DNA of 64,000 bases from Escherichia coli. Its GTDB lineage: Bacteria > Pseudomonadota > Gammaproteobacteria > Enterobacterales > Enterobacteriaceae. The translations under genes were made by a program, and so were the position numbers. This document shows, piece after piece, positions 1 to 64,000 of this stretch. The notes beneath the pieces were generated by a model that was not told the origin of the DNA, ran no database searches, and saw nothing but the letters and a program-made list of their open reading frames with translations. How positions within the stretch are numbered: the stretch's first letter is position 1; every line of letters starts with the position of its first letter. The DNA is taken from NCBI RefSeq assembly GCF_003019035.1, contig NZ_CP027447.1; one strand, 5' to 3'.

Positions 1-741
1 TTTCGGCAGCGATTTGCCAATCATCGCAATGGCACCAATCGCCAGACTGTCGGTAAACGGTGTGGCGTTCAGCGCGCTGTACGCTTCAATGGCATGGGTT
101 AACGCATCAATGCCAGTCATCGCCGTGACATGCGACGGCACACCTTCGGTCAATGCGGCGTCGAGAATCGCCACATCCGGCATCAGCGAGGCATGGGCTA
201 ACACCTGCTTACGCCCGCTCACCGCATCGATAATCACCGTTACGTTGGTGGTTTCAGAGCCGGTTCCGGCGGTAGTCGGAATGGCAATCAACGGCAGGCG
301 CGATTGCAGAACGCTGGTTTCTGACATCTCTGCCAGCGTGCTATCCGGGTTCGTCACCAGCAACGCCACGGCTTTTGCTGCATCCAGCACCGAGCCGCCG
401 CCAAACGCAATCACCCCGTCACAGCCTGATTCACGCAACTGCGCCACGGCTGCACACACGTCGGTGATGCATGGTTCGCCCACCGGACATGGCCAGAGCG
501 TCATGGCGATACCTTTAACGGCCAGGCTACGTGTCAGCCCGGCGGTCATCCCTGCCTGATGCAAAAAGCTGTCTGCCATCACGAACAGATGTTTCAGCCC
601 ACGCGTTTGCGCTTGCTGCCCACAACTGCTCACCGCGCCCGGACCGCAAAGCGTCACCGGTGGAACGCTAAATGTTTTTACCCGTTGCAGATTCAGGGTA
701 TCGAACGCCTGAAAGAGCGCGGTCTGCAATTCATTTTGCAT
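1..741 (-). CDS. eutG: Ethanolamine utilization alcohol dehydrogenase EutG, partial (N-terminal part; rest lies beyond window start)
   Basis: Minus-strand ATG at 739-741 overlaps the eutJ stop (ATGCAAAATGA); N-terminus reads MQNE; no minus-strand stop is listed in the ORF track down to position 1; operon position after eutJ. Confidence 0.85.
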   Translation of the reverse strand, partial: MQNELQTALFQAFDTLNLQRVKTFSVPPVTLCGPGAVSSCGQQAQTRGLKHLFVMADSFLHQAGMTAGLTRSLAVKGIAMTLWPCPVGEPCITDVCAAVAQLRESGCDGVIAFGGGSVLDAAKAVALLVTNPDSTLAEMSETSVLQSRLPLIAIPTTAGTGSETTNVTVIIDAVSGRKQVLAHASLMPDVAILDAALTEGVPSHVTAMTGIDALTHAIEAYSALNATPFTDSLAIGAIAMIGKSLPK

Positions 742-1567
742 ATAGCCCCTCCGCTTTCTCTCGCCCGCTACTGGCGATCGCCAGCGGGGTCATAAACAAA
801 CTGTGCTGCGGTAAATGCACCTGTAACGCCGGAAATTGTTTGCGAAACAGTTCCGCCACGCCCGGTTGCATACAAGAGCCGCCCGCCAGCCATAAATCCG
901 TAATGCCCTGCCCTTCAATATGCCGGGCGACAATGTCCGCCATTTTTTCGTACACCGGTTTCACCGCGGGCCAAATCTCTTCACCGTGACCGCGCTTGTA
1001 CTGCTCTGCCTCTTCCAGCGAAATACGACGATTTCCGGCGAGAGTCAGAGAGATGTGATGTCCGCCGGTCGCTTCATCCGCCGAGTACGTCACCTTGCCC
1101 TTTTTCACGATGGCAATACCAGTAGTGCCACCGCCGATATCCACTACACCGGCGTTGTCCAGTTGCAGCAGATCCGCGACTGCGGTTGGCTCATCCAGTA
1201 CATGGCTCACTTCCAGTCCGGCAGATTCCAGCACGTTGATGGAAATACGCGGGTCCGTACCTGGAGGAAAAGAGGTCGCCGCATGGCTAAAACGGCGACC
1301 GAATTGCTGCTCGAGGGTGTCGAGATGGCGACGAACAATGGTGACCGCACCGAAGAAATCCCAGACGATGCCGTCGCGGACCACATCAGCCCAGTCGAGG
1401 CATACCGCCACCGGCTGACCGTCGCGGTCGACAACCATCGACACCACATCGCAGGTGCCCAGATCCACCCCCAGCCACAGCGGAGATTCCGTCGCGGCGG
1501 GCGTCTGGTTACACAGCGTTGCCGCCGTTTGCAGACGTGGGGTGAGCCATTGTTCGTCGTGCGCCAT
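731..1567 (-). CDS. eutJ: Ethanolamine utilization chaperone-like protein EutJ (actin/Hsp70 fold)
   Basis: 278-aa ORF with DLGT and DIGGGTTG ATPase-fold motifs; position between eutE and eutG. Confidence 0.93.
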   Translation of the reverse strand: MAHDEQWLTPRLQTAATLCNQTPAATESPLWLGVDLGTCDVVSMVVDRDGQPVAVCLDWADVVRDGIVWDFFGAVTIVRRHLDTLEQQFGRRFSHAATSFPPGTDPRISINVLESAGLEVSHVLDEPTAVADLLQLDNAGVVDIGGGTTGIAIVKKGKVTYSADEATGGHHISLTLAGNRRISLEEAEQYKRGHGEEIWPAVKPVYEKMADIVARHIEGQGITDLWLAGGSCMQPGVAELFRKQFPALQVHLPQHSLFMTPLAIASSGREKAEGLYAK

Positions 1568-1577
1568 CGGTTACTCC

Positions 1578-2981
1578 TTAAACAATGCGAAACGCATCGA
1601 CTAATACACAGCGACGCAGACGGACAAACGTCCGCGCGCTGGTTACCCCTTCACCGGTTGGCGTGGTGATGGTCATCGTGGTCCAGCCTTCCCCGCCCAG
1701 CCCCAGCCCGGCAATGCACGGTCCGTTCTTAACGAAAATGCTGGTATCAATGGCGTTCGCCATCTGGTTCATGTTTTCGATGTTGCGCGAGTGCATTGCC
1801 GCCGTGTGGTGGCAACCGCCTTCCAGTTTCACCGCCAGCGCAATGGCATCCGCCACGTTGGCGACGCGCACGACGGGCAGCACCGGCATCATCAGTTCAG
1901 TCACAGCAAACGGATGTTCTGCGGTGGTTTCTACAAACAGCAGTCGCGTTTGTTCCGGAACTTTAAGGCCGATTGCCGCCGCGATTTTCGCCGCATCGCG
2001 ACCAACCCAGTCACGGCTGACGGTGCCTTTTCCGCACTCGTCGATATTTTTCAGCAACACCGATTGCAGTTGCTGCGCCTGCTCTGCGGTCAGTTTCACC
2101 GCATGCTGGCCTTCCATCAGACGCATCAGTTCATCGGCTACGCTATCAACAACAATCAGTACCTTTTCGTCGGCACAAATGATGTTGTTATCGAAAGACG
2201 CGCCTTTGACGATGGACTGAGCAGCACGGGCGAGGTCGGCGGTTTCATCCACCACTACCGGCGGGTTGCCAGCGCCTGCGGCAATCAGACGTTTATTGGT
2301 GTGTTTACGCGCCGCTTCCACTACCGCTTCGCCGCCGGTCACCACCAGCAGGCCGATACCCGGGAACTTGAACAAACGTTGCGCGGTTTCGATATCCGGA
2401 TTGGCCACAGTAACCAGTAAGTTTTCCGGCCCGCCTGCGGCAACAATCGCCTGGTTGAGCAGCGTAATCGCCCGCTGGGAGACTTTTTTCGCCGCCGGAT
2501 GCGGGGCAAAAATGACGCTGTTGCCCGCGGCAATCAGGCTGATGGCGTTGTTAATTACGGTTGCCGCCGGGTTAGTGGAAGGCGTCACCGAAGCCACCAC
2601 GCCCCAGGGCGCGTTTTCAATCAGGGTCAGGCCGTTGTCACCGGTCAGCACCTGTGGTGAGAGGCACTCAACGCCTGGTGTGCCGCGCGCCTGAGCGACG
2701 TTTTTGGCAAATTTATCTTCAACGCGCCCCATGCCGGTTTCACTGACGGCAAGTTCCGCTAAATCTCTGGCGTGTTTTTCGCCTGCCTCACGAATGGCAG
2801 CAATGGCTAACTGGCGCATTGCCACGCTTTTTAACCCTTGCTGGGCGACTTTGGCTGCCGCAACGGCGTCATCCAGGGACGCGAAAACGCCCATCTCATG
2901 AACGGCGGCGGGCGGCGTGTCACTGCTTTGCATTTTCAGCAGTACCGCTTTCACCACCTGTTCAATATCCTGTTGATTCAT
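1578..2981 (-). CDS. eutE: Acetaldehyde dehydrogenase (acetylating) EutE
   Basis: 467-aa ORF, aldehyde dehydrogenase family; operon context. Confidence 0.94.
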   Translation of the reverse strand: MNQQDIEQVVKAVLLKMQSSDTPPAAVHEMGVFASLDDAVAAAKVAQQGLKSVAMRQLAIAAIREAGEKHARDLAELAVSETGMGRVEDKFAKNVAQARGTPGVECLSPQVLTGDNGLTLIENAPWGVVASVTPSTNPAATVINNAISLIAAGNSVIFAPHPAAKKVSQRAITLLNQAIVAAGGPENLLVTVANPDIETAQRLFKFPGIGLLVVTGGEAVVEAARKHTNKRLIAAGAGNPPVVVDETADLARAAQSIVKGASFDNNIICADEKVLIVVDSVADELMRLMEGQHAVKLTAEQAQQLQSVLLKNIDECGKGTVSRDWVGRDAAKIAAAIGLKVPEQTRLLFVETTAEHPFAVTELMMPVLPVVRVANVADAIALAVKLEGGCHHTAAMHSRNIENMNQMANAIDTSIFVKNGPCIAGLGLGGEGWTTMTITTPTGEGVTSARTFVRLRRCVLVDAFRIV

Positions 2982-2992
2982 GATGTTCTGCC

Positions 2993-3280
2993 TTATTTGT
3001 GGAAAATGACCTGACCGCCAGACACCACCTCATCGACGATGCCAATCACGCACAGATCGACCGGTGACGTTTCGCTTTTATGCGCCTGGCGGGCGGAACT
3101 GCCACTCACCAGCAACACCCACTCCCCGGTTCCCGCGCCAATATTGTCGATGGCGACGGCGCATTGCCCGTCAGGATTACCTTGTGGATCAATCATTTCC
3201 ACCATCAGCAATTTGTCATGCGCCAGTCCGTGATGGCGTACGGTACAAACAATTTGTCCAGTGACGACTGCCAGTTTCAT
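2993..3280 (-). CDS. eutN: Microcompartment vertex protein EutN
   Basis: 95-aa ORF, EutN/CcmL-like; operon context. Confidence 0.92.
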   Translation of the reverse strand: MKLAVVTGQIVCTVRHHGLAHDKLLMVEMIDPQGNPDGQCAVAIDNIGAGTGEWVLLVSGSSARQAHKSETSPVDLCVIGIVDEVVSGGQVIFHK

Positions 3281-3386
3281 ACCCGCCTCCGTGGCGTATT
3301 TCAGGTAAAAGCTCCCCCTACCCTCCGCAGAAGGTAAAATGAAAAAGGAGAGAGCGTGACGCCCGAATCGACGTCACACAGGGTGA

Positions 3387-3680
3387 TTACAGGTTGCTGC
3401 TATCGCCTTTCAGGCCGATCGGGAAGACTTCTTCCAGGTCGCCGTGCGGACGCGGGATAACGTGTACAGATACCAGCTCGCCGATACGCTGTGCCGCTGC
3501 GGCACCTGCATCGGTCGCGGCTTTACAGGCTGCAACATCACCACGAACCATGGCAGTACACAGGCCGCCGCCAATCTGCTTAACACCAACCAGCTTGACG
3601 CGCGCAGCTTTAACCATCGCGTCAGAAGCCTCAATCAGTGCAACCAGGCCCCGGGTTTCGATCATTCCTAATGCTTCCAT
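3387..3680 (-). CDS. eutM: Microcompartment shell protein EutM (BMC domain)
   Basis: BMC-domain sequence [11 protein letters not shown]...; start placed at the internal Met giving 97 aa (ORF track extends to 3722). Confidence 0.9.
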
Positions 3681-3718
3681 TGTGCTTTCCTCTTTATCAG
3701 GGTCCAGAACGGGACCGT

Positions 3719-4735
3719 TCATTCAACCAGTGTTTGTAAACTGCTTTCGCGGTTCACTTCTGTCTGACGCGGCACAGCTGCCACCAGCGCCAGTTCGATA
3801 ATTTCCTGCACGCTACAACCACGAGAGAGATCGTGCATCGGCGCGGCAAGTCCTTGTATCAATGGCCCGACGGCACGATATCCGCCAAGTCGTTGTGCGA
3901 TTTTGTAGCCAATATTTCCGGCTTCCAGCGACGGAAAAACCATCACATTGGCCTTGCCTTGTAGCGGGCTGGCAGGCGCTTTTTGCGCCGCCACTTCCGG
4001 CACGAAGGCGGCGTCAAACTGCAACTCGCCATCGACAACCAGCTTTGGTGCGCGCTCACGGACGATTTCTGTCGCCTGCTGCACGTTGGCAACGCAGGGG
4101 TGACGGGCACTACCGTTGCTGGAAAACGACAGCATCGCCACGCGCGGTTCTTCTCCGGTGATGGCGCGCCAGGTTTCGGCGCTGGCAAGCGCGATATCCG
4201 CCAACTGCGCCGCCGTCGGCTGTGGCACCACGCTGCAATCGGCAAAACCCAACGCCGGACCGCTGTACTGTGGCAGCATCAGGAAAATGGATGAGAGCGT
4301 TTTACAGCCTGGCTGCAAGCCAATAATGCGTAATCCGGCACGCAGCACATTCGCCGTGGAAGAGAGGTTGCCCGCGATACAGACATCCGCTTTACCGGCG
4401 CTGACCATTGCTGCGGCGAACATCAGCGGGTCGGTAAGTTTTTCCAGCGCATCCGGCGGCGTTTTTTCGCCCGCGCGGGCCAGCCAGCGATGAGCAAATT
4501 CTTCCCGCATTGCGAGGTTGCCATGCGGATCAATCACCTGTAGCCCGTCCATCGCCACGCCATGACTGAGCGCAAACTGACGAAGTTCAAACGGATTGGC
4601 GACCAGAATGGGCGTTGCCAGACCTTGTTGATGTAAATATTGCGCAGCTTTCAGCACACGTTGATCTAACGCATCCGGAAAAACTACTCTGGCGGGCGCT
4701 CGCAACGCCAGTTCACGACAACGTTTAATAATCAT
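3719..4735 (-). CDS. eutD: Phosphotransacetylase EutD
   Basis: 338-aa ORF, PTA family; operon context. Confidence 0.93.
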
Positions 4736-5535
4736 TGCGTTTCCCCCAGTCGTTGTTGGATCTGCTTCACCGTTAGCGGTTGTTTCGCTACGCTCAGGAT
4801 CATCATCACGTAAACCGTGCTCGAAAGGCGGTTCAGCGCCTGCAAAATGTCCGGGCGTAATACTTCAAAGCTGCGGGTGATAAAGACCTGCGCCGCTACG
4901 GTTTCGGTTTCCCGCACTTTGGTGCGTAGCAGATTTAGCAACGCCGCATCGCGCCCGTGGCTGGCTTCCGGCACCAGATGATCGTGGTCGAGATAACGCA
5001 GCGGCTGGTGAGAAAGCCGATGCAGATCTTCGTCAGAAAGCCCGACAATCGCTTGGCAGGCCAGCGGTTCCCCCAGCGCATCGGCACGCATAATGTTGCC
5101 AAGACGCGAACGGATATCCGCCAGCCACGGCTGCCACGGTTCCGCCAGTTCAATTTGCAGCCACACTGCCAGCGCAATGGTGCTGTCGAGAACCGCGCGA
5201 AAAGCCAGGCGCGGATCGCTTTTGGCAACCATTTTTTCCGCCGACAGGTGAGTCAGCGTATCCGGCTTTTTTGCCACCGGCTGGCGGCACAGTTCGCAGC
5301 ACGCCTGCGGATGTTCATCGCTACTGGTAAGCCCGTGAACGGGCTGCGGCTGCTGCTGTTCATCGTCAACAAACAGGCGGCCCTGCTCGTCAATAAACTT
5401 GATGCGCAGATGGCGGCTTTCCAGTAACTCCCGGGCAGAGGGCGTCAGGCGACTGTCCGCAGGGAGATGGATCTCTGCGCCTTCGCTGAGCGTATGGTTC
5501 GCTCTTAGCCATGCTTCGGTGATGAAATCTTTCAT
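4732..5535 (-). CDS. eutT: Ethanolamine utilization cobalamin adenosyltransferase EutT
   Basis: 267-aa ORF with Cys-rich motif (CCELC); operon context. Confidence 0.92.
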
Positions 5536-6233
5536 AGGGATTGCCAGTTAGCCGGCCAGGCGACATACAGGAATTTCACGCTGGATGTCGTACCAAATTC
5601 GATACTGGAGCCTTTCGGGATAAACATCACATCGCCCGCTTTGGCGATCATAGTTTCGCCTTCGTGGCGAACATGCAGCTCCCCTTCCAGCACCATGTCG
5701 ATTTCGTCGTAGTTCAGGGTCCACGGAAAGAAGGCGTTCTCCCACTGCATGAAACCAGCGGCCATACTGCTGCCGTCGTCTCCGGTCACGAGATCAGTCA
5801 AGCCTACGCAGTGCGGTTCCGCGCCATCGAAACGACCAAACTTGACGCTGCTGCCATCAATCACTTTGATGCCGCCTTTGCCGGTCACCGATTTGAAGCT
5901 CGGCTGCATTGCACCCTGCTCCAGTGACTGTTTTTCCTTCATCACTTTTTCCATCAGCTGCGCGACCAGGCTTTCGGTAAACTGGCCTTCCGGTAGCTGG
6001 GCGATGATGGTTTCGCGGATGCGCTGGCTTTCGGTTTTATCGGCTGGCACGCTGGCGGGAACGGACGTCGTTACCGCAGTCGATTCATCACATTCGGTGA
6101 TGGTAAAACCCAACAGATCCGCCACTTCACGGGCTTCCGGGGTAATAATGCTGGCGCGCAGAACCACGGACATTGCCTGTTCGCCGCGCGCGTGTGCTTC
6201 ACGAATATCATTCGCTGTGATGAGTTTTTTCAC
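5532..6233 (-). CDS. eutQ: Ethanolamine utilization protein EutQ (cupin, acetate kinase activity)
   Basis: 233-aa ORF; operon context. Confidence 0.92.
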   Translation of the reverse strand: MKKLITANDIREAHARGEQAMSVVLRASIITPEAREVADLLGFTITECDESTAVTTSVPASVPADKTESQRIRETIIAQLPEGQFTESLVAQLMEKVMKEKQSLEQGAMQPSFKSVTGKGGIKVIDGSSVKFGRFDGAEPHCVGLTDLVTGDDGSSMAAGFMQWENAFFPWTLNYDEIDMVLEGELHVRHEGETMIAKAGDVMFIPKGSSIEFGTTSSVKFLYVAWPANWQSL

Positions 6234-6687
6234 CTGCTTCCTCCTGTTTGGTGAGAGATGCCAGATAATCCACCAGTTGCTGCACGCTTTGCGGGTCGTG
6301 GCTGTTTAGCTCGAAAATCGGCTCTTCGAAGCCCGTCTCAAGCAATAACTTTCGCGTTGCGGCGACGTCAGCATCCGGCATGTCCGTTTTACTGATGACG
6401 GCGATTTGCCGTTTGCTGACGCCAATATCCAGCAACCCGGCAGGCAACCGACTTTCCGGGTCATTCGCGCCGTGGACATAGATCAGCATGTCCACATCCT
6501 GTAGCGTGGTAATTAAGGCGTGATACCAGCGGGGATGGCTGAAATATTCACCCGGCGTATCAATATCGCCCTTATCATTAAATTCCACGGCCTGTGTTTT
6601 TCTGGCGAGGGTATAATTCCCCTGCAACGCATTAAATAACGTTGTTTTTCCTGCCCCGACGGTACCCACAAACGCAATTCGTTTCAT
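6208..6687 (-). CDS. eutP: Ethanolamine utilization protein EutP (P-loop GTPase/acetate kinase)
   Basis: 159-aa ORF with Walker A GTVGAGKTT; operon context. Confidence 0.92.
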   Translation of the reverse strand: MKRIAFVGTVGAGKTTLFNALQGNYTLARKTQAVEFNDKGDIDTPGEYFSHPRWYHALITTLQDVDMLIYVHGANDPESRLPAGLLDIGVSKRQIAVISKTDMPDADVAATRKLLLETGFEEPIFELNSHDPQSVQQLVDYLASLTKQEEAGEKTHHSE

Positions 6688-6699
6688 GAATGCCTCGTA

Positions 6700-7035
6700 T
6701 TAACTTTTGGTCATTTCACAAAGCGTATAATTTAATAAGCGTCCTAAACCACTGACGGTTTGTGATAACGCTTCTTCTACTGCGCCCACCGAGCCATAAA
6801 TCACCAGCGCGCCGCTAAAACGGTCGAGAAAACCGATATGCACATCGGCGGCTTTCAACGCTAAATCACCGGCGATCATCGCCGTTTCTCCGGGAGTTAG
6901 CGTCATAATGCCGATTGCGCCCGCATCCGGAACGCCGATTTTCTTCGCCAGTTCCTCGCCGGGATGCGCGATGAGATGCGCCAGTGTGACCTGTTTACCG
7001 GGCACAAATTCCTGAATGATGCGTTCTTTATCCAT
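6700..7035 (-). CDS. eutS: Microcompartment shell protein EutS (permuted BMC domain)
   Basis: Start placed at [10 protein letters not shown] giving 111 aa (ORF track extends to 7107); first gene of the eut operon. Confidence 0.9.
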
Positions 7036-7400
7036 GAGTCGCCGCCTGTGAAAAACTTTCGTGTATCGTGACAATTTTTCGTCAGAGTAAATAACAAAAT
7101 TCGGCAAGCGCGTTTAAAAGGTGAGGTAGATCACTAAGAATGGAGAGATATTTTATGTTAAGAAAAAAAACATACATTGTATGAATATAAACGGGAACCA
7201 ATAAGTTTTGTTTATCATATGTACTACAACATCTTTTAATAATCCCTCGAATCACCCGACGTTGTATTTTTAATAATTAGCAGAATACATATTTAATGTA
7301 CTGTTGTATTCTGAAAAATATTATTATCTTCACCCCATTTAAAATACATCTTACGCGATGATTTTATTCAGGAAATAAATAAAATGGATGGATCCCTGGA
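7036..7400. promoter_or_regulatory. Divergent AT-rich control region: eut operon promoter (minus strand, upstream of eutS) and promoter/leader of the inserted glycosyltransferase gene (plus strand)
   Basis: Non-coding, very AT-rich stretch between divergent genes; the eut main promoter lies upstream of eutS in enterobacteria; exact -35/-10 elements not assigned. Confidence 0.5.
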
Positions 7401-8471
7401 ATGAAAATTCACTACCTTGTCACCACCCTCGAAGCGGGAGGCGCTGAATTTGCGATTCCTGATATTGTGACTACTCTGCAAGACCTTGGTCATGAGGTGA
7501 AAATTTATGTCTGTGAACCCCGCGATATGGGAGCAGCGCCTCGTCTGGAAGCCGCTGGATTATCCTGGTGTTTATTATCAAATCGGCGGCGTTCTGAACC
7601 CATGCTTGTAGCTGCTTATCTGGCAAAAATCATTCACGACAAACCCGATCTCATCTGGACTTCGTTAAGTTGGGGGACTCGTATTGGGCAATGGGTCGGC
7701 CGGCTTATGGGCATTCCTGTTATCAGTTTTAAACATAGCGCCAGCGTAAAACCAGCGACCTGGCGTATGCGCAACATGTCTCGTTTATGGATAGGAGATT
7801 CTGAAACCGTAGCTCAATACCTGCATGAAACCATGTTGATCCCGAAGCAACAAGTGCTGTGCTGGCCCTTTTTTCAGGCGAATCCGCAAGCTGCCCAAGC
7901 GCAAAACTGGGACGGGAAATCAGTTTTACAATTAGGCTCTGTTGGACGCCTGCATGAAGTTAAAAATTACGCTGGATTAATTACAGCACTCGCTTCGTTT
8001 GTAGATAAAAACCCGCAATTGCGCTCGCGAATCCGATTAACCATTCTCGGTGAAGGGCCTGAACAGGAAGCATTGCAAAAAACCATAACGCAACACGCGT
8101 TGGAGGATGTGGTTTGTTTAGCGGGTTTTTCTGCGGATGTCGAAAATTTTCTTGCCGGATTACATGTCTACATCCAGACCTCCCGCTACGAAGGGATGTG
8201 CCTCGCTGCACACGAAGCCATGAATGCAGGGCTTGCAATCATCACGACTCCTGTAGGCGAACTTAAAGAATCGGTAATAGATGGTCATACTGGATATACG
8301 CTTAATGGCGAGCTAACGCCAGCGCTGGAGGGTGTGCTTAACCGTATTTTAAGTGAACCCGAAGAATTAGAACGCTATGGGCAAAATGTGCGGCAGTATG
8401 TATTAGCGAAGTTCAGCCATGAAAATTTTGTCCAGTCTGCAATCAACATCGTCAATAGACTTATTCACTGA
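7401..8471 (+). CDS. GT-B fold glycosyltransferase (GT4-like), accessory gene
   Basis: 356-aa ORF; C-terminal retaining-GT signature (SRYEGMCLAAHEAMNAGLAIITTPVGELKESVIDGHTGY, an E-x7-E-like motif); no signal peptide; weak ribosome-binding site. Confidence 0.8.
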   Translation: MKIHYLVTTLEAGGAEFAIPDIVTTLQDLGHEVKIYVCEPRDMGAAPRLEAAGLSWCLLSNRRRSEPMLVAAYLAKIIHDKPDLIWTSLSWGTRIGQWVGRLMGIPVISFKHSASVKPATWRMRNMSRLWIGDSETVAQYLHETMLIPKQQVLCWPFFQANPQAAQAQNWDGKSVLQLGSVGRLHEVKNYAGLITALASFVDKNPQLRSRIRLTILGEGPEQEALQKTITQHALEDVVCLAGFSADVENFLAGLHVYIQTSRYEGMCLAAHEAMNAGLAIITTPVGELKESVIDGHTGYTLNGELTPALEGVLNRILSEPEELERYGQNVRQYVLAKFSHENFVQSAINIVNRLIH

Positions 8472-8484
8472 ACAAGGCAGAAAA

Positions 8485-9387
8485 ATGAATTGCTATACCA
8501 CCGATCTTTGGCAGATAGGCATTGTTCAGGCCCCCATACAGCACATTGTTGCTTCTGGCAGTTTGGATGGCTTCAGGATTAAATGGATTACCCCGGATAA
8601 ATCACTCACTTTTCTTGCCGATCCTTTCGGTCTGTGGAAAAAAGGGGTTCTCTATCTTTTCGCGGAATCCTACGATTATCGGACTCGTCGTGGCGATATT
8701 ATCGCTTATAAGCTCAATGCTGACCTGGACGTCATTGAGCAACGAACTGTGCTACAAGAACCCTGGCATCTTTCTTATCCTTTTGTGTTTGAAGCCGATA
8801 ACGAAATCTGGATGTTACCTGAAGGATATAAATCAGGTACGCTAACGTTGTACCGCGCTATAGAGTTTCCCTGGCGATGGGAAAAGGTGCCAGATTTTTC
8901 ATTCCCTTGCGCTGCCATTGATGCCACCCCCTTTTACGCACAAGGAAAATGGTGGATGTTTTATACTCCCCCACTACCAAAGGCAGCCAGGACGGATACG
9001 TTAATGCTCGCTCATGCCCCCCATTTTATGGGGCCATGGGAAAACGTCCTGCAAACTGCCGCGCACAGGAATAAAAGCGGCGCGCGTATGGGCGGAACAC
9101 CATTTGATCATGATGGGCAAATTTTCTTACCAACACAAGATTGCAGCCGAACCTACGGTGGCGCATTGCAGATGCTGACACTAGACCCACAACGTTTATT
9201 AACTCCAGAATTTGCTGCCTCTGTGCGCCTGGAAGTGCCTGCAAGTGCCGCGCCTTTTATTGCTGGCATGCATACGCTTTCTGGCGTTGGCGACGTAACA
9301 TTCATTGATGCCAAGCGACACCTTAAAGGTTCGCCTCAGCGATTATGGGTGGATTTGCAGCGGCGGATACAGAAGTGGATCAGCTAA
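8485..9387 (+). CDS. Uncharacterized protein, probable five-bladed beta-propeller glycoside hydrolase/phosphorylase-like (GH43/GH130-type fold, inferred)
   Basis: 301 aa from the ATG at 8485 (ORF track starts earlier at 8419); N-terminal blade-like motif FLADPFGLWKKGVLYLFAE with conserved Asp/Glu and many Trp/Tyr/Phe; no signal peptide; 13 nt after the glycosyltransferase stop. Confidence 0.65.
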   Translation: MNCYTTDLWQIGIVQAPIQHIVASGSLDGFRIKWITPDKSLTFLADPFGLWKKGVLYLFAESYDYRTRRGDIIAYKLNADLDVIEQRTVLQEPWHLSYPFVFEADNEIWMLPEGYKSGTLTLYRAIEFPWRWEKVPDFSFPCAAIDATPFYAQGKWWMFYTPPLPKAARTDTLMLAHAPHFMGPWENVLQTAAHRNKSGARMGGTPFDHDGQIFLPTQDCSRTYGGALQMLTLDPQRLLTPEFAASVRLEVPASAAPFIAGMHTLSGVGDVTFIDAKRHLKGSPQRLWVDLQRRIQKWIS

Positions 9388-9390
9388 ACC

Positions 9391-9416
9391 GCTTACCCTG
9401 AATATTCAGGGTAAGC
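9391..9416. terminator. Perfect 26-bp palindrome (GCTTACCCTGAATATTCAGGGTAAGC), likely bidirectional terminator between the convergent accessory gene and maeB
   Basis: Exact inverted repeat read directly from the sequence, between two converging stop codons; no strong U-tract. Confidence 0.5.
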
Positions 9417-9434
9417 GTGAGAGTTAAGAATGAA

Positions 9435-11714
9435 TTACAGCGGTTGGGTTTGCGCTTCAACCACAGCCAGCGCCACCATGTTGACGATACGACGTACCGA
9501 TGCGATCGGCGTTAACACGTGAACCGGTTTCGCCACGCCCATCAGCACCGGACCGACAGTCACACCTTCCGAGCTGGAAACGCGCAGTAAGTTGTAACTA
9601 ATGCGGGCAGCTTCCATGTTCGGCATCACCAGAATATTAGCGGAACCTTTCAAAGGGCTGTCCGGCATACGGTCGTTGCGAATCGCTTCCACCAGCGCTG
9701 CATCGCCGTGCATTTCACCATCAATCATCAGTTCTGGCGCACGTTCCCTGACCAGTTCCAGCGCCTGACGCATTTTGCTCGACGACGGGCAGTCAGAAGA
9801 ACCAAAGTTGGAGTGCGACAACAGAGCCACACGCGGTTCAATACCAAAACGACGAACAGTTTCTGCCGCCATCAAGGTGATCTCCGCCAGCTCTTCTGCA
9901 TCAGGCTCATCATTGACGTAGGTATCGGCAATAAAGGTGTTACCACTCGGCAACAGCAGCGCGTTCATTGCACCTGCGGTGTGAACGCCATCGCGATAAC
10001 CAAAGACATTTTTCACCACGCTAAAGTGTTCATGATAATCGCCCACCGTACCGCAAATCATTGCATCGGCTTCGCCACGCTGAACCATGATCGCGCCGAT
10101 CACTGTCGGGTTACTGATCAGCGCACGCTGCGCCTGCTCCTGAGTGACACCGCGACGCTTCATGATCTGGAAGTATTCGGTCCAGTACTCTTTAAAGCGC
10201 GGATCGGATTCGTTATTGACGATCTCAAAATCAACACCCGCTTTGATCTGCAAGCCCAGTTTCTGAATGCGCATTTCGATCACGTTCGGACGACCAATAA
10301 GAATCGGTTTCGCCAGTCCCAGCGTTACCAGTTCCTGAGTGGCATGCAGAACGCGCGCCTCTTCCCCTTCCGGCAGAACGACGCGCTTCGGCGCTTTGCG
10401 AGCCTGGGAGAAAATCGGCTTCATAAACAGGTTGGTTTTGTAAACGAACTCCGTCAGCTTGTCGATGTAGACGTCGAAATCAGCAATCGGACGCGTCGCC
10501 ACGCCAGACTCCATCGCCGCTTTCGCCACCGCTGGAGCGATCTTAACGATCAAGCGCGGATCAAACGGTTTTGGAATGATGTATTCCGGACCAAAGCTCA
10601 GATCCTGATCGCCATACGCTGAAGCCACCACTTCACTCTGTTCCGCATGGGCCAGTTCTGCAATCGCGCGTACTGCCGCCAGTTTCATCTCTTCGTTGAT
10701 GGCGGTTGCGCCAACGTCCAGCGCGCCACGGAAGATAAACGGGAAGCAAAGGACGTTGTTCACCTGGTTCGGGTAGTCGGAACGGCCGGTACAGATGATG
10801 GCATCCGGACGCACTTCTTTCGCCAGCGGCGGCAGAATTTCCGGTTCCGGATTCGCCAGCGCCAGGATCATTGGTGCCCGAGCCATTTTCTTCACCATTT
10901 CCTGGGTCAGCACTTTCGGGCCGGAACAACCCAGGAAAATATCCGCGCCTTCAATCACATCATCGAGGGTACGTTTGCCGTCATCCACCACCGCATATGC
11001 GGCTTTGGTTTCCGCCATATTTGGCTCACGGCCCTGATAGATAACGCCTTTTGAATCACAAACCACGATGTTATGTTTTTGCAGCCCCAGCGCCACCAGC
11101 AGGTTCATACAGGCGATTGCTGCTGCACCCGCGCCGGAAACCACCATCCGCACGTCGGAGATGTTTTTCTCCACCACGCGCAATCCGTTGAGGATGGCGG
11201 CAGTGCTGATAATTGCCGTGCCGTGCTGATCGTCGTGGAATACTGGAATATTCATCCGCTCGCGCAGTTTCTGTTCAATATAGAAACATTCTGGCGCTTT
11301 AATGTCTTCGAGGTTGATGCCGCCGAAGGTCGGTTCAAGCGCGGCGACGACTTCAATAAATTTGTCCGGGTCGAGTTCATCAACTTCAATGTCAAATACA
11401 TCAATCCCGGCGAATTTCTTAAACAGAACGCCCTTGCCTTCCATCACCGGTTTGCCTGCCAGCGCGCCAATGTTGCCTAACCCCAGCACCGCCGTACCGT
11501 TAGAGATCACCGCCACCAGGTTACCACGCGCGGTATATTTGTAGGCTTTTAACGGGTCTTTTTCGATTTCAAGACAAGGTGCGGCAACGCCTGGTGAGTA
11601 GGCCAGCGCCAGATCGCGCTGCGTTGCCAGAGGCTTGGTTGGAGAAACCTGGATTTTCCCTGGAACTGGAAATTCATGGAAATCAAGTGCACTTTGTTTT
11701 AACTGGTCATCCAT
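9435..11714 (-). CDS. maeB: NADP-dependent malic enzyme MaeB (malic enzyme domain fused to PTA-like domain)
   Basis: 759-aa ORF starting [28 protein letters not shown]. Confidence 0.96.
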
Positions 11715-12002
11715 TTGGTTGTTCCTTTCACGTAACGTTCACAAATAAAGTGTGTGGGCAACAGCCCCTGCCCACAACGTGGCGCACATTATTACCCTGC
11801 CGGAGTCTACAGACTTTGAGCAAGTCCAAACTCTCACCATTAATATAATGTTTTGGTAATAATCCTATAACACTGATGTTACCTGCTTAATCCAGCAATA
11901 CCATGCCTGTCTGCTATGCTTTTTTGATGCGTTTAGCGAAATTTCTCAGAAGTGTGAATTAACGCACTCATCTAACACTTTACTTTTCAAGGAGTATTTC
12001 CT

Positions 12003-12953
12003 ATGAACGAGTTAGACGGCATCAAACAGTTCACCACTGTCGTGGCAGACAGCGGCGATATTGAGTCCATTCGCCATTATCATCCCCAGGATGCCACCAC
12101 CAATCCTTCGCTGTTACTCAAGGCTGCCGGATTATCACAATATGAGCATTTAATAGACGATGCTATCGCCTGGGGTAAAAAAAATGGCAAGACCCAGGAA
12201 CAACAGGTGGTCGCTGCATGTGACAAACTGGCGGTCAATTTCGGTACTGAAATTCTCAAAATCGTACCCGGTCGCGTGTCAACAGAAGTTGATGCACGCC
12301 TCTCTTTTGATAAAGAAAAGAGTATTGAGAAGGCGCGCCATCTGGTGGACTTGTATCAGCAACAAGGCGTTGAGAAATCACGCATTTTGATCAAGCTGGC
12401 TTCAACCTGGGAAGGAATTCGCGCGGCAGAAGAGCTGGAAAAAGAAGGTATTAACTGCAACCTGACGCTGCTGTTTTCTTTTGCTCAGGCGCGGGCCTGT
12501 GCAGAAGCAGGCGTTTTTCTGATTTCGCCGTTTGTCGGGCGTATTTATGACTGGTATCAGGCGCGTAAGCCGATGGACCCGTATGTGGTGGAAGAAGATC
12601 CGGGCGTTAAGTCAGTGCGCAATATCTACGACTACTATAAGCAACACCACTACGAAACCATTGTAATGGGCGCGAGCTTCCGTCGCACCGAACAAATCCT
12701 CGCCTTAACCGGCTGCGACCGACTGACTATCGCACCGAATTTGCTGAAGGAGCTACAGGAAAAAGTTTCGCCAGTGGTACGTAAATTAATCCCATCTTCT
12801 CAGACGTTCCCACGCCCAGCTCCCATGAGCGAAGCGGAGTTCCGTTGGGAGCACAATCAGGATGCGATGGCGGTAGAAAAACTGTCTGAAGGCATTCGTC
12901 TATTCGCCGTTGATCAACGCAAACTGGAAGATCTTCTTGCCGCCAAACTATAA
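12003..12953 (+). CDS. talA: Transaldolase A
   Basis: 316-aa ORF, transaldolase family; followed by tktB as in K-12. Confidence 0.95.
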
Positions 12954-12972
12954 ACCAGCCACGGAGTGTTAT

Positions 12973-14976
12973 ATGTCCCGAAAAGACCTTGCCAATGCGA
13001 TTCGCGCACTCAGTATGGATGCGGTGCAAAAAGCCAATTCTGGTCATCCCGGCGCGCCGATGGGCATGGCCGATATTGCCGAAGTGCTGTGGAACGATTT
13101 TCTTAAACATAACCCTACCGACCCAACCTGGTATGATCGCGACCGCTTTATTCTTTCCAACGGTCACGCGTCGATGCTGCTCTACAGTTTGCTGCATCTG
13201 ACCGGTTACGACCTGCCGCTGGAAGAACTGAAGAACTTCCGTCAGTTGCATTCGAAAACCCCAGGCCACCCGGAAATCGGCTATACGCCTGGTGTTGAAA
13301 CCACCACCGGTCCACTTGGACAAGGTTTGGCGAACGCCGTCGGGCTGGCGATAGCAGAGCGTACGCTGGCGGCGCAGTTTAACCAGCCAGATCATGAAAT
13401 TGTCGATCACTTCACCTATGTGTTTATGGGCGACGGCTGCCTGATGGAAGGTATTTCCCACGAAGTCTGTTCGCTGGCGGGCACGCTGGGACTGGGCAAG
13501 CTGATTGGTTTTTACGATCACAACGGTATTTCCATCGACGGTGAAACCGAAGGCTGGTTTACCGACGATACAGCAAAACGTTTTGAAGCCTATCACTGGC
13601 ATGTGATCCACGAGATCGACGGTCACGATCCGCAGGCGGTGAAGGAAGCGATCCTTGAAGCGCAAAGCGTGAAAGATAAGCCGTCGCTGATTATCTGCCG
13701 TACGGTGATTGGCTTTGGTTCGCCGAATAAAGCAGGTAAGGAAGAGGCGCACGGCGCACCACTGGGGGAAGAAGAAGTGGCGCTGGCACGGCAAAAACTG
13801 GGCTGGCACCATCCGCCATTTGAGATCCCTAAAGAGATTTATCACGCCTGGGATGCCCGCGAAAAAGGCGAAAAAGCGCAGCAGAGCTGGAATGAGAAGT
13901 TTGCCGCCTATAAAAAGGCTCATCCGCAACTGGCAGAAGAGTTTACCCGTCGGATGAGCGGTGGTTTACCGAAGGACTGGGAGAAAACGACTCAGAAATA
14001 TATCAATGAGTTGCAGGCGAATCCGGCGAAAATCGCTACCCGTAAGGCTTCGCAAAATACGCTTAACGCTTACGGGCCTATGCTGCCTGAGTTGCTCGGC
14101 GGTTCGGCGGATCTGGCTCCCAGCAACCTGACCATCTGGAAAGGTTCTGTTTCGCTGAAGGAAGATCCGGCGGGCAACTACATTCACTACGGGGTGCGTG
14201 AATTTGGCATGACCGCTATCGCCAACGGCATTGCGCACCACGGCGGCTTTGTGCCGTATACCGCGACGTTCCTGATGTTTGTTGAATACGCCCGTAACGC
14301 CGCGCGGATGGCGGCACTGATGAAAGCGCGGCAGATTATGGTTTATACCCACGACTCAATTGGCCTGGGCGAAGATGGTCCTACGCACCAGGCTGTTGAG
14401 CAACTGGCCAGTCTGCGCTTAACGCCAAATTTCAGCACCTGGCGACCGTGCGATCAGGTGGAAGCAGCGGTGGGCTGGAAGCTGGCGGTTGAGCGCCACA
14501 ACGGACCGACGGCACTGATCCTCTCCAGGCAGAATCTGGCCCAGGTGGAACGTACGCCGGATCAGGTTAAAGAGATTGCTCGTGGCGGTTATGTACTGAA
14601 AGACAGCGGCGGTAAGCCAGATATTATTTTGATTGCCACCGGTTCAGAGATGGAAATCACCCTGCAAGCGGCAGAGAAATTAGCGGGAGAAGGTCGCAAT
14701 GTACGCGTAGTTTCCCTGCCCTCGACCGATATTTTCGACGCCCAGGATGAGGAATATCGGGAGTCGGTGTTGCCTTCAAATGTTTCTGCCCGCGTGGCAG
14801 TAGAAGCGGGTATTGCCGATTACTGGTACAAATATGTTGGTCTGAAAGGGGCAATTGTCGGGATGACAGGTTATGGGGAATCTGCTCCGGCGGATAAGCT
14901 GTTCCCGTTCTTTGGCTTTACCGCCGAGAATATTGTGGCAAAAGCGCATAAGGTACTGGGAGTGAAAGGTGCCTGA
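12973..14976 (+). CDS. tktB: Transketolase 2
   Basis: 667 aa from the ATG at 12973 preceded by GGAG; TPP-binding motifs ([12 protein letters not shown]). Confidence 0.95.
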
Positions 14977-14994
14977 TGGTGATCGCCGGATGCT

Positions 14995-15045
14995 GTATGT
15001 TCCCCTCACCCTAACCCTCTCCCCAGAGGGGCGAGGGGACGGTCC
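14995..15045. repeat. GC-rich imperfect inverted-repeat intergenic element downstream of tktB (possible terminator or REP-like repeat)
   Basis: CCCCTCACCCTAACCCTCTCCCCAGAGGGGCGAGGGGAC between convergent tktB and ypfG. Confidence 0.45.
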
Positions 15046-15078
15046 GTGCGCTTTTTAGGGGCGCATCTGGGATTTTGT

Positions 15079-16122
15079 TTAACGGGTGATCCACAACGTG
15101 GGCCAGGCGTCTGGCCCATGCCAGTTATCGCAGGTGGGTTCTGCGGCGTAACGCACCAGGCGAAAACGCTGACCGTCAAAGCGCCAACGCGCCTGAATGC
15201 CACAATCGCTTAATCCGCGCCCTTTCGCTAAGGTCACCAGTTCACGCGATTTCTCATCAAATGTTGCGTTCATCAGTTCCAGTTCATTCGTCTCCTGACC
15301 GTTGTTGAACGGCAAACGCAACCGAACCGGGCGCGAGGCTAGCGGCTTTTTACGCGACACAATCCATGCCAAATCAATGGTGTTATAGGCCCCTGCCTCA
15401 CAGCTAATCATCATCAGTGCTTTATCATCGGTCAGCGCAGTGACATTCACCTCACGACGTAACGGATCAAGCGAGCAGCGCAGACCATTCATCCGCCAGT
15501 TTCCATAATCCAGCAAATCGTTGCGTTCTTCGAGTGAGAGTGGCGTCGGCGTTGGGTTAACCACCGCGACCTCTTTCAGCGCAGGCGCAGGCGGTACGCT
15601 GAGCGGCGGTTCGTCCCCTTTCTTTATCCACGCGGTTTCACTGCCAACGCGCTTTTGCTGAGCATCAATAAACAACAACGCCGCTTTTAAGCCATTCAGA
15701 GAAATGGTCTGATTGCCATCGCGTAAGGTGATTGCCTTCCCTTCCTGAATCAGCTGCAAAAACGCGGTGATGGTTGCCGTATCATCGGTTACTAGTAACC
15801 ATGGTGAAATCCGCCACTTGTCACCACTTAACGCCAACGGCTCACCATCTAACAGCAGCCGTGGCGCTATCTCCCCTTCAGACGCATCCGGCGACTTCAA
15901 CCCGCCGCGCTCAATACGTAAAACGGCATCGGTATGCGCCCCGGCGCTGCGGCTCAGGGTCATCACCAGTCCATTATGATCGCCCGTATTGCGCGCTACA
16001 CAGAAATTTTGGTTATTACAGGTAACCTGCCAGTCGGAAAACGCCCGTTGCGCTGGTGCCGCCCACACCAAAGACGTCGGCAACAAAGCGAAAAAAAAGA
16101 GAAGGAAAATGCGATAGCGCAT
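15079..16122 (-). CDS. ypfG: DUF1176-family periplasmic protein YpfG
   Basis: 347-aa ORF with N-terminal signal peptide (MRYRIFLLFFFALLPTSLVWAAP); K-12 gene order. Confidence 0.88.
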   Translation of the reverse strand: MRYRIFLLFFFALLPTSLVWAAPAQRAFSDWQVTCNNQNFCVARNTGDHNGLVMTLSRSAGAHTDAVLRIERGGLKSPDASEGEIAPRLLLDGEPLALSGDKWRISPWLLVTDDTATITAFLQLIQEGKAITLRDGNQTISLNGLKAALLFIDAQQKRVGSETAWIKKGDEPPLSVPPAPALKEVAVVNPTPTPLSLEERNDLLDYGNWRMNGLRCSLDPLRREVNVTALTDDKALMMISCEAGAYNTIDLAWIVSRKKPLASRPVRLRLPFNNGQETNELELMNATFDEKSRELVTLAKGRGLSDCGIQARWRFDGQRFRLVRYAAEPTCDNWHGPDAWPTLWITR

Positions 16123-16247
16123 GGACGGTACGACCCCAGAAGTTCAAACAAACAGCACAAGTCGTATCTTCGTTGCGCAGGTAGCGCGGCTCAATCGGAT
16201 TTGTCGGATTGAGCCAATAATAAACAACGAAATATTATTGTTATTTT

Positions 16248-16823
16248 TCAGTCCATTAAATGTGACGTTTGCAAATAGTTAAGCAATAACACCGTCTTAC
16301 CGTCACGTATCTCGCCGGTTTTAATCATCTCCAGCGCCTGGCTGAACGGCAGCTCAAGCACTTCAATATCTTCATCTTCGACACCACCACCGGCGTTAGC
16401 GCGCTGGCTGTCACTGTATTCGGCGATAAAAAAGTGGATTAGCTCAGTCACACCGCCAGGCGACATATACAGTTCAAATAATTTGCGCACTTCGCCAACT
16501 TCATAGCCCGTCTCTTCAATCGCTTCTTTGCGAATGCACACTTCCGGTTCGTCGTTATCCAGCAGCCCGGCGCAGGTTTCAATCAGTTGCCCGCTTTCAT
16601 TGCCATTAACCCAGGTAGCGACGCGGAACTGACGAATCAGAACCACGGTCTTTTTCTTCGCGTTGTACAGGAGGATCGTCGCACCATTACCGCGATCGTA
16701 AACTTCACGTTTATGGCGGATAACTTCGCCATCTTTGCGCGTGAGATCGTAAGTAATGTTGTGCAGGGTGAAATAGTTATCGGAGAGAATTTTGTCTTTA
16801 ATGAGGGTGATTTGTTGCGTCAT
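16248..16823 (-). CDS. nudK: GDP-mannose pyrophosphatase NudK (Nudix hydrolase)
   Basis: 191 aa from MTQQITLIK; Nudix box (EETGYEV); ORF track extends upstream from a non-ATG codon. Confidence 0.9.
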
Positions 16824-16890
16824 ACCGACTCCACAGCGCGAAATGAACAATTATCTTACGCTGTGAAGTCGGGTTTGTCTGCGCAGGCTA

Positions 16891-18870
16891 TCAGTGAGAT
16901 TTGACTGATTTTACCCCCAGCCAGTCAATAATCCCCTGTGCCGCATGACGTCCTTCTGCCATTGCGGTAACCACCAGATCCGCACCACGCACGGCGTCAC
17001 CACCGGCGAAGATTTTCGGATTCGTGGTCTGATAACGGTACTGGCTTTCCACATCCGCGATGATGCGGCCCCATTTGTCTACCGTTACACCGTGCGACTC
17101 CAGCCACGGCATCCCGTGCGGATTGAAGCCAAACGCCATAATCACCGCGTCGGCTGGCATGACAAATTCACTGCCTTCCACCGGCACTGGACGCCGACGC
17201 CCCTGGGCATCCGGCTCGCCAAGACGCGTACGCAGGAAACGAATTCCGCAAACGTGACCTTGCTCATTCAGCTCAAGCGCCACCGGCTGGACGTTAAATT
17301 CGAAGTTGGCCCCCTCTTCGCGGGCGTTCTTCACCTCTTTCTTCGAGCCTGGCATGTTAGCTTCATCACGACGATAAGCGCAAGTGACGTTACTCGCGCC
17401 GTGGCGAAGCGCGGTACGCACACAGTCCATCGCGGTGTCGCCGCCGCCCAGTACCACGACGTTGAGTCCGGCGGTATTGATAAACGGCTCTTCCGGTAGC
17501 TCTTCGAGTCCCATCACCTGTTTAGTGTTGGCGATGAGGAACGGCAGGGCGTCATAAACGCCCGGCGCATCTTCATTGGGTAAACCCGCTTTCATGGAAC
17601 GGTAAGTGCCTACGCCAACGAAGACCGCGTCGTATTGTTCCAAAAGCGAATCCAAAGAGACATCTTTACCCACTTCACAATTGAGTTCGAAGTGAATCCC
17701 CATCGCGCTGAAGATTTCCCGACGGCGTGCCAGCAGGGATTTATCCAGTTTGAAAGAAGGAATGCCGAAAGTGAGCAAGCCACCGATTTCTGGATGGCGA
17801 TCGTACACCGTCACCGCCACGCCATTGCGGGTCAGAACATCCGCACAGGCCAGCCCTGCCGGACCCGCACCGATAATCGCCACTCGCTTGTCCACTTTGG
17901 TGACATGGCTTAAGTCAGGACGCCAACCTTTCGCCAACGCCTGATCTGAAATGTAGCGTTCAATGTTGCCGATAGTTACTGCGCCGTGCTCATCGCGAAT
18001 AGTACAGGCACCTTCACACAAACGGTCTTGCGGGCAAACGCGTCCGGTAATTTCCGGCAGGGTGTTGGTCTGGTGAGAAAGCTCGACGGCGGCGTCGATG
18101 TTTCCGGCTTTCACCAGTTCAATCCACTGCGGAATATGGTTATGCAGCGGGCAGGTCCATTCACAAACGCTGTGCTCGCCACACTTAAGGCAACGCGAGG
18201 CTTCCCGTTGTGCCTGATCGGCACGGAATGGCAGATAAATTTCATCAAAACCGGTTTTGCGCGCTTCAATCGCCAGTTTGTCCGGCTCGCCACGCGCGGG
18301 CGTTGCCTGCATTTGCTCGACTTTACTCATTACCGGCATTTCTTGTGCCGCGGTACTGGCATGCCACGGTTGATGTTCCTGACGTGCGGTGCGTAAGCGG
18401 CGGGATTTCGCCATGCCGGAGAGTGCGGCGTCAGTGACCAGTTGCAGCGCGTCCGCCGGGCAATTTTCGACACAGGCAGGACCGTTTTCGCGCCCTGCAC
18501 AAAGGTCGCATTTATGCGCCGTGGCTTTAACTTTGCCAGCCGCAACGGGTGTCAGGACGATTTGCATCGTACCAAATGGACAGGCCACCACGCAGGATTT
18601 ACAGCCAATACACTTTTGCTGATTGACCTGAATGCTGTCATCAACGTGGCTGATTGCGCCATTAGGGCAGCTACGGGCGCAGGGCGCATCTTCACAATGG
18701 TGACAGGTCACTGCACTACGTTGCTGCTGATGTTTGATAACCGTAATTCGGGGATGAAAATGGTGTTGGCTCAGGACATGTTGCTCATCATTGTGAGCCA
18801 TGACACAGGCGATTTCACAAGCATGACAACCCAGACATTGCTGACTGTTGGCCATAATAAAACGATTCAT
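16891..18870 (-). CDS. aegA: Fused Fe-S / NAD(P)H oxidoreductase AegA (GltD-like)
   Basis: 659-aa ORF with N-terminal Cys clusters (CxxCxxCxxxCP) and pyridine-nucleotide disulfide oxidoreductase domain. Confidence 0.93.
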   Translation of the reverse strand: MNRFIMANSQQCLGCHACEIACVMAHNDEQHVLSQHHFHPRITVIKHQQQRSAVTCHHCEDAPCARSCPNGAISHVDDSIQVNQQKCIGCKSCVVACPFGTMQIVLTPVAAGKVKATAHKCDLCAGRENGPACVENCPADALQLVTDAALSGMAKSRRLRTARQEHQPWHASTAAQEMPVMSKVEQMQATPARGEPDKLAIEARKTGFDEIYLPFRADQAQREASRCLKCGEHSVCEWTCPLHNHIPQWIELVKAGNIDAAVELSHQTNTLPEITGRVCPQDRLCEGACTIRDEHGAVTIGNIERYISDQALAKGWRPDLSHVTKVDKRVAIIGAGPAGLACADVLTRNGVAVTVYDRHPEIGGLLTFGIPSFKLDKSLLARRREIFSAMGIHFELNCEVGKDVSLDSLLEQYDAVFVGVGTYRSMKAGLPNEDAPGVYDALPFLIANTKQVMGLEELPEEPFINTAGLNVVVLGGGDTAMDCVRTALRHGASNVTCAYRRDEANMPGSKKEVKNAREEGANFEFNVQPVALELNEQGHVCGIRFLRTRLGEPDAQGRRRPVPVEGSEFVMPADAVIMAFGFNPHGMPWLESHGVTVDKWGRIIADVESQYRYQTTNPKIFAGGDAVRGADLVVTAMAEGRHAAQGIIDWLGVKSVKSH

Positions 18871-19075
18871 AACGACCTTCTTTTTTGGTTGTAAAAACCT
18901 TATTCTTTATATGAGTGTTGTTATTACCCGACTTACAGGGGAATCGGCAATGTTCATGTGCCCAGAATAAGTCACTATTTCGCTATAAACTGTGGCAGAT
19001 CAAATAATCCCATCACTGACTAAATTGCGTTTCAGCGAACTGGAACATTAATGATTTTTTGTGGAGAAGACGCGT

Positions 19076-20776
19076 GTGATTGTTAAACGACCCGTCTCGG
19101 CCAGTCTGGCCCGGGCCTTTTTTTACATTGTGCTGCTGTCGATTCTTTCCACGGGTATCGCTCTGCTAACGCTGGCGAGCAGTTTACGCGACGCTGAGGC
19201 TATCAATATTGCCGGATCGCTGCGTATGCAGAGTTACCGCCTGGGCTACGATTTGCAAAGTGGCAGTCCACAACTCAATGCACATCGCCAGTTATTTCAG
19301 CAGGCACTGCATTCACCGGTATTAACCAATCTCAACGTCTGGTATGTGCCAGAGGCAGTAAAAACCCGCTATGCGCATCTGAATGCCAACTGGCTGGAGA
19401 TGAATAATCGGCTCAGCAAGGGCGACTTGCCGTGGTATCAGGCCAATATTAATAATTATGTTAATCAGATAGACCTGTTCGTGCTGGCTTTACAGCACTA
19501 CGCTGAACGCAAAATGCTGCTGGTGGTGGCGATTTCCCTGGCTGGCGGCATCGGTATTTTCACGCTGGTCTTTTTTACTTTGCGCCGCATACGCCATCAG
19601 GTGGTTGCCCCGCTGAATCAGCTGGTTACCGCCAGTCAGCGTATTGAACACGGACAGTTCGACTCGCCGCCGCTGGATACCAGCCTGCCGAATGAGCTTG
19701 GCCTGCTTGCAAAAACCTTTAACCAGATGTCGAGCGAGCTGCATAAATTGTACCGTTCGCTGGAGGCGTCAGTAGAAGAAAAGACCCGCGACCTCCACGA
19801 GGCCAAGCGTCGTCTGGAGGTGTTGTATCAGTGTTCGCAGGCGCTAAACACCAGCCAGATTGATGTGCATTGTTTCCGCCATATTTTGCAGATTGTTCGC
19901 GACAATGAAGCGGCTGAATATCTGGAGTTAAATGTCGGTGACAACTGGCGGATTAGCGAAGGGAAACCAAACCCGGAATTGCCGATGCAGATTTTACCGG
20001 TGACAATGCAAGAGACGGTTTACGGCGAACTGCACTGGCAAAATAGTCACGTTTCATCATCAGAACCGCTGCTTAACAGTGTTTCGTCGATGCTGGGACG
20101 CGGTTTGTACTTTAATCAGGCGCAGAAGCATTTTCAGCAGTTATTGTTGATGGAAGAACGTGCGACCATCGCCCGCGAATTGCACGACTCGCTGGCTCAG
20201 GTACTTTCTTACTTACGTATCCAGTTGACGTTACTGAAGCGTTCGATACCGGAAGATAACGCCACCGCACAAAGTATCATGGCCGATTTCTCCCAGGCGC
20301 TGAATGATGCTTATCGGCAGTTACGCGAGCTGTTAACTACTTTCCGCCTGACGCTGCAGCAGGCGGATCTCCCCTCCGCGTTGAGGGAAATGCTGGATAC
20401 GTTACAAAATCAAACCAGCGCCAAACTGACCCTCGACTGCCGTCTGCCAACCCTGGCGCTGGATGCGCAAATGCAGGTGCATTTGTTGCAAATTATTCGC
20501 GAAGCGGTGCTGAATGCGATGAAGCACGCCAACGCCAGCGAAATCGCCGTTAGCTGCGTCACCGCGCCGGATGGCAATCACACAGTCTATATTCGCGACA
20601 ACGGGATTGGCATCGGTGAACCGAAAGAACCCGAAGGCCATTATGGTCTGAATATCATGCGCGAACGCGCGGAAAGATTGGGTGGGACGCTGACTTTTTC
20701 ACAACCTTCCGGCGGCGGCACGTTAGTGAGTATTAGCTTTCGCTCCGCGGAGGGTGAGGAAAGTCAGCTGATGTAA
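19076..20776 (+). CDS. narQ: Nitrate/nitrite sensor histidine kinase NarQ
   Basis: 566 aa from the GTG at 19076 (MIVKRPVSASLARAFF); HAMP and histidine kinase motifs (ARELHDSLAQ). Confidence 0.93.
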   Translation: MIVKRPVSASLARAFFYIVLLSILSTGIALLTLASSLRDAEAINIAGSLRMQSYRLGYDLQSGSPQLNAHRQLFQQALHSPVLTNLNVWYVPEAVKTRYAHLNANWLEMNNRLSKGDLPWYQANINNYVNQIDLFVLALQHYAERKMLLVVAISLAGGIGIFTLVFFTLRRIRHQVVAPLNQLVTASQRIEHGQFDSPPLDTSLPNELGLLAKTFNQMSSELHKLYRSLEASVEEKTRDLHEAKRRLEVLYQCSQALNTSQIDVHCFRHILQIVRDNEAAEYLELNVGDNWRISEGKPNPELPMQILPVTMQETVYGELHWQNSHVSSSEPLLNSVSSMLGRGLYFNQAQKHFQQLLLMEERATIARELHDSLAQVLSYLRIQLTLLKRSIPEDNATAQSIMADFSQALNDAYRQLRELLTTFRLTLQQADLPSALREMLDTLQNQTSAKLTLDCRLPTLALDAQMQVHLLQIIREAVLNAMKHANASEIAVSCVTAPDGNHTVYIRDNGIGIGEPKEPEGHYGLNIMRERAERLGGTLTFSQPSGGGTLVSISFRSAEGEESQLM

Positions 20777-20850
20777 TGCCTCTTATTGACCAAAGAATAG
20801 TGGCACTTAAGGTTCAGTATAAAAGGGCATGATAATTTACATTAACTCCT

Positions 20851-20868
20851 TTTTTTCTCCACGATTGG
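20851..20868 (+). promoter_or_regulatory. BaeR-box-like site upstream of acrD
   Basis: TTTTTCTCCACGATTGGC matches the BaeR consensus TTTTTCTCCATDATTGGC, as I recall it, at 17 of 18 positions; about 70 bp upstream of the acrD start. Confidence 0.55.
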
Positions 20869-20939
20869 CTCGTACCTTGCCGCTACAGTGAAGCAAGTCA
20901 TGCCTACAACGATACGCAGAAACACGAGGTCCTCTTTTA

Positions 20940-23900
20940 ATGGCGAATTTCTTTATTGATCGCCCCATTTTTGCCTGGGTGCTGGCAATCCTGTTGTGTC
21001 TGACAGGTACCCTGGCGATTTTTTCATTGCCCGTTGAACAATACCCCGATCTCGCGCCACCGAATGTGCGAGTGACCGCTAACTATCCCGGCGCATCGGC
21101 CCAGACGCTGGAAAACACCGTGACCCAGGTTATCGAGCAAAATATGACCGGCCTCGATAATCTGATGTATATGTCATCTCAGAGCAGCGGCACCGGTCAG
21201 GCATCTGTCACGTTAAGTTTTAAAGCAGGCACCGATCCGGACGAAGCCGTGCAGCAAGTACAAAACCAGCTACAATCAGCCATGCGAAAGTTACCGCAGG
21301 CGGTGCAAAATCAGGGCGTGACGGTGCGTAAAACCGGCGATACCAACATTCTGACCATTGCCTTCGTCTCTACCGATGGTTCGATGGATAAACAGGATAT
21401 TGCCGATTATGTTGCCAGTAATATTCAGGACCCGTTAAGCCGCGTGAATGGCGTCGGGGATATCGATGCCTATGGTTCGCAATATTCCATGCGTATCTGG
21501 CTGGACCCGGCGAAACTCAACAGTTTCCAGTTGACGGCTAAAGATGTCACCGATGCCATTGAATCACAGAACGCGCAGATTGCGGTTGGGCAACTTGGTG
21601 GTACGCCTTCCGTCGATAAGCAGGCGCTCAACGCCACCATTAACGCCCAGTCACTGCTGCAAACACCAGAACAGTTCCGCGATATCACCTTGCGGGTGAA
21701 TCAGGACGGCTCAGAGGTAAGGCTGGGCGATGTCGCCACCGTCGAAATGGGGGCGGAAAAATACGATTATCTTAGCCGCTTCAATGGTAAGCCAGCCTCC
21801 GGGCTGGGGGTAAAACTGGCCTCCGGCGCGAACGAAATGGCGACAGCGGAGCTGGTGCTCAATCGTCTCGACGAGCTGGCGCAGTATTTCCCGCACGGAC
21901 TGGAATACAAGGTGGCGTATGAAACCACCTCGTTTGTTAAAGCCTCCATTGAAGACGTGGTGAAAACGCTGCTGGAAGCTATCGCTCTGGTTTTCCTCGT
22001 TATGTATCTGTTCCTGCAAAACTTCCGCGCCACGCTGATACCCACTATCGCCGTGCCGGTGGTGTTGATGGGAACCTTCTCCGTACTTTATGCCTTCGGT
22101 TACAGCGTCAACACCTTAACCATGTTCGCGATGGTGCTGGCGATCGGTCTGCTGGTGGATGATGCCATCGTGGTGGTGGAAAACGTCGAACGTATTATGA
22201 GTGAGGAAGGACTCACTCCTCGCGAAGCCACACGTAAATCGATGGGGCAGATCCAGGGGGCACTGGTCGGGATTGCGATGGTGCTTTCGGCGGTATTTGT
22301 ACCAATGGCCTTCTTCGGCGGCACCACCGGTGCCATCTATCGCCAGTTCTCTATTACCATTGTTGCAGCGATGGTGCTGTCAGTACTGGTAGCGATGATC
22401 CTCACTCCGGCTCTGTGTGCCACGCTACTTAAGCCACTGAAAAAAGGTGAGCATCACGGGCAAAAAGGCTTTTTTGCCTGGTTTAACCAGATGTTTAACC
22501 GCAACGCCGAACGCTACGAAAAAGGGGTGGCGAAAATTCTCCACCGTAGCCTGCGCTGGATTGTGATTTATGTCCTGCTGCTTGGCGGCATGGTGTTCCT
22601 GTTCCTGCGTTTGCCGACGTCGTTCTTGCCACTTGAAGACCGTGGCATGTTTACTACCTCGGTACAGTTGCCCAGCGGTTCAACCCAACAACAGACCCTG
22701 AAAGTCGTTGAGCAAATCGAGAAATACTACTTCACCCATGAAAAAGACAACATCATGTCGGTGTTTGCCACTGTTGGTTCTGGCCCTGGGGGTAACGGGC
22801 AAAACGTGGCGAGAATGTTTATCCGCCTGAAAGACTGGAGCGAACGCGACAGTAAGACCGGCACCTCGTTTGCCATTATCGAGCGTGCAACGAAGGCGTT
22901 TAACAAGATTAAAGAAGCTCGCGTTATCGCCAGCAGCCCGCCAGCAATTAGCGGTCTTGGTAGTTCTGCAGGTTTTGATATGGAGTTGCAGGACCACGCT
23001 GGAGCGGGTCACGATGCGCTGATGGCAGCACGTAACCAGTTGCTGGCGCTGGCGGCGGAAAACCCGGAGCTAACCCGTGTGCGCCATAACGGCCTCGACG
23101 ACAGTCCGCAGTTGCAGATTGATATCGACCAGCGTAAAGCTCAGGCGCTGGGCGTTGCTATCGACGATATTAACGACACACTGCAAACCGCCTGGGGTTC
23201 GAGCTATGTGAATGACTTTATGGATCGCGGTCGCGTGAAGAAAGTCTATGTGCAGGCAGCTGCGCCGTATCGCATGCTGCCAGATGACATCAATCTCTGG
23301 TATGTCCGAAATAAAGATGGCGGCATGGTGCCCTTCTCTGCTTTCGCGACCTCACGCTGGGAGACAGGCTCGCCGCGTCTGGAACGCTATAACGGATATT
23401 CTGCGGTTGAGATTGTTGGGGAAGCCGCACCAGGAGTCAGTACCGGTACGGCGATGGATATTATGGAATCGTTAGTGAAGCAGTTGCCAAACGGCTTTGG
23501 TCTGGAGTGGACGGCGATGTCGTATCAGGAGCGGCTTTCCGGCGCGCAGGCTCCGGCGCTGTACGCCATTTCCTTGCTGGTGGTATTCCTGTGTCTTGCG
23601 GCGTTGTATGAAAGCTGGTCGGTGCCGTTCTCGGTAATGCTGGTCGTGCCGCTGGGGGTTATCGGCGCGCTGCTGGCAACCTGGATGCGCGGGCTGGAAA
23701 ACGACGTTTACTTCCAGGTGGGCCTGTTAACGGTCATTGGTTTATCGGCGAAAAACGCCATCCTGATCGTCGAGTTTGCTAACGAGATGAACCAAAAAGG
23801 CCACGACCTGTTTGAAGCGACGCTCCACGCCTGCCGTCAGCGTTTACGCCCGATTCTGATGACTTCGCTGGCATTTATCTTCGGCGTATTGCCAATGGCA

Positions 23901-24053
23901 ACCAGCACGGGTGCCGGTTCCGGTGGTCAGCATGCGGTGGGTACTGGCGTAATGGGCGGGATGATTTCGGCCACTATTCTGGCTATTTACTTCGTGCCGC
24001 TGTTCTTTGTGCTGGTGCGCCGCCGCTTCCCGCTGAAGCCGCGCCCGGAATAA
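20940..24053 (+). CDS. acrD: RND aminoglycoside/multidrug efflux pump AcrD
   Basis: 1037-aa ORF, AcrB/AcrD RND family; K-12 position after narQ. Confidence 0.95.
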
Positions 24054-24060
24054 GCAATAA

Positions 24061-24095
24061 AAAAGGCGACATGCTAATGTGTCGCCTTTTTCAAT
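24061..24095. terminator. Rho-independent bidirectional terminator (acrD on plus, ypfM on minus)
   Basis: Hairpin GGCGACA...TGTCGCC flanked by an A-run upstream and a T-run downstream. Confidence 0.7.
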
Positions 24096-24151
24096 TTTCC
24101 GATTAAGAACCTGCTCAGCGGGTTCTTGCTGTTTGTACTTTGTCTCAGGAA

Positions 24152-24211
24152 TTACTTACGAAGCATAACTTCGATAAAGTCTTTCCAGTTCCCCAGTTCA
24201 CGTTCAATCAT
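24152..24211 (-). CDS. ypfM: Small protein YpfM (19 aa)
   Basis: Minus-strand ORF MIERELGNWKDFIEVMLRK with AGAGAGG ribosome-binding site; below the ORF-track size cutoff; recalled from K-12 annotation. Confidence 0.7.
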   Translation of the reverse strand: MIERELGNWKDFIEVMLRK

Positions 24212-24573
24212 AACAACCTCTCTTATAATTATGGGTATTCTACGGAAACAATATACCGTGGTGAAGCTAATTTACTCGATTGCTGCGATGACTACCTCCG
24301 GGGGACAAACCTTATGTAAATACTATGGTCCTGCGGTGATAATTTGTATGTGATACACAGCAACATTTCGAGATATTCATACGGCATCTAATACTGATTT
24401 AATTCTGGTTAAAATACAGACAGATAACAAGATGAATATTCTTAATGTTTACGTTAAAAATGTTTAATGTTATTTAATAGTTGTTAATTTGAATACTTCG
24501 ATAATGTTATATTTCCTGATAATCATTTGCAGGCAAAATGTTTTCACCCTTAAATGAGTATTTATTCTCATAA

Positions 24574-24948
<375 letters not shown>

Positions 24949-24951
24949 TCT

Positions 24952-26079
24952 ATGTCGTGCCCGGTTATTGAGCTGACACAACAGCTTATTCGCCGCCCTT
25001 CCCTGAGTCCTGATGACGCAGGATGCCAGGCTTTGTTGATTGAACGTTTGCAGGCGATCGGTTTTACCGTTGAACGCATGGACTTTGCCGATACGCAGAA
25101 TTTTTGGGCATGGCGTGGGCAGGGTGAAACGTTAGCCTTTGCCGGGCATACCGACGTGGTGCCGCCTGGCGACGCCGACCGTTGGATCAATCCGCCGTTT
25201 GAACCCACCATTCGTGACGGCATGTTATTCGGGCGCGGTGCGGCAGATATGAAAGGCTCGCTGGCGGCGATGGTGGTAGCGGCAGAACGTTTTGTCGCAC
25301 AACATCCCAACCATACGGGGCGACTGGCATTTCTGATCACCTCTGATGAAGAAGCCAGTGCCCACAACGGTACGGTAAAAGTCGTCGAGGCGTTAATGGC
25401 ACGTAATGAGCGTCTCGATTACTGCCTGGTCGGCGAACCGTCGAGTATCGAAGTGGTAGGTGATGTGGTGAAAAATGGTCGTCGCGGATCATTAACCTGC
25501 AACCTTACCATTCATGGCGTTCAGGGGCATGTTGCCTACCCGCATCTGGCTGACAATCCGGTACATCGCGCAGCACCTTTCCTTAATGAATTAGTGGCTA
25601 TTGAGTGGGATCAGGGCAATGAATTTTTCCCGGCGACCAGTATGCAGATTGCCAATATTCAGGCGGGAACGGGCAGTAACAACGTTATTCCGGGTGAACT
25701 GTTTGTGCAGTTTAACTTCCGCTTCAGCACCGAACTGACTGATGAGATGATCAAAGCGCAGGTACTTGCCCTGCTTGAAAAACATCAACTGCGCTATACG
25801 GTGGATTGGTGGCTTTCCGGGCAGCCATTTTTGACCGCACGCGGTAAACTGGTGGATGCGGTCGTTAACGCGGTTGAGCACTATAATGAAATTAAACCGC
25901 AGCTACTGACCACAGGCGGAACGTCCGACGGGCGCTTTATTGCCCGCATGGGGGCGCAGGTGGTGGAACTCGGGCCGGTCAATGCCACTATTCATAAAAT
26001 TAATGAATGTGTGAACGCTGCCGACCTGCAGCTACTTGCCCGTATGTATCAACGTATCATGGAACAGCTCGTCGCGTGA
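24952..26079 (+). CDS. dapE: Succinyl-diaminopimelate desuccinylase DapE
   Basis: 375-aa ORF, M20 peptidase family. Confidence 0.95.
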
Positions 26080-26106
26080 TGAGTGGTTCCGCAAGAGGAA
26101 ATAAGC

Positions 26107-26307
26107 ATGGACTGGCTGGCTAAATATTGGTGGATTCTGGTGATTGTCTTTTTGGTAGGCGTCCTGCTGAACGTGATTAAAGATCTCAAGCGCGTCGACC
26201 ATAAGAAATTTCTCGCCAACAAGCCGGAGCTTCCCCCGCATCGTGATTTCAACGATAAGTGGGACGATGACGACGACTGGCCGAAAAAGGATCAACCGAA
26301 GAAGTAA
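26107..26307 (+). CDS. ypfN: Small membrane protein YpfN (UPF0370)
   Basis: 66 aa from [14 protein letters not shown] with AAGAGGAA ribosome-binding site; single transmembrane helix. Confidence 0.88.
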
Positions 26308-26312
26308 GCTAA

Positions 26313-26378
26313 GTGGCCGGATAAGGCGTTAACGCCGCATCCGGCCATGATGCCTGATACAGTCTTATCAGACCTACC
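26313..26378. repeat. REP/BIME palindromic repeat elements
   Basis: GCCGGATAAGGCGTTAACGCCGCATCCGGC followed by a second REP-like GCCTGATACAGTCTTATCAGACCTAC. Confidence 0.8.
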
Positions 26379-26387
26379 CGGCTATTA

Positions 26388-27086
26388 TTACATCATTTCA
26401 ATCACATCATCATCGCCAGGCTTACCGCCGCTTAGCGCTTCGTCGAAATAATGTTTCGGAATGGTATAACGCAAGTGATCCAGAGCAAATTGCATACTGC
26501 GATTGTCGATCGCATGGCCTAAATCCTCCACGATATCCAGCGTCACGTCACCACCGGCACTGATTAACGCTTCCTGCGCCGCAACCGCATGCGCCAGATC
26601 GATAACCGGATCTTCACCGCCATGAATCAGGTGAATTGTCGTGGCTGTAGACGCAGTTTCCGGCAGGCTCGCATACCGTCCGTTAAAGGCAATGACGCGT
26701 GAGGCAAGGCCCGGTTCGGCTTTAATGCTCTCCAGCGCCATAATCGCGCCTTGAGAGAAACCGATTAGCGCCGTGGCGTTAGCCCCTACTCCGCTCTGTT
26801 TCTGCCAGTAGCGCACCGTTTCAATAAACGTCGGCATGATGGCATCCACACGCGCCTGGCGATTATCTTCCGTAATACCCTGCACCGAAAACCACTGACG
26901 CCCCGCCGGATTACCGCTCGGCTCCGCGCCTCCGACACTCACCACCAGCGCATCAGGAAATAGCGGCGCAAACCAGCTGCCTATTTCCCCCATTGCCACC
27001 GGGTTATCCCCGACACCGTGGAAAAGCAGTAACAACTGTTGCGCAGGTTTATCCGGGCTTTGAACAACAAAATGGTCATGTTTCAT
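26388..27086 (-). CDS. ypfH: Esterase YpfH (alpha/beta hydrolase)
   Basis: 232 aa from MKHDHFVV; GFSQG serine-hydrolase motif. Confidence 0.9.
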   Translation of the reverse strand: MKHDHFVVQSPDKPAQQLLLLFHGVGDNPVAMGEIGSWFAPLFPDALVVSVGGAEPSGNPAGRQWFSVQGITEDNRQARVDAIMPTFIETVRYWQKQSGVGANATALIGFSQGAIMALESIKAEPGLASRVIAFNGRYASLPETASTATTIHLIHGGEDPVIDLAHAVAAQEALISAGGDVTLDIVEDLGHAIDNRSMQFALDHLRYTIPKHYFDEALSGGKPGDDDVIEMM

Positions 27087-27159
27087 GGCGAACTCCTTAA
27101 CTGATGTCATTAATTTTACGCCGCTGACTCACAATGACCATGGGAGAAAATTGAAGGAG

Positions 27160-29175
27160 TCAGTGAAAAAATTGCCATTGCGTTATGCGATCGCGCAAAC
27201 GCTCAGTGCGAACATCATCAAGTGCGTATAGCGCCTGCGCGGCCTCTTCCCGCTGACGGACCAGTAACAGCTTACGGCCTGAAAGTTTAAGTGTGGTACA
27301 TAACTGCGCGTCACTGGCGTTTTTCTGTAAACGCCCACGCAGCGCCGGTAATGCCATTTCGCTGGTTTGTAACAGACGCATTAAGCAACCTAACGACGTT
27401 AATAGCGGACGATGAGCGAAAGCAAAACCGGCCAGTTCAAGCCAGTCGTCGTCAGAAAGGACGGCATCATTTAGTGGATCAACAGGGAGCGTTTCGCCAT
27501 TCCACTTTGCGAGAGCTTGCGCATCGCGACGTAAACGGTAATGCTCACGTTCAGCCAGCTGTTTACCCGCATCACTCATCGGTAACAGCGCCATCGCCGT
27601 ATAGCAACCGCTGCTGGCTTCACGATGATTACCCATTCGCACCAGCACAAAACCGCAGCGTTGCCAGAAACGCCATAATTCCCCGGTGTAACCAAAACTC
27701 ACCGAAAGATAGTCGAGGTCATGCGTATATTGCAAAGCACCAGCAATCAGTTGCTGACCTGTGCCTTCCCGCTGACGAGCCGGATGAACTGCTATCCGGC
27801 TAACCCGCCGTCCACGCAATGTCGCCGCCAGTGGATTGCTGCCGTGCGCCGCCAGCGACTGGGCCACCAGATTACCCCGCGGGCGACGAAAACCTGCCCA
27901 TACCGCCTGACTGAGTTCTTGAGATAATCCGCCCTCATCCACCAGCCACAGCGCCCCGGCAATCGCGTTTTCGCCAGCCGCCTGTAAAAAATGTTGCCCT
28001 GGTGCATCCATCATGCGGCGTAAATCCAGCGGCGAAGTCCGGTAGTGCGCACCAGACAATAATTGATAAACCTTTAACGGCGTTTGTGGCTCGCTTCGCC
28101 ATAACGTCTGTTCAAATGCGGAAATGACGATATTGCCTTGTGGTGTGTGGGTGAAGTTTTCATCGTCAAAAACCAGTGCCTCACTAACCATTTTTTCCAG
28201 CGGGCATCCCTGTGCCCAGCGGATCGGCTGTTGCAGTTCAAAACGGTGTAAATGCGGAAAGCGAGCGCAAAATTTCAGCAAAAAACCACGTCCCGTGCCT
28301 TCGTAGCCCTGCACCGTAGTGGTTAACAACGTTCGAGGAAAACGCGATACCAGTTGATGCAACAACGGCGCAGGTATGGCTGCGGCTTCATCGACCACCA
28401 GCCAGTCGGCTTGCTCATCGCTGGCTAACAAGGCATCCGGCGCAATAAAGCGAAACTTCTCGCCCGCAAATTGTGCCAGTACATACGTTGCCGCTTTTGC
28501 GGGCGCGGTGACAATCGTACTACCCGCAATACGAGAAATGAGTTGCCCTGCCAGCGCCGATTTACCGCGCCCACGCGCAGCCGTTACCACCGCCACGCCC
28601 AATGGCATGGTCAGTAGCTGCTGTAAGAGTTGCTGTTGTTCTGGCTGTGGTGCGCCGGTCGCGGGGTGCCAGTCAGTACGGGGAGTAAAATGCGCCAACG
28701 TGAACGGCTGGTTCTGCCGCCAGAGGATAGCGTCGTTATTCGCCGTAAGTACGCGTTTGAGATGCTGGACAAAATGCGGCGTCGCAATAGGGTCAGGGCA
28801 ATCACTCCAGCGCAGCGAGTCGGCATCAGGTTGGTTTTCCCACTCTTCCCATACAGGGAGTAACAACACCAGCCAGCTTCCCGCTTTCAACGTTCCGCTA
28901 AGTGCCGCAAAGGCAGCGGCATCAAAGCCGTGGCGGGCGTCGAATACCGCATGCCGGAACTCGCGCCCAAGTAAAGTTTGTAGCGCCGAGGGAGAACAGT
29001 GGTTTTCAGCATCTGGCTGCGGCGAAATCCACAGCCAGTCGCCAGGTAAGGCATCACGCAACTTAAGCGCATGATCAAAACACCAACCCTCTTCCCCGCT
29101 CAACACCAGCAAGCGGCGGATCCCTTCACGTTTCATTTGCGCTGTTAATGTGTGAAGCGCAGTCAGTTCAGCCAT
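27160..29175 (-). CDS. tmcA: tRNA(Met) cytidine acetyltransferase TmcA
   Basis: 671-aa ORF with Walker A (ARGRGKS) and GNAT domain. Confidence 0.93.
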   Translation of the reverse strand: MAELTALHTLTAQMKREGIRRLLVLSGEEGWCFDHALKLRDALPGDWLWISPQPDAENHCSPSALQTLLGREFRHAVFDARHGFDAAAFAALSGTLKAGSWLVLLLPVWEEWENQPDADSLRWSDCPDPIATPHFVQHLKRVLTANNDAILWRQNQPFTLAHFTPRTDWHPATGAPQPEQQQLLQQLLTMPLGVAVVTAARGRGKSALAGQLISRIAGSTIVTAPAKAATYVLAQFAGEKFRFIAPDALLASDEQADWLVVDEAAAIPAPLLHQLVSRFPRTLLTTTVQGYEGTGRGFLLKFCARFPHLHRFELQQPIRWAQGCPLEKMVSEALVFDDENFTHTPQGNIVISAFEQTLWRSEPQTPLKVYQLLSGAHYRTSPLDLRRMMDAPGQHFLQAAGENAIAGALWLVDEGGLSQELSQAVWAGFRRPRGNLVAQSLAAHGSNPLAATLRGRRVSRIAVHPARQREGTGQQLIAGALQYTHDLDYLSVSFGYTGELWRFWQRCGFVLVRMGNHREASSGCYTAMALLPMSDAGKQLAEREHYRLRRDAQALAKWNGETLPVDPLNDAVLSDDDWLELAGFAFAHRPLLTSLGCLMRLLQTSEMALPALRGRLQKNASDAQLCTTLKLSGRKLLLVRQREEAAQALYALDDVRTERLRDRITQWQFFH

Positions 29176-29189
29176 CCCTGCCCCGGAAG

Positions 29190-30053
29190 TTAAATGCTTT
29201 TACCAAAAGTATTGCATTGTGCCGGATCGCCGCTGTCGAAACCACGTTTAAACCAGCTGTAGCGTTGCTGAGAAGTGCCATGAGTGAAACTGTCTGGTAC
29301 TACTCGCCCCTGACTTTGCTGTTGTAAACGGTCATCGCCGATGGCCTGCGCCGCGTTCAGCGCCTCTTCCAGATCGCCGGTTTCCAGAACACCTTGCTGC
29401 TGCATACTATGCCCCCAGACACCGGCAAAACAGTCGGCCTGGAGTTCCATACGCACAGATAAGCGGTTCACTTCCGCCTGCGTCGCGTTTTCTTGCAGTT
29501 GACGAACTTTCGGCTCGATGCCTAACAGTTTCTGCACATGATGACCGACTTCATGGGCGATAACGTACCCCTGGGCAAAATCGCCATCCGCGCCAAGTTT
29601 GTCTTTCATGTCATCATAGAAGGAGAGATCGATATAAACCGTGCCATCCGCCGGGCAATAGAACGGTCCCATAATGGATTGGCCCGCCCCGCAGCCGGTG
29701 CGCGTCATTCCACGGTACATGACCAGCTTCGGTTGCTGATAGGTTTTACCCATCTTCTCGAATTGCTGTCCCCAGGTGTCTTCCGTGGTTGCCAGAATCA
29801 CCGAAGTGAATTTTGCGGCTTCGTCTTCATTAGGACTAATTGACCGTGTTGATTGCTGTTGGGAAACCGGCTGTCCGGTCATCAACCCGGTTAAATCAAC
29901 GCCATAGTAGCCTGCAACCAGCACGACTATCAGTAAAATCAGCCCGCCTTTACCGCTTGGCAGGCGAAAACCTGGACCGCCCATTGACGGACCACCAGAG
30001 CTGTTGCGCCTGTCTTCAACATTGTCACTTTCACGTCGCCCTTGCCAACGCAT
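29190..30053 (-). CDS. ypfJ: Putative neutral zinc metallopeptidase YpfJ
   Basis: 287-aa ORF with HEVGHH zinc-binding motif and N-terminal transmembrane segment. Confidence 0.9.
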
Positions 30054-30220
30054 AGATACCTCAACAATATATTCATTATAGAAATGATCGTAGGTGGTTC
30101 AGAGGAAGATTACCACAGGAAAGCGGGATGAAATGGCGGAGGAATGAGCGTTCAATGCACATCTTCCGAGAGCGGTTGTCTTGCCGTGCCAGCTGCACGG
30201 CAAGATGATGAACAGAAAAA

Positions 30221-30934
30221 TCAGTCCAGCTGTACACCCAGGCGGCGGGCGACGGCTTCATAGGCCTCGATCAGGCCACCGAGGCTCTGGCGGAAACGGT
30301 CTTTGTCCATTTTCTCCAGCGTTTCTTTGTCCCACAAGCGGCTGCCGTCCGGGGAGAACTCATCGCCCAGTACCACTTCACCTTTGTACAGACCAAACTC
30401 CAGCTTGAAGTCGACCAGAATGAGACCAGCATCATCGAACAGTTTTTTCAGCACGTCGTTCGCTTTGTAGGTCAGCTCTTTCATGCGTGCCAGGTTCTCT
30501 TTGCTTACCCAGCCAAAGGTTTCGCAGTAAGATTCGTTGACCATCGGATCGTGCATGGCGTCGTTTTTCAGGAACAGATCGAACAGCGGCGGGTTCAGCT
30601 CAATACCTTCTTCGATTCCAAGACGTTTCACCAGAGAGCCAGCAGCACGGTTACGCACGACACACTCAACCGGCACCATATCCAGCTTTTTCACCAGACA
30701 TTCGGTATCGGAGAGCAGACGCTCCATTTGAGTCGGGATACCCGCTTCAGCCAGTTTGCTCATAATGAAGTAGTTGAACTTGTTGTTCACCATACCTTTG
30801 CGATCAAACTGCTCAATGCGCGCGCCATCCCCTGCTGACGTATCATTGCGGAATTCGAGCACCAACAGGTCCGGGTTTTCCGTGCTGTATACGGTTTTCG
30901 CTTTACCACGATACAACTCAGCTTGCTTTTGCAT
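30221..30934 (-). CDS. purC: SAICAR synthetase PurC
   Basis: 237 aa from [18 protein letters not shown]. Confidence 0.95.
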
Positions 30935-30984
30935 CTTTATCACTCCTGGGTGTGAATTAACGTTTTAAAATCTATTGCTGTCTG

Positions 30985-31035
30985 GTGTGCCGGATGTTTT
31001 GTCGGATGCGGCAAGAACGCCTTATCCGACCTACG
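30985..31035. repeat. REP-like palindromic repeat in the purC-bamC intergenic region
   Basis: GCCGGATG...GTCGGATGCGGCAAGAACGCCTTATCCGACCTAC. Confidence 0.6.
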
Positions 31036-31087
31036 TCCGACAAACAAATTTCGTGCGAATTACCGCTAAAATCGCATTTTTCTGCCG

Positions 31088-31103
31088 ACGCACACGTTTG
31101 CGT
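31088..31103. promoter_or_regulatory. PurR-box-like operator in purC upstream region
   Basis: ACGCACACGTTTGCGT, a near-palindromic match to the PurR operator consensus (ACGCAAACGTTTGCGT-type). Confidence 0.6.
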
Positions 31104-31146
31104 ATCATATCAGAAAAAAGGGCCGGATGACTCCAGCCCTGTATTT

Positions 31147-32181
31147 TTACTTGCTAAACGCAGCCTGGAAGACAGCTACCAGCGCGTCATTCTGACTCTG
31201 AGTCAGAGTATGACCTTTCGGATCGATGAACTGTAGGCTGCTGCGGTTATCTAAATCGCCAACCTGCAGTTTATAGTCACCGGATGCCAGGCCTGGATCG
31301 CTCGCGCCCAGTTCCTGCCAGTCGCTGTCAGACAGCGGCTTGTAAGTTACGGCCATGTTACCCTGCGAACGGGTGCTGTCGGTCACTTTCATGCCCACTT
31401 TTTCCAGCGCCGCTGGCAGACGTTGCCAAACCACATTGAACGGCCCGCGTACGACCAGCATCGGTAAACCGGTGTCATCAGCTGCACTTTGTACGTCCAT
31501 AGTGGTGGAGGCACGATTTTGCGCAGCGTTCGCGGCGTCAGTGGCAGATTTATCCAGACCGGCGGAAATAACGTTCATCATCTCCGTGCTGTAACGCTGC
31601 ATGGAAGCCGCGTCTGCAACCGGTTTGCCCGCCTGTTCCAGGTTCAGCAGTTTAACCGTAACCGCCTGCTGATAACCCTGCGGCTTAACAGAGATTTGAT
31701 AACGACCACGATACTGCTCGTCTTCGTCCAGACGGTTCCATTGTACCCAATCGGTGGTCAGTGTCTGACCAGCATCATCACGTTGGGTGATGGTGTAGTT
31801 TTTCGCCTGCAGCACGCTAACCACCTGCGGCCACAGAGTATTGCCACGACCATTTTCCACCAGCAATGAAGCGGTATCGCCCGTGAACTGGGTACGCGCG
31901 CCAGAAACCAGTGCCAGCGGCTGGGCTGGTGGACGAATGTCCAGCGCCTTACCGACAGCACCACTACCGTTGGTCACCGGGATTGCATAATCACCGGAGG
32001 TCACCGGCAAAATCATTCCAGCCGGGGCATGAAGCTCCGCAAGCGGTGCCGCTTCCAGGTAGGCTTCATCACCACTGACCTGACGCTTATAGCGTGAGTC
32101 AGAACTACAGGCAGCGAGTAATAAAACAAACGAAACACCCGCAACCTTTGCCAGGCGCGACTTTTGAACAGAGTAAGCCAT
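31147..32181 (-). CDS. bamC: Outer membrane protein assembly factor BamC (lipoprotein)
   Basis: 344 aa; lipobox LLAAC after signal peptide. Confidence 0.93.
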
Positions 32182-32197
32182 CAAATCTCCCTAAACT

Positions 32198-33076
32198 TTA
32201 CAGCAAACCGGCATGCTTAAGCGCCGCTCTGACCGTCTCACGACCACTGTCGGTGATAGGTGTCATTGGCAGGCGCAGCGTATCGGTCGCCACAAGACCC
32301 AGTTCCTTACATGCCCATTTCACCGGGATTGGATTGGGTTCGACAAATAGTTTGTTGTGTAATGGCATCAGACGCTGATTAATAACGCGTGCCTCGGCAA
32401 AATGCCCTTCTGCTGCCAGTTTGCACATCTGGGCCATATCACGCGCTGCGACGTTAGCCGTAACGGAAATAACCCCATGACCGCCTAATTGCATGAAGTC
32501 CAGCGCGCTCGCATCATCGCCGCTCAGCAGAACAAAATCATCTGAAACCAGCTCTTTGATCTGGTTTACACGCGTTAAGTTCCCTGTTGCCTCTTTGATT
32601 CCGATAATATTTTTTACTTTCGCCAGACGGCCCACCGTTTCCGGGAGCAGATCGCAGCCAGTACGGGACGGCACATTATACAGAATTTGCGGCAGGTCAG
32701 TATGTTCAGCGATGGCTTTGAAATGCTGATACAAACCTTCTTGCGACGGACGATTGTAGTAAGGGGTTACCGTCAGGCAGCCGACGATACCGCTGTCATT
32801 GAAGCGCTGCGTCAGGCTAATGGCTTCCGCAGTAGCGTTAGCACCGGTCCCGGCAATCACCGGAATGCGCCCGTCAGCCAGCTCCAGCGTCATCATCACC
32901 ACATCAGCATGTTCGTCATGATTTAAGGTAGCGGACTCGCCAGTGGTGCCAACAGAAACGATCGCCGAAGTACCGCTGGCGACATGATAATCAATCAGTT
33001 TTTTCAAGCTAGCCCGACAGACATTACCTTTTTCATCCATCGGAGTAACAATCGCGACAATACTTCCCGTGAACAT
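32198..33076 (-). CDS. dapA: 4-hydroxy-tetrahydrodipicolinate synthase DapA
   Basis: 292 aa from [19 protein letters not shown]. Confidence 0.95.
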
Positions 33077-33221
33077 GGGCCATCCTCTGTGCAAACAAGT
33101 GTCTCAATGGTACGTTTGGTATGGCATTAAAAGCAAGCAGACAGAACCGTTCTGATTGTTGTATGCATGTTTTTTTTATGCTTTCCTTAAGAACAACTCA
33201 CCCCTTGAAGGAATAACCAGT

Positions 33222-33794
33222 TTGACACTGTCATCGCAACATTATCTGGTGATCACTGCGTTGGGTGCCGATCGCCCTGGAATAGTGAACACCATCACCC
33301 GTCATGTCAGTAGTTGCGGCTGTAATATTGAAGACAGTCGCCTGGCGATGCTGGGAGAAGAGTTCACGTTTATCATGCTGCTTTCCGGTTCATGGAATGC
33401 CATTACTCTGATTGAATCAACGTTACCGTTGAAAGGTGCCGAACTGGATCTTTTAATCGTGATGAAGCGCACGACGGCGCGTCCGCGTCCGCCAATGCCA
33501 GCATCTGTCTGGGTTCAGGTCGATGTGGCAGACTCCCCGCATTTAATTGAACGCTTCACAGCACTTTTCGACGCGCATCATATGAACATTGCGGAGCTGG
33601 TGTCGCGCACGCAACCTGCTGAAAATGAACGGGCTGCGCAGTTGCATATTCAGATAACTGCCCACAGCCCCGCATCTGCGGACGCAGCAAATATTGAGCA
33701 AGCGTTCAAAGCCCTATGTACAGAACTCAATGCACAAGGCAGTATTAACGTCGTCAATTATTCCCAACATGATGAACAGGATGGAGTTAAGTAA
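33222..33794 (+). CDS. gcvR: Glycine cleavage system transcriptional repressor GcvR
   Basis: 190 aa from a TTG start (LTLSSQHYLVITALGADRPGIV), ACT domains; start choice follows recalled K-12 annotation. Confidence 0.85.
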   Translation: MTLSSQHYLVITALGADRPGIVNTITRHVSSCGCNIEDSRLAMLGEEFTFIMLLSGSWNAITLIESTLPLKGAELDLLIVMKRTTARPRPPMPASVWVQVDVADSPHLIERFTALFDAHHMNIAELVSRTQPAENERAAQLHIQITAHSPASADAANIEQAFKALCTELNAQGSINVVNYSQHDEQDGVK

Positions 33795-34264
33795 TGAATC
33801 CACTGAAAGCCGGTGATATCGCACCGAAATTTAGCTTGCCGGATCAAGACGGAGAACAAGTTAATTTGACCGACTTCCAGGGACAGCGTGTTCTGGTTTA
33901 TTTCTACCCGAAAGCCATGACCCCCGGCTGTACCGTACAGGCCTGCGGCTTACGCGATAACATGGATGAGTTGAAAAAAGCGGGCGTTGATGTGCTGGGT
34001 ATCAGCACCGATAAACCCGAAAAACTCTCCCGTTTTGCGGAAAAAGAGCTGCTTAACTTTACGCTCCTGTCTGATGAGGACCACCAGGTGTGCGAACAAT
34101 TCGGCGTCTGGGGTGAAAAGTCCTTCATGGGCAAAACCTACGATGGTATTCATCGCATCAGCTTCCTGATTGACGCTGATGGCAAAATCGAACATGTTTT
34201 TGACGATTTCAAAACCAGCAATCACCACGACGTTGTGCTGAACTGGCTGAAAGAACACGCCTGA
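33794..34264 (+). CDS. bcp: Thiol peroxidase Bcp (peroxiredoxin)
   Basis: 156-aa ORF with peroxiredoxin active site (PGCT); start overlaps gcvR stop. Confidence 0.94.
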   Translation: MNPLKAGDIAPKFSLPDQDGEQVNLTDFQGQRVLVYFYPKAMTPGCTVQACGLRDNMDELKKAGVDVLGISTDKPEKLSRFAEKELLNFTLLSDEDHQVCEQFGVWGEKSFMGKTYDGIHRISFLIDADGKIEHVFDDFKTSNHHDVVLNWLKEHA

Positions 34265-34377
34265 TTACTTTGCTCCATTCCGTGCTGGCTGCGCTTGCGG
34301 TCAGCACACCTCACTTCTCGTGATCAAGATCACATTCTCGCTTTCCCCTGCGACACGGGTGTCGAATCCATTTATTG

Positions 34378-34413
34378 CTGAACGTTAATGACCATCATTT
34401 TTGTACCGTTCAG
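34378..34413. promoter_or_regulatory. Candidate upstream activator site for hyf (inverted repeat CTGAACGT ... CCGTTCAG)
   Basis: Inverted repeat about 50-80 bp upstream of the sigma-54 element; a second palindrome CGACACGGGTGTCG lies at about 34349-34362; assignment to HyfR/FhlA is inference. Confidence 0.35.
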
Positions 34414-34459
34414 AATCCAGTTAACACATAAATTATTGAATATATTAAATTAATCAGAC

Positions 34460-34475
34460 TGGCATCCTTTATGCA
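34460..34475 (+). promoter_or_regulatory. Sigma-54 (-24/-12) promoter of the hyf operon
   Basis: TGGCATCCTTTATGCA: GG and GC dinucleotides 12 nt apart, matching the TGGCAC-N5-TTGCA consensus; about 42 bp upstream of the hyfA ATG; consistent with sigma-54 activator HyfR in the operon. Confidence 0.65.
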
Positions 34476-34516
34476 ATATGAAATGCAATGTTTCATATCA
34501 TTTTCAAGGAGCCGAC

Positions 34517-35134
34517 ATGAACCGCTTTGTGGTGGCCGAACCACTGTGGTGTACAGGATGTAATACCTGTCTCGCTGCCTGTTCGGACGTGCATAAAACG
34601 CAAGGTTTACAGCAACACCCGCGCCTGGCCCTGGCGAAGACGTCAACACTCACTGCCCCTGTCGTGTGTCATCACTGTGAGGAAGCCCCTTGCCTGCAGG
34701 TCTGCCCGGTCAATGCCATCTCCCAGAGGGACGATGCGATCCAACTCAACGAAAGCCTCTGTATTGGCTGCAAGCTTTGCGCCGTGGTCTGCCCATTTGG
34801 CGCAATCAGCGCTTCAGGAAGCCGTCCGGTGAATGCCCCTGCGCAATATGTTTTTCAGGCTGAGGGCTCACTCAAAGACGGCGAAGAAAACGCGCCAACC
34901 CAACATGCTTTGCTGCGCTGGGAACCGGGTGTCCAGACCGTCGCGGTGAAATGCGACCTGTGTGATTTCTTGCCAGAAGGTCCGGCCTGCGTTCGCGCTT
35001 GTCCGAATCAGGCGTTACGGCTGATCACCGACGATAGCCTGCAACGTCAGATGAAAGAAAAACAGCGCCTTGCCGCAAGCTGGTTTGCCAATGGCGGGGA
35101 GGATCCCCTTTCCCTCACTCAGGAGCAACGCTAA
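34517..35134 (+). CDS. hyfA: Hydrogenase-4 component A (4Fe-4S ferredoxin-type)
   Basis: 205 aa from MNRFVVAEP with AAGGAG ribosome-binding site; multiple CxxCxxCxxxCP motifs. Confidence 0.93.
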   Translation: MNRFVVAEPLWCTGCNTCLAACSDVHKTQGLQQHPRLALAKTSTLTAPVVCHHCEEAPCLQVCPVNAISQRDDAIQLNESLCIGCKLCAVVCPFGAISASGSRPVNAPAQYVFQAEGSLKDGEENAPTQHALLRWEPGVQTVAVKCDLCDFLPEGPACVRACPNQALRLITDDSLQRQMKEKQRLAASWFANGGEDPLSLTQEQR

Positions 35135-37152
35135 TGGATGCCCTGCAATTATTAACCTGGTCGCTGATCCTCTATCTGTTTGCCAGTCTGGCTTCGCTAT
35201 TTTTACTCGGTCTGGACAGATTGGCTATTAAGCTTTCCGGCATCACATCGCTGGTGGGCGGCGTGATTGGCATCATCAGCGGAATTACGCAATTACATGC
35301 AGGCGTAACTTTAGCCGCCCGTTTTGCCACACCTTTTGAATTTGCCGATTTAACCCTGCGAATGGATAGCCTCTCGGCATTTATGGTGCTGGTTATCTCC
35401 TTGCTGGTGGTGGTTTGTTCGCTCTATTCATTGACTTATATGCGCGAATACGAGGGTAAAGGCGCGGCGGCGATGGGCTTCTTTATGAATCTTTTCATCG
35501 CATCGATGGTTGCCCTGCTGGTGATGGATAACGCTTTTTGGTTCATCGTGCTGTTTGAAATGATGTCGCTGTCTTCCTGGTTTCTGGTCATTGCCAGGCA
35601 GGATAAAACGTCGATCAACGCTGGCATGCTCTACTTTTTTATCGCCCACGCCGGATCGGTGCTGATTATGATCGCCTTCTTGCTGATGGGGCGCGAAAGC
35701 GGCAGCCTCGATTTTGCCAGTTTCCGCACGCATTCACTTTCTCCGGGGCTGGCGTCGGCGGTGTTCCTGCTGGCCTTCTTCGGTTTTGGCGCGAAAGCCG
35801 GGATGATGCCGTTGCACAGCTGGTTGCCGCGCGCTCACCCTGCCGCACCATCGCACGCTTCGGCGTTGATGTCTGGCGTAATGGTCAAAATCGGTATTTT
35901 CGGCATCCTTAAAGTAGCGATGGATCTGCTGGCGCAAACGGGTTTGCCGCTGTGGTGGGGCATTCTGGTGATGGCGATCGGCGCAATCTCCGCGCTCCTG
36001 GGCGTGCTGTATGCGCTGGCGGAACAGGATATCAAACGGCTGCTGGCCTGGAGTACCGTCGAAAACGTCGGCATTATTTTGCTGGCGGTCGGTGTGGCGA
36101 TGGTCGGTCTGTCACTGCACGACCCGCTGCTCACCGTTGTTGGACTGCTCGGCGCGCTGTTTCATCTGCTCAACCATGCGCTGTTCAAAGGGCTGCTGTT
36201 TCTCGGCGCGGGTGCGATTATTTCGCGTTTGCATACCCACGACATGGAAAAAATGGGGGCACTGGCGAAACGTATGCCGTGGACAGCCGCAGCATGCCTG
36301 ATTGGTTGCCTCGCGATATCAGCCATTCCTCCGCTGAATGGTTTTATCAGCGAATGGTACACCTGGCAGTCGCTGTTCTCACTAAGTCGTGTGGAAGCCG
36401 TAGCGCTACAACTTGCGGGTCCTATTGCTATGGTGATGCTGGCAGTCACTGGTGGGCTGGCAGTAATGTGCTTCGTCAAAATGTACGGCATTACTTTCTG
36501 TGGTGCGCCGCGCAGTACACACGCTGAAGAGGCACAGGACGTGCCAAATACGATGATCGTCGCCATGCTACTGCTCGCGGCACTCTGCGTATTCATTGCG
36601 CTTAGTGCCAGTTGGCTGGCACCGAAGATAATGCACATTGCCCATGCGTTTACCAATACCCCTCCCGTCACTGTCGCCAGCGGAATAGCACTTGTACCCG
36701 GCACGTTTCATACACGGGTCACTCCCTCATTACTGTTGCTGTTACTACTGGCGATGCCTTTGCTGCCTGGCCTTTACTGGCTGTGGTGTCGTTCGCGCCG
36801 CGCAGCGTTTCGTCGCACAGGAGATGCCTGGGCATGCGGCTACGGCTGGGATAATGCGATGGCCCCGTCAGGCAATGGCGTGATGCAGCCGCTGCGTGTG
36901 GTCTTTTGTGCGCTATTTCGTCTACGACAACAGCTCGACCCTACGCTGAGGCTGAACAAAAGTCTTGCGCACGTCACCGCCAGGGCTCAGAGCACAGAAC
37001 CCTTCTGGGATGAGCGGGTGATCCACCCCATCGTGAGCGCCACCCAACGGCTGGCCAAAGAAATACAGCATCTGCAAAGCGGCGACTTTCGTCTCTATTG
37101 CCTGTATGTGGTCGCCGCACTGGTTGTGCTGCTAATCGCTATTGCCGTCTAA
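35134..37152 (+). CDS. hyfB: Hydrogenase-4 component B (NuoL/MrpA-like antiporter subunit)
   Basis: 672-aa polytopic membrane ORF. Confidence 0.93.
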   Translation: MDALQLLTWSLILYLFASLASLFLLGLDRLAIKLSGITSLVGGVIGIISGITQLHAGVTLAARFATPFEFADLTLRMDSLSAFMVLVISLLVVVCSLYSLTYMREYEGKGAAAMGFFMNLFIASMVALLVMDNAFWFIVLFEMMSLSSWFLVIARQDKTSINAGMLYFFIAHAGSVLIMIAFLLMGRESGSLDFASFRTHSLSPGLASAVFLLAFFGFGAKAGMMPLHSWLPRAHPAAPSHASALMSGVMVKIGIFGILKVAMDLLAQTGLPLWWGILVMAIGAISALLGVLYALAEQDIKRLLAWSTVENVGIILLAVGVAMVGLSLHDPLLTVVGLLGALFHLLNHALFKGLLFLGAGAIISRLHTHDMEKMGALAKRMPWTAAACLIGCLAISAIPPLNGFISEWYTWQSLFSLSRVEAVALQLAGPIAMVMLAVTGGLAVMCFVKMYGITFCGAPRSTHAEEAQDVPNTMIVAMLLLAALCVFIALSASWLAPKIMHIAHAFTNTPPVTVASGIALVPGTFHTRVTPSLLLLLLLAMPLLPGLYWLWCRSRRAAFRRTGDAWACGYGWDNAMAPSGNGVMQPLRVVFCALFRLRQQLDPTLRLNKSLAHVTARAQSTEPFWDERVIHPIVSATQRLAKEIQHLQSGDFRLYCLYVVAALVVLLIAIAV

Positions 37153-37162
37153 GGAAATCACC

Positions 37163-38110
37163 ATGAGACAAACTCTTTGCGACGGATATCTGGTCATTTT
37201 TGCGTTAGCACAGGCCGTGATTCTGCTGGTGCTAACCCCGCTTTTTACGGGGATTTCCCGGCAGATACGCGCGCGAATGCACTCCCGTCGCGGACCGGGG
37301 ATCTGGCAGGATTATCGCGATATCCACAAACTGTTTAAACGCCAGGAAGTTGCGCCGACATCTTCAGGTCTGATGTTCCGCCTGATGCCGTGGGTATTAA
37401 TCAGCAGCATGCTGGTGCTGGCGATGGCCCTGCCACTATTTATTACCGTTTCCCCTTTTGCGGGCGGCGGCGATCTGATCACCCTTATCTATCTTCTTGC
37501 CCTGTTTCGTTTTTTCTTTGCTCTTTCCGGGCTGGATACCGGAAGCCCGTTTGCGGGAGTCGGTGCCAGTCGCGAGTTGACGCTCGGCATTCTGGTCGAA
37601 CCCATGCTCATTCTCTCACTGCTGGTATTGGCGCTGATAGCGGATTCCACGCATATCGAGATGATCAGCAAGACGCTGGCGACGGGCTGGAACTCGCCGC
37701 TAACCACCGTACTGGCGTTACTGGCCTGTGGTTTTGCCTGCTTCATTGAGATGGGAAAAATTCCCTTTGATGTTGCTGAAGCAGAACAGGAATTACAGGA
37801 AGGCCCGCTGACCGAATATTCCGGTGCCGGGCTGGCGCTGGCGAAGTTGGGGCTGGGGCTGAAACAGGTCGTGATGGCATCACTGTTTGTGGCCCTGTTT
37901 CTGCCCTTTGGGCGCGCGCAAGAGCTTTCTCTCACCTGCCTGCTGACTTCACTTGTCGTTACGCTGCTCAAGGTTTTGCTGATTTTTGTTCTGGCCTCTA
38001 TCGCAGAAAACACGCGGGCACGCGGGCGTTTTTTACTCATTCACCATGTGACCTGGCTTGGCTTCAGCCTTGCTGCGCTTGCCTGGGTCTTCTGGTTAAC
38101 CGGTCTGTAA
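37163..38110 (+). CDS. hyfC: Hydrogenase-4 component C (NuoH-like membrane subunit)
   Basis: 315 aa from MRQTLCDGYLVIFALAQ. Confidence 0.92.
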   Translation: MRQTLCDGYLVIFALAQAVILLVLTPLFTGISRQIRARMHSRRGPGIWQDYRDIHKLFKRQEVAPTSSGLMFRLMPWVLISSMLVLAMALPLFITVSPFAGGGDLITLIYLLALFRFFFALSGLDTGSPFAGVGASRELTLGILVEPMLILSLLVLALIADSTHIEMISKTLATGWNSPLTTVLALLACGFACFIEMGKIPFDVAEAEQELQEGPLTEYSGAGLALAKLGLGLKQVVMASLFVALFLPFGRAQELSLTCLLTSLVVTLLKVLLIFVLASIAENTRARGRFLLIHHVTWLGFSLAALAWVFWLTGL

Positions 38111-38126
38111 GGAGCACTGACGGAAT

Positions 38127-39566
38127 ATGGAAAATCTTGCTCTGACGACGTTATTGCTGCCTTTTATCGGCGCACTGGTCGTTTCGTTTTCGCCACAACG
38201 TCGGGCCGCCGAATGGGGGATTTTGTTCGCCGCGCTGACCACGCTGTGCATGTTGTCGCTGATCTCCGCGTTTTATCAGGCCGATAAAGTTGCCGTCACG
38301 TTGACGTTGGTCCACGTGGGGGATGTGGCGTTGTTTGGCCTGGTCATTGATCGCGTGAGTACGCTGATTCTGTTTGTGGTGGTGTTCCTCGGTTTGCTGG
38401 TCACGATCTACTCCACGGGTTATCTGACGGATAAAAATCGCGAACACCCGCATAACGGCACGAATCGTTATTACGCATTTTTGCTGGTTTTTATCGGCGC
38501 GATGGCGGGACTGGTACTCTCCTCGACGCTGCTCGGTCAGTTGTTGTTTTTTGAAATTACGGGCGGCTGCTCCTGGGCGTTGATCAGTTATTACCAGAGC
38601 GATAAAGCGCAGCGTTCAGCACTAAAAGCGTTACTTATCACTCATATCGGTTCGCTGGGGTTGTATCTTGCCGCCGCCACGCTGTTTTTGCAGACCGGAA
38701 CGTTTGCGCTTAGCGCGATGAGCGAGTTACACGGCGACGCACGTTATCTGGTTTATGGCGGCATCCTGTTTGCCGCGTGGGGGAAATCGGCCCAGCTACC
38801 GATGCAAGCGTGGCTACCGGATGCAATGGAAGCGCCAACACCGATCAGCGCCTATCTCCACGCCGCATCGATGGTGAAAGTGGGCGTTTACATTTTTGCC
38901 CGTGCCATTATCGACGGCGGCAATATCCCGCATGTGATTGGCGGCGTTGGCATGGTTATGGCACTGGTCACCATTCTTTACGGCTTCCTGATGTATTTGC
39001 CACAGCAGGATATGAAGCGGTTGCTGGCCTGGTCGACCATCACTCAACTTGGCTGGATGTTTTTCGGCTTGTCGCTCTCCATCTTCGGCTCGCGGCTGGC
39101 GCTGGAGGGCAGCATCGCCTACATCGTCAACCACGCGTTCGCTAAAAGCCTATTTTTCCTTGTAGCAGGTGCGCTGAGTTACAGCTGCGGCACGCGCTTG
39201 TTGCCGCGTCTGCGTGGCGTATTGCACACCCTGCCGTTGCCAGGCGTGGGTTTCTGCGTAGCCGCGCTGGCGATTACCGGCGTACCGCCGTTCAACGGCT
39301 TCTTCAGTAAATTCCCGCTGTTTGCCGCCGGTTTTGCGTTGTCAGTGGAGTACTGGATCCTGCTGCCCGCCATGATTCTGCTGATGATTGAATCGGTCGC
39401 CAGTTTCGCCTGGTTTATTCGCTGGTTTGGTCGCGTCGTGCCTGGCAAACCGAGCGAGGCCGTCGCCGATGCCGCACCGCTGCCAGGATCAATGCGCCTG
39501 GTGTTGATTGTACTGATTGTGATGTCGCTGATTTCCAGCGTAATCGCCGCGACCTGGTTGCAGTAA
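38127..39566 (+). CDS. hyfD: Hydrogenase-4 component D (NuoM/N-like antiporter subunit)
   Basis: 479-aa membrane ORF. Confidence 0.92.
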   Translation: MENLALTTLLLPFIGALVVSFSPQRRAAEWGILFAALTTLCMLSLISAFYQADKVAVTLTLVHVGDVALFGLVIDRVSTLILFVVVFLGLLVTIYSTGYLTDKNREHPHNGTNRYYAFLLVFIGAMAGLVLSSTLLGQLLFFEITGGCSWALISYYQSDKAQRSALKALLITHIGSLGLYLAAATLFLQTGTFALSAMSELHGDARYLVYGGILFAAWGKSAQLPMQAWLPDAMEAPTPISAYLHAASMVKVGVYIFARAIIDGGNIPHVIGGVGMVMALVTILYGFLMYLPQQDMKRLLAWSTITQLGWMFFGLSLSIFGSRLALEGSIAYIVNHAFAKSLFFLVAGALSYSCGTRLLPRLRGVLHTLPLPGVGFCVAALAITGVPPFNGFFSKFPLFAAGFALSVEYWILLPAMILLMIESVASFAWFIRWFGRVVPGKPSEAVADAAPLPGSMRLVLIVLIVMSLISSVIAATWLQ

Positions 39567-39577
39567 GGAGATGATGA

Positions 39578-40228
39578 ATGACCGGTTCTATGATCGTAAA
39601 TAATCTGGCGGGACTGATGATGCTGACATCGCTGTTTGTGATTAGCGTCAAAAGCTATCGCCTGTCATGCGGATTTTACGCCTGCCAGTCGCTGGTGCTG
39701 GTGTCTATTTTCGCCACCCTCTCGTGCCTGTTCGTCGCAGAGCAACTGCTGATCTGGTCCGCCAGCGCCTTTATCACCAAAGTGCTGCTGGTACCGTTAA
39801 TCATGATTTACGCTGCACGAAATATTCCCCAGAACATCCCGGAAAAAGCGTTATTCGGTCCGGCAATGATGGCATTGCTCGCGGCATTAATTGTCCTGCT
39901 TTGCGCATTTGTCGTTCAGCCCGTGAAGCTACCGATGGCTACCGGGCTGAAACCGGCGCTGGCGGTGGCGTTAGGTCATTTTCTGCTTGGCCTGCTGTGC
40001 ATTGTCAGCCAGCGCAATATCCTGCGGCAAATTTTTGGTTACTGCCTGATGGAAAACGGCTCCCATCTGGTGCTGGCGCTTCTTGCCTGGCGTGCACCGG
40101 AACTGGTGGAAATTGGTATCGCTACCGACGCCATCTTCGCCGTCATTGTGATGGTGTTACTGGCAAGAAAAATATGGCGTACCCACGGCACGCTGGACGT
40201 GAACAACTTGACCGCGCTGAAGGGATAA
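39578..40228 (+). CDS. hyfE: Hydrogenase-4 component E (membrane subunit)
   Basis: 216-aa membrane ORF. Confidence 0.92.
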
Positions 40229-40232
40229 TGAG

Positions 40233-41813
40233 ATGAGTTATTCTGTGATGTTCGCTTTACTCCTGCTCACGCCGCTGCTTTTTTCGCTGCTCTGTTTTGC
40301 CTGCCGGAAACGGGGGCACTCTGCGACTTGCGCGGTGACAGTATTACATAGCTTAGGGATCACACTGCTGCTGATTCTGACACTGTGGGTGGTCCAAACT
40401 GCCGCTGATGCGGGAGAAATATTCGCTGCGGGACTGTGGCTTCATATTGATGGTCTGGGCGGTTTGTTCCTCGCCATTCTTGGTGTGATTGGCTTTCTCA
40501 CCGGTGTTTACTCGATTGGCTACATGCGTCATGAAGTGGCACACGGCGAGCTTTCACCCGTTACGCTATGCGATTACTACGGTTTCTTCCATCTGTTTTT
40601 GTTCACCATGCTGCTGGTTGTTACCAGCAATAACCTGATTGTGATGTGGGCGGCGATCGAAGCCACCACCTTAAGCTCGGCGTTTCTGGTAGGCATTTAC
40701 GGTCAGCGTTCATCGCTGGAAGCTGCATGGAAGTACATCATTATTTGTACTGTTGGTGTCGCTTTTGGTCTGTTCGGTACCGTGCTGGTATACGCCAACG
40801 CCGCCAGCGTTATGCCGCAGGCAGAAATGGCGATATTCTGGAGCGAGGTTCTTAAGCAATCGTCCTTGCTTGACCCAACATTAATGCTGTTGGCCTTTGT
40901 GTTTGTGCTAATTGGCTTTGGCACCAAAACCGGGCTATTTCCCATGCACGCCTGGCTGCCGGATGCTCACAGTGAAGCGCCGAGTCCGGTCAGCGCCCTG
41001 CTCTCCGCCGTATTGCTGAACTGCGCGCTGTTGGTGCTGATTCGCTATTACATCATTATTTGCCAGGCCATCGGCAGCGATTTCCCCAACCGGTTGTTGC
41101 TCATCTTCGGCATGTTGTCGGTTGCCGTGGCGGCATTTTTCATTCTGGTACAGCGGGACATTAAGCGTCTGCTGGCGTACTCCAGCGTGGAGAACATGGG
41201 ACTGGTCGCGGTGGCGCTAGGCATTGGCGGGCCGCTGGGAATTTTTGCCGCGCTGCTGCACACCTTAAACCACAGTCTGGCAAAAACGCTGCTGTTCTGC
41301 GGTTCCGGCAATGTACTGCTCAAGTACGGCACGCGCGATCTCAACGTCGTCTGCGGAATGCTCAAAATCATGCCATTTACCGCCGTGCTGTTTGGCGGCG
41401 GTGCGCTGGCGCTGGCCGGGATGCCGCCCTTCAACATTTTTCTTAGCGAATTTATGACCGTTACCGCAGGGCTGGCGCGTAATCATCTGCTGCTTATCGT
41501 CCTGCTGTTATTGCTGTTAACGCTGGTGCTGGCGGGCCTGGTACGGATGGCTGCGCGGGTGTTAATGGCGAAACCGCCGCAGGCCGTTAACCGGGGTGAA
41601 CTTGGCTGGTTGACCACCTCGCCAATGGTGATTCTGCTGGTCATGATGCTGGCGATGGGAACGCATATTCCACAACCTGTCATCAGGATCCTGGCAGGCG
41701 CTTCCACTATAGTCCTCTCAGGGACGCACGACCTGCCTGCACAACGTAGCACCTGGCATGATTTTTTGCCTTCAGGCACCGCATCTGTTTCGGAGAAACA
41801 CAGTGAACGTTAA
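40233..41813 (+). CDS. hyfF: Hydrogenase-4 component F (NuoM/N-like antiporter subunit)
   Basis: 526-aa membrane ORF. Confidence 0.92.
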
Positions 41814-43518
41814 TTCATCGTCAAATCGTGGCGAAGCGATTCTCGCCGCCCTGAAAACGCAGTTCCCCGGCGCGGTGCTGGATGAAGAGCGACAAACGCC
41901 TGAACAGGTCACCATTACGGTGAAAATCAATCTGCTGCCTGACGTTGTACATTATCTTTATTATCAACATGATGGCTGGCTTCCGGTCCTGTTTGGCAAC
42001 GACGAGCGGACACTTAATGGTCATTACGCGGTTTATTATGCCCTTTCAATGGAAGGGGCCGAAAAATGCTGGATCGTGGTGAAGGCACTGGTCGATGCCG
42101 ACAGTCGGGAGTTTCCGTCAGTCACACCGCGCGTCCCTGCCGCGGTCTGGGGCGAGCGAGAAATTCGCGATATGTACGGGCTGATTCCGGTTGGCCTGCC
42201 GGATCAGCGTCGGCTGGTGTTGCCCGATGACTGGCCGGAAGATATGCATCCGCTGCGCAAAGACGCGATGGATTATCGACTGCGCCCAGAACCGACGACT
42301 GATACCGAAACGTATCCGTTTATCAACGAGGGCAACAGCGATGCGCGGGTGATCCCTGTCGGCCCGCTGCATATCACCTCCGATGAACCAGGTCACTTCC
42401 GCTTGTTTGTGGATGGCGAGCAAATTGTCGATGCTGATTACCGCCTGTTTTATGTCCATCGCGGCATGGAGAAACTGGCAGAAACGCGGATGGGCTACAA
42501 CGAAGTGACCTTCTTGTCGGACCGCGTGTGTGGGATTTGCGGTTTTGCCCACAGTGTGGCCTATACCAACTCGGTTGAAAATGCACTGGGGATTGAGGTG
42601 CCGCAACGAGCGCATACTATTCGCTCGATTCTGCTGGAAGTCGAACGGCTGCATAGTCATTTGCTCAACCTTGGCCTCTCCTGCCATTTTGTTGGTTTTG
42701 ATACCGGCTTTATGCAATTTTTCCGCGTGCGGGAAAAGTCGATGACGATGGCGGAATTGCTGACCGGGTCGCGTAAAACCTACGGTCTGAATCTGATTGG
42801 TGGTGTTCGCCGCGATATTCTCAAAGAGCAACGTCTGCAAACGCTGAAACTGGTGCGCGAGATGCGCGCCGACGTGTCGGAGCTGGTAGAGATGCTGCTT
42901 GCCACGCCGAATATGGAACAACGCACTCAGGGCATTGGCATTCTCGACCGACAAATCGCCCGTGATTATAGCCCCGTAGGGCCGCTGATCCGCGGCAGTG
43001 GTTTTGCCCGTGATTTGCGCTTTGATCACCCCTACGCCGACTACGGCAATATTCCCAAAACGCTGTTTACCTTTACCGGCGGCGATGTCTTCTCCCGCGT
43101 GATGGTCCGTGTCAAAGAGACGTTTGATTCGCTGGCAATGCTGGAATTTGCCCTCGACAACATGCCGGATACCCCACTGCTGACCGAAGGCTTTAGCTAT
43201 AAACCTCACGCATTCGCGCTGGGCTTTGTTGAAGCGCCACGCGGTGAAGACGTGCACTGGAGCATGCTCGGTGATAACCAAAAATTGTTCCGCTGGCGCT
43301 GTCGTGCCGCCACCTACGCCAACTGGCCAGTGCTGCGTTACATGCTGCGCGGCAATACCGTTTCTGACGCACCGCTGATTATCGGTAGCCTTGATCCCTG
43401 CTACTCCTGTACCGACCGTGTGACGCTGGTTGATGTGCGCAAGCGCCAGTCAAAAACCGTGCCGTATAAAGAGATCGAACGCTACGGCATTGATCGTAAC
43501 CGTTCGCCGCTGAAGTAA
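41803..43518 (+). CDS. hyfG: Hydrogenase-4 large [NiFe] subunit HyfG
   Basis: Start tentatively placed at GTG 41803 (preceded by GGAG), overlapping the hyfF end; N-terminal and C-terminal Ni-binding Cys motifs ([19 protein letters not shown]); exact start uncertain (ORF track opens at 41758). Confidence 0.85.
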
Positions 43519-43527
43519 GGACAGAAA

Positions 43528-44073
43528 ATGCTGAAGTTACTGAAAACTATTATGCGCGCCGGAACCGCGACGGTGAAATATCCCTTCGCGCCACTGGAGG
43601 TCAGCCCAGGCTTTCGCGGGAAACCGGACCTGATGCCCAGCCAATGTATTGCCTGCGGTGCCTGCGCCTGTGCTTGTCCGGCAAATGCGCTGACTATCCA
43701 GACCGACGACCAGCAAAATACGCGCACCTGGCAGCTCTATCTGGGGCGTTGTATTTACTGCGGACGTTGTGAAGAAGTGTGCCCGACCAGAGCCATTCAG
43801 CTTACCAATAACTTTGAACTGACCGTCACCAATAAAGCCGATCTCTATACCCGCGCGACGTTCCATCTACAACGTTGCAGCCGTTGCGAACGCCCGTTTG
43901 CCCCGAAAAAAACCGTCGCACTGGCTGCAGAACTGTTGGCACAGCAACAAAATGCACCACAAAACCGCGAAATGTTACGGGCGCAAGCGAGCGTCTGCCC
44001 GGAATGCAAACAACGCGCGACGCTGATCAACGACGACACAGATGAACCGCTGGTGGCTAAGGAGCAGCTATGA
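43528..44073 (+). CDS. hyfH: Hydrogenase-4 component H (2x[4Fe-4S] ferredoxin-like)
   Basis: 181-aa ORF with two CxxCxxCxxxCP motifs. Confidence 0.93.
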
Positions 44074-44828
44074 GTCCAGTGCTTACGCAACATGTCAGCC
44101 AGCCCATAACGCTGGACGAGCAAACGCAAAAGATGAAGCAGCATTTGCTACAGGATATCCGTCGCTCGGCTTACGTTTATCGCGTCGATTGCGGCGGCTG
44201 CAACGCCTGCGAAATCGAAATTTTTGCCGCCATCACACCCGTATTCGACGCAGAACGTTTTGGCATTAAGGTTGTTTCATCACCGCGTCACGCCGATATT
44301 TTGTTATTTACTGGCGCAGTCACCCGGGCGATGCGTATGCCTGCACTTCGGGCATATGAGTCTGCCCCCGATCATAAAATCTGTGTTTCCTACGGCGCGT
44401 GCGGTGTCGGCGGCGGTATTTTCCACGATCTTTACAGCGTCTGGGGCGGCAGCGACACCATTGTCCCCATTGATGTTTGGATCCCCGGCTGCCCGCCAAC
44501 ACCGGCCGCCACCATTCACGGTTTCGCCGTGGCGCTCGGTTTGCTGCAACAGAAGATTCACGCGGTGGATTATCGCGATCCCACCGGGGTGACCATGCAA
44601 CCGCTGTGGCCGCAGATCCCGCCATCACAGCGTATCGCCATTGAGCGAGAAGCGAGGCGGCTGGCGGGCTATCGTCAAGGGCGAGAAATTTGCGATCGGC
44701 TCCTGCGCCATTTAAGCGACGATCCTACAGGAAATCGGGTTAACACCTGGTTGCGCGAAGCTGACGATCCACGTCTCAATAGTATCGTTCAGCAACTCTT
44801 TCGCGTTCTCCGGGGGTTACATGGCTGA
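44070..44828 (+). CDS. hyfI: Hydrogenase-4 small subunit HyfI (NuoB-like)
   Basis: 252-aa ORF; conserved Cys ([12 protein letters not shown]). Confidence 0.93.
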
Positions 44829-45234
44829 GGCGTGCGGGGAAATTGTTTTCTGGACGCTGCGAAAAAAGTTTGTCGCCAGTAGCGACGAGATGCCGGAACA
44901 CAGCTCCCAGGTAATGTATTACTCGCTGGCTATCGGCCATCACGTTGGCGTGATTGATTGTCTGAATGTCGCCTTCCGCTGCCCACTGACGGAATACGAA
45001 GATTGGCTTGCACAGGTCGAAGTGGAGCAAGCCCGACGTAAGATGCTGGGGGTGATGACTTTTGGTGAGATTGTTATTGACGCCAGCCACACCGCCCTGT
45101 TGACCCGGGCATTCGCGCCACTGGCGGATGACGCGACGTCGGCGTGGCAGGCGCGTAGCATTCAATTCATTCATCTGTTGGATGAAATTGTGCAGGAACC
45201 GGTCATCTATCTGATGGCCAGAAAAATTGCGTGA
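44821..45234 (+). CDS. hyfJ: Hydrogenase-4 component J (HycH-like maturation factor)
   Basis: 137-aa ORF; operon position. Confidence 0.9.
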
Positions 45235-45263
45235 GAAGGATTTCTCATTAATAAGGACTGTTG

Positions 45264-47276
45264 ATGGCTATGTCAGACGAGGCGATGTTTGCCCCGCCGC
45301 AAGGAATAACAATTGAAGCGGTAAACGGAATGCTCGCGGAGCGGTTAGCACAGAAACACGGCAAGGCGTCTTTATTACGCGCCTTCATCCCGCTGCCGCC
45401 GCCGTTCAGCCCGGTACAACTTATTGAACTGCATGTTCTCAAAAGCAACTTCTATTACCGCTACCATGATGATGGCAGCGATGTGACGGCAACAACAGAG
45501 TATCAGGGTGAGATGGTCGATTATTCGCGCCACGCCGTCCTTCTCGGCAGTAGTGGAATGGCGGAGCTACGCTTTATTCGCACCCACGGCAGTCGTTTTA
45601 CTCCCCAGGATTGCACACTGTTTAACTGGCTGGCACACATAATCACTCCGGTTCTGCAATCATGGCTCAATGATGAAGAACAGCAGGTGGCGCTGCGTTT
45701 GCTGGAGAAAGATCGCGATCATCATCGGGTACTGGTGGATATCACTAATGCAGTGTTGTCACATCTTGATCTCGACGATCTGATCGCTGACGTCGCTCGT
45801 GAGATCCATCATTTTTTCGGTCTGGCTTCAGTCAGTATGGTACTGGGCGATCATCGAAAGAACGAGAAGTTCAGCCTGTGGTGCAGCGATCTTTCTGCCT
45901 CACATTGTGCGTGTCTGCCACGCAATATGGCTGGCGACAGTGTATTGCTGACACAAACGCTACAAACCCGACAACCGACCTTGACGCACCGTGCAGACGA
46001 TCTGTTTCTCTGGCAACGCGACCCGTTATTACACTTACTTGCATCTAACGGCTGCGAATCTGCGCTCCTTATACCGCTCACCTTTGGCAACCATACACCG
46101 GGTGCATTGTTGCTGGCGCATACCTCTTCCACTCTCTTTAGTGAGGAAAACTGCCAGCTACTACAACATATTGCCGATCGCATCGCTATTGCCGTTGGCA
46201 ATGCCGATGCCTGGCGCAGCATGACCGATTTGCAGGAAAGCTTGCAGCAAGAAAACCACCAGCTTAGCGAGCAGCTCCTTTCGAATCTGGGCGTCGGTGA
46301 CATTATCTATCAAAGCCAGGCAATGGAAGACCTGCTCCAGCAGGTAGATATTGTGGCGAAGAGCGACAGTACGGTGTTGATTTGTGGTGAAACCGGAACC
46401 GGCAAAGAGGTGATCGCCAGAGCGATCCATCAACTTAGCCCACGACGCGACAAGCCACTGGTCAAAATCAACTGCGCTGCCATCCCCGCCAGTCTTCTGG
46501 AAAGTGAGTTATTCGGTCATGACAAAGGGGCATTTACTGGTGCGATTAATACCCATCGTGGTCGTTTTGAAATTGCCGATGGCGGCACGTTGTTTCTCGA
46601 TGAAATTGGCGATCTGCCGTTAGAACTTCAGCCTAAACTGCTGCGCGTATTGCAGGAACGGGAGATTGAGCGTCTCGGCGGGAGTAGAACGATCCCGGTA
46701 AATGTCAGAGTCATTGCCGCCACCAACCGTGATTTGTGGCAAATGGTTGAAGATCGCCAGTTTCGCAGCGATCTCTTTTATCGCCTGAATGTCTTCCCAC
46801 TGGAACTGCCGCCACTGCGCGACCGTCCGGAAGATATCCCTCTTTTAGCAAAGCATTTCACGCAAAAAATGGCGCGCCATATGAATCGCGCAATTGACGC
46901 CATCCCGACCGAGGCGCTACGCCAGTTGATGTCGTGGGACTGGCCGGGCAACGTGCGCGAGCTGGAAAACGTGATTGAGCGAGCGGTACTACTGACTCGC
47001 GGTAACAGTCTGAATTTACATCTTAATGTCCGACAAAGCCGTTTACTGCCGACGCTAAATGAAGATTCAGCACTTCGCAGTTCAATGGCGCAGTTGCTGC
47101 ACCCGACGACGCCAGAGAATGACGAAGAAGAACGTCAGCGCATTGTTCAGGTATTGCGAGAAACCAATGGCATTGTTGCCGGGCCCCGTGGCGCGGCGAC
47201 GCGATTAGGGATGAAGCGCACCACGCTGCTGTCACGAATGCAGCGTCTGGGGATCTCGGTTCGCGAGGTGTTGTAA
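45264..47276 (+). CDS. hyfR: Sigma-54-dependent transcriptional activator HyfR (formate-sensing, FhlA-like)
   Basis: 670 aa from MAMSDEAMF; AAA+ sigma-54 interaction domain ([14 protein letters not shown]) and C-terminal HTH. Confidence 0.93.
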
Positions 47277-47297
47277 TCTGCTTTTGCAGGAGTATTC

Positions 47298-48146
47298 ATG
47301 AGAAACAAACTCTCTTTCGACTTGCAGTTGAGCGCCAGAAAAGCGGCAATCGCTGAACGGATTGCCGCCCATAAAATTGCCCGCAGCAAAGTGTCGGTCT
47401 TTTTAATGGCGATGTCCGCAGGCGTGTTTATGGCGATCGGATTTACTTTTTACCTTACCGTTATCGCCGATGCCCCGTCTTCACAGGCATTAACCCATCT
47501 GGTGGGAGGCCTTTGCTTTACGCTCGGCTTTATTTTGCTGGCGGTTTGCGGCACCAGCCTGTTCACCTCGTCGGTAATGACGGTGATGGCAAAAAGTCGG
47601 GGCGTTATTAGCTGGCGAACATGGCTGATTAATGCACTTCTGGTGGCCTGCGGTAATCTGGCAGGTATTGCCTGTTTCAGTTTGTTAATTTGGTTTTCCG
47701 GGCTGGTGATGAGTGAAAACGCGATGTGGGGAGTCGCGGTTTTACACTGCGCCGAGGGCAAAATGCATCATACATTTACTGAATCAGTCAGCCTCGGCAT
47801 TATGTGCAATCTGATGGTTTGTCTGGCGCTGTGGATGAGTTATTGCGGACGTTCGTTATGCGACAAAATCGTCGCCATGATTTTGCCCATCACCCTGTTT
47901 GTCGCCAGTGGTTTTGAGCACTGTATCGCCAATTTGTTTGTGATTCCGTTCGCCATTGCCATTCGCCATTTCGCCCCTACCTCCTTCTGGCAACTGGCGC
48001 ACAGTAGCGCAGACCATTTTCCGGCACTGACGGTCAGCCATTTTATTACCGCCAATCTGCTCCCGGTGATGCTGGGTAATATTATCGGCGGTGCAGTGCT
48101 GGTGAGTATTTGTTATCGGGCTATTTATTTACGTCAGGAACCCTAA
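47298..48146 (+). CDS. focB: Formate channel FocB (FNT family)
   Basis: 282-aa membrane ORF, formate/nitrite transporter family; downstream of hyfR. Confidence 0.92.
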   Translation: MRNKLSFDLQLSARKAAIAERIAAHKIARSKVSVFLMAMSAGVFMAIGFTFYLTVIADAPSSQALTHLVGGLCFTLGFILLAVCGTSLFTSSVMTVMAKSRGVISWRTWLINALLVACGNLAGIACFSLLIWFSGLVMSENAMWGVAVLHCAEGKMHHTFTESVSLGIMCNLMVCLALWMSYCGRSLCDKIVAMILPITLFVASGFEHCIANLFVIPFAIAIRHFAPTSFWQLAHSSADHFPALTVSHFITANLLPVMLGNIIGGAVLVSICYRAIYLRQEP

Positions 48147-48183
48147 AAAATCAGCCCGGCGAAACAGTTCGTCGGGCTGAAGA

Positions 48184-49245
48184 TTATTCTTGCGCTATTT
48201 GCCCATCGGGCCAGGCGTGAATCACGGCTTTGATCAGCGTCGCCAACGGAATGGCGAAGAATACGCCCCAGAATCCCCACAAACCACCGAAGATCACTAC
48301 TGATAAAATAATGACCAGCGGATGCAGGTTAACCGCTTCGGAGAACAACACCGGCACTAGCAGGTTGCCGTCCAGCGCCTGAATAATCAGATACACCGCG
48401 AAGCAGCTCCAGAATTCCGTGCCAGCACCAAACTGGAATAGCGCCACGCCAATCACCGGAATGGTCACCACAAATGCGCCAATGTACGGAATAAGAACCG
48501 AGAAGCCGACCAGCACCGCCAGCAGCAGCGAATAGTTCAGCCCGAAGAGTAAGAACCCCAGCCAGGTGGCGATCCCCACCACGATCATCTCCAGCACTTT
48601 GCCGCGGATATAGTTGGTGATTTGTTGATTCATCTCCTTCCACACCTGTCCTGCCAGCCCACGGTTACGCGGCAGCACCCGACGAACGGCGTTCAGCATC
48701 TGCTCTTTGTCTTTCAGCAGGAAGAAGACCATCAATGGTACCAGCACCAGATAGACGGCTATGGTCAGCAAACCGACCAGCGAGGCGAGGGAAATTTTCA
48801 CCACCGAATCGCCCATGGTCAGCATCCGACTGCGCATATTTTCGGCCATTGCATCAATAATGCCCGCGTCCATTAACGCCGGATAGCGGCGCGGCAACGT
48901 GGCGGCAAAGTCAGAAAGCTTATTGAGCATCCCCGGCATATCGCGGATTAAGTAGATGCCCTGTTGCCAGGCGATAGGCAGTACCACGAACGCCATCAGT
49001 AGCAATATACCGACGAAAACCACCAATACAATCGACGTCGCCCAGCGGCGGGAGCAGCCAATAGATTGCAGGCGCACGGTTGGCCATTCCAGCAAATAGG
49101 CCAGCACAATAGCCACCAGCAACGGAGCAAGCAGGCCACTAAAGAAAAAGATAATGCCAAATCCGGCAACTAAAATAACCAGCAAGGCAATCGCTTCCGG
49201 GTCGCTAAAACGGCGGCGATACCATTGCATCAACATTTCGAGCAT
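48184..49245 (-). CDS. perM: AI-2E family inner membrane permease PerM (YfgO)
   Basis: 353-aa polytopic membrane ORF. Confidence 0.88.
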   Translation of the reverse strand: MLEMLMQWYRRRFSDPEAIALLVILVAGFGIIFFFSGLLAPLLVAIVLAYLLEWPTVRLQSIGCSRRWATSIVLVVFVGILLLMAFVVLPIAWQQGIYLIRDMPGMLNKLSDFAATLPRRYPALMDAGIIDAMAENMRSRMLTMGDSVVKISLASLVGLLTIAVYLVLVPLMVFFLLKDKEQMLNAVRRVLPRNRGLAGQVWKEMNQQITNYIRGKVLEMIVVGIATWLGFLLFGLNYSLLLAVLVGFSVLIPYIGAFVVTIPVIGVALFQFGAGTEFWSCFAVYLIIQALDGNLLVPVLFSEAVNLHPLVIILSVVIFGGLWGFWGVFFAIPLATLIKAVIHAWPDGQIAQE

Positions 49246-49457
49246 AAAGACCTTCCCTGAACCTCAAGAGCGGGATTGCGATCCGCAATTGTATCGAAAT
49301 GTCACAAAAAAGACTTCGCTTTTTATGACGGATTCAGGAAACTGAAAAGTCATTTGAGTGGGCTAATCTTCGCCGTTACACTCAAAGGCGGCGCGGTGGG
49401 AACGATATTTCACAGTATCGGTCAAATGACTATCTTCAGAAATACAGGATAGAGGTT

Positions 49458-50921
49458 ATGTTCAGGCAGTTGAAAAAAAACCTGGTTGCAACCCTCATTG
49501 CTGCTATGACCATTGGTCAGGTAGCCCCGGCGTTTGCCGACAGCGCAGACACCTTGCCGGATATGGGAACCTCCGCAGGAAGCACGCTTTCCATTGGCCA
49601 GGAAATGCAGATGGGCGACTATTATGTCCGCCAGCTACGCGGCAGCGCGCCGTTAATTAATGACCCGCTGTTAACGCAATATATTAATTCGCTGGGGATG
49701 CGTCTGGTTTCGCATGCCAATTCGGTTAAGACACCGTTTCATTTCTTTCTGATCAACAACGACGAAATTAACGCCTTTGCTTTCTTTGGCGGCAACGTGG
49801 TGCTGCACTCTGCCCTGTTCCGTTATTCCGATAACGAAAGTCAACTGGCTTCAGTTATGGCGCACGAAATCTCCCACGTCACCCAACGTCACCTGGCGCG
49901 AGCGATGGAAGATCAGCAGCGCAGCGCGCCGCTGACCTGGGTCGGCGCGTTAGGTTCTATTTTACTGGCGATGGCCAGTCCGCAGGCGGGGATGGCGGCG
50001 CTGACCGGTACACTGGCGGGAACGCGCCAGGGGATGATCAGTTTCACCCAGCAAAATGAACAGGAAGCGGACCGCATTGGTATTCAGGTGCTGCAACGCT
50101 CGGGATTCGATCCGCAGGCGATGCCGACCTTCCTCGAAAAATTACTCGATCAGGCGCGTTACTCCTCGCGCCCACCAGAAATTCTGCTCACTCACCCACT
50201 ACCGGAAAGCCGTCTGGCTGATGCCCGTAACCGTGCCAATCAGATGCGCCCGATGGTGGTGCAATCGTCAGAAGATTTCTATCTGGCAAAAGTGCGCACA
50301 CTGGGGATGTATAATTCCGGACGTAACCAGCTCACCAGTGATTTGCTGGATGAATGGGCGAAAGGAAACGTTCGTCAGCAACGAGCGGCGCAATATGGTC
50401 GTGCTCTACAGGCGATGGAAGCCAATAAATACGATGAGGCGCGTAAAACGCTGCAACCGTTACTGGCGGCAGAACCTGGTAACGCATGGTATCTCGATCT
50501 GGCTACCGATATCGATCTTGGGCAAAACAAAGCCAATGAGGCAATCAATCGCCTGAAAAATGCCCGTGATTTGCGCACCAATCCGGTGTTGCAGCTCAAC
50601 CTGGCGAACGCTTATCTGCAAGGCGGTCAACCACAAGAAGCGGCCAATATTCTGAATCGCTACACTTTTAATAATAAAGATGACAGCAACGGCTGGGATT
50701 TACTGGCACAGGCGGAAGCCGCGCTAAATAACCGCGATCAGGAACTGGCTGCGCGAGCAGAAGGTTATGCGCTCGCCGGGCGACTCGATCAGGCCATTTC
50801 CTTGTTGAGTAGCGCCAGTTCGCAGGTGAAATTAGGCAGCCTGCAACAAGCGCGTTACGATGCGCGCATCGACCAGTTGCGCCAGCTGCAGGAACGCTTT
50901 AAGCCTTATACCAAGATGTAA
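49458..50921 (+). CDS. bepA: Beta-barrel assembly-enhancing protease BepA (M48 metalloprotease with TPR)
   Basis: 487-aa ORF with signal peptide and HEISH zinc motif. Confidence 0.93.
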
Positions 50922-50941
50922 TTCGCATTAAAGGAAGAACA

Positions 50942-51301
50942 ATGACCAAACAGGTAAAAATCTACCATAACCCACGCTGTTCAAAGAGCCGGGAAACGCT
51001 GAACCTGCTGAAAGAAAACGGCGTGGAGCCAGAAGTGGTGCTCTACCTTCAGACACCCGCCGATGCGGCAACGCTGCGTGATTTGCTGAAAATGCTGGGA
51101 ATGAATAGCGCTCGTGAATTGATGCGCCAGAAAGAGGATCTTTATAAAGAACTGAACCTGGCTGACAGTTCGCTTAGCGAAGGGGCGCTGATTCAGGCAA
51201 TGGTGGATAATCCAAAGCTAATGGAGCGCCCGATTGTGGTCGCGAATGGCAAAGCGCGGATTGGTCGTCCACCGGAGCAGGTACTGGAAATCGTGGGTTA
51301 A
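50942..51301 (+). CDS. yfgD: ArsC-family protein YfgD
   Basis: 119-aa ORF MTKQVKIYHNPRCSKSRETL (ArsC/Spx fold). Confidence 0.9.
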   Translation: MTKQVKIYHNPRCSKSRETLNLLKENGVEPEVVLYLQTPADAATLRDLLKMLGMNSARELMRQKEDLYKELNLADSSLSEGALIQAMVDNPKLMERPIVVANGKARIGRPPEQVLEIVG

Positions 51302-51330
51302 GAAGTGCTCCATCGCTAGTTGAAGCACAT

Positions 51331-51365
51331 TGCCGGATGCGACGCTTGCCGCGTCTTATCCGGCC
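51331..51365. repeat. REP palindromic repeat
   Basis: TGCCGGATGCGACGCTTGCCGCGTCTTATCCGGCC between convergent yfgD and hda. Confidence 0.8.
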
Positions 51366-51406
51366 GACGAATACTATGGGTGCATTTCCGACAATAAACG
51401 TCTTGT

Positions 51407-52108
51407 CTACAACTTCAGAATTTCTTTCACAAACGGAATGGTCAGCTTACGTTGCGCGGTAATCGACGCACGATCCAACTGATCCAGCGTCATAAATAAC
51501 GTGCGCATTTCTCTGTCGAGCCGCTTCAGCAAGAAACGCCCCACATCTTCCGGCAGTTCAAAACCACGCAAACGAGCGCGTAACTGTAGCGCCTGCAACT
51601 TATCTTCATCAGAAAGTGGCTGCAATTTGTAGATCTGCCCCCAGTCGAGACGCGACGCGAGATCCGGTAATCCCAGATTCAACTGCCGCGGTGGACGATC
51701 GCCGGTGATCAACAACCGTGTTTTACCCGATTCCAGAATTCGATTGTAGAGATCGAAAATCGCCATCTCCCACAACTCATCGCCTGCAATACACTCAATG
51801 TTGTCGATACAGACCAGCGACAAATGCTCCATACCGTCGAGCACTTCCGGAACAAACCAGGTGCGTTTATCCAGCGGGACATAACCCACCGCATCGCCAC
51901 GCTGTGACAATTCCGCGCAAGCCGCGTGCAGCAGATGGCTGCGCCCCGCGCCTTCGCGTGCCCAGAGATAGATGTAACCGCTATGTTCCTGACGCAGCAC
52001 GTTTTGCAGCGCGGCCAGTAAAGAGGAGTTATCCCCCGGCCAGAAACTTGCAAAGGTTTCGTCGTCAGGAAGATAAAGTGGCAAAGAGAGCTGTGCCGGT
52101 GTGTTCAG
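51407..52108 (-). CDS. hda: DnaA-inactivating (RIDA) protein Hda
   Basis: AAA+ DnaA-like ORF; coordinates give the 233-aa form from a CUG codon (LNTPAQ...), as recalled for K-12; the ORF track extends to 52153 (248 aa). Confidence 0.85.
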
Positions 52109-52202
52109 AGATACCTCAACCAGGATTTCACAAAATCGCGAGAAGTTTACCACAGAATCCCATGATGTTTGAACCGGGCAGCAACACTGCCCGGTCGGTA
52201 CA

Positions 52203-53492
52203 TTATTTGTCTGTTATATCCGCGTCTTCTGCGTCCAGCACCACTTCTTCAGGGCGCAGCATACTAATCAGTTTGAAGATCAAACTTAAGCCGATACCGA
52301 CGATGGTCGCCAGCGCCATACCTTTCAGCTCCGCCGCGCCAATGTTTACCTTCGCGCCACTGACGCCGATGATCAAAATAACGGAAGTCAGGATCAGGTT
52401 CTGTGCTTTGTTGTAATCCACTTTCGATTCGATCAACACACGAATACCGGAAGCACCGATGACACCGTAAAGCAGCAGCGAAACGCCGCCCATCACCGGC
52501 AATGGAATCATCTGGATAGCAGCAGCCAGTTTACCGACGCAGGAAAGCAGGATAGCGAAAATCGCCGCCCCGCCGATAACCCAGGTACTGTAAACACGGG
52601 TGATCGCCATCACGCCAATGTTTTCTCCGTAAGTGGTGTTTGGCGTGGAGCCAAAGAAGCCGGAGATCACGGTCGACAAGCCGTTAGCAAACATCGAACG
52701 GTGCAGACCTGGATCGCGCAGCAGATCTTTTTTGACGATATTAGCCGTTACCACCAGGTGCCCTACGTGTTCGGCAATAACCACTAACGCCGCTGGCAGA
52801 ATAGTCAGAATGGCAAACCACTCGAAGCGCGGCGTATAGAGAGTTGGCAGCGCAAACCAGTGAGCATTAATAATCGGCGTGGTATCGACAATTCCCATTG
52901 CGAAAGAGAGCGCGTAGCCCACCAGCACGCCAATTAAAATCGGGATAATTGCCAGGAAACCACGAAACAGCACGGAACCTAAAACCGTGACCGCCAGGGT
53001 GGTAATAGAGATGATGATGGTTTTGGAGTCTGGCGTTTGCCCTTCAGCCGGGAGTAAACCTGCCATACCGGCAGCTACGCCCGCCAGCTCCAGACCGATG
53101 ACGGCAACGATTGCGCCCATTGCCGCAGGTGGAAACAGCACGTCCAGCCAGCCGGTCCCCGCTTTCTTCACGATAAAAGAAACCAGGCAGAACAGCACGC
53201 CGCACATAATAAAGCCGCCCAGCGCGACTTCATACCCTAACGGCAACAGTAACAATACCGGTGAAATAAAGGCAAAGCTGGAACCAAGATAAGCCGGGAT
53301 TTTCCCTTTACAGATGAAGAGATACAGCAGCGTTCCTATACCGTTAAATAACAGTACAGTCGCCGGGTTAATATGAAATAAGACGGGCACCAGGACGGTT
53401 GCACCAAACATAGCGAACAAATGTTGCAAACTAAGCGGGATTGTCTGTAAAAGTGGCGGTCTTTCACTCACCCCGATAGCACGGCGCGTCAT
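52203..53492 (-). CDS. uraA: Uracil:proton symporter UraA
   Basis: 429 aa from [16 protein letters not shown]; NCS2 family. Confidence 0.94.
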
Positions 53493-53532
53493 AGTATTAT
53501 CCTCTGTATTATGTGTTATAGGCGCTTTACTC

Positions 53533-53560
53533 AAAAAAAAGCCGACTCTTAAAGTCGGCT
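53533..53560 (-). terminator. Intercistronic hairpin with U-tract between upp and uraA (terminator/attenuator-like)
   Basis: Minus strand reads AGCCGACTTTAAGAGTCGGC followed by TTTTTTTT; lies between the upp stop and the uraA start. Confidence 0.55.
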
Positions 53561-53577
53561 TTAATTATTTTTATTCT

Positions 53578-54204
53578 TTATTTCGTACCAAAGATTTTGT
53601 CACCGGCATCGCCGAGGCCCGGAATAATGTATCCGTGCTCGTTCAGTCCCTGGTCAATCGATGCAGTATACAGTTCGACGTCCGGGTGCGCTTTTTCCAG
53701 CGCAGCGATACCTTCTGGCGCAGCTACCAGCACCAGAACTTTGATGCTGCTGCAGCCCGCTTTTTTCAGCAGGTCGATGGTCGCGATAACGGAACCACCG
53801 GTTGCCAGCATTGGGTCAACGATCAGCGCCATACGCTCATCGATGTTAGAAACCAGTTTCTGGAAGTACGGTACCGGCTCCAGCGTTTCTTCATTACGGT
53901 ACATACCGACGACGCTGATACGCGCGCTCGGAACGTTTTCCAGCACACCGTCCATCATCCCAAGACCCGCACGCAGAATTGGCACAACGGTAATTTTCTT
54001 ACCTTTGATCTGATCGATTTCTACCGGGCCGTTCCAGCCTTCGATAGTGACTTTTTCCGTTTCGAGGTCGGCGGTCGCTTCGTAAGTCAGCAGGCTACCC
54101 ACTTCGGAAGCGAGTTCGCGAAAGCGCTTGGTGCTGATATCTTGCTCACGCATCAGTCCCAGCTTGTGTTTGACGAGTGGGTGTTTGACTTCCACGATCT
54201 TCAT
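53578..54204 (-). CDS. upp: Uracil phosphoribosyltransferase Upp
   Basis: 208 aa from [20 protein letters not shown]. Confidence 0.95.
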
Positions 54205-54230
54205 ACTCTTTCTCCTTTGAGGGGCAGCCA

Positions 54231-54290
54231 CAAAAAAAATCGACGGATTATACCTCCTTTCTTCAAGGCGGCAATATTATTTTCGTTGAC
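54231..54290 (-). promoter_or_regulatory. upp promoter with T8 initially transcribed tract (UTP-sensitive reiterative transcription)
   Basis: Minus strand reads TATAAT-CCGTC-GATTTTTTTTG; perfect -10 hexamer at 54247-54252 and the GATTTTTTTTG start region described for upp. Confidence 0.7.
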
Positions 54291-54449
54291 TTTAGTCAAA
54301 ATGATAACGGTTTGAGATAAAGTTATTTTGTATTCAAATGGTTATGGAAGAAGATTATTCCATCCGAAAACGATCCTTTGCCCTGGTACAAGTATTCTTT
54401 TGCCGCGCGCCTGGGGAAAAGACGTGCAAAAAGGTTGTGTAAAGCAGTC

Positions 54450-54465
54450 TCGCAAACGTTTGCTT
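54450..54465 (+). promoter_or_regulatory. PurR operator in purMN promoter
   Basis: TCGCAAACGTTTGCTT matches the PurR box consensus; about 65 bp upstream of the purM start. Confidence 0.7.
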
Positions 54466-54510
54466 TCCCTGTTAGAATTGCGCCGAATTTTATTTTTCTA
54501 CCGCAAGTAA

Positions 54511-55565
<1,055 letters not shown>

Positions 55566-55566
<1 letters not shown>

Positions 55567-56204
55567 TGAATATTGTGGTGCTTATTTCCGGCAACGGAAG
55601 TAATTTGCAGGCAATTATTGACGCCTGCAAAACCAATAAAATTAAAGGCACCGTACGGGCAGTTTTCAGCAATAAGGCCGACGCGTTCGGCCTTGAACGC
55701 GCCCGCCAGGCGGGTATTGCAACGCATACGCTCATCGCCAGCGCGTTTGACAGTCGTGAAGCCTATGACCGGGAGTTGATTCATGAAATCGACATGTACG
55801 CACCCGATGTGGTCGTGCTGGCTGGTTTTATGCGCATTCTCAGCCCGGCGTTTGTCTCCCACTATGCCGGGCGTTTGCTGAACATTCACCCTTCTCTGCT
55901 GCCGAAATATCCCGGATTACACACCCATCGTCAGGCGCTGGAAAATGGCGATGAGGAGCACGGTACATCGGTGCATTTCGTCACCGATGAACTGGACGGT
56001 GGCCCGGTTATTTTACAGGCGAAAGTCCCGGTATTTGCTGGTGATACGGAAGATGACATCACCGCCCGCGTGCAAACCCAGGAACACGCTATTTATCCAC
56101 TGGTGATTAGCTGGTTTGCCGATGGTCGTCTGAAAATGCACGAAAACGCCGCGTGGCTGGATGGTCAACGTCTGCCGCCGCAGGGCTACGCTGCCGACGA
56201 GTAA
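55566..56204 (+). CDS. purN: Phosphoribosylglycinamide formyltransferase PurN
   Basis: 212-aa ORF MNIVVLISGNGSNLQAI. Confidence 0.95.
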
Positions 56205-56217
56205 TGCCCCCGTAGTT

Positions 56218-56246
56218 AAAGCGCCAGCTCTGCCGCTGGCGTTTTT
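56218..56246 (+). terminator. Rho-independent terminator after purN
   Basis: Hairpin CGCCAGC-loop-GCTGGCG followed by TTTTT. Confidence 0.7.
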
Positions 56247-56375
56247 CAATTCACCTGTAAATCGCAAGCTCCAGCAGTTTTTTTCCCCCTTTTCTGGCAT
56301 AGTTGGACATCTGCCAATATTGCTCGCCATAATATCCAGGCAGTGTCCCGTGAATAAAACGGAGTAAAAGTGGTA

Positions 56376-59988
<3,613 letters not shown>

Positions 59989-59994
59989 TGCTTT

Positions 59995-60021
59995 GCGGGC
60001 CGACGAGAAATGTCGGCCCGC
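59995..60021. terminator. Bidirectional hairpin terminator between convergent ppx and pdeF
   Basis: Perfect 10-bp stem GCGGGCCGAC / GTCGGCCCGC with 7-nt loop. Confidence 0.6.
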
Positions 60022-60026
60022 ATTAT

Positions 60027-62270
60027 TCAGGCACTTTCGCGAATGGGTTCGATTTCATTCAGCGTATCAATTAACGGTTGCGGCTTACCAATAAGATAAC
60101 CCTGCATATAATCGATCCCCAAAGAGAACACCGCCTCGCGGATCTCTTCGTTTTCAACGTACTCTGCCACTACCCGCATTTTCTTCATTCGCGCCAGGTG
60201 GCAAATCGACGCCACTATCTGATAATCCAGACTATTTGACACAATATTGCGGATAAAACTGCCGTCAATTTTAAGCAAATCGGCATTCACATTTTTAAGC
60301 CGCGCATAGCTGGCATAGCCGGTGCCGAAATCATCAATCGCAATCTGGCAGCCTAATTCCTGAAGATGCTGCAAGGTGATTTGCGCCTGCTTAACATTTG
60401 TCAGAGCATTACTTTCGGTGACTTCAAAAATAAGTTGCCACGCTTCAATTTGATATTTAGCCAGCAGCTGACTGACTTCAACGGGAAAACGAGCCTGACA
60501 TACCGAGGTTGGCGACAGATTAATCGCAAAACGGTGAGCGGGCATCTTCGCTCTGTTTTCAGCCATAAATTGCAGCGTATGCTCAATGACCCACATGTCG
60601 ATACTCGACGATAAACCAAATTCGTGCGCGACCGGCAAGAAGCTGTCGGGGCTGATCAGTTCATCATTCTCACCTTTCATGCGCAGAAGAATTTCATGGT
60701 AAACATCACCACGCATACCGGTAATCGGCTGGGCCATCAGGAAAAAATGGTTGTGTTCCAGCGCCTGCTGTAGCCGATTCATCATCGCGACTTTATCTTT
60801 CAATTCGCGTTGCAAATACATTGCCCCGCGACGCTGCATATTTTCCGGGGCGTTGGTCACGATGGAAAGCTCGGCGACCGTATTTAGCTCTCCCAGCAGC
60901 AGGTAGATATGATTCACTGGCGAGCGCACATAGCAGTAACTGACGCCAATCTGCGGTTGCATCGGCATTCCATCCCAAAAGAAACGAAATTGCTTGAGAT
61001 GGCTATCCAGTTCGGTAATGCGCTCCTGGTGCGATTCTGTATTCAGTCGCAGCGCGAGATCGTTACCCGAAAGCTGATAAACATCTTCACCCGGTTCCAG
61101 CAAGGGTGACAGCCAGTGAGAAAGTTTTTGCTTGTATTGAATCCGTAGCATGATGCCATAGTTCTTAACCAGCATTTCCATTCCAGGGATGCGTAAATAA
61201 CAAAGCGCAGACCAGGGGGCATCACGCAACGCGCGATTCAGGGCGCGAACATTTGGCAGATGAACCACCGGGTCCACATACGCAAGCCGCTGAATGCGTC
61301 TGACTACCGCTCGCTGACGGGTTGCCAGTACAGCCATATAATTGACAATAAAAGAGAATACCAGATAACTGGAGGAGGTTATGGTCAGCTGCGTGGTATA
61401 GCCAGGATAAATGGGAATGTAATTTTGATAGCTGTGGATGCTGATCATCAACACGACCGCCCAGAGCAATGAAATCAGCTTATAACCATAGCGCATCGCT
61501 CCCCACATCATCAGGGGCAGCAATAATGACAAGGTATAGTTGGTGCTAAAAATTGTGCTTTTTTCATTTAACGGCATGCATAACAGCAACAACAACGCAC
61601 CTAATGCCAGTAGCCAGAGCGCGAACTCTTTTTTGGTGACTTTGACATCAACCTGCTGTTTTAATTGCGAATAATAGCTGCGTAAATAACACGGATTTCG
61701 CACCACTCGAATGATGAAGTAGCACAGCGGGACACCGATCAGATTACCCACCAGTAAGGCCTGATAATTGATTAATGTCCCGAGGTTAAAAGGCATGACG
61801 CCGACCAGATTTTCTCTACTCGCCAGTAATCCTACAAACGCAGCAAACTGGAAAAGTATCAGAAACAGCGTTGCAGGAAACACAATCTGCCAGAATATAC
61901 GCTGGGAAATTAAACGGGTATCACCATGTGAAACGTTGTTACGCCGGGGAGTAAAGACCCTGTAACCGCCCCAACAGAGAATGATAATGATAATAAAATT
62001 AGCCGTTAATGAGAGCGTTTCGTAAAAACCCAGCTCTGCATATTTGCGGACAAAAATCCCTAAGGCGATCCCTGGCAATGCCGCCCAGCTGAAAAACATC
62101 ATCATGCTGATCATCAGTGCCAGAGGCAGATAAAAGAGAAAAACCTCACCGGAAGAAATATGCGCGAAAGTATTGATGTGGCCGAAAATGGGCAAGATTA
62201 AAGAAGGCAGGAACAGCGGAAGCCCCCACCATTTATCACGTATTTTTATATAAGTTGCATTCAGTTTCAT
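60027..62270 (-). CDS. pdeF: c-di-GMP phosphodiesterase PdeF (YfgF; membrane MASE1, degenerate GGDEF, EAL)
   Basis: 747-aa ORF with N-terminal membrane domain and C-terminal EAL domain. Confidence 0.92.
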   Translation of the reverse strand: MKLNATYIKIRDKWWGLPLFLPSLILPIFGHINTFAHISSGEVFLFYLPLALMISMMMFFSWAALPGIALGIFVRKYAELGFYETLSLTANFIIIIILCWGGYRVFTPRRNNVSHGDTRLISQRIFWQIVFPATLFLILFQFAAFVGLLASRENLVGVMPFNLGTLINYQALLVGNLIGVPLCYFIIRVVRNPCYLRSYYSQLKQQVDVKVTKKEFALWLLALGALLLLLCMPLNEKSTIFSTNYTLSLLLPLMMWGAMRYGYKLISLLWAVVLMISIHSYQNYIPIYPGYTTQLTITSSSYLVFSFIVNYMAVLATRQRAVVRRIQRLAYVDPVVHLPNVRALNRALRDAPWSALCYLRIPGMEMLVKNYGIMLRIQYKQKLSHWLSPLLEPGEDVYQLSGNDLALRLNTESHQERITELDSHLKQFRFFWDGMPMQPQIGVSYCYVRSPVNHIYLLLGELNTVAELSIVTNAPENMQRRGAMYLQRELKDKVAMMNRLQQALEHNHFFLMAQPITGMRGDVYHEILLRMKGENDELISPDSFLPVAHEFGLSSSIDMWVIEHTLQFMAENRAKMPAHRFAINLSPTSVCQARFPVEVSQLLAKYQIEAWQLIFEVTESNALTNVKQAQITLQHLQELGCQIAIDDFGTGYASYARLKNVNADLLKIDGSFIRNIVSNSLDYQIVASICHLARMKKMRVVAEYVENEEIREAVFSLGIDYMQGYLIGKPQPLIDTLNEIEPIRESA

Positions 62271-62621
62271 AGATGCTCAGCAGAATCCCCCACATCCTGA
62301 AGGAGGTGTATTCAGACAGGCATCCCACCTGACTTCGAATGATGATTATTCATCACTATAGAGAGCATTGATTCTAAGTGTCATATGAAAGTTCCAATTG
62401 ATATATATCAAACAAAATAACCCTGATTAATGAATTATTACGTTTATCATGTTAATTCATCATTATTACATCATCATTGTAAATAATTAAATTAACTTCC
62501 ATAACATTAAAATATGTATCCACTGACGCTTTTTTACATAACGAAGAATTGACCATTTTGTCCTGTTGTGCCTTAATGTAAGTACCGTCCACAGCGTGGG
62601 ACATACTTCAAGGAACCTTTT

Positions 62622-62813
62622 GTGAGTCAGGCAACCAGTATGCGAAAACGACACCGATTTAACAGTCGCATGACCCGTATCGTACTGCTCATCAGCTTTA
62701 TCTTCTTCTTTGGCCGTTTTATCTACTCGTCCGTCGGTGCATGGCAGCACCATCAGAGCAAAAAAGAAGCTCAGCAATCCACACTCTCCGTCGAATCACC
62801 GGTACAACGTTAG
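62622..62813 (+). CDS. yfgG: Small membrane protein YfgG
   Basis: 63-aa ORF MSQATSMRKRHRFNSRMTRIVLLISFIFFF; probable GTG start. Confidence 0.8.
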   Translation: MSQATSMRKRHRFNSRMTRIVLLISFIFFFGRFIYSSVGAWQHHQSKKEAQQSTLSVESPVQR

Positions 62814-63123
62814 CGGTTACCTTCTCCACTTTCACAGAACATAACGGCACCTCGCTGTCGGATGCTTTTGCTCTTTGGGATTATCAAAGCGGCAGATATT
62901 CTTTCATCTTAAATTTTACGTCTTTGTCCTGACTGATGTTTATCCTGTTTGGCTGCGAAATAAATATAAAATTAATACATATGTTTTAATGATGTATTTT
63001 TATAAATTATTTTCCACATGAATTTTAATAAATTTAATCTATTCCTTTATACGCAATACATTTACTTTCCTCTTTTGATGATCTTAAATGTCTTATTTTT
63101 CGTAATGTGTATAACAAGGAATA

Positions 63124-63642
63124 GTGATGAAATTTAAAAAATGTCTTCTGCCTGTGGCAATGTTAGCGTCATTCACTCTGGCAGGATGCCAGTCAAATGC
63201 TGATGATCATGCCGCCGATGTTTATCAAACCGATCAACTGAATACCAAACAAGAAACTAAAACCGTTAATATTATTTCCATTCTTCCCGCAAAAGTTGCC
63301 GTAGACAACTCCCAAAATAAACGAAACGCACAAGCCTTCGGCGCGCTTATTGGTGCAGTCGCTGGCGGTGTAATCGGCCACAACGTGGGGTCTGGCAGCA
63401 ATTCCGGAACGACGGCAGGTGCAGTTGGCGGCGGAGCTGTTGGCGCGGCAGCGGGTTCTATGGTGAATGATAAAACCTTAGTGGAAGGTGTTTCTCTAAC
63501 GTATAAGGAAGGCACCAAAGTGTATACCTCCACCCAGGTGGGTAAAGAGTGCCAGTTTACGACAGGTTTAGCCGTTGTTATTACCACGACGTATAACGAA
63601 ACGCGTATTCAGCCAAATACCAAATGTCCTGAAAAGAGCTAA
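63124..63642 (+). CDS. yfgH: Outer membrane lipoprotein YfgH (glycine-zipper)
   Basis: 172-aa ORF with lipobox LAGC and Gly-rich zipper (GALIGAVAGGVIGHNVG). Confidence 0.9.
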   Translation: MMKFKKCLLPVAMLASFTLAGCQSNADDHAADVYQTDQLNTKQETKTVNIISILPAKVAVDNSQNKRNAQAFGALIGAVAGGVIGHNVGSGSNSGTTAGAVGGGAVGAAAGSMVNDKTLVEGVSLTYKEGTKVYTSTQVGKECQFTTGLAVVITTTYNETRIQPNTKCPEKS

Positions 63643-63657
63643 TAATCAGGAGGAGTC

Positions 63658-64000
63658 ATGAAGAAAGTTTTTCTTTGCGCCATCTTAGCCTCCTTAAGCT
63701 ATCCGGCTATCGCCTCATCATTGCAGGATCAACTCTCTGCTGTCGCAGAAGCGGAACAGCAAGGTAAAAATGAAGAGCAAAGGCAGCATGACGAATGGGT
63801 CGCGGAGCGCAACAGGGAAATCCAGCAAGAGAAGCAACGTCGCGCAAACGCCCAGGCCGCCGCTAACAAAAGAGCGGCAACGGCAGCGGCAAATAAGAAA
63901 GCTCGTCAGGATAAACTGGACGCCGAAGCCTCTGCGGACAAAAAACGCGATCAAAGTTATGAAGATGAGCTACGCAGCTTAGAGATTCAGAAACAAAAAC
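63658..64000 (+). CDS. yfgI: Periplasmic protein YfgI, partial (N-terminal part; continues beyond window end)
   Basis: ATG at 63658 preceded by AGGAGT; MKKVFLCAILASLSYPAIASSLQDQ signal peptide; open to the window end so absent from the ORF track. Confidence 0.8.
   Translation, partial: MKKVFLCAILASLSYPAIASSLQDQLSAVAEAEQQGKNEEQRQHDEWVAERNREIQQEKQRRANAQAAANKRAATAAANKKARQDKLDAEASADKKRDQSYEDELRSLEIQKQK

Follow-up and report, generated by a model that had tools for sequence, protein, structure and literature searches.

The window analysed here is a stretch of 64,000 nucleotides of the Escherichia coli contig NZ_CP027447.1, in which two co-directional ORFs, both on the plus strand, lie between eutS and maeB (Table 1), as described in the initial annotation. 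The two flanking genes had also been described there as direct neighbours in K-12, which is the arrangement found in MG1655, where they are separated by a spacer of 292 bp with no cassette, and in approximately 98% of 5,426 complete E. coli genomes.

Table 1. Features of the region between eutS and maeB, with positions counted from the first letter of the window.
Feature	Coordinates and length	Strand	Basis and remarks
eutS, left flanking core gene	6700..7035, 111 aa	-	RefSeq annotation of the identical region
eutS-proximal spacer	7036..7153		Identical to the empty-site locus L001 up to 7153
Foreign segment	7154-9380, 2,227 bp	+	Replaces ~120 bp of spacer; junctions from alignment to L001
AT-rich leader	7154..7400	+	~31% GC; host-specific, no leader common to the cassettes
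Imperfect palindrome in leader	7271..7323		Inverted-repeat search; 19-nt arms, 84% complementary
Gene 1, GT4-family GT-B glycosyltransferase, retaining-type	7401..8471, 356 aa	+	Pfam domains and EX7E motif
Gene 2, PF24793 (GINT1_N) predicted five-bladed beta-propeller	8485..9387, 300 aa	+	ATG at 8485, AAGG 9 nt upstream; begins 13 nt past the GT4 stop codon
maeB-proximal spacer, common to empty sites	9381..9434		Alignment to L001
maeB, right flanking core gene	9435..11714	-	ORF and RefSeq annotation

The insert had been placed at 7108-9434, and while its existence was borne out, alignment to L001, a locus without the cassette, draws both of its limits inwards, given that ordinary E. coli sequence makes up positions 7108-7153 and 9381-9434. 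The annotated start of eutS is the ATG at 7035, and the extension of its ORF to a TTG at 7107 is purely mechanical. The possibility that the spacer of the empty sites is homologous to the leader, which would blur the left junction, was rejected, as the local alignment score equalled the shuffle mean. At the opposite end, gene 2 has its stop codon (9385-9387) in sequence common to the empty sites, and the maeB-proximal spacer contains a perfect 14+14 hairpin (9390-9417, 100% complementary in an inverted-repeat search), which could be a terminator for both of the convergent transcripts.

An insert-specific query recovered the intact segment from 83 of the 5,426 complete genomes (~1.5%), with both ORFs intact and at least 99% identity, and all of these copies occupy the eutS-maeB chromosomal position, with none found on plasmids. 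The polymorphism of presence and absence relative to K-12 that had been anticipated does, then, exist. A comparison of composition with the flanking genes, which had been proposed at the same time, gave a GC3 of 0.44-0.46 for the segment, against 0.52-0.65 for the flanks, together with deviant codon usage. Given the precise junctions, the single site shared by these 83 genomes, the absence from K-12, and the deviant GC3 and codon usage, the segment is foreign DNA that one lineage of E. coli acquired horizontally in the eutS-maeB spacer. The features of a mobile genetic element (an integrase or transposase, terminal inverted repeats, and a target-site duplication) were not found, given that the segment contains no integrase, IS element or transposase ORFs, and a repeat search returned no direct or inverted repeats flanking 7154/9380. 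In strain HS-02, a filler of 615 bp was observed, low-complexity and poly-A-rich, which is probably an assembly artefact.

The AT-rich leader noticed at the outset lies in a region (7000-7450) with a GC content of 31-33%. It contains no strict match to the sigma-70 consensus and no Rfam match, and it could not be aligned with the leaders of the Shimwellia, Pluralibacter, Rosenbergiella, Rouxiella, Carnimonas, and Acetobacter cassettes (nine cassettes), so that a regulatory RNA, a consensus promoter, and a conserved leader were all rejected as candidates. The imperfect palindrome is a possible operator.

The glycosyltransferase and the alleles of the cassette

The product of gene 1 matches the Pfam domains Glycos_transf_1 (PF00534, 2.2e-29, residues 178-332) and Glyco_transf_4 (PF13439, 7.6e-9, residues 13-155), and carries the EX7E motif SRYE264GMCLAAHE272AM, in which, across 20 paired orthologs, E264 never varies and E272 has a conservation of at least 90%, while the secondary structure of its AF2 model alternates between beta and alpha. 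The domains and the motif place the protein in CAZy family GT4, with a predicted GT-B fold, in agreement with the initial annotation. Both proteins lack a signal peptide, as had been stated, and also any hydrophobic segment of the transmembrane type (maximum KD19 ~1.1), and the gene 1 product can be predicted to be a soluble or peripheral GT4 glycosyltransferase. Its orthologs form a sharply bounded clade, the taxon range of which equals that of the propeller.

The sugar specificity of a GT4 cannot be revealed by its sequence. The nearest named or solved relatives include BshA, MshA (PDB 7qsg, 3e-10), and the GlcNAc-phosphatidylglycerol synthase, but neither equivalog threshold of NCBIfam is reached, with 67.5 bits for BshA (cut-off 273.7) and 42.1 bits for MshA (cut-off 462.5), and the best NCBIfam match is TIGR03088 (119 bits), an EPS transferase of unknown specificity.

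A weak match to the Pfam domain GT4-conflict (PF20706, 1e-5), which is also flagged on many of the orthologs, would be in keeping with an anti-phage defence or conflict system with a glycosyltransferase effector, as would the organization of the cassette as a small mobile island. This is, however, highly improbable, given that the generic GT4 domains match that part of the protein far more strongly, no PADLOC model matches either protein, the sole PHROGs match is a generic glycosyltransferase, only a single weak phage match was found, and the neighbours are envelope-biogenesis genes rather than defence islands.

The comparison of two E. coli alleles of gene 1 gave an omega of 0.15 at a dS of 0.31, which indicates purifying selection. 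In the divergent allele the GT4 is intact, whereas its partner has decayed to a pseudogene (omega ~0.49), with stop codons and a deletion of 370 nt, and in isolate 624 an IS1 element interrupts the propeller gene only. The propeller step would thus appear to be dispensable in E. coli, with the GT4 being kept even after the loss of the propeller gene. Two or more inactivations of this type (by decay and by IS1), the truncated versions of the propeller present in the protein databases, a leader of 31% GC with no consensus promoter, and the retention of the segment by only ~1.5% of the genomes could all be accounted for by a relic, silent or in decay, that at present has no function in E. coli, possibly foreign DNA silenced by H-NS and awaiting deletion, in which case the cassette would be merely an ordinary accessory island. 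We consider this quite doubtful, as both ORFs are intact and nearly identical in all 83 genomes, the GT4 is under purifying selection and open even beside a dead partner, and orthologs are conserved in the genomes of 469 species.

The propeller protein

Gene 2 is probably translationally coupled to gene 1. Its ORF was correctly recognized at first, but with a length of 301 aa, whereas we prefer the 300-aa form that starts at the ATG at 8485, because all of the homologs have approximately 300 aa; the RefSeq model is a form of 322 aa that starts at 8419. The Pfam match to PF24793 (i-Evalue 5.3e-35) covers model positions 58-252 of 304, and in a confident fold model the whole protein makes up one propeller. 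On this basis, gene 2 is predicted to encode a soluble, five-bladed beta-propeller with a strictly conserved constellation of polar residues, which includes the invariant or near-invariant D46, E61, Y98/P99, E113, D146, R201, Q218/D219, H263/T264, and D275, held both in the close orthologs and in fusion relatives with 25-43% identity; His95 and His263 are both invariant. Most of the invariant residues are located at, or just before, the starts of the predicted strands 42-52, 97-104, 145-152, 207-209, and 265-268, which, in our reading of the model without coordinates, would be the inner strands that line the central funnel. The presence of polar residues on these presumed inner strands argues for catalysis rather than scaffolding.

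In the structural comparison, the model is nearest to GH130, GH159, GH43, GH62, and GH117, with almost equal scores for six GH families and a Foldseek TM of ~0.55 to the GH130 type, while the deacetylase 6n1b occupies rank 20. By its sequence, the protein belongs to none of these five families. Neither single-sequence nor profile searches found relatives with solved structures, and the matches to the furanosidase propellers of the clan GH-F type (GH43, GH62, GH159, and GH117) fall below Pfam significance and are shifted by blade. The best of those to GH43 has an E-value of 0.0033 over 80 residues, and the blade matches from the profile search against PDB have E-values of 0.008-0.017. Significance for PF04616 and the Asp/Asp/Glu triad, by which GH43 membership is recognized, were both lacking, and R201 occupies the presumed position of the blade-IV acid, as placed from the strand positions and not by superposition. 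Gene 2 also differs from the GH43-type enzymes in its two invariant His, in being cytoplasmic and beside a biosynthetic glycosyltransferase, and in its location outside any polysaccharide-utilisation locus. The hydrolase or phosphorylase role that was initially proposed for this protein is no more than a possibility, given that the fold is the sole basis for it, and that this fold is shared with a deacetylase (6n1b) and also houses nucleotide-sugar transferases (PMC12814180).

The RefSeq product name, glucosamine inositolphosphorylceramide transferase, has its source in GINT1 of Arabidopsis, a GT64 GlcNAc transferase for GlcN(Ac)-GIPC that shares the PF24793 N-terminal domain with gene 2 (5e-35). 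In GINT1 this domain accompanies the glycosyltransferase of a glycolipid pathway (PMC8553973), as it may also do in the cassette. Gene 2 is, however, the propeller domain only, and the name was rejected, as Pfam detects GINT1_N and a weak GH43 in the protein, but no GT64 catalytic domain. To our knowledge, E. coli makes no inositolphosphorylceramide. The PF24793 family comprises 7,950 clusters at 50% identity, and the 469 species genomes with orthologs were retrieved in a single scan, but the family has no characterised bacterial member and no solved structure, the literature consulted contains nothing on bacterial PF24793/GINT1_N, and the database name is wrong for these proteins.

Some of the homologs are named sugar N-formyltransferases, and this candidate was also rejected, given that the E. 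coli protein has no Formyl_trans_N domain. All 24 of the multidomain relatives match PF24793, while PF00551 was matched, weakly, in only two of these 550-aa proteins. No SLLP-type catalytic motif was found within the N-terminal domain of any of the 24, the only loose regular-expression match being that at residue 593 of P0237, outside the domain. The absence of the SLLP/His motif from the formyltransferase-like domains removes one of the arguments for an "amine chemistry".

Pairing of the two genes across bacteria

The two genes stand alone as an island in five enterobacterial genera, no two of which have it at the same site, and this upholds the original description of a self-contained module. 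Of 80 loci from other species, 50 have an orthologous GT4 at most 150 bp from the propeller gene, the genes being arranged in three different ways, and in one of the 24 multidomain relatives the GT4 domains are part of the same polypeptide as the propeller, as a natural fusion. The two genes are thus co-inherited as a module across hundreds of species. A linked-chain AF2 model of the GT4 and the propeller, based on 20 paired orthologs, reached a pTM of 0.54, by which, in what is a weak test, no defined complex is predicted.

In alphaproteobacterial loci, the pair is accompanied by a Wzx-like flippase (Pfam Polysacc_synt) and an extra GT-B-like protein, and in Acetobacteraceae the propeller gene lies beside the genes of LpxK, WaaA, an LpxL-type acyltransferase, LptG, and LolC/E. 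Among the carriers of the pair, the sphingomonads are a major group. No nucleotide-sugar synthesis genes were found among the recurrent neighbours, and no flippase is present in the enterobacterial cassettes. The initial annotation had suggested a cytoplasmic glycoside as the product, which these alphaproteobacterial neighbourhoods do not favour.

Proposed role of the pair

The reading that we favour, with a probability of roughly 0.4, is that the horizontally acquired segment is a self-contained module of two enzymes for glycan modification, the target of which may be an envelope glycolipid. The GT4 would draw on a housekeeping nucleotide sugar and, on the cytoplasmic side of the inner membrane, attach a sugar in alpha linkage to a glycolipid anchored in that membrane. 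Either an undecaprenyl-linked glycan or the lipid A-core of LPS would serve as the acceptor, and the propeller would afterwards act on this glycan in a further step, in which the newly attached residue would be processed or extended. As both the donor and the acceptor would be housekeeping molecules of the host, no flippase or sugar-synthesis genes would be needed within the cassette, and the pair could, for this reason, work after its transfer into unrelated Gram-negative hosts. An envelope glycolipid or glycan is favoured over a cytoplasmic glycoside by the Wzx-like, lipid A, and LPS neighbours of the alphaproteobacterial pairs, and it is the gene neighbourhoods of these other taxa that would point to the core or lipid A as the target. 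On the other hand, no one acceptor readily fits all of the carriers, as sphingomonads have the pair but no LPS, synteny conserved without any functional meaning could account for the lpx/lpt/lol neighbourhood, and the flippase-less enterobacterial cassettes, with their soluble proteins, are equally compatible with a cytoplasmic product.

Stand-alone genes for the accessory modification of the LPS core are known outside the waa cluster, such as waaH of E. coli and wabB of pO157. These accessory glycosyltransferases need no dedicated flippase, as the lipid A-core is built on the cytoplasmic side of the inner membrane before MsbA flips it. The cassette is similar to these small accessory glycosyltransferase loci in its general description.

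A cytoplasmic cycle of synthesis and remodelling, in which the GT4 would make a soluble glycoside or storage oligosaccharide and the propeller would recycle it as a GH130/GT108-like phosphorylase or hydrolase, by analogy with Leishmania mannogen or the beta-mannoside phosphorylase systems, is an unlikely alternative that would nevertheless fit the lack of signal peptides and transmembrane segments in both proteins and of a flippase in the enterobacterial cassettes. The conserved R201, K277, H95, and H263 could bind phosphate, and many of the hosts, judging from their names and from what is known of them, are associated with nectar, insect guts or vinegar, all of them rich in sugar. However, the alphaproteobacterial pairs adjoin Wzx-like and LPS/lipid A genes rather than sugar transporters or kinases, and the fold scores are nearly equal over six GH families, without sequence-level membership of GH130 or GH43. 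The beta-mannoside phosphorylases of GH130, the dual mannosyltransferase-phosphorylases, and GT108 (Teth514_1788, Uhgb_MS, and the Leishmania MTPs) have no detectable sequence relationship to gene 2, with 9-14% identity, and differ in their set of invariant residues, while the partner of gene 2 is a GT4, and not mannose-metabolism genes. Beyond sequence, GH130 and GT108 are recognized by a catalytic Asp and an Arg/His/Lys cluster that binds phosphate in the -1 subsite. The persistence of the GT4 after the loss of the propeller would also be odd for an obligatory pair of synthesis and recycling.

One other specific pathway is that of a sugar de-N-acetylase, in which the GT4 would transfer GlcNAc from UDP-GlcNAc and the PF24793 protein would deacetylate it. 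The family would then represent new beta-propeller de-N-acetylases, or other enzymes that form or process GlcN, and together with an alpha-GlcNAc transferase would furnish anionic glycolipids of the membrane with cationic glucosamine. Two-step pathways with a GT4 GlcNAc-transferase and a deacetylase are represented by MshA/MshB, BshA/BshB, PIG-A/PIG-L, and WabH/WabN of Klebsiella, in which the second enzyme is, as far as is known, a deacetylase of the LmbE/PIG-L type or similar, and not a beta-propeller. The cassette resembles these pathways in that its GT4 is succeeded by another soluble enzyme, which would act on the newly added sugar, and differs from them in that gene 1 scores far below the family cut-offs.

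The presence of BshA, MshA, and the GlcNAc-phosphatidylglycerol synthase among the nearest named relatives of the GT4 would agree with this pathway, and the invariant His95 and His263 could form a metal site with Asp46, Asp146, and Glu113. In plants, GINT1 has PF24793 beside its transferase domain and yields both GlcN- and GlcNAc-GIPCs from UDP-GlcNAc (PMC8553973), and the sphingomonads have GSL-3 and GSL-4, which contain GlcN and GlcA, and the later glycosyltransferases of which are unidentified (PMC6445935; PMC13318209). Given, however, that 6n1b ranks only 20th, behind GH130, GH159, GH43, GH62, and GH117, that the fused formyltransferase-like domains lack the catalytic SLLP/His motif, and that the sugar of the GT4, best matched by an EPS transferase family, is not readable from its sequence, the deacetylation of GlcNAc by PF24793 seems rather improbable. 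If it were true, it would explain the otherwise unexplained GlcN in the GINT1-dependent GIPCs of plants and that of the sphingomonad GSL-3 and GSL-4, and the E. coli cassette would be a transferable set of two genes for the attachment of GlcN to lipid A or the LPS core, which might affect the susceptibility to cationic peptides, polymyxin, and phages.

The decoration of an envelope glycolipid, as in our preferred reading, could alter the serology of the carrier lineage and its susceptibility to phages and antimicrobial peptides, and might also identify missing steps in the biosynthesis of bacterial glycosphingolipids and plant GIPCs. Given the pairing with one GT4 clade, which has withstood rearrangement, and the mobility of the bare two genes between genomes of the Acetobacteraceae-like and enterobacterial types, the cassette is a tractable entry point, for which the E. 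coli carriers and the K-12 non-carriers constitute a ready-made genetic system for a search for the product. The carrier lineage includes isolates named ST648 and IMT16316.

Insertion site of the cassette

We rate the DNA between eutS and maeB as an accessory cassette for glycan modification whose second enzyme is uncharacterised. The ORF listing places two plus-strand genes between these minus-strand neighbours, one for a glycosyltransferase (GT4) and one for a five-bladed beta-propeller, behind a leader with a GC content of 31-33%, against 50-58% in the flanks. In K-12 MG1655, eutS adjoins maeB with a spacer of 292 bp, and in the alignment to the empty site of strain MCJCHV-1 (L001), by which the junctions were set, identity stops at 7153 and restarts at 9381, i.e., the foreign segment stands in place of about 120 bp of spacer, which has no detectable homology to the leader. 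The initial annotation had described a two-gene cassette foreign to the K-12 gene order, which these data confirm, although 46 bp and 54 bp at the ends of the interval that it proposed are ordinary E. coli sequence. Its left boundary fell within the ordinary spacer because the eutS ORF extends mechanically to an upstream TTG, whereas the annotated EutS (111 aa) begins at an internal ATG. The comparison with flanking core genes that it suggested gave a deviant GC3 (0.44-0.46 in the cassette genes and 0.52-0.65 in the flanks), a lower local codon adaptation and more frequent rare codons. The ORF listing and a repeat search revealed neither terminal repeats nor IS elements nor an integrase at the cassette, and a perfect hairpin, downstream of both convergent genes, lies inside ordinary E. 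coli sequence.

Among 5,426 complete E. coli genomes, a query running from eutS to maeB was matched in 5,423, with at least 80% of its length covered in only 89. The insert-specific query had a match of any kind in 91 genomes, 83 of them full-length at 99% identity or more, and every match was chromosomal, with no plasmid copies.

Coordinates of the features of the cassette and of related loci
Feature	Sequence	Position	Details
Annotated eutS start	Window	7035	ATG
Mechanical eutS ORF start	Window	7107	TTG
Interval of the initial annotation	Window	7108-9434
Foreign segment	Window	7154-9380	2,227 bp
Insert-specific query	Window	7160-9375
GT4 gene	Window	7401-8471	356 aa, plus strand
Propeller gene, RefSeq model	Window	8419-9387	ATG start, 322 aa, 53-nt overlap with GT4 gene
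Probably untranslated codons	Window	8419-8484	22 codons
Propeller gene, start adopted here	Window	8485-9387	ATG (Met-23 of RefSeq model), 300 aa, 13 nt after GT4 stop codon
Perfect hairpin	Window	9390-9417
Divergent allele	AF14 (L093), GF131 (L094)	4241-5911 in each	Corresponds to window 7401-9434
IS1 in propeller gene	Isolate 624 (L097)	1789-2486	About window 8650
Low-complexity stretch	HS-02 (L095)	1384-1998	615 bp; leader kept to about window 7382
Stretch without called gene	Pluralibacter gergoviae (L008)	2805-4905	About 2.1 kb
Metallophosphoesterase	Loci L004, L005	9441-10406

Partial and decayed cassettes in E. coli

Partial cassettes occupy the same site in eight further genomes. For example, AF14 and GF131 carry a second, divergent allele that keeps an intact GT4 ORF (88.5% and 97.8% nucleotide identity, respectively) but only a remnant of the propeller gene, about 600 bp long, with stop codons, frameshifts and a deletion of 370 nt. 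GF131 resembles a recombinant, in that its GT4 is near the window allele and its decayed remnant is the same as that of AF14. In isolate 624, an IS1 splits the propeller gene alone, in its 5' part, and leaves the GT4 intact, which is a second, independent inactivation of the propeller gene. As the GT4 is kept without its partner, the propeller step would be downstream or optional.

Between the two alleles, the GT4 has a dS of 0.31, a dN of 0.047 and an omega of 0.15, and the propeller remnant an omega of about 0.49, a divergence well beyond that expected of typical E. coli core genes, this being a general expectation and not the dS of the flanks. Given this, either the cassette is old at the site or it arrived by introgression from a divergent lineage. 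The closest orthologs known have just 64-66% identity, and the best 80 species loci include no Escherichia representative. In HS-02, both genes are replaced by a poly-A/C-rich stretch of 29% GC, within which a 62-aa "hypothetical protein" is annotated; the stretch seems to be an artefact of assembly or consensus calling and not a biological feature.

Linkage of the two genes and their neighbours

The propeller family comprises 7,950 representative clusters in an exhaustive search, and a relative is encoded in 469 species-representative genomes. Pluralibacter, Shimwellia, Rouxiella, Serratia sp. M24T3, Rosenbergiella and Carnimonas have close orthologs (45-66% identity), as do many Acetobacteraceae and also Sphingomonadaceae and Caulobacteraceae. 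The orthologous GT4 clade is found in the same taxa and is sharply bounded, with scores dropping from at least 200 bits to 85 bits. One GT4 ortholog (P0289, 61% identical) is deposited under the genome of the ant Lasius niger, on a 2.2-kb contig, and is most likely DNA of a bacterial symbiont or contaminant within the eukaryotic assembly.

An orthologous GT4 lies no more than 150 bp from the propeller gene at 50 of the 80 best loci and within 3 kb at four; six have a GT4-like gene of another type no more than 600 bp away, and 20 have no GT4 match nearby. Where an orthologous GT4 is present (54 loci), the two genes are convergent at 36, with the GT4 first at ten and the propeller first at eight. 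The GT4-then-propeller pair of Shimwellia, Pluralibacter, Rosenbergiella and Rouxiella lies alone between different unrelated genes each time, as in E. coli; no other gene accompanies it in the enterobacterial islands, and the leader is not conserved among cassettes. GT4 domains are fused to the propeller in one of 24 sampled multidomain relatives. Since adjacency outlasts rearrangement and a natural fusion exists, there is good evidence, by genome comparison, that both proteins would act in one pathway, and the earlier idea of a self-contained module is well supported by the stand-alone islands, the adjacency across arrangements and the fusion. A fixed complex is not predicted, given that a linked-chain AlphaFold2 prediction with 20 paired orthologs, in which each half folds confidently, reached a pTM of 0.54, a weak negative result. 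In Pluralibacter gergoviae, the stretch between a LysR regulator and the pair is unusually long by the standards of enterobacterial intergenic DNA.

In Alphaproteobacteria, the recurrent neighbours are a divergent GT-B-like protein (25 of 80 loci) and a Wzx-like multi-pass protein (19 of 80), whose Pfam Polysacc_synt match is weak. At Acetobacteraceae loci that have no adjacent orthologous GT4, the genes next to the propeller encode an LpxL-type acyltransferase with LpxK and WaaA, or LolC/E, or LptG, and no nucleotide-sugar synthesis gene recurs near the pair. By this guilt by association, the acceptor may be a membrane-anchored envelope glycolipid or glycan and the donor a housekeeping nucleotide sugar, in which case two soluble enzymes would suffice once the pair has moved into another host. 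Because sphingomonads have no LPS, not all hosts can share one acceptor. The cytoplasmic glycoside proposed initially as the product is not established, and the envelope-gene neighbours speak somewhat against it.

Another recurrent gene, a few kb away from the propeller, encodes a metallophosphoesterase (L004, L005, and cluster 5 in 13 Acetobacteraceae loci); its best NCBIfam match, far under the cut-off, is an "anti-phage phosphoesterase" model. A YegS-like lipid kinase and LptF/G likewise recur there, and this neighbourhood may be mere conserved synteny.

The encoded proteins and the putative propeller chemistry

RefSeq and UniProt already have annotations for both genes, the second being called a [quoted passage not shown] in RefSeq, a misleading name because the protein has no GT64 transferase domain. 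The GT4 has the Pfam domains Glycos_transf_1 (2e-29) and Glyco_transf_4 (8e-9) and an EX7E motif (E264...E272) conserved among orthologs. Its nearest named families, TIGR03088 (EPS transferase, 119 bits), EpsE, BshA (67.5 bits) and MshA, all score far under their cut-offs, and the nearest solved structures are MshA, BshA, TarM and Gtf1.

The only Pfam family of the second protein is PF24793 (GINT1_N, 5e-35), GH43 blade matches being sub-threshold, and no family of NCBIfam, PADLOC or PHROGs matched. Its start is placed at Met-23 of the RefSeq model because the homologs are all about 300 aa, and an AAGG lies 9 nt upstream. AlphaFold2, with a 53-sequence alignment, gave an all-beta model (pLDDT 96.5, pTM 0.93), whose fold-match scores, after the top ones, were 20.5 for GH159, 19.8 for GH62, 19.2 for GH43, 18.4 for GH117, 17.9 for a propeller GalNAc deacetylase, 17.6 for GH32 and 17.3 for a Leishmania GT108-type protein. 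Foldseek recovered the same families from the PDB at a TM of merely 0.5-0.58, and from AFDB50 nothing but uncharacterised entries named "GINT1 N-terminal domain" or "formyl transferase", including the E. coli protein itself (A0A0A1A6U8). Neither single-sequence nor profile searches found a solved sequence relative, and the fold matches therefore place the protein in an uncharacterised family of its own, inside the superfold of five-bladed propeller glycosidases and phosphorylases. A literature search returned no paper mentioning PF24793, of which no member is characterised. The fold-level calls made initially for both proteins were correct, as was the lack of a signal peptide; hydropathy revealed neither signal peptide nor TM segment in either.

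Close orthologs show no or almost no variation at D46 (in "ADPF"), E61, Y98/P99, E113, D146, R201, Q218/D219, H263/T264 and D275, and the same holds for multidomain relatives of 25-43% identity. Most of these residues lie at or just ahead of predicted strands 42-52, 97-104, 145-152, 207-209 and 265-268, which would be the inner strands around the central funnel, where propellers of this type hold their catalytic residues. The invariant set, of carboxylates plus Arg, Lys and two His, is unlike the classical GH43 triad and is compatible with either a phosphate or a metal site.

The fold alone does not decide the chemistry of the modelled protein. Phosphorolysis, hydrolysis and GDP-sugar-dependent transfer are all carried out by enzymes of the GH130/GT108 fold (PMC12814180), and one of the matched propellers, 6n1b, is a de-N-acetylase. 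The hydrolase/phosphorylase role first assigned is thus not established, as the same fold serves phosphorylases, hydrolases, transferases and a deacetylase. GT4 enzymes that transfer GlcNAc are commonly partnered by a deacetylase, and as the named relatives nearest to the GT4 include BshA and MshA, the propeller might be the de-N-acetylase of such a pair. Supplied with UDP-GlcNAc, plant GINT1, which bears PF24793, gives rise to both GlcN- and GlcNAc-GIPCs (PMC8553973), and the sphingomonad glycolipids GSL-3 and GSL-4 contain GlcN and GlcA, their only known enzymes being Sgt1, Sgt2 and ceramide glucuronosyltransferases (PMC6445935, PMC13318209). We nevertheless regard this assignment as improbable, since the propeller deacetylase is merely the 20th-ranked fold match and the formyltransferase-like domains fused to propeller relatives lack the catalytic motif.

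Many members of this uncharacterised family are about 550 aa long, with an N-terminal formyltransferase-like fold. Two distant relatives carry fusions that are potential clues to the pathway chemistry: P0189 (888 aa; propeller at residues 206-488), taken to be the single sampled relative with GT4 domains, and P0245 (869 aa; propeller at 573-839), whose N-terminal stretch has an "RHDVD" motif reminiscent, by eye, of polysaccharide-deacetylase-type domains.

Follow-up and report, generated by a model that had tools for sequence, protein, structure and literature searches.

The eutS–glycosyltransferase spacer of an Escherichia coli genome as a probable composite of an unchanged eut promoter and an alternative, cassette-bearing haplotype

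We found that the intergenic region between eutS and a glycosyltransferase gene, in a 64-kb window (the whole stretch of DNA that was analysed), is probably an ordinary composite spacer in which an unchanged eut promoter is joined to an alternative haplotype that bears a gene cassette. In the first-pass annotation, positions 7108–7400 had been described as an AT-rich, non-coding spacer of about 290 bp between divergent eutS and glycosyltransferase genes. Gene calls on the minus and plus strands, respectively, bear out the divergent arrangement of the two genes across the spacer, and windowed GC content confirms the AT-richness: the stretch is non-coding, has 29.4% GC as compared to 52.4% across the window and ranks in the top three AT-rich 293-bp stretches of the 64 kb. 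The length did not stand. PGAP places the eutS start at the ATG at 7035, and this N-terminus is kept in Salmonella and Klebsiella; the spacer is therefore 365 bp long (7036–7400, 31.5% GC) and not about 290 bp. On the same grounds we rejected 7107 as the eutS boundary, which is merely the end of a TTG-extended open reading frame. Two other 293-bp stretches are equally AT-rich (26.6–28% GC), one at approximately 24300–24650 and one at approximately 62830–63200; when coordinates are mapped onto the SCU-301 annotation, the former is the yffB/ypfM intergenic region, near acrD. The locus is laid out as follows.

6700–7035, minus strand: eutS, a BMC-domain protein of 111 aa (Pfam BMC, 6e-12; PGAP on the identical locus)
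7036–7152, minus strand: native eutS upstream region, 117 bp, 40% GC, 100% identity to K-12
7153–7191: diverged homologue of the native spacer, with 25–28 of 39 positions (64–72%) common with cassette-free alleles
7192–7400, plus strand: cassette-specific AT-rich leader, 209 bp, 29.7% GC, seen only with the cassette
7401–8471, plus strand: GT4-family glycosyltransferase gene, 356 aa (Pfam Glycos_transf_1, 1.4e-29, and Glyco_transf_4, 4.6e-9; PGAP)
8419–9387, plus strand: GINT1_N-family gene, 322 aa (Pfam PF24793, 4e-35)
9390–9417, minus strand: native maeB terminator hairpin with 14-bp perfect arms, common to K-12 and also the convergent end of the cassette
9435–11714, minus strand: maeB

The glycosyltransferase start at 7401 agrees with the MKI... 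starts of its relatives, and the two cassette genes overlap by 53 nt. When we compared the spacer with K-12 MG1655 base by base, we found that 7036–7152 is identical (117/117) and that there is no MG1655 match beyond 7152. Collinearity with a K-12 derivative and with a B2 strain likewise stops at the junction 7152/7153 and resumes at 9381, the junction being 9380/9381. The cassette-free eutS–maeB spacer is 292 bp long, and 122 bp there replace window positions 7153–9380 (2228 bp). The proposal that 7108–7400 belongs to an insertion thus fails for 7108–7152, which is native (100%), and holds for 7153–7400, which is not K-12 sequence; the leader had also been described as shared with the eut promoter, and this applies to 45 bp only (7108–7152) and not to the rest. 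The comparison supports the view that 7153–7400, or strictly 7192–7400, is absent from K-12 and travels with the cassette. The replaced 122-bp segment has 27.0% GC as compared to 27.4% for 7153–7400, so AT-richness is a trait of this position in every haplotype and not a mark of insertion.

The left edge of the haplotype is not equally sharp in all strains. By BLAST, some cassette-free alleles align as far as 7168 (97%, 133 bp) or 7191 (90%, 156 bp). When 7153–7191 was aligned with four cassette-free alleles, collinear global alignment gave z values of 4.3–5.3 against shuffles, with an anchor chosen post hoc, and the segment ends with the 11-mer ATGAATATAAA, which is common to cassette-free alleles. 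For 7192–7283 against cassette-free alleles, z values were 0.6–1.1, indistinguishable from chance, and when the leader was aligned locally, neither the K-12 variable segment nor the Salmonella spacer gave a significant match. MAFFT alignments had first suggested homology up to approximately 7283; segment-wise tests confine it to 7153–7191, and we rejected the longer extent.

To determine how widely the haplotype occurs, we surveyed 5426 complete E. coli genomes, 5423 of which match the flanks, and found the cassette in approximately 89. The sequence 7153–9380 is present at 99% identity or more in 83 genomes, one of them a strain named ST648, and a second allele (88.5%) is present in 6 genomes, represented by MS 21-1. 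In Salmonella, Klebsiella and Yokenella, no cassette was found between maeB and eutS, and maeB lies directly upstream of eutS. The composition of the spacer had been taken as a sign of horizontal acquisition; the accessory status of the cassette is borne out by this distribution (approximately 89/5426, with outgroups lacking the cassette), and AT-richness as its marker is not, given the 27.0% GC of the native DNA. In NZ_OW967003.1, an IS1 transposase lies within the cassette match span and the match is in two pieces. Between the two cassette alleles, identity changes along the locus as follows.

eutS: 99.7% identity
7036–7134: 100% identity
7135–7152: 56% identity
7153–7283: 70.5% identity
7284–7400: 82.9% identity
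glycosyltransferase gene: 90.8% identity
second (GINT1_N-family) gene: largely deleted in the MS 21-1 allele
maeB terminator: 81.5% identity
maeB: 99% identity

Over the whole leader the two alleles are 76% identical. For the glycosyltransferase gene, dS between alleles is 0.31 and dN/dS is 0.145, as compared to a dS of 0.067 for maeB and 0.013 for eutS in the flanks. This old divergence between near-identical core flanks argues for allelic replacement by homologous recombination and not for mobile-element insertion. We rejected insertion of an IS, transposon, integron cassette or island, as there is no recombinase, terminal repeat, target duplication or attachment site: the cassette contains just two glycosyl-transfer-related genes and no integrase, transposase or recombinase, no terminal or flanking direct or inverted repeats and no target duplication were found at 7153 and 9380, and no tRNA or ncRNA was found near the cassette. 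At the right junction, CAGCTAA (9381–9387) is common to cassette-free strains and includes the stop codon of the second cassette gene, so the junction is flush with the gene end. In a search for a donor, no non-E. coli glycosyltransferase was closer than 68% aa identity, and the members read from the cluster at 90% identity or more were all E. coli, save one 82-aa fragment labelled Bifidobacterium. In the MS 21-1 allele (L004 3000–4917, compared with window 7153–9434), the glycosyltransferase gene is intact with 91% aa identity, and the divergent block begins at 7135 in the CRP-site flank and takes in the maeB terminator. We propose that the DNA from 7153 onward would be an alternative haplotype of the eutS–maeB spacer bearing a two-gene cassette, which most likely reached some E. 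coli lineages when homologous recombination brought it in from a diverged relative; the crossovers would presumably fall within the conserved eut promoter on one side and inside or close to the maeB terminator on the other. The eutS–maeB spacer exists in several haplotypes, with recombination boundaries at the CRP site.

In an alignment of the spacers of four genera, we found a conserved eut promoter block that contains a CRP site.

7054–7138, minus strand: cross-genus conserved eut promoter block (MAFFT of E. coli, Salmonella, Klebsiella and Yokenella spacers)
7117–7137, minus strand: CRP site ttAGTGAtctaccTCACCttt, centred at 7127, 92 bp upstream of the eutS ATG

In the eutS sense the block reads CTTAGTGATCTACCTCACCTTTTA...TTGCCGAATTTTGTTATTT...TTGTCACGAT, and its distal end is CTTAGTGATCTACCTCACC (window 7120–7138). 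Conservation among the four genera stops at 7138, where the Yokenella maeB terminator adjoins. Table 1 of a preprint (PMC12871828) includes the sequence ttAGTGAtctaccTCACCttt among novel high-affinity CRP sites and assigns it to eutS, with an estimated Kd of 9.0 nM and a site centre at NC_000913.3:2575900; the published sequence is identical in this window. The junction 7152/7153 is 15 bp past the CRP site and 25–26 bp from the site centre. Because control by EutR and CRP is common to these genera (review PMC5821096), the EutR operator and core promoter should sit proximal to 7138, and we infer that both lie inside the conserved block. In the accessible literature we found nothing precise on a mapped eutS transcription start site, on the EutR operator or on H-NS at eutS. 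For the eutS–maeB spacer of K-12 (L001 737–1028), a binding peak of the RpoS holoenzyme has been reported from genomic SELEX (PMC5493296). The conserved eut elements lie mostly outside 7108–7400 and all are intact. Since cassette-free DNA is equally AT-rich and the conserved eut cis-elements are untouched, we would not expect direct rewiring of eut regulation by the cassette. An indirect effect on eut expression, which could act via H-NS, bending of the CRP flank, divergent transcription or the loss of co-directional maeB, is suggested by proximity but is made less likely by the equally AT-rich native segment and by the lack of conservation past the CRP site. The native eut promoter DNA is now set apart from cassette-associated DNA to the base, and the intact control elements remove the main reason to expect altered ethanolamine regulation in cassette carriers.

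We presume that 7192–7400 would serve the glycosyltransferase gene as promoter, operator and 5' UTR. Two features lie in its distal part.

7281–7313: palindrome CAGAATACA-N15-TGTATTCTG, a candidate operator (inverted-repeat search)
7384–7404, plus strand: six-codon uORF (MDGSLE and stop), with a TGA that overlaps the start codon of the glycosyltransferase gene at 7401 (ATGA)

Short direct repeats had been noted in this DNA, and both pairs are present, TTGTATT at 7262 and 7304 and AATACAT at 7284 and 7343; their excess over composition is just marginal, as 13 repeated 7-mers were observed and 6.6 expected (p approximately 0.04). The hexamer TGTATT/AATACA, a motif chosen post hoc, is present at four leader positions (7263, 7284, 7305 and 7343) as compared to 0.49 expected. 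The named repeats belong to the palindrome. Its arms are identical in the MS 21-1 leader, which is 24% diverged, while 5 of the 15 spacer bases differ; a 9-bp inverted repeat of this kind arises in 10% of shuffles and alone is not above chance. As matches we rejected the known operators of LexA, TyrR, Fur, ArgR, Lrp, RcsAB and PhoP, none of which fits the palindrome, and an RcsAB-like stretch at 7236–7249 is not kept in the second allele. The uORF has an SD-like AGGA (7370–7373) 10 nt upstream, the glycosyltransferase gene's own Shine-Dalgarno sequence is weak, and a 5-codon form of the uORF is retained in the MS 21-1 allele. Neither the palindrome nor the uORF is significant individually.

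The several TATA-like hexamers described in the first-pass annotation do not amount to a promoter signal beyond composition. A consensus scan of 6950–7500 found no promoters or terminators (0 promoter-like sites as compared to 1.8 expected), and in a PWM promoter scan the top score of 10.3 did not exceed the shuffle mean of 11.0, so that no promoter was called. A dS of 0.31 corresponds to a neutral identity of approximately 75% by Jukes-Cantor arithmetic; against this expectation, 7153–7283 (70.5%) looks unconstrained and the last ~120 bp of the leader (82.9%) look mildly constrained. The block 7278–7345 is conserved between cassette alleles, which suggests where the glycosyltransferase promoter may lie. 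The last ~120 bp would hold a weak promoter, probably activator-dependent or silenced, for which the palindrome would be an operator candidate, and the short uORF would couple its translation to the glycosyltransferase start; the remainder of the leader looks like nearly neutral AT-rich spacer. Judged from these sequence features, the leader most likely combines a weak promoter, either regulated or silenced, with an operator and with translational coupling at the start.

Xenogeneic silencing by H-NS has been described for genes of horizontal origin with AT-rich DNA upstream (Navarre 2006, Lucchini 2006). The leader has 27% GC, 12.5 TpA steps per 100 bp and eight A/T tracts, and binding of H-NS to it would be plausible from this composition. 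The high-affinity H-NS motif TCGATAAATT has no match with up to two mismatches in 7153–7400; the only such match is at 7082, in native DNA.

We considered whether the haplotype could have arisen in the opposite direction, such that the DNA up to approximately 7283 would be native spacer in diverged form and the common 292-bp spacer would be the product of a deletion of 7284–9380 between short CAG repeats. When 7153–7283 was compared with the 122-bp segment, collinear global alignment gave z values of 2.2–3.6 (control –1.4), TAATAATTAGCAG (7271–7283) resembles K-12 TAATATATTGCAG, which lies directly before the shared CTAAAC, and the right junction reads ...TCAG/CTAAAC, where the stroke marks the break. 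However, the whole of this signal comes from 7153–7191: 7192–7283 alone stays at the chance level given above and its local alignment is not significant. The cassette is also missing in three outgroup genera, and the sole 'intermediate' genome, HS-02, carries 616 bp of unique low-complexity sequence that is probably an assembly artefact. We find such a deletion distinctly unlikely, and acquisition of a diverged haplotype by recombination is the reading we prefer. In E. coli HS-02 itself (L005 1690–2310), the AT-rich leader is followed by 616 bp of A-rich sequence where the cassette would be; as this low-complexity sequence is absent from other complete genomes, we rejected HS-02 as an evolutionary intermediate. 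A change in eut regulation in cassette carriers was also weighed, whether through an H-NS filament over the eut promoter, through changes in CRP-induced bending or in the contacts of alpha-CTD, or through an added divergent promoter that would either compete or be coupled by supercoiling. In its favour, the junction 15 bp past the CRP site is where Footprint-seq puts CRP-induced hypersensitive positions (PMC12871828), the MS 21-1 allele diverges from 7135, within the 21-bp CRP site, the leader is TpA-rich (12.5 per 100 bp as compared to 4.0 for the window, with 27% GC), and the cassette takes co-directional maeB away from directly upstream of eutS. Yet the same position in cassette-free strains is equally AT-rich (27.0% GC), conservation among the genera that share EutR and CRP control does not reach past the CRP site, where Yokenella has a terminator, and no change affects the core half-sites for CRP or any proximal element. 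We therefore regard altered eut regulation as unlikely.

The leader could also be imagined to encode a structured cis-regulatory RNA (a riboswitch or attenuator) or a small RNA, since a long non-coding region (209–365 bp) lies before a biosynthetic gene, the upstream regions of relatives are long too, and a 9-bp hairpin is predicted at 7281–7313 in addition to the uORF at the glycosyltransferase start. Against this, no Rfam match was found at E≤1 in 6600–9600, or at the gathering threshold in five homologous loci and across the 64-kb window; the leader does not fold with unusual energy (z = –1.45, with 18 of 200 shuffles folding as well), the leader sequence is not conserved with other genera, and the two cassette alleles diverge at a near-neutral rate, all of which makes an RNA element extremely improbable. 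A bolder combination of the same features would be an exchange hot spot pinned on its left at the eut CRP site, with the divergent promoter of the cassette using the CRP site, the palindromic operator and the uORF. We judge this very improbable; if it were true, expression of an uncharacterised surface-glycosylation module in the gut would depend on catabolite and ethanolamine status. The composite spacer, with the eut promoter unchanged and the leader serving the cassette, remains our preferred account.

Taken together, the parts of the spacer can be compared with several known systems. The region 7036–7152 matches the main eut promoter (PI) of Salmonella and E. coli, which is EutR-activated and CRP-dependent, base for base, including the CRP site and the conserved block; the difference is that just 45 bp (7108–7152) of the stretch first noted belong to it. 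The leader resembles H-NS-silenced acquired DNA in its 27% GC, its TpA-richness, its A/T tracts, its weak promoter-like hexamers without a clear promoter and its position upstream of an accessory cassette with 45.7% GC (window 52.4%), and differs from such DNA in that 7153–7400 has no high-affinity motif and is matched in AT-richness by the native segment in whose place it stands.

The same gene pair occurs in the same order, with 62–68% aa identity, in Pluralibacter, Shimwellia, Serratia sp. and Acetobacter thailandicus (L008–L012), and there too the genes are preceded by long upstream regions that exceed them in AT content. In contrast to the E. coli cassette, the module in those genera is sited away from eut and maeB, and its upstream regions have ordinary Shine-Dalgarno sites and no uORF; no sequence similarity was found between the leader and these upstream regions. 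Rosenbergiella, Bombella and Saccharibacter, taxa associated with insects and flowers, have more distant relatives of the glycosyltransferase. The uncharacterised GT4/GINT1_N pair, whose carriers include the strain named ST648, would have a regulatory region of its own. As for how the haplotype is set into the chromosome, the locus resembles allelic spacer replacement at core-gene hot spots, both in the step from 100% identity to unalignable sequence at the boundary and in the presence of alleles at a dS of 0.31 between core genes at a dS of 0.01–0.07.

Follow-up and report, generated by a model that had tools for sequence, protein, structure and literature searches.

The window analysed here, a stretch of 64,000 nucleotides of E. 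coli DNA, holds on its plus strand a gene for a glycosyltransferase (GT) of family 4 (7401..8471; ATG start, 356 aa). It sits between two genes of the E. coli chromosome, eutS (6700..7035, minus strand, RefSeq), which lies upstream and is divergent, and maeB (9435..11714, minus strand), which lies downstream. Directly behind the GT gene there is a second gene (8485..9387, plus strand, 300 aa), which the original prediction had overlooked; it starts 13 nt downstream of the GT gene and has the same orientation. The placement of the GT gene next to the eut operon, outside any LPS, capsule or O-antigen cluster, had been read correctly, as eutS and maeB flank the pair and the rest of the window, with tkt, nudK, acrD, hyf, ppk and further genes, belongs to the core genome. 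The 64 kb are free of genes for LPS, capsule or O-antigen, and the window has none of the genes of a Wzx/Wzy-type locus (flippase, polymerase, initiating phosphoglycosyltransferase, chain-length).

A comparison of the window with strain TG1 delimited an accessory island of 2.2 kb (7154..9380), which stands where K-12-type E. coli has a 122-bp spacer between eutS and maeB. The common flanks stop at ...AATGGAGAGATATT (7153) and restart at CAGCTAAAC (9381), and the GC content of the island is 45.7% versus 54-57% in the flanks. No integrase, transposase, other mobility gene or target-site duplication was detected at the island borders, which therefore do not have the features of mobile cargo. Relatives of the GT are absent from enterobacterial plasmid records, the plasmid matches being confined to replicons of Sphingomonadaceae and Acetobacter. 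Phage records contain no close relative and only one remote match to the partner protein (23.5% identity). A search for island remnants in the K-12 spacer gave a local alignment score of 12, compared with 12.6 ± 1.6 for shuffled sequence; the K-12 state is thus silent on insertion versus loss of the island. Between the convergent partner gene and maeB, a perfect 10-bp inverted repeat can be read from the sequence, GCTTACCCTG-aatatt-CAGGGTAAGC (9391..9416). It also occurs in K-12-type genomes and is part of the conserved flank, outside the island. The consensus terminator scan did not flag this repeat, which is probably a shared bidirectional terminator of the partner gene and maeB.

Judged from its sequence, gene 7401..8471 is genuine and intact; it encodes a family-4 glycosyltransferase found in a minority lineage of E. 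coli. GT4 is a family of retaining transferases. Both domain scores exceed the Pfam gathering scores and place the protein in this family: Glycos_transf_1 (PF00534) covers residues 178-332 in the C-terminal half (1.4e-29; 103.2 bits versus a cut-off of 26.4), and Glyco_transf_4 (PF13439) covers residues 13-155 in the N-terminal half (4.6e-9; 36.9 bits versus 28.5). PF13579 matches as well (33.0 bits versus 29.7). The open reading frame and its motif are as described in the original prediction, with residues 263-298 containing YEGMCLAAHEAMNAGLAIIT...VIDGHTGY. The two glutamates E264 and E272, eight residues apart, form the EX7E motif of GT4. In an alignment of 37 orthologous GT sequences E272 is invariant, E264, R183 and K188 are each at least 90% conserved, and G13/G14 are likewise conserved. 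P279, which is nearly invariant in the family, is replaced by Ala in the E. coli GT. The start codon is confirmed by the same alignment, because the M-K/R-I-x-Y amino terminus is conserved.

An AF2 model of residues 1-356 (pLDDT ~90) consists of two Rossmann-like domains, i.e. a GT-B fold, and Foldseek matched it to GT4 structures with target TM-scores of 0.74-0.83 and E-values down to 3e-20. The prediction of a GT-B, GT4-type enzyme with both motif glutamates was therefore borne out. The N-domain is basic (pI 8.9) and the C-domain acidic (pI 5.5); neither the GT nor its partner has a predicted transmembrane segment, and the GT is assigned to the cytoplasm. From the domain scores, the conserved EX7E, R183 and K188 residues and the GT-B model, the enzyme looks competent. 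The nearest structures are BshA, MshA, PglA, HepE, TarM and SdgB, the majority of them with UDP-GlcNAc or UDP-GalNAc as donor; their ranking is uninformative, because the Foldseek E-values are nearly flat over many GT4 enzymes, including the lipid-linked-glycan transferases PglA and WbnH. The best solved structures share 15-20% identity with the GT, and every NCBIfam equivalog scores far under its cut-off, so that neither source yielded a characterised close relative. It is important to note that close identity to a characterised LPS-core or O-antigen transferase, the finding that had been named in advance as speaking against an orphan enzyme, was thus not seen.

The start codon of the GT gene is preceded by ggatccctgga, in which there is no AGGAGG-like run at -6 to -12; a weak Shine-Dalgarno sequence, as originally noted, is a fair description. 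Read directly from the sequence, a mini-ORF of six codons (MDGSLE-stop; 7385..7405, plus strand) has a TGA that overlaps the GT start codon (ATGA), and AGGAA lies 10 nt upstream of the mini-ORF ATG. In the allele of strain MS 21-1 (90.7% identical) the mini-ORF reads MDGYL-stop with a TAATG overlap, and in other genera it is absent. It may translationally couple the GT, which is without a good ribosome-binding site of its own. In the region 6900-9600, the promoter scan found no sigma-70 consensus promoter, and the terminator scan matches were at chance level.

The second gene encodes a five-bladed beta-propeller of the GINT1_N family (PF24793; 121.7 bits, above the Pfam gathering threshold), which is assigned to the cytoplasm. 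The RefSeq start of this gene at 8419 is probably 22 codons too long. In a model with a pLDDT of 95.3, the closest solved folds are GH130 mannoside phosphorylases/synthases; GH130 beta-mannoside phosphorylases also display NDP-sugar transferase activity (PMC12814180). Pfam gives no GH130 match for the propeller, and its GH43 score stays below the cut-off (30.1 versus 32.2 bits, over only ~80 residues); a comparison of the partner profile with the PDB gave E 0.097 for GH43. In the alignment, D46 (in ADPF) and D146 might match two GH43 aspartates, and there is no conserved glutamate at the position expected for the third member of the GH43 triad. Ten residues, each of them acidic, His or Arg, show 91-100% conservation across 138 diverse GINT1_N members, and the E. 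coli protein has kept all ten. The loop residues H188/N191/P192/D196, conserved in most of the family, are missing from it. Taking model and conserved residues together, the partner looks like an enzyme. The family comprises at least 9488 sequence clusters at 50% identity, and its wider membership is found in Wzx/GT4/acyltransferase clusters.

Since the GT gene lies immediately upstream of a co-oriented GINT1_N gene, the term orphan, which the original prediction had applied to it, does not hold. The cross-genome search for co-occurring genes that had been proposed at the same time revealed that GINT1_N neighbours the GT more often than any other gene (in 25 of 87 loci, within ~7 kb), and the pairwise identities of GT and partner are correlated (r = 0.91 over 26 pairs). 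There is also a natural GINT1_N + GT4 fusion (P0331), and a flippase-GINT1_N fusion (P0372). Adjacent and co-oriented GT and GINT1_N genes occur in E. coli, Rouxiella, Shimwellia, Pluralibacter, Serratia sp. M24T3, Rosenbergiella, Carnimonas and Halomonadaceae, in each case in a different chromosomal context. As the bare cassette is kept in at least eight genera besides E. coli, the two-gene form is a stable unit and not a stump. On the strength of these comparisons, GT and GINT1_N gene are a conserved two-gene cassette and functionally linked. As to a physical complex of the two proteins, an AF2 prediction of GT-linker-partner with 20 paired sequences (pTM 0.53) returned confident domains and no confident interface.

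The gammaproteobacterial cassette is without a flippase, and in E. coli a polymerase or initiating transferase is likewise missing from it. In other taxa the surroundings are richer. Near the orthologous pair or GT, 21 loci have a Wzx-like flippase and 19 have a TagF-like GT-B protein. Caulobacter and Sphingomonas have a five-gene cluster of GINT1N, TagF-like protein, flippase, GT4a and GT4b. The gene order in Gluconacetobacter and Commensalibacter is lptF-lptG-FA_hydroxylase-NTP_transferase-GT4a, with GINT1N in convergent orientation. On an Acetobacter plasmid the GT lies next to an LptF/G permease and a flippase, a DedA/VTT gene lies upstream in Sphingobium, and GT4-GT4 tandems of the GT family occur in Caulobacter and Sphingomonadaceae. 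Neither the partner family nor the TagF-like, flippase and FA-hydroxylase neighbours are covered by an NCBIfam model. The recurrence of Wzx-like flippases, further GT-B enzymes and LptF/LptG points to an exported lipid-linked glycan or glycolipid as the product. The small molecule or protein that had been suggested as acceptor is less likely on the gene context, which favours such an exported product instead. The adjacency of maeB was also considered as a functional clue, as BshA uses malate; it was found only in E. coli and Sphingomonas naphthae among ~87 loci and was put down to coincidence.

The reading that we prefer, with about even confidence, is that the cassette encodes a cytoplasmic-face pair that modifies a glycan or glycolipid and thereby decorates a cell-envelope glycolipid or lipid-linked glycan. 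The GT4 enzyme would act at the cytoplasmic face of the inner membrane as a retaining transferase that uses a UDP-sugar as donor and moves a hexose or N-acetylhexosamine onto an acceptor with a lipid anchor. This acceptor could be lipid A-core, a repeat unit linked to undecaprenyl diphosphate (for instance ECA or O-unit) or a membrane glycolipid. The GINT1_N propeller would be an enzyme with a fold of the GH130/GH43 class that binds sugar in the cytoplasm and shares the substrate of the GT; it might add or remove a second sugar or group, or present the acceptor. Next to the pair, Alphaproteobacteria also encode further GT-B enzymes and a flippase of the Wzx type that would be dedicated to it. 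Because E. coli keeps the two-gene core alone, the product would exit there via resident machinery (MsbA/Lpt or a resident Wzx). The reading gains further support from the lack of transmembrane segments in both proteins, the basic N-domain of the GT and the purifying selection on the GT. Against it stand the missing flippase, polymerase and initiating transferase of the E. coli cassette, the seven E. coli genomes in which the partner gene beside the GT has decayed, the lack of a confident interface, the residues lost from both proteins, the absence of a consensus promoter and the soluble acceptors of BshA and MshA. In all of this we infer donor, acceptor, membrane association, partner chemistry and expression of the cassette in E. 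coli. The literature offered no donor, acceptor or phenotype for any member of the GT + GINT1_N family, and nothing on WP_022645959, bacterial GINT1-like proteins or an ST648 glycosyltransferase near eut.

Instead of a lipid-linked product, the pair could serve the synthesis and turnover of a glycoside that is soluble in the cytoplasm. This might be a thiol precursor of the BshA/MshA type, a compatible solute or an oligosaccharide for storage, with the GT4 enzyme as the synthase and the propeller as a phosphorylase, hydrolase or de-N-acetylase. BshA and MshA, the nearest solved structures, glycosylate the soluble acceptors malate and inositol phosphate, and BshA is the third-best NCBIfam model for the GT. 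Yet the GT scores far below the cut-offs for both (BshA, TIGR03999: 67.5 versus 273.7 bits; MshA, TIGR03449: 42.1 versus 462.5 bits), and the structural ranking says little, given that the E-values hardly change up to PglA and WbnH. A soluble product would also agree with the soluble, cytoplasmic nature of both proteins, with the lack of a flippase in Gammaproteobacteria and with the sugar-rich niches (nectar, bee gut, vinegar) from which many carriers come. The recurrent neighbours and fusion partners, however, are flippases, LptF/G, DedA and further GTs rather than metabolite pathways, and we regard a soluble glycoside as unlikely.

The distribution within E. coli bears on another explanation, according to which the island is all that is left of a larger locus, ancestral or imported, and is now functionally silent and decaying, its GT being intact for want of time. 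The full island is present in 83 of 5426 complete E. coli genomes, including a strain named ST648. With an identity of at least 99.9%, these copies amount in effect to a single clone, and little can be concluded from their intactness. Seven further genomes retain the GT beside a decayed partner gene, and these GTs either work alone or are being lost. The partner gene of the second allele group is a pseudogene, and in one genome the island is interrupted by IS1. Decay would also account for the weak Shine-Dalgarno sequence and lack of a consensus promoter, the loss of some otherwise conserved residues and the missing companion genes of the Alphaproteobacteria. On the other hand, GT alleles of E. 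coli that differ by dS 0.08-0.31, i.e. by many substitutions, have a dN/dS of 0.14-0.19 and are under purifying selection, and no stop codon or frameshift was found in the GT across the compared alleles. Every GT motif residue and the ten family-wide polar residues of the partner are retained, and at least eight other genera keep the same bare cassette. A silent remnant is thus, in our judgement, decidedly improbable.

Very little speaks for a protein O-glycosyltransferase like SdgA/SdgB or GtfA with the propeller as a substrate-binding co-factor. These enzymes are among the NCBIfam and structural matches, and GtfA works with a partner protein, GtfB. The scores, however, are far below cut-off (SdgA, 52.5 versus 800 bits), neither a serine-rich/repeat substrate gene nor an accessory-Sec gene lies near any examined locus, and the neighbours are lipid and glycan export genes. 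Least credible of all is membership of the GT in an anti-phage conflict system (GT4-conflict type): the low GC of the island, its accessory nature and its restriction to a lineage would fit, and the GT has a weak match to PF20706 (E 7e-6), but this match stays under its cut-off (25.7 versus 26.0 bits) and overlaps the generic GT4 match, neither GT nor partner matches any PADLOC model, no defence genes are adjacent in any locus, and close phage-record relatives and enterobacterial plasmid relatives are lacking.

Returning to the envelope-modifying pair, a wider version of this reading can be put forward tentatively, as a possibility that we consider less likely than not. GINT1_N would be a catalytic partner of retaining GTs, either a GH130/GT108-like inverting transferase/phosphorylase or a de-N-acylase, and GT + GINT1_N a widespread uncharacterised two-enzyme module that extends from bacteria (GT4) to plants (the GT64 fusion GINT1). 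In ST648-type E. coli it might decorate LPS core, ECA or a membrane lipid in a way specific to the lineage and thus alter phage, serum or host recognition. The cassette could then change a surface structure of ST648 that is relevant to such recognition, and it would serve as a lineage marker for the ST648-type clone. The E. coli pair would be the smallest genetically tractable GT4 + GINT1_N module. GINT1_N occurs in many polysaccharide loci as well as in the plant sphingolipid enzyme GINT1, with no role described for the propeller, and a two-gene cassette with natural carriers and non-carriers is a convenient place to learn that role. If silent or decaying, the cassette would be an ordinary accessory remnant.

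Among known systems, BshA and MshA rank first in the structure comparison and among PDB sequences; they are the GT4 enzymes that transfer GlcNAc from UDP-GlcNAc in bacillithiol and mycothiol synthesis. They share with the GT the GT-B fold, the EX7E region and a similar nucleotide-binding C-domain, and each works in a pathway with a second enzyme that acts on its product, which resembles the pairing of GT and propeller. They differ in their low identity (15-18%) and in NCBIfam scores of one quarter to one tenth of the equivalog cut-offs; moreover, their partners are LmbE-type deacetylases, not propellers, and their acceptors are soluble. WaaG, WaaB, the PRK15484 GlcNAc transferase, PglA/PglJ/PglH and WbnH belong to the same family and fold and act on lipid-anchored glycans at the cytoplasmic face. 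PglA, WbnH and 5n7z were matched by structure, and NCBIfam also gave matches to this group. The scores are far too low (for example PRK15484, 37.0 versus 618 bits; PRK09922 WaaB, 27.4 versus 385), and the GT gene lies outside the waa, rfb and wec loci. To our knowledge none of these enzymes has a propeller partner.

In Caulobacter, the adjacent GT4 genes sgt1 and sgt2, with relatives in Sphingomonadaceae, glycosylate a membrane lipid (PMC6445935). An identity of the GT family with Sgt1/Sgt2 was considered and is not favoured, on slight grounds: the N-termini deduced from the cloning primers (MRIVDV..., MPALSHGL...; PMC6445935 Table S3) disagree with the M-K/R-I-x-Y start that is invariant in the GT family, and sgt1/sgt2 are numbered beside fixK/fixT, whereas Caulobacter locus L010 has different neighbours. 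The GH130 beta-mannoside phosphorylases/synthases and GT108 (Teth514_1788, Uhgb_MS, Leishmania MTPs) share 9-15% identity with the partner, which represents a distinct family with its own set of conserved residues. A role for the propeller is as little described for plant GINT1 (glucosamine inositolphosphorylceramide transferase 1) as for the E. coli partner. The transferase domain of the plant protein is a GT64 enzyme with a GT-A fold that resides in the Golgi, whereas the E. coli GT is a separate GT4 (GT-B) protein of the cytoplasm, and E. coli is without sphingolipid. The acceptor of GINT1 is a glycolipid head group; GIPC glycosylation in general is treated in PMC7980081. By the Pfam definition, plant GINT1 has the same GINT1_N propeller (PF24793), joined to a glycosyltransferase.

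The window is E. coli chromosomal DNA, 100% identical to strain SCU-301, and contains at 7401..8471 (+) an ATG-initiated open reading frame for a glycosyltransferase of 356 aa (GT). The coordinates, the start codon and the motif quoted in the original prediction are all present, and the GT-B/GT4-type assignment is borne out by Pfam GT4 matches over threshold in both the N-terminal half (Glyco_transf_4, 36.9 bits) and the C-terminal half (Glycos_transf_1, 103 bits). In a search of 5.8 billion proteins the orthologous family is sharply delimited: about 110 clusters (E ≤ 1e-53, 34-99% identity), with the first match beyond them at E 1e-18. An alignment of 37 family members confirms the start codon, since the N-terminus is conserved from residue 1 onwards. 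E272 is invariant, and E264, R183 and K188 are conserved to ≥90%; this pattern is the EX7E signature that characterises GT4 enzymes. Two further points of the prediction held: the Shine-Dalgarno sequence is weak, and the gene, which lies between eutS and maeB, is remote from LPS, capsule and O-antigen genes. Directly upstream lies a mini-ORF of six codons (7385-7405, MDGSLE*) with its own AGGAA, the TGA of which overlaps the GT start (ATGA). In the 90.7% identical allele of E. coli MS 21-1 it is kept as MDGYL* with a TAATG overlap; in other genera it is absent. The mini-ORF may serve translational coupling for a GT gene that lacks a good ribosome-binding site.

The view of the GT as an orphan, however, did not hold. 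A second gene, termed here the partner, begins 13 nt after the GT stop (8485..9387, +, 300 aa) at an ATG with AAGG 9 nt upstream. RefSeq places its start at ATG 8419 (322 aa, 53-nt overlap with GT). In a 28-sequence alignment all 27 homologues align from ATG 8485, and the RefSeq annotation probably begins 22 codons too far upstream. For the gene contexts we considered individual homologues and a scan of one genome per GTDB species, using the best 80 of 310 loci. The bare two-gene cassette, co-oriented and tightly spaced (4 nt of overlap at one extreme, a gap of about 80 nt at the other), occurs in Rouxiella, Shimwellia, Pluralibacter, Serratia sp. M24T3, Rosenbergiella, Carnimonas and one Halomonadaceae strain, each time with different flanks (e.g. 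sufA/tetR, a cation-efflux gene/nadA, or an acetyltransferase gene/glnE). When all neighbouring ORFs were clustered, the partner family, GINT1_N, proved to be the commonest GT neighbour (25/87 loci), followed by a Wzx-like flippase (21/87) and a TagF-like GT-B protein of about 400 aa (19/87). In pairwise comparisons across 26 genomes, GT identity and partner identity are correlated (r = 0.91), and both genes are thus inherited as a unit. Fusions also occur: P0331 (847 aa) joins GINT1_N to a GT4 and is encoded directly after a flippase gene, and P0372 (1018 aa) joins a flippase to GINT1_N. Acetobacter thailandicus LMG 30826 (L017, L036) has an enterobacterial-type cassette (GT and partner each 62% identical to E. 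coli) in addition to an Acetobacter-type GT copy (45%), which suggests transfer between Enterobacterales and Acetobacteraceae of common insect/plant niches. A Pluralibacter MAG (L014, L021) carries two GT copies.

The partner belongs to GINT1_N (PF24793, E 4e-35), and AlphaFold models it with very high confidence (pLDDT 95.3) as a five-bladed beta-propeller. In 1.84 billion representative proteins, a full HMMER scan yielded at least 9488 GINT1_N-like clusters. Ten polar residues are 91-100% conserved across 138 diverse members, and the E. coli partner retains all of them (D46, E61, H95, E113, D146, R201, Q218, D219, H263 and D275). This conservation argues for the propeller being an enzyme, not a passive scaffold. 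Distant members (P0266-P0386) are mostly about 550 aa long, and their N-terminal domain weakly matches PF00551, Fmt and ArnA. This likeness to formyltransferases explains the old name 'formyl transferase' of some 300-aa members.

Elsewhere, the relatives of both genes are found among genes for envelope export. In Caulobacter and Sphingomonas they form a five-gene cluster of GINT1_N, TagF-like, flippase, GT orthologue and second GT4 genes. Gluconacetobacter sacchari (L092 5778-11997) and Commensalibacter intestini (L070 5205-12047) have a common gene order, (metallophosphoesterase)-lptF-lptG-fatty acid hydroxylase family-MobA/IspD-like nucleotidyltransferase-GT orthologue, with GINT1_N convergent; this arrangement resembles an envelope-lipid operon, so far uncharacterised, that is linked to the LPS exporter permeases. 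An Acetobacter pomorum plasmid has an LptF/G permease and a flippase adjoining the GT, a Sphingobium locus has a DedA/VTT gene upstream, and the wider GINT1_N family sits in Wzx/GT4/acyltransferase/exosortase clusters. The convergence of GINT1_N with a maeB-type malic enzyme gene in Sphingomonas naphthae (L007 15681-17053), which matches the E. coli arrangement, was considered as a clue, but it recurs in no other of the roughly 87 loci and was set aside as coincidence.

These contexts suggest that a glycolipid or lipid-anchored glycan is built on the cytoplasmic side and subsequently exported. We therefore propose, at about even odds, that the cassette acts as a minimal module for modifying a glycan or glycolipid. 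If expressed, the GT would work at the inner membrane face, transferring a hexose or HexNAc in alpha linkage from a UDP-sugar onto a lipid-anchored acceptor; the propeller would either recognize this same substrate or act on it in a second, sugar-directed step. As the E. coli cassette is without export genes, its product would depend on resident machinery. Neither protein has hydrophobic segments; the GT combines a basic N-domain (pI 8.9) with an acidic C-domain (pI 5.5). Production and turnover of a soluble glycoside by the cassette is unlikely beside the export genes found at related loci. Four observations count against the module: a fused GT-partner AlphaFold model has a pTM of only 0.53 and no confident interface, the GT is retained without its partner in some E. 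coli, a loop motif conserved in most of the partner family (H188, N191, P192, D196) is missing from the E. coli protein, and no consensus promoter was found for the cassette.

In E. coli the cassette lies on an island (7154-9380) with a GC content of 45.7% versus 54-57% in the flanks, in place of an unrelated 122-bp spacer of K-12-type genomes. The complete island is present in 83 of 5426 complete E. coli genomes, including a strain named ST648, IMT16316, MS6198 and ECONIH1, and all copies are ≥99.9% identical. Seven further complete genomes have an intact diverged GT allele (90.7-97.1% identity) beside a decayed partner of about 600 bp, with the 5' third deleted and frameshifts (5072-5670 in both L093, MS 21-1, and L094, GF131), where RefSeq annotates no gene. 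A silent, decaying remnant would accord with this loss and is rated slightly lower still than the soluble glycoside; the E. coli GT alleles (dS 0.08-0.31) have a dN/dS of 0.14-0.19, which indicates purifying selection. Since dS reaches 0.31 between the window GT and that of MS 21-1 (4001-5071 in L093, as in L094) and only 0.03-0.07 in the flanking eutP, eutT and maeB, the alleles either long predate the core genome around them or came in separately, through recombination with different donors. Among the best 80 of 310 loci, a set that would have included any relative above about 40% identity, there are no Escherichia, Salmonella or Citrobacter representatives, and outside E. coli the nearest relatives, at 68% identity, come from Pluralibacter. 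The island borders have no mobility genes or repeats, and the cassette genes were found neither on enterobacterial plasmids nor in phage records. In one island-bearing sequence, NZ_OW967003.1 (matches H2, H134), an IS1 transposase has inserted in the island region. Between the convergent partner and maeB (9391-9416) lies a perfect 10-bp inverted repeat, common to K-12, which a simple terminator scan missed; it probably is the terminator of maeB and serves both genes. Protein glycosylation by the cassette is highly improbable, and a defence system hardly credible.

A general two-enzyme module of GT and GINT1_N with a catalytic propeller, common to bacteria and plants, is a tentative extension that we rather doubt, yet it is worth testing, and the E. 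coli cassette would be a convenient place. We found no publications on the bacterial GT/GINT1_N family or the eutS-maeB locus. The structural neighbours of the GT (BshA, MshA, PglA, HepE, TarM, SdgB and PimB') share only 12-20% identity with near-flat E-values, and all NCBIfam equivalogs score far below cut-off; by curated thresholds the GT falls outside the BshA, MshA, WaaB and WaaK-type families. The partner sequence has no significant similarity to any solved structure. Its predicted model resembles GH130/GT108 in fold, whereas the Pfam match to GH43 is below threshold and membership in GH43 or GH130 was either not found or is unproven. GH130 enzymes of this fold kind have lately been shown to work as phosphorylases as well as GDP-mannose-dependent transferases (PMC12814180). 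In classification, the GT counts as an uncharacterised GT4 enzyme and the partner as a member of Pfam GINT1_N.

Follow-up and report, generated by a model that had tools for sequence, protein, structure and literature searches.

A GINT1_N beta-propeller protein encoded beside a GT4 glycosyltransferase in the eutS-maeB spacer of Escherichia coli

Between eutS and maeB, the 64,000-nucleotide stretch of E. coli chromosome analyzed here (the window) carries an open reading frame (positions 8485-9387, + strand) that follows a glycosyltransferase gene. A previous reading of the DNA letters, made before any database search and called here the sequence-only reading, had noticed in the encoded protein features of GH43/GH130-like beta-propellers. 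It had proposed that the protein, if of the phosphorylase type, could set the level of a cytoplasmic glycoside together with the upstream glycosyltransferase. To which family does this protein belong, on what kind of substrate might it act, and which reaction might it carry out beside its neighbor?

A two-gene unit between eutS and maeB

The eut operon occupies the − strand of the window up to eutS, which ends near position 7035. An AT-rich region (7153-7400, ca 31-33% GC) forms the left end of a 2.2-kb segment that is absent from K-12. The promoter of both genes is presumably located in this region; a simple scan for the sigma-70 consensus found no site. The first gene of the unit (7401-8471, + strand) encodes a 356-residue GT4 glycosyltransferase, of the retaining type and GT-B fold, which is the conserved partner of the propeller gene. 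The intergenic spacer (8472-8484, + strand) is only 13 nucleotides long and shows an AAGG motif 9 nucleotides before the ATG of the propeller gene. As judged from this layout, the two genes most likely share a transcript, from which they would be translated in tandem. On the other side, maeB (9435-11714, − strand) is convergent with the propeller gene. A perfect palindrome of 28 nucleotides with a 12-bp stem (9390-9417) is located between the two convergent genes and is kept in K-12. Its folding energy is -23.7 kcal/mol, with a z-score of -7.2 as compared to shuffled sequences. It is likely to be a terminator shared by the propeller gene and maeB.

The propeller open reading frame corresponds to 300 residues followed by a stop codon; the 301 residues counted earlier included the stop. 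In the RefSeq/PGAP annotation, translation starts at the ATG at position 8419, which gives a protein of 322 residues and a 53-nucleotide overlap with the upstream gene. However, about 160 homologues start at the methionine encoded at 8485, and nearly all homologues are ca 300 residues long. Because the homologues begin at this same methionine and because of the AAGG motif upstream, we consider 8485 a better start than 8419. The open reading frame is far beyond chance, as indicated by the number of its homologues (1,531 in one search, 9,675 representative clusters in another), by its Pfam match and by a confident AF2 model (see below).

The motifs singled out by the sequence-only reading are all found in the translation: FLADPFGLWKKGVLYLFAE corresponds to residues 43-61, FEADNE to residues 102-107 and WMLPEGY to residues 109-115. 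The richness in aromatic residues is also real, with Trp, Tyr and Phe amounting to 13.3% of the residues. The absence of an export signal was recovered as well. In a Kyte-Doolittle scan with 19-residue windows the highest mean is 1.08; no hydrophobic segment, hence no signal peptide or transmembrane helix, was detected in the propeller protein. The protein is thus predicted to be cytoplasmic. The view that it is not a named E. coli protein is right for K-12 but not elsewhere, since entries exist in RefSeq (WP_224053104) and in UniProt (A0A0A1A6U8). RefSeq labels WP_224053104 as [quoted passage not shown].

Comparison of the GT4 enzyme with NCBIfam gives sub-threshold matches to TIGR03088 (2e-34), EpsE, BshA, MshA and GlcN-PG synthase. 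Its sequence relatives in the PDB are MshA, BshA, TarM and GtfA, weak matches to enzymes that transfer GlcNAc. The orthologue in Shimwellia contains the Pfam domains Glyco_transf_4 and Glycos_transf_1. An origin of the locus in a defence system or in a phage was considered and rejected: PADLOC returned no matches, and the only PHROGs match, for the GT4, is a generic glycosyltransferase family.

Of 5,426 complete E. coli genomes, 83 contain the 2.2-kb segment (7153-9380) with at least 99% identity, always in the eutS-maeB spacer. When the query also spanned part of maeB, 90 of the 5,426 genomes covered at least 80% of it. Among the carriers are ST648 and other isolates, obtained from humans, birds including poultry, pigs and wildlife, with one dolphin. 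In some lineages the cassette is decaying. Six genomes have a GT4 gene with 88% identity and a propeller gene devoid of its first ca 385 bp, one isolate has IS1 inserted in the propeller gene, and in one further isolate only the flanks are left. The cassette is absent from K-12, where the eutS-maeB spacer is identical to the window up to position 7152 and then resumes at 9381. From 9381 onward, K-12 has the last two codons and the stop codon of the propeller open reading frame, then the 28-nucleotide palindrome. This junction looks like a deletion scar. Because the K-12 spacer has retained the end of the open reading frame together with the palindrome, the GT4-propeller pair is probably old in E. 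coli and was lost from most lineages, rather than being newly acquired.

Family, fold and conserved funnel residues

The protein matches Pfam family PF24793 (GINT1_N) with an E-value of 5.3e-35 and a score of 121 bits. The match extends from position 58 to position 252 of the 304-position model and spans residues 43-234 of the 300-residue form. The GINT1_N domain is also precomputed in every close homologue of the protein; NCBIfam contains no model for it. A search of 1.84 billion representatives counted 9,675 PF24793 clusters at 50% identity, distributed in Proteobacteria, many other phyla and plants. The propeller gene is a plain member of an already named, functionally uncharacterized family. 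Our literature search found no paper on the GINT1_N propeller domain or on any bacterial member.

The AF2 model, built with 55 homologues, has a mean pLDDT of 96.5 and a pTM of 0.93. Except for a C-terminal helix, the modeled protein is all-beta: five blades of four strands each surround a central funnel. This is the fold of the five-bladed propeller CAZymes of families GH43, GH62, GH32, GH68, GH117 and GH130. The model confirms the five-bladed propeller anticipated by the sequence-only reading, for which a predicted structure other than a propeller would have been a refutation.

However, the protein belongs to neither GH43 nor GH130. Foldseek comparison with all solved structures gave TM-scores of only 0.5-0.59, the best structural neighbors being GH130 phosphorylases. 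The GH130 family PF04041 is absent from the Pfam matches even at E-values up to 10. The GH43 family PF04616 appears with E-values of 0.003 and 0.28 only, as out-of-register fragments. To examine GH43 membership further, we built an alignment of the YagH family and compared it with the propeller-family alignment using hhalign. The global comparison gave nothing, and the local one gave out-of-register blade matches with probabilities of 22% at most. The propeller belongs to a separate family inside the propeller superfamily that also contains GH43 and GH130.

Conservation was scored over a set of family members, 159 of them stand-alone and 88 fused. In this set, thirteen polar residues show no or almost no variation: D46, E61, H95, Y98, E113, D146, R201, Q218, D219, Y224, H263, T264 and D275. 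Stand-alone and fused forms are only 25-45% identical overall, yet all thirteen are kept. According to the AF2 strand map, they correspond to the starts of the inner strands and the ends of the second strands of all five blades. Such positions line the central funnel in the propeller superfamily. The presence of invariant polar residues at funnel positions of five blades argues for catalysis rather than mere binding. Trp9, Gly204, Gly225 and several prolines are also conserved in the same set of sequences.

We then compared these residues with the catalytic residues of related propellers. At the level of sequence only, the ADPF motif, which contains D46, matches the DP motif of 4qqs and of YagH, where GH43 enzymes have their general base (z-score 2.3, p 0.03). 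The resemblance to the first blade of GH43 enzymes, with their catalytic base Asp, is thus weakly supported. When blade segments were compared with YagH, those of blades 1, 2 and 4 were weakly significant and those of blades 3 and 5 non-significant; a sensible alignment was obtained for blade 1 only, the alignments of blades 3-5 being statistically unreliable. By strand topology, D146 may occupy the site of the second Asp of GH43. The inner strand of blade 4 reads R201-M-G203-G204-T-P, with Gly or Ala at position 203 and Gly at position 204 family-wide. Mapped by strand topology, the position of the GH43 general-acid Glu (E186 of YagH) is held by this Gly or Ala, after the invariant Arg201. 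On this topological basis, the general acid of GH43 appears to be missing in the propeller family. In blade 2, the presumed position of the GH130 catalytic Asp is held, by topology, by an invariant Tyr. Arg201 is the only invariant arginine of the family. Phosphate binding in GH130 phosphorylases involves several basic residues, and with a single invariant arginine a GH130-type multi-Arg phosphate site is not evident. A metal-dependent amidohydrolase would be equally compatible with the two invariant histidines and the many carboxylates. The putative roles given below to D46, D146 and R201 derive from strand topology and short motif matches.

Outside the propeller, residues 284-299 form a cationic amphipathic helix. 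It is conserved as the last 15-18 residues of the stand-alone proteins, with a mean hydrophobic moment of 0.62 and a net charge of +3.8, and is the strongest amphipathic cationic window of the E. coli protein. This basic helix probably holds the propeller at the inner face of the membrane.

Gene neighborhoods and fusions in relatives

Profile HMMs were used to score 92 loci, from 80 species genomes and other loci. In 69 loci, no more than 400 bp separate the propeller gene from a GT4 orthologue; the number rises to 77 when distances up to 3 kb are allowed. Three different gene orders are observed. No GT4 is found within 7 kb in 14 of the 92 loci, which belong mostly to some Acetobacter species and to truncated contigs. 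In addition, one natural protein (P0208) is a propeller-GT4 fusion. The adjacency in 69 of the 92 loci and the fusion substantiate the functional tie to the upstream glycosyltransferase proposed by the sequence-only reading. The pairing is strong, but the 14 loci show that it is not universal. An association of PF24793 with a glycosyltransferase is also that of the plant founder protein of the family.

Two further partners are recurrent. A homologue of Wzx-type flippases is found within 3 kb in 32 of the 92 loci, and a conserved 410-residue GT-B-like protein within 3 kb in 34. The latter, encountered in Alphaproteobacteria, has faint GT-B-like Pfam matches and no relative in the PDB. In Alphaproteobacteria, the pair belongs to small loci in which additional GT-B enzymes and a Wzx-type flippase are also encoded. 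The Sphingobium pair is convergent and adjoins genes for a Polysacc_synt flippase and a DedA-type protein as well as an MprF-like gene. In Acetobacter, the order of the pair is reversed and the two genes are inside a larger glycosyltransferase cluster. Propeller genes of relatives directly adjoin Polysacc_synt flippase genes, and in P0259 a Wzx-type flippase, a formyltransferase-like domain and the propeller are parts of a single chain of 1,018 residues. The bare GT4-propeller pair is found in unrelated chromosomal settings in Shimwellia blattae and in a Halomonadaceae genome. These minimal cassettes, like that of E. coli, contain no flippase, no canonical deacetylase and no second glycosyltransferase.

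Among the best 150 of the 9,675 clusters, most proteins have ca 550 residues, with the propeller located after a domain of ca 250 residues. This N-terminal domain has a weak match to Fmt/ArnA and a formyltransferase fold, a lead toward an amine substrate. The lead was abandoned since the positions of the catalytic Asn-x-His, flanked by Trp and Phe, are not conserved. As judged from these sequences, the domain is probably not an active formyltransferase. Some of the fused relatives stand alone or beside an MFS transporter, with no glycosyltransferase nearby. The heterogeneous contexts of the fused relatives do not sharpen the function.

The closest relatives belong to Sphingomonadaceae, Caulobacterales and Acetobacteraceae, which are sphingolipid producers. 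Together with the family name and the GlcN-GlcA motif of Sphingomonas glycosphingolipids, this raised the possibility of a sphingolipid substrate. We rejected it because the enterobacterial and Halomonadaceae carriers are not expected to have such lipids. Our literature search found no gene assignment for the Sphingomonas glycosphingolipids.

Possible reactions and known systems

The flippases fused to or neighboring the propeller, the further glycosyltransferases and the cationic C-terminal helix together point to a lipid-linked envelope glycoconjugate and not to soluble catabolism. We consider it very probable that the GINT1_N propeller is an active cytoplasmic CAZyme that forms a unit with the GT4 enzyme, and that it would work at the inner face of the membrane, on a lipid-linked sugar before flipping. 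The GT4 enzyme would put the first sugar on a lipid-linked acceptor, which could be a membrane lipid or else an intermediate linked to undecaprenyl. Before the outward flip, the propeller would then carry out the next step on the sugar installed by the GT4. In E. coli, the two genes would constitute a self-contained cassette using common host precursors.

As for the chemistry, we tentatively propose a displacement at the anomeric carbon, that is, a glycosyl transfer resembling that of GT108/GH130. The base that activates the acceptor hydroxyl would be Asp46, located on the blade-1 inner strand and partnered by Asp146 of blade 3. With Gly or Ala after Arg201 in place of the GH43 acid Glu, an anionic leaving group is expected. 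Arg201 and the Gly-rich turn would accommodate such a phosphate-type leaving group with no acid present. It could be a sugar-1-phosphate, or a nucleotide or polyprenyl phosphate. The propeller would thus be no classic hydrolase but an inverting glycosyltransferase, or a phosphorylase working toward synthesis, by which a second sugar is added. Beta-propeller glycosyltransferases are rare, which counts against a transfer reaction. The single invariant arginine, the 14 loci devoid of a nearby GT4 and the fused relatives found with no glycosyltransferase also count against transfer by a unit formed with GT4. Transfer is favored by the properties of the GH130 enzymes closest in structure, which use both mannose-1-phosphate and GDP-mannose (PMC12814180). 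Overall, a lipid-linked substrate combined with a GT108/GH130-like transfer is the best explanation that we can offer, while falling somewhat short of being probable.

The main rival, a close one although in itself rather unlikely, is that the propeller is an N-deacetylase. The partner glycosyltransferase would add GlcNAc to a lipid-linked acceptor and the propeller would leave a cationic GlcN. The reaction would probably be metal-dependent, via His95, His263 and carboxylates, and the flippase, where present, would export the product. The two invariant histidines and several invariant Asp and Glu residues are consistent with such a reaction, as is the GlcNAc transfer carried out by the closest solved relatives of the GT4 (MshA, BshA, TarM and GtfA), even if these are weak matches. 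No canonical deacetylase is present in any context inspected. Moreover, the glycosyltransferases to which the domain is joined belong to unrelated families, GT4 in bacteria and, by Pfam name, GT64 in plant GINT1. In the case of plant GINT1, it has been predicted that GlcNAc is first transferred and then deacetylated on the assembled lipid, and no deacetylase was named (PMC9113257). The combination of a glycosyltransferase, a deacetylase and a flippase is established in gpgSDF and hexSDF (PMC11483062) and is mirrored by GT4, propeller and flippase. A propeller-fold deacetylase also exists (6n1b), but it is a weaker structural match than GH130 and GH43 enzymes and has 7% identity with our protein. 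The formyltransferase-like domain, with its non-conserved Asn-x-His, lends no support to an amine substrate, and the GT4 is not an orthologue of GpgS, with a score of 30.8 bits versus a GlcN_PG_synth cut-off of 480. It appears rather doubtful that GINT1_N propellers are a new N-deacetylase family always acting behind GlcNAc-transferases, which would provide the missing conversion of GlcNAc-GIPC into GlcN-GIPC in plant sphingolipid synthesis and produce cationic glucosaminyl lipids in bacteria. If this were true, the E. coli carriers would get a GlcN-decorated lipid or lipid-linked glycan and an altered surface charge.

The model derived from the sequence-only reading, a soluble phosphorylase or hydrolase that would degrade or recycle a small glycoside produced by the GT4 as part of a storage or compatible-solute cycle, now appears improbable. 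The protein is indeed cytoplasmic as predicted, GH130 phosphorylases are its best structural neighbors and the minimal cassettes have no flippase. Many carrier taxa also inhabit environments rich in sugar (Rosenbergiella from nectar, Acetobacteraceae, insect symbionts), and GT4 includes enzymes resembling sucrose-phosphate synthase (6kih is among the matches). However, there is no GH130 Pfam match, the GH43 acid position is, by topology, not a carboxylate and only one arginine is invariant. The conserved unit contains no sugar-phosphate phosphatase or transporter, and a two-gene operon encoding both a synthase and the enzyme that degrades its product would amount to a futile cycle. Setting the level of a cytoplasmic glycoside also fits poorly with relatives in which Wzx-type flippases and polysaccharide glycosyltransferases are fused or adjacent to the propeller, and with the conserved basic amphipathic tail, which argues for a membrane location. 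Finally, a non-catalytic carbohydrate-binding or scaffold subunit positioning the GT4 or its acceptor, although several propeller domains of the superfamily became binding modules and the GT4 pairing is tight, up to fusion, is very improbable in view of the thirteen invariant polar residues (four Asp, two Glu, two His and one Arg among them) that ring the funnel over five blades, a conservation typical of catalysis and not of binding.

Whether glycosyl transfer to a lipid-linked substrate or N-deacetylation is considered, the question extends beyond E. coli. The family is very large and wired into glycoconjugate loci, and the reaction of the propeller is uncharacterized in all members. The E. 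coli cassette is the simplest test bed, with two genes and no dedicated precursor genes; sister lineages are natural knock-outs and K-12 is an empty host. Solving the cassette would reveal either a second propeller-fold glycosyltransferase family or a new deacetylase family. In the latter case, an open step in plant sphingolipid glycosylation would be closed. One would also learn whether an extra envelope glycolipid or glycan is carried by some E. coli lineages, ST648 among them.

Among known systems, GH130 beta-mannoside phosphorylases and dual phosphorylase-transferases (Teth514_1788, Uhgb_MS) and GT108 mannosyltransferase-phosphorylases share the fold, but identity is 14%, the Foldseek TM-score is ca 0.57, PF04041 is not matched and no multi-Arg site is evident among the invariant residues of the propeller. 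With GH43 enzymes (E. coli YagH, Geobacillus XynB3), no in-register alignment was obtained and, by topology, the acid Glu is replaced by Gly or Ala. The context of the propeller is biosynthetic and cytoplasmic, whereas that of GH43 is catabolic. The propeller-fold deacetylase 6n1b, from Flavonifractor plautii, is a GalNAc deacetylase that acts on a blood-group glycan. It is presumably a secreted enzyme with a carbohydrate-binding module.

The gpgSDF system, which makes GlcN-phosphatidylglycerol in P. aeruginosa, and hexSDF of C. difficile follow the same logic as that seen in many relatives, with a glycosyltransferase, a tailoring enzyme and a flippase. gpgSDF is portable, acts on ordinary host lipids and works when moved into E. 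coli; the GpgD gene is annotated as a deacetylase in the PA14 genome (PMC11483062). In the E. coli cassette, apart from the low GT4 score given above, there is no recognized deacetylase Pfam domain and no flippase. The likeness is one of logic only.

Plant glucosamine inositolphosphorylceramide transferase 1 (GINT1), the namesake of PF24793, acts in the Golgi lumen on GlcA-inositol-phosphoceramide. Here, the homology is clear and the domain likewise travels with a lipid-decorating glycosyltransferase. GINT1 is a GT64 enzyme (PMC9113257) of which the GINT1_N domain is, by Pfam name, the N-terminal part, whereas the E. coli protein is free-standing, cytoplasmic and encoded beside a GT4. Of this very widespread module, the E. 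coli cassette represents the minimal form, and one that is amenable to genetics.

Start codon and downstream flank of the propeller gene

The propeller gene (8485-9387, plus strand) starts at 8419 in the RefSeq/PGAP annotation, which gives a 322-residue product and a 53-nt overlap with the upstream glycosyltransferase (GT4) gene (7401-8471, plus strand). No Shine-Dalgarno sequence is found at the 8419 start. The ATG at 8485 is favoured because the homologues and an upstream AAGG agree on this position, which argues that the 22 N-terminal residues of the publicly annotated protein are probably a false extension. On the downstream side, a perfect 28-nt palindrome (9390-9417; dG -23.7 kcal/mol, z -7.2) separates the propeller gene from the convergent maeB gene (9435-11714, minus strand). 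It was overlooked by a simple terminator scan because no T-run follows it.

Probable loss of the cassette in K-12 and natural knock-outs

A 2.2-kb segment (7153-9380) is missing from the eutS-maeB spacer of K-12 (L098, 2780-3130), where an unrelated, AT-rich sequence of about 125 bp stands in for it. K-12 retains the final 9 nt of the propeller ORF as well as the palindrome downstream. From this comparison of sequences, the K-12 state looks like an old deletion and not like an insertion in the carriers.

Two kinds of naturally occurring knock-outs of the propeller gene were found in other E. coli isolates. In MS 21-1 (L092, 3772-5442), the allele is divergent, with 80-88% identity; the GT4 gene is intact and the first ca 385 bp of the propeller gene (8486-8871 in the window) are absent. 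In isolate 624 (L099, 2019-3535), an IS1 element interrupts the propeller gene in its 5' portion, within an otherwise identical cassette.

Neighbours and fusion partners in relatives

In Sphingomonas, Caulobacter and Acetobacter, a conserved 410-residue protein adjoins the propeller gene (L053, 7949-9181, and 33 other alphaproteobacterial loci). Its Pfam matches are GT-B-like and faint (Glyphos_transf, E 0.0035) and no relative was found in the PDB, so that we regard it as a third uncharacterised partner. Three Gluconacetobacter loci (L040, L057 and L068) carry, a few kb downstream of the pair, genes that by eye resemble a fatty-acid hydroxylase, a diacylglycerol/sphingoid kinase, a MobA-like nucleotidyltransferase and LptF/LptG permeases. 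These resemblances hint at a membrane-lipid theme.

In most members of the family, the N-terminal domain (ca 250 residues) has the formyltransferase fold (P0146, P0155 and about 85 others; none in the window). Its catalytic Asn and His positions vary, and the Trp and Phe beside them are conserved; the domain is apparently a pseudo-formyltransferase. The "formyl transferase" annotation of relatives often stems from it. Some relatives join the propeller in a single chain to GT4 (P0208, 847 residues) or to a Wzx-type flippase (P0259, 1,018 residues; L011 and other loci encode such P0259/P0208 chains). The flippase fusion would anchor the soluble enzyme domain directly on the transporter of lipid-linked oligosaccharides.

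Follow-up and report, generated by a model that had tools for sequence, protein, structure and literature searches.

The question raised by this locus is what role is played by a long and perfect palindrome that lies between two stop codons, one belonging to maeB and the other to an accessory gene on the opposite strand. The window, i.e., the whole stretch of 64,000 nucleotides of Escherichia coli DNA that was analysed, contains at this point the eutQ-eutP-eutS / maeB / talA-tktB region, in which maeB and the eut genes are both encoded on the minus strand (Table 1). Based on the letters of the sequence, an earlier note had proposed three options for the palindrome, namely a bidirectional terminator, an RNA stability element or a protein-binding site. 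Among these options, an RNA-stability element at the 3' end fits best, considering the linkage to maeB, the wobble pairs in the maeB sense and the Rho dependence of the locus in K-12, all of which are described below. The reading that we consider somewhat better than an even bet is that the palindrome encodes a U-poor stem-loop by which the 3' end of the maeB mRNA is defined and protected, that Rho terminates transcription downstream of it, and that intrinsic termination or pausing has a weak share at most.

The sequence GCTTACCCTGAATATTCAGGGTAAGC at window positions 9391-9416 is an exact palindrome, as had been claimed, and the perfect symmetry extends by one more C·G pair on each side of this 26-mer, giving a palindrome of 28 bp (CGCTTACCCTGAATATTCAGGGTAAGCG). 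The distances that had been given were also correct: the 26-mer begins at the fourth base past the accessory stop codon TAA (9385-9387) and is 18 nt from the maeB stop codon (9435-9437, minus strand). The description as an 11-bp stem around AATATT needs to be revised, since the RNA form is a 12-bp stem, with 7 G·C pairs, closed by a 4-nt loop (AUAU); a stable, G+C-containing stem-loop is thus located directly 3' of maeB. The calculation of the folding energy, which had been suggested as a check, revealed a stable hairpin of -20.4 kcal/mol for the 28-bp palindrome on either strand (z = -7.8), and 0 of 200 shuffled sequences were as stable. The palindrome was rightly regarded as uncommon for its length: the chance expectation in 64 kb is ~0.001 for at least 26 bp and 0.0002 for at least 28 bp, and the perfect palindromes ranking next in length in the 64-kb window are 14 bp long. 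A chance origin was rejected on this expectation and because 0 of 100 shuffles matched.

Table 1. Coordinates of the features at the maeB 3' end and in the adjoining islet (window positions; a dot denotes a feature without strand).
Feature	Position	Strand	Remarks
Part of the eutS-upstream block, TTGCCGAATTTTGTTATTTAC in maeB/eut sense	7087..7107	-	Conserved across genera; kept on the eutS side of the islet, apart from the palindrome
Islet, 2,228 bp	7153..9380	.	GC 45.6% vs 52.4% in the window; replaces ~123 bp of the AT-rich core maeB-eutS spacer
Accessory gene 1, family-4 (GT4) glycosyltransferase	7401..8471	+	PF00534, E = 1.4e-29
Accessory gene 2, GINT1_N-domain protein	8419..9387	+	PF24793, E = 4e-35; stop 2 nt before the 28-bp palindrome; convergent with maeB
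Core tail past the hairpin, maeB sense, GUUUAGCUG	9381..9389	-	Short 3-U run; complement is the accessory ORF TAA (9385-9387)
28-bp perfect palindrome	9390..9417	.	Putative 3' stem-loop of the maeB mRNA (minus strand); identical hairpin predicted in the plus-strand accessory transcript
Spacer between maeB stop codon and hairpin	9418..9434	-	17 nt; varies between lineages
maeB, NADP-dependent malic enzyme, 759 aa	9435..11714	-	ORF list; RefSeq annotation of the identical locus; transcript predicted to end at the hairpin

The palindrome does not belong to a known repeat or RNA family according to the searches that were made. No second copy was present in the window when up to 3 mismatches were allowed, and the Rfam covariance models gave no relevant match in window 7000-12100 at E <= 10. 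A REP/BIME or another dispersed repeat was rejected as a candidate, since the palindrome occupies one locus per genome and is devoid of the REP consensus. REP elements in 3'UTRs limit read-through in a partly Rho-dependent manner and protect the upstream mRNA (bioRxiv 10.64898/2026.03.23.713779). The maeB hairpin is similar to them in being an extragenic palindromic hairpin of a 3'UTR that may sit between convergent genes, and it differs from them in the absence of the consensus and in its occurrence once per genome. The sole other hairpin-type palindrome that was found in the window, at 26314-26347, has arms of 20 nt with 90% complementarity (GCCGGATAAGGCG...CGCCGCATCCGGC) and looks like a REP element by its sequence.

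The palindrome is a single-copy core element that is linked to maeB and not to the accessory genes. Searches with a query of 40 nt centred on the palindrome, in which "two places per genome" reflects the palindrome matching itself on both strands, located it at one locus, ~20 nt past the maeB stop codon, in 5,409 of the 5,426 complete E. coli genomes, and the 28-bp form was present in ~3,934 genomes. The presence in K-12, which had been named as a point to check, was confirmed: MG1655 contains the 26-bp form (NC_000913.3, 2576055-2576080), in which the terminal pair is C·A. The few genomes without the element include IS1-mediated deletions. Hairpin alleles like those of two divergent relatives, L006 and L007, were also sought within the E. 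coli collection, and none closer than ~90% was found.

The convergent arrangement in the window is brought about by an islet whose right junction is at 9380/9381. The islet contains two accessory ORFs that overlap by 53 nt, the second of which bears the PGAP name "glucosamine inositolphosphorylceramide transferase family", and no mobility gene (recombinase, transposase) was found in it. This islet form is present in ~90 of the 5,426 genomes. In islet-free genomes, the homology to the window starts at 9381, just outside the palindrome, and maeB, a spacer of ~290 bp and eutS follow one another in the same direction. The location "between converging stop codons" therefore applies to the window, where 47 nt separate the two stops, and to the minority of strains with the islet, but not elsewhere; because maeB and eut run co-directionally outside the ~90 genomes, the converging stops are a strain-specific circumstance. 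The palindrome as a part of the accessory islet was rejected, as nearly all islet-free genomes have the hairpin and the junction lies outside it. The accessory ORF enters the core sequence and stops at a TAA that is complementary to UUUA in the maeB-sense sequence past the hairpin. This shows how a palindromic 3' hairpin that is already in place can be put to use by an inserted islet, which even takes its stop codon from the complement of the U-run.

Some further observations concern the islet and its surroundings. Strain SCU-172 (L093, NZ_CP054353.1) carries at 2505-4173 a diverged allele of the islet, with roughly 85% identity near the junction, in which the second gene has decayed to a 210-nt "hypothetical protein" ORF reading through the hairpin. 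The hairpin allele of this strain has an A>G change at position 19 (stem positions are numbered 1-28 in the maeB sense) in common with the cryptic-clade Escherichia L006, which suggests that the islet is old or was exchanged by recombination. In another genome (L089, NZ_CM136153.1, ~175-182), the insertion point of IS1 coincides exactly with the 3' base of the hairpin stem, and in a third (L004, NZ_CM132277.1, 748-1495), the hairpin has been deleted together with eutS and part of eutP in association with IS1; the spacer immediately past the hairpin appears to be a recurrent point of insertion and rearrangement. On the eutS side of the islet, the mechanical ORF list runs eutS to a TTG start at 7107 (window 7036-7107; 135 aa), and the RefSeq eutS is 336 nt long with its start at window 7035. 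The longer ORF, which overlaps the conserved eutS-upstream block, probably does not represent the real start.

Overlapping bidirectional terminators between convergent genes were reportedly described by Ju et al. in 2019. Applied to this locus, such a mechanism would mean that the hairpin in both transcripts pauses the polymerases arriving from both sides, and that head-on collisions end both transcripts. The arrangement in the window is suitable for it, as the palindrome forms an equally stable hairpin in both RNAs and is located in the gap of a convergent gene pair, here as in the ~90 genomes with this islet form. In the published model, hairpin elements between convergent E. coli genes were described as Rho-independent and as unlike intrinsic terminators in their appearance (bioRxiv 10.1101/2022.10.23.513370), and the maeB locus shares with these elements a hairpin palindrome in a short gap between convergent stops, without intrinsic tails. 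However, ~98% of the E. coli genomes keep the element with no convergent gene there, so a bidirectional role cannot explain its existence or its conservation. The locus differs from the published elements in that the convergence is confined to the islet minority, in that the maeB hairpin either is older than the islet or does not depend on it, and in its Rho dependence in K-12; moreover, the hairpin has no flanking A- or U-tracts, and its natural variants lose pairing in the plus-strand RNA and not in the maeB sense. We regard bidirectional termination as an improbable account of the palindrome, and what is left of that option of the earlier note is a secondary role in islet-bearing strains; A-tract/U-tract symmetry is absent.

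The natural variation of the hairpin provides information on what has been selected. The hairpin is under purifying selection: in the divergent lineage L007, it showed 0 differences in 28 positions against 56 in 300 (19%) at maeB third-codon positions, and the flanks diverge on both sides. If the hairpin changed at the third-codon rate of L007, all 28 nt would remain unchanged with a probability of ~0.003. Changes in the stem were found in other genomes, including C>U at position 7 in L087 and L088, C>U at position 8 together with A>G at positions 12 and 19 and one additional nucleotide in the loop in L006, and A>G at position 19 with an opened closing pair in L093. At all four variable internal pairs, the maeB-sense RNA has a G·U wobble where the antisense RNA has an A·C mismatch, and the L006 allele folds with -16.3 kcal/mol in the sense RNA vs -7.5 kcal/mol in the antisense RNA. 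Because the stem variants keep their pairing, through G·U, only in the maeB sense, they point to selection on the maeB transcript. This evidence is modest: a wobble asymmetry in 4 of 4 internal events corresponds to P ~0.06, and K-12 has a terminal-pair polymorphism that runs the opposite way. Double compensatory changes were not seen in the stem, i.e., no pair was altered on both sides among the variants compared.

These variants also bear on whether the palindrome works at the DNA level, where it could serve as the operator of a dimeric regulator (e.g., one acting on eut or maeB) or be targeted by recombination or insertion. A perfect dyad symmetry of 28 bp is typical of operators, and both the islet junction and the IS1 insertion of L089 adjoin the hairpin. 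However, the half-sites and the spacing that a dimeric operator conserves in DNA are not retained in the relatives: in L006, one nucleotide is added at the dyad centre and three changes fall asymmetrically on the half-sites, and the centre of L093 is non-palindromic. The palindrome is unchanged in the window strain even though it lies there 2.2 kb from eutS. With regard to recombination, E. coli genomes contain no second copy, the islet has neither recombinase nor transposase, and IS1 favours AT-rich DNA, as the adjacent spacer is. A function of the DNA itself is accordingly given very little credence, and the protein-binding site of the earlier note is disfavoured by the same central insertion and half-site changes. 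The palindrome as a part of the conserved eut promoter block was likewise rejected, since this block is a separate sequence that occurs in other genera, such as Citrobacter and Klebsiella, without the palindrome.

The sequence that follows the stem agrees with the earlier statement that a clear U-tract is lacking: the tail reads GUUUAGCU in the maeB sense and UGAGAGUU in the plus sense. A canonical intrinsic terminator has a U-rich tract of 7-8 nt directly after the stem, and GUUUAGCU contains 4 U in 8. The site was not called by a terminator scan, either in the window or in K-12, the criterion of the scan being 5 T in the 8 nt after the stem, where the hairpin tail has 4. The tail consists of G and 2-4 U and varies with the lineage (GTTTAG, GTTTTA, GTTTTC, GTTTTG, GTTTGG and GTTAAG). 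The U-run of K-12 begins 2 nt beyond the last base pair, and L007 has a perfect hairpin yet a tail of only GTTAAG.

The termination of maeB transcripts in K-12 can be examined in published data. A Rho-termination region of MG1655 was reported at 2575860 on the minus strand, in the maeB-eutS spacer (Adams et al., 2021, PMC7815308, Supplementary file 2). The hairpin is ~195 nt upstream of this position and eutS begins 55 nt further on, although the coordinate is coarse, having been derived from 800-nt windows. The ratio of downstream to upstream reads was 21/161 in untreated cells and 140/195 with bicyclomycin (Rho score 5.5, p = 1.5e-13; PMC7815308), which corresponds to a read-through from maeB into eutS of 13% in untreated cells vs 72% under Rho inhibition. 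Hence, the K-12 locus does not show the Rho independence that characterizes a canonical intrinsic terminator, and Rho-dependent termination downstream of the stem-loop was found at the coarse resolution of these data. Because the read-through rises to 72% with bicyclomycin, most polymerases pass the hairpin in K-12 and are then halted by Rho, although some of the additional downstream reads in the presence of bicyclomycin could be due to transcription that is de-repressed and starts in the AT-rich spacer.

The same data weigh on the possibility that the palindrome is a weak but genuine intrinsic terminator of maeB, in which the strong hairpin and the short G-UUU(U) tail release the polymerase and Rho serves as a back-up. 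Nearly all E. coli variants retain 3-4 U directly past the stem (GTTTAG, GTTTTA, GTTTTC, GTTTTG), other genera have textbook intrinsic terminators as positional homologues, at the same distance from the maeB stop codon, and Dar and Sorek (2018, PMC6061677) explicitly allow for the possibility that such U-poor sites are transition states or intrinsic terminators of low efficiency. On the other side stand the read-through of ~72% into eutS once Rho is inhibited, a tail below 5 T in 8 nt, the displaced U-run of K-12 and the GTTAAG tail of L007. We judge intrinsic release with Rho in reserve to be unlikely, though it is the strongest of the alternatives.

Mapped transcript ends were also sought at the hairpin. 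The curated Term-seq tables of PMC7815308 for three conditions have no maeB entry and no 3' end at 2576xxx, and maeB is weakly expressed (161 reads per 800 nt) in that study. For a mapped maeB 3' end, there was likewise no maeB entry in PMC12207403 or in Supplementary file 1 of PMC7815308, and a literature search for a role of ProQ or of the 3'UTR in maeB returned nothing specific. Regarding the composition of the putative Rho substrate, the first 50 nt past the hairpin in the window, read in the maeB sense, are rich in C (0.34) and poor in G (0.16), i.e., rut-like, and are antisense to a coding gene; as judged from its composition, this stretch has the features of a typical Rho substrate. The first 100 nt downstream of the hairpin in K-12 are AT-rich with C about equal to G and are not rut-like, and C exceeds G only at 100-200 nt.

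A known class of elements resembles the maeB hairpin in most of these respects. On a genome-wide scale, it was reported that the steady-state ends of Rho-dependent transcripts are located just past stable stem-loops without U-rich tails, and that such stem-loops block PNPase and RNase II (PMC6061677). The maeB hairpin corresponds to this class in being a stable stem-loop soon past the stop codon, with an energy like that of intrinsic terminators and little uridine, in the downstream Rho-dependent read-through in K-12 and in the stretch with C>G past the hairpin in the window. It is unlike this class in that its stem is an unusually long perfect palindrome and that the downstream sequence in K-12 is AT-rich and not C-rich; the PMC7815308 tables contain no steady-state 3' end at the hairpin of the weakly expressed maeB.

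Based on this likeness, the favoured reading of a U-poor, end-protecting stem-loop can be put as a sequence of steps. RNA polymerase transcribing maeB on the minus strand would pass the stop codon, transcribe the hairpin 17 nt later and mostly continue, because only a short G+UUU tail follows; the hairpin may contribute pausing or weak intrinsic termination. Rho would then end transcription in the untranslated stretch downstream of the hairpin, which is the spacer before the eut operon in ordinary E. coli and the antisense of the accessory gene in the window strain. The 3'-to-5' exonucleases would shorten the RNA as far as the foot of the stable 12-bp stem, and in this way the mature 3' end would be set and protected and the mRNA stabilized. 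In the window strain, the convergent accessory transcript would gain the same hairpin 2 nt past its stop codon, because the sequence is a perfect palindrome, and one element would probably cap both the maeB and the accessory mRNAs.

Comparison with other genera places the hairpin in a wider context. The maeB 3' flanks of 80 species among the matches listed were compared, and E. albertii and E. fergusonii are not among these species. In Citrobacter, Klebsiella, Salmonella, Yokenella and Kluyvera, the same offset, ~20 nt past the maeB stop codon, is occupied by a textbook intrinsic terminator of unrelated sequence with a GC hairpin, for example GGCGCGGGTTTCTCCCGCGCC followed by TTTTTATT, and 6-7 of the 8 nt that follow the stem are T. 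The terminator is followed within ~10 nt by the eutS-upstream block in Citrobacter and Klebsiella. As other genera place a terminator at the same offset, with the eutS block next to it in these two genera, the sequence comparison suggests that the position is a conserved site at which maeB ends and eut is insulated. Escherichia has at this position a different, U-poor hairpin and an extra AT-rich spacer. The terminators of Citrobacter, Klebsiella, Salmonella and Yokenella are similar to the E. coli hairpin in position and have a comparable hairpin energy, and the same job, i.e., insulating the eut operon from maeB, is expected of both. The E. coli element differs from them in its unrelated and AT-richer sequence, its longer stem, 2-4 U vs 6-7, and its Rho dependence in K-12. 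The extra AT-rich segment of Escherichia between the hairpin and the eutS-upstream block, seen in K-12 at L086 1924-2054, is ~150 nt long (~77% A+T), and it is absent from L010-L029.

It has been proposed that terminators switch their mechanism in evolution via their U content (PMC6061677), and the difference between the genera at maeB looks like such a switch. The locus is a clean natural example of terminator turnover, with intrinsic terminators in Citrobacter, Klebsiella and Salmonella vs a U-poor hairpin with Rho in Escherichia. A bolder proposal, which we put forward as a long shot, is that Escherichia swapped the efficient intrinsic terminator of its relatives for a U-poor perfect palindrome and an AT-rich spacer, that the insulation of the costly eut operon thereby became tunable by Rho, and that the palindrome additionally serves as a collision-type bidirectional stop, and as a boundary beside which islets and IS1 insert, in strains that gained convergent genes. 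If this were true, the insulation of eut, an operon whose expression has to stay low (PMC11334477), would be conditional on translation and on the metabolic state.

The main value of the element lies in annotation, as it marks the end of the maeB transcript and the maeB/eut boundary. The element itself is previously undescribed as far as the literature examined shows, and the kind of element is well known. The maeB hairpin leaves the general understanding of bacterial termination unchanged and would not surprise a specialist; the lineage-specific swap of the terminator type after maeB, and an islet that adjoins and reuses the hairpin, are mildly interesting.

In addition, palindromic sequences of other kinds were observed 3' of maeB. 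In many Enterobacter, Leclercia, Lelliottia and Pluralibacter, the maeB 3' flank carries repeated palindromic units of the form CCCTCTCCC...GGGAGAGGG and no simple terminator, and in other species it carries REP-like GCCGGATAAGC units; flanks with such palindromic units are those of L033, L034, L046, L051, L054, L056-L058, L060, L062, L065, L069, L070 and L074. Judging by these sequences, the site 3' of maeB seems to have been colonised repeatedly by different palindromic elements.

Follow-up and report, generated by a model that had tools for sequence, protein, structure and literature searches.

Among the dispersed intergenic repeats of Escherichia coli, the element described under the name BoxC has been named more than once. 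The name BoxC is cited to the envM (fabI) sequence paper of Bergler et al. (1992), the element was later called PIT (Hoyne et al., 2000), and it was renamed TMECO by Holder et al. (2015; PMC4666352), to whose account we owe this history and the other statements attributed to it below. BoxC is short and confined to intergenic positions, its length being quoted as 56 bp (PMC2267715); its architecture comprises one pyrimidine block and two purine blocks, and the published consensus reads CCCTCNCCC-N3-6-GGGNGAGGG-N3-GGGNGAGGG. Strict TMECO copies number 23 in strain K-12 and only two in strain CFT073, and a G/C-rich motif is described from more than 260 prokaryotes (Holder et al., 2015). The same paper found no link of TMECO to the function of neighboring genes, to distance from them, to orientation or to operon position, and our literature search found no later functional work on BoxC or TMECO.

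The copy considered here lies between tktB and ypfG in a stretch of 64,000 nt of E. coli DNA (contig NZ_CP027447.1, assembly GCF_003019035.1), which is referred to as the window. This region of the window is identical to the corresponding region of CFT073 and orthologous to that of K-12, and the annotation of both strains agrees with the earlier reading of tktB and ypfG as convergent genes. Their stop codons (tktB, 14974-14976 on the + strand; ypfG, 15079-15081 on the - strand) enclose a spacer of 102 nt (14977-15078). The initial annotation had described a GC-rich imperfect inverted repeat after tktB, and such a repeat is present: its arms at 15001-15011 and 15029-15039, of 11 nt each, are 91% complementary. 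Within 14995-15045, the core sequence of the inverted repeat occupies 15002-15040 as written on the + strand of the window, and a 25-mer of this core was matched once in the window and in none of 100 shuffles.

The palindrome that follows tktB proved to be an unexceptional BoxC copy (BoxC being equivalent to PIT and TMECO), which bears out the earlier suggestion that it might belong to an intergenic repeat family other than REP. On the - strand, 15003-15037 is an exact match to the published consensus, and this is the single match in the whole window (0 in 100 shuffles); the 36-nt core is identical to TMECO nos 9, 16, 19, and 22 of K-12, an identity confirmed on the DNA of NC_000913.3, with no. 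9 being the copy that adjoins fabI (envM). The same copy has already been catalogued, and the element itself is therefore already known: it is TMECO no. 35 of CFT073 (NC_004431, 2852458-2852423), listed with the same sequence in Supplementary Table S8 of Holder et al. (2015). Nor is the motif unique in the genome, although only two strict copies are found in CFT073-type strains: blastn searches with the element-containing spacer gave a median of 17 and a maximum of 29 places per genome, nearly all of them chromosomal, in 5,425 of 5,426 complete E. coli genomes. All of the defining features of BoxC/PIT/TMECO that are amenable to sequence tests were found in this copy, namely the consensus, identity to accepted members, dispersed intergenic copies and the extended unit (Table 1). 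A search of Rfam at a permissive threshold returned only sub-threshold noise, the top-scoring match being to a frameshift element of eukaryotes, without relevance here (22.3 bits; threshold, 40).

Table 1. Features of the tktB-ypfG region of the window; sequences of the BoxC parts are read on the - strand.
Feature	Position	Strand	Basis
tktB (transketolase 2), upstream convergent gene	12973-14976	+	CFT073 and K-12 annotation; ORF list
REP-derived fragment CGCCGGATGCTG, 12 nt, just past the tktB stop codon	14984-14995	+	Allele comparison
Extended BoxC unit, ~60 nt	14998-15057	-	Column counts over nine copies
36-nt BoxC/TMECO core, type A "mm", CCCTCGCCCCTCTGGGGAGAGGGTTAGGGTGAGGGG	15002-15037	- (G-rich strand)	Consensus match; K-12 copies; TMECO no. 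35
Block 3, GGGTGAGGG	15003-15011	-	Sequence and consensus
Loop 2, TTA, between blocks 2 and 3; defines type A	15012-15014	-	Sequence and subtype definition
Block 2, GGGAGAGGG	15015-15023	-	Sequence and consensus
Loop 1, CTCTG, between blocks 1 and 2	15024-15028	-	Sequence and consensus
Block 1 (pyrimidine block), CCCTCGCCC	15029-15037	-	Sequence and consensus; "mm" subtype from the G at its variable position
Locus-specific spacer, BoxC-type allele only	15058-15071	+	Alignment; 41-nt right-hand segment in 840 genomes only
ypfG (DUF1176 protein), downstream convergent gene	15079-16122	-	CFT073 and K-12 annotation; ORF list

Since similarity among nine copies (the K-12 loci and the window copy) runs past the core, the unit in the window can be placed at about 14998-15057, a length which fits the 56 bp quoted for the family. 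In the G-rich orientation the core has a 5' flank of ~20 nt (aaaaagcgcacggaccgtc) and a 3' flank of ~5 nt (gaaca), each weakly conserved from copy to copy; in the alignment of the nine copies the flank columns are mostly common to at least six of the nine. The right-hand segment of the spacer (15038-15078, 41 nt) was found by blastn once per genome in 840 genomes, and only with the BoxC-type allele described below. A reading of this segment as lying wholly outside the repeat was rejected, as the copy alignment places its first ~20 nt in the weakly conserved BoxC flank, which blastn missed in other copies because it is too degenerate.

When folded as RNA, the 39-nt core of the inverted repeat has a predicted energy of -20.4 kcal/mol (z -2.07) for the + strand and of -25.4 kcal/mol (z -2.55) for the - strand, both measured against dinucleotide shuffles. 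Folds of the whole spacer show no gain in stability over shuffled sequence on either strand (z about -1.1). A long-range stem is possible between 15022-15032 and 15061-15071 (82% complementary), followed on the + strand by AUUUUGUUU at 15072-15080. Part of the REP fragment (14986-14994) would likewise be able to pair with GCATCTGG at 15063-15070, near the ypfG stop codon, and this pairing would close the entire spacer into one structure, again followed by AUUUUGUUU; such a spacer-closing structure may mean nothing, because the fold is no better than that of shuffles (z -1.1).

That the repeat differs from the canonical REP sequences present elsewhere in the window was also correctly observed. 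The core is without the REP arms GCCGGATG... and ...CTTATCCGGCCTAC, and REP-like 3' arms (CTTATCMGGCCTAC, one mismatch) mark REP/BIME elements at 26364-26377, 31021-31034, and 51355-51368. The one trace of REP beside the core is the 12-nt fragment past the tktB stop codon, and the core itself holds none of the REP sequence of the alternative allele of this spacer.

This alternative allele became apparent when the spacer was compared across 5,426 complete E. coli genomes, which carry it in two forms: ~15% are BoxC-type and ~85% REP-type (4,585 genomes), and together these account for essentially all genomes. At least 80% of the window spacer is carried by 830 genomes and its right-hand segment by 840, and the BoxC-type allele is well conserved where it is present, with 677 best matches at least 99% identical. 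The BoxC form is seen in the window strain, CFT073, ETEC4068, and GN06156, and the REP form in K-12, O157:H7, CE10, S3, C325, and L6-21 as representative strains. Both forms have a common left flank up to GCCGGATGCTG and a common right flank from ATTTTGTTTAA, which in the window begins at 15072. Between these flanks the REP form contains a 14-nt tandem unit, TGCCGGATGCTGAT, built from the REP 5' arm and present in one to four copies, and a REP 3' half (GCGTCTTATCCGGCCTACA) that is duplicated in many strains; strain L6-21 shows this arrangement at 237-373 of its fetched locus. The CGCCGGATGCTG fragment is common to the REP-type allele, where it belongs to the 14-nt unit, and the window thus keeps one partial unit. 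A stretch of the REP-type allele, ATGTCCCCGCC, might be a remnant of BoxC (ATGTTCCCCTCACCC), but it is too short to trust.

The split between the two forms does not simply track clonal descent, because two strains which we take to belong to phylogroup B2 differ, ST131 having a short REP form where CFT073 has BoxC, and because the BoxC form also occurs in strains with flanks only ~97% identical to those of the window. How frequent each form is across the species is new relative to the parts of PMC4666352 drawn on here. The existence of a two-form spacer fits the published link of these repeats with local intergenic variability; since REP sequences are dynamic in their own right, REP may account for this variability to the same extent as BoxC.

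Outside E. coli, relatives were reached through homologs of YpfG (n = 4), and neither the BoxC nor the REP form of the E. coli spacer was present in any of the four. In Salmonella enterica the tkt-ypfG spacer is 422 nt long (2545-2966) and includes an extra called ORF of 76 aa, which gave no Pfam hit; in Citrobacter freundii tkt and ypfG are convergent and overlap by 11 nt; one relative has a spacer of 18 nt without any repeat, and one has a different REP adjoining the ypfG stop codon. As each of these four relatives differs and neither form is present, the content of the spacer is not conserved.

The behavior of BoxC at another site could be followed at zntA-tusA, where nearly every genome has a copy in the orthologous position. 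We found no empty zntA-tusA site that would give a clean comparison of filled and empty states, from which the ends of the element and any target duplications could be read. Decay of the copy in some lineages takes one of two forms: block 1 carries a point mutation (CCCTCGCTCC), or block 3 is gone and three REPs have been inserted. Strain JCM 5491 is an example of the latter, with three clustered REPs (a BIME) inserted just upstream of the copy, at ~190-400 of its fetched zntA-tusA locus. This picture agrees with the published view, in which copies persist and mutate in place and do not move. Of the nine type A copies examined, six have convergent neighbors (tktB/ypfG, zntA/tusA, yjdP/phnP, tauD/hemB, frlR/yhfS, and fimH/gntP), a share which, in this small and non-random sample, seems above what spacers drawn at random would give.

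A consensus scan of species-representative genomes, in which the taxa listed lie outside E. coli and its close relatives, found the identical three-block core in at least four taxa; among the matches listed these are Mitsuaria chitosanitabida, a Methylomirabilota MAG, Candidatus Contendobacter, and another MAG. For M. chitosanitabida, at least 145 exact consensus matches were counted in the fetched loci. The three blocks are exact in these taxa, and the loops and flanks are specific to the lineage (in Mitsuaria, the first loop is GCTTGC and the 3' flank tcttcgggct). Adjacent opposite-strand pairs among the Mitsuaria matches listed all have the same relative order, with the block-1 ends inward (27 of 27), and are separated by spacers of 30-272 nt which are not conserved; four of five pairs in K-12 stand in the order opposite to that of Mitsuaria. 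Only a few combinations occur at the variable position of the three blocks, the same ones in E. coli and in Mitsuaria, and no compensatory pattern of covariation was seen at this position in either. The occurrence of three exact blocks in distant bacteria, with varying loops and flanks, hints at a constraint which a description of BoxC as a functionless repeat leaves unexplained.

Taken as a whole, the evidence shows the tktB-ypfG repeat to be a catalogued copy of BoxC. Beyond that identity, we infer that it is probably a structure-prone piece of DNA in a neutral spot between convergent genes, without a dedicated part in regulation there. According to the literature, the isolated G-rich strand folds in vitro into a hairpin or an intrastrand triple helix and is able to stall DNA polymerase in vitro. 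The proposal is that such folding, arising transiently in the course of replication or repair, underlies the unusual strain-to-strain variability of the spacers which hold these repeats, and the tktB-ypfG spacer, BoxC-based or REP-based, is one such variable case. In Holder et al. (2015; PMC4666352), circular dichroism and NMR indicate a triplex for type A and type A mm oligonucleotides, and more variability is reported around TMECO motifs than at control sites; the same paper detected a stable triplex neither in double-stranded DNA nor, by DMS footprinting, in vivo, for which reason the structural mechanism of instability is a proposal and not a demonstration.

Two functions had been suggested for the repeat when it was first annotated, termination of transcription and stabilization of mRNA, and the former is not supported. 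A GC-rich hairpin between convergent genes is what would be expected of an intrinsic terminator, possibly a bidirectional one serving both the tktB and the ypfG transcripts, and the + strand has TTTTT at 15052-15056 as well as AUUUUGUUU after the possible stem formed by 15022-15032 and 15061-15071. However, the core hairpin has no U-run directly after it in either orientation (there is no T-run within 2 nt of the stem); on the + strand the nearest, the TTTTT just mentioned, starts 12 nt past the stem, and on the - strand AACAUACAGC comes next after the stem. A consensus scan of 14700-15400 detected no promoter-like and no terminator-like site, the fold of the whole spacer is unremarkable on both strands, and BoxC elements are reported to have shown neither promoter nor terminator activity and to have left RNA polymerase unaffected (Hoyne and Maher, 2002, as cited in Holder et al., 2015), all of which renders a terminator at this site highly improbable. 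A stabilizing role would operate at the level of RNA, with a 3' hairpin in the tktB mRNA, the ypfG mRNA or both blocking 3'-to-5' exonucleases and so protecting the upstream message. The element does lie in the 3' region of both convergent genes, and the hairpin predicted for each transcript is stable relative to shuffles (z -2.1 and -2.6); to this can be added the six of nine copies between convergent genes and the fact that the alternative allele at the site is a REP. A role in stabilizing mRNA is established for REP elements. Against such a role for BoxC, copies decay by point mutation and deletion with no visible compensation, the spacer in the relatives outside E. coli is without the hairpin element, and the family is described as having no positional bias with respect to genes or operons, with more copies upstream than downstream of ORFs (PMC4666352). 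On balance we regard RNA stabilization by this copy as rather unlikely.

The breadth of the three-block core would have an explanation if the motif were the recognition site of a putative protein or mobile-element system, by analogy with REP and the RAYT transposases, in which case binding would conserve the three blocks. Unrelated bacteria carry the identical core in abundance, while loops and flanks go with the lineage (the Mitsuaria copies, the Methylomirabilota MAG, and Ca. Contendobacter), and the adjacent opposite-strand pairs among the Mitsuaria matches listed are uniform in relative orientation. We know of no partner protein or mobile system for the BoxC motif, however, and in E. coli the copies occupy orthologous positions, where they degrade without showing recent movement; Holder et al. 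(2015) found no association with transposons, phages or plasmids, so that a recognition site appears extremely improbable. A broader version of the argument would have the three-block motif kept across phyla by a putative recognizing factor or by a structural role in RNA or DNA, with the BoxC/REP dimorphism representing a functional, non-neutral strain difference in the processing or stability of the 3' ends of the tktB and ypfG mRNAs; this too we hold to be very unlikely. The preferred reading remains that of a BoxC copy in a neutral position.

The practical value of the assignment is a correct label, BoxC/TMECO in place of terminator. It carries little weight as a discovery, given that the family is cited back to 1992 and the copy stands in a published list, and the window copy gives no special leverage on the function of the family or on the breadth of conservation of the core. 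Because a clean two-form site, BoxC or REP, segregates in E. coli, the spacer does offer a convenient natural pair for testing the effects of these repeats on neighboring transcripts or on local mutation.

With respect to known systems, the repeat has in common with intrinsic terminators a stable GC-rich stem-loop past a stop codon, but it is a BoxC copy without a U-tract at the stem, and the family members that were tested had no terminator activity according to the literature. The resemblance to REP/BIME elements is closer: each is a short, imperfect palindrome rich in GC, which is dispersed between genes and often lies at their 3' ends, and a REP fills the same tktB-ypfG site in the alternative allele. 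BoxC nevertheless constitutes another sequence family, made up of three blocks where REP has two arms, with far fewer copies and without a known associated transposase or bound protein. Compared with the TMECO set of K-12, the difference concerns the site, since tktB-ypfG has a REP-type spacer in that strain and is not a TMECO site there. Compared with BoxC/PIT/TMECO at large, the element itself shows no difference, and shares with the family the same three-block consensus, the type A "mm" subtype, the conserved flanks and the intergenic position.
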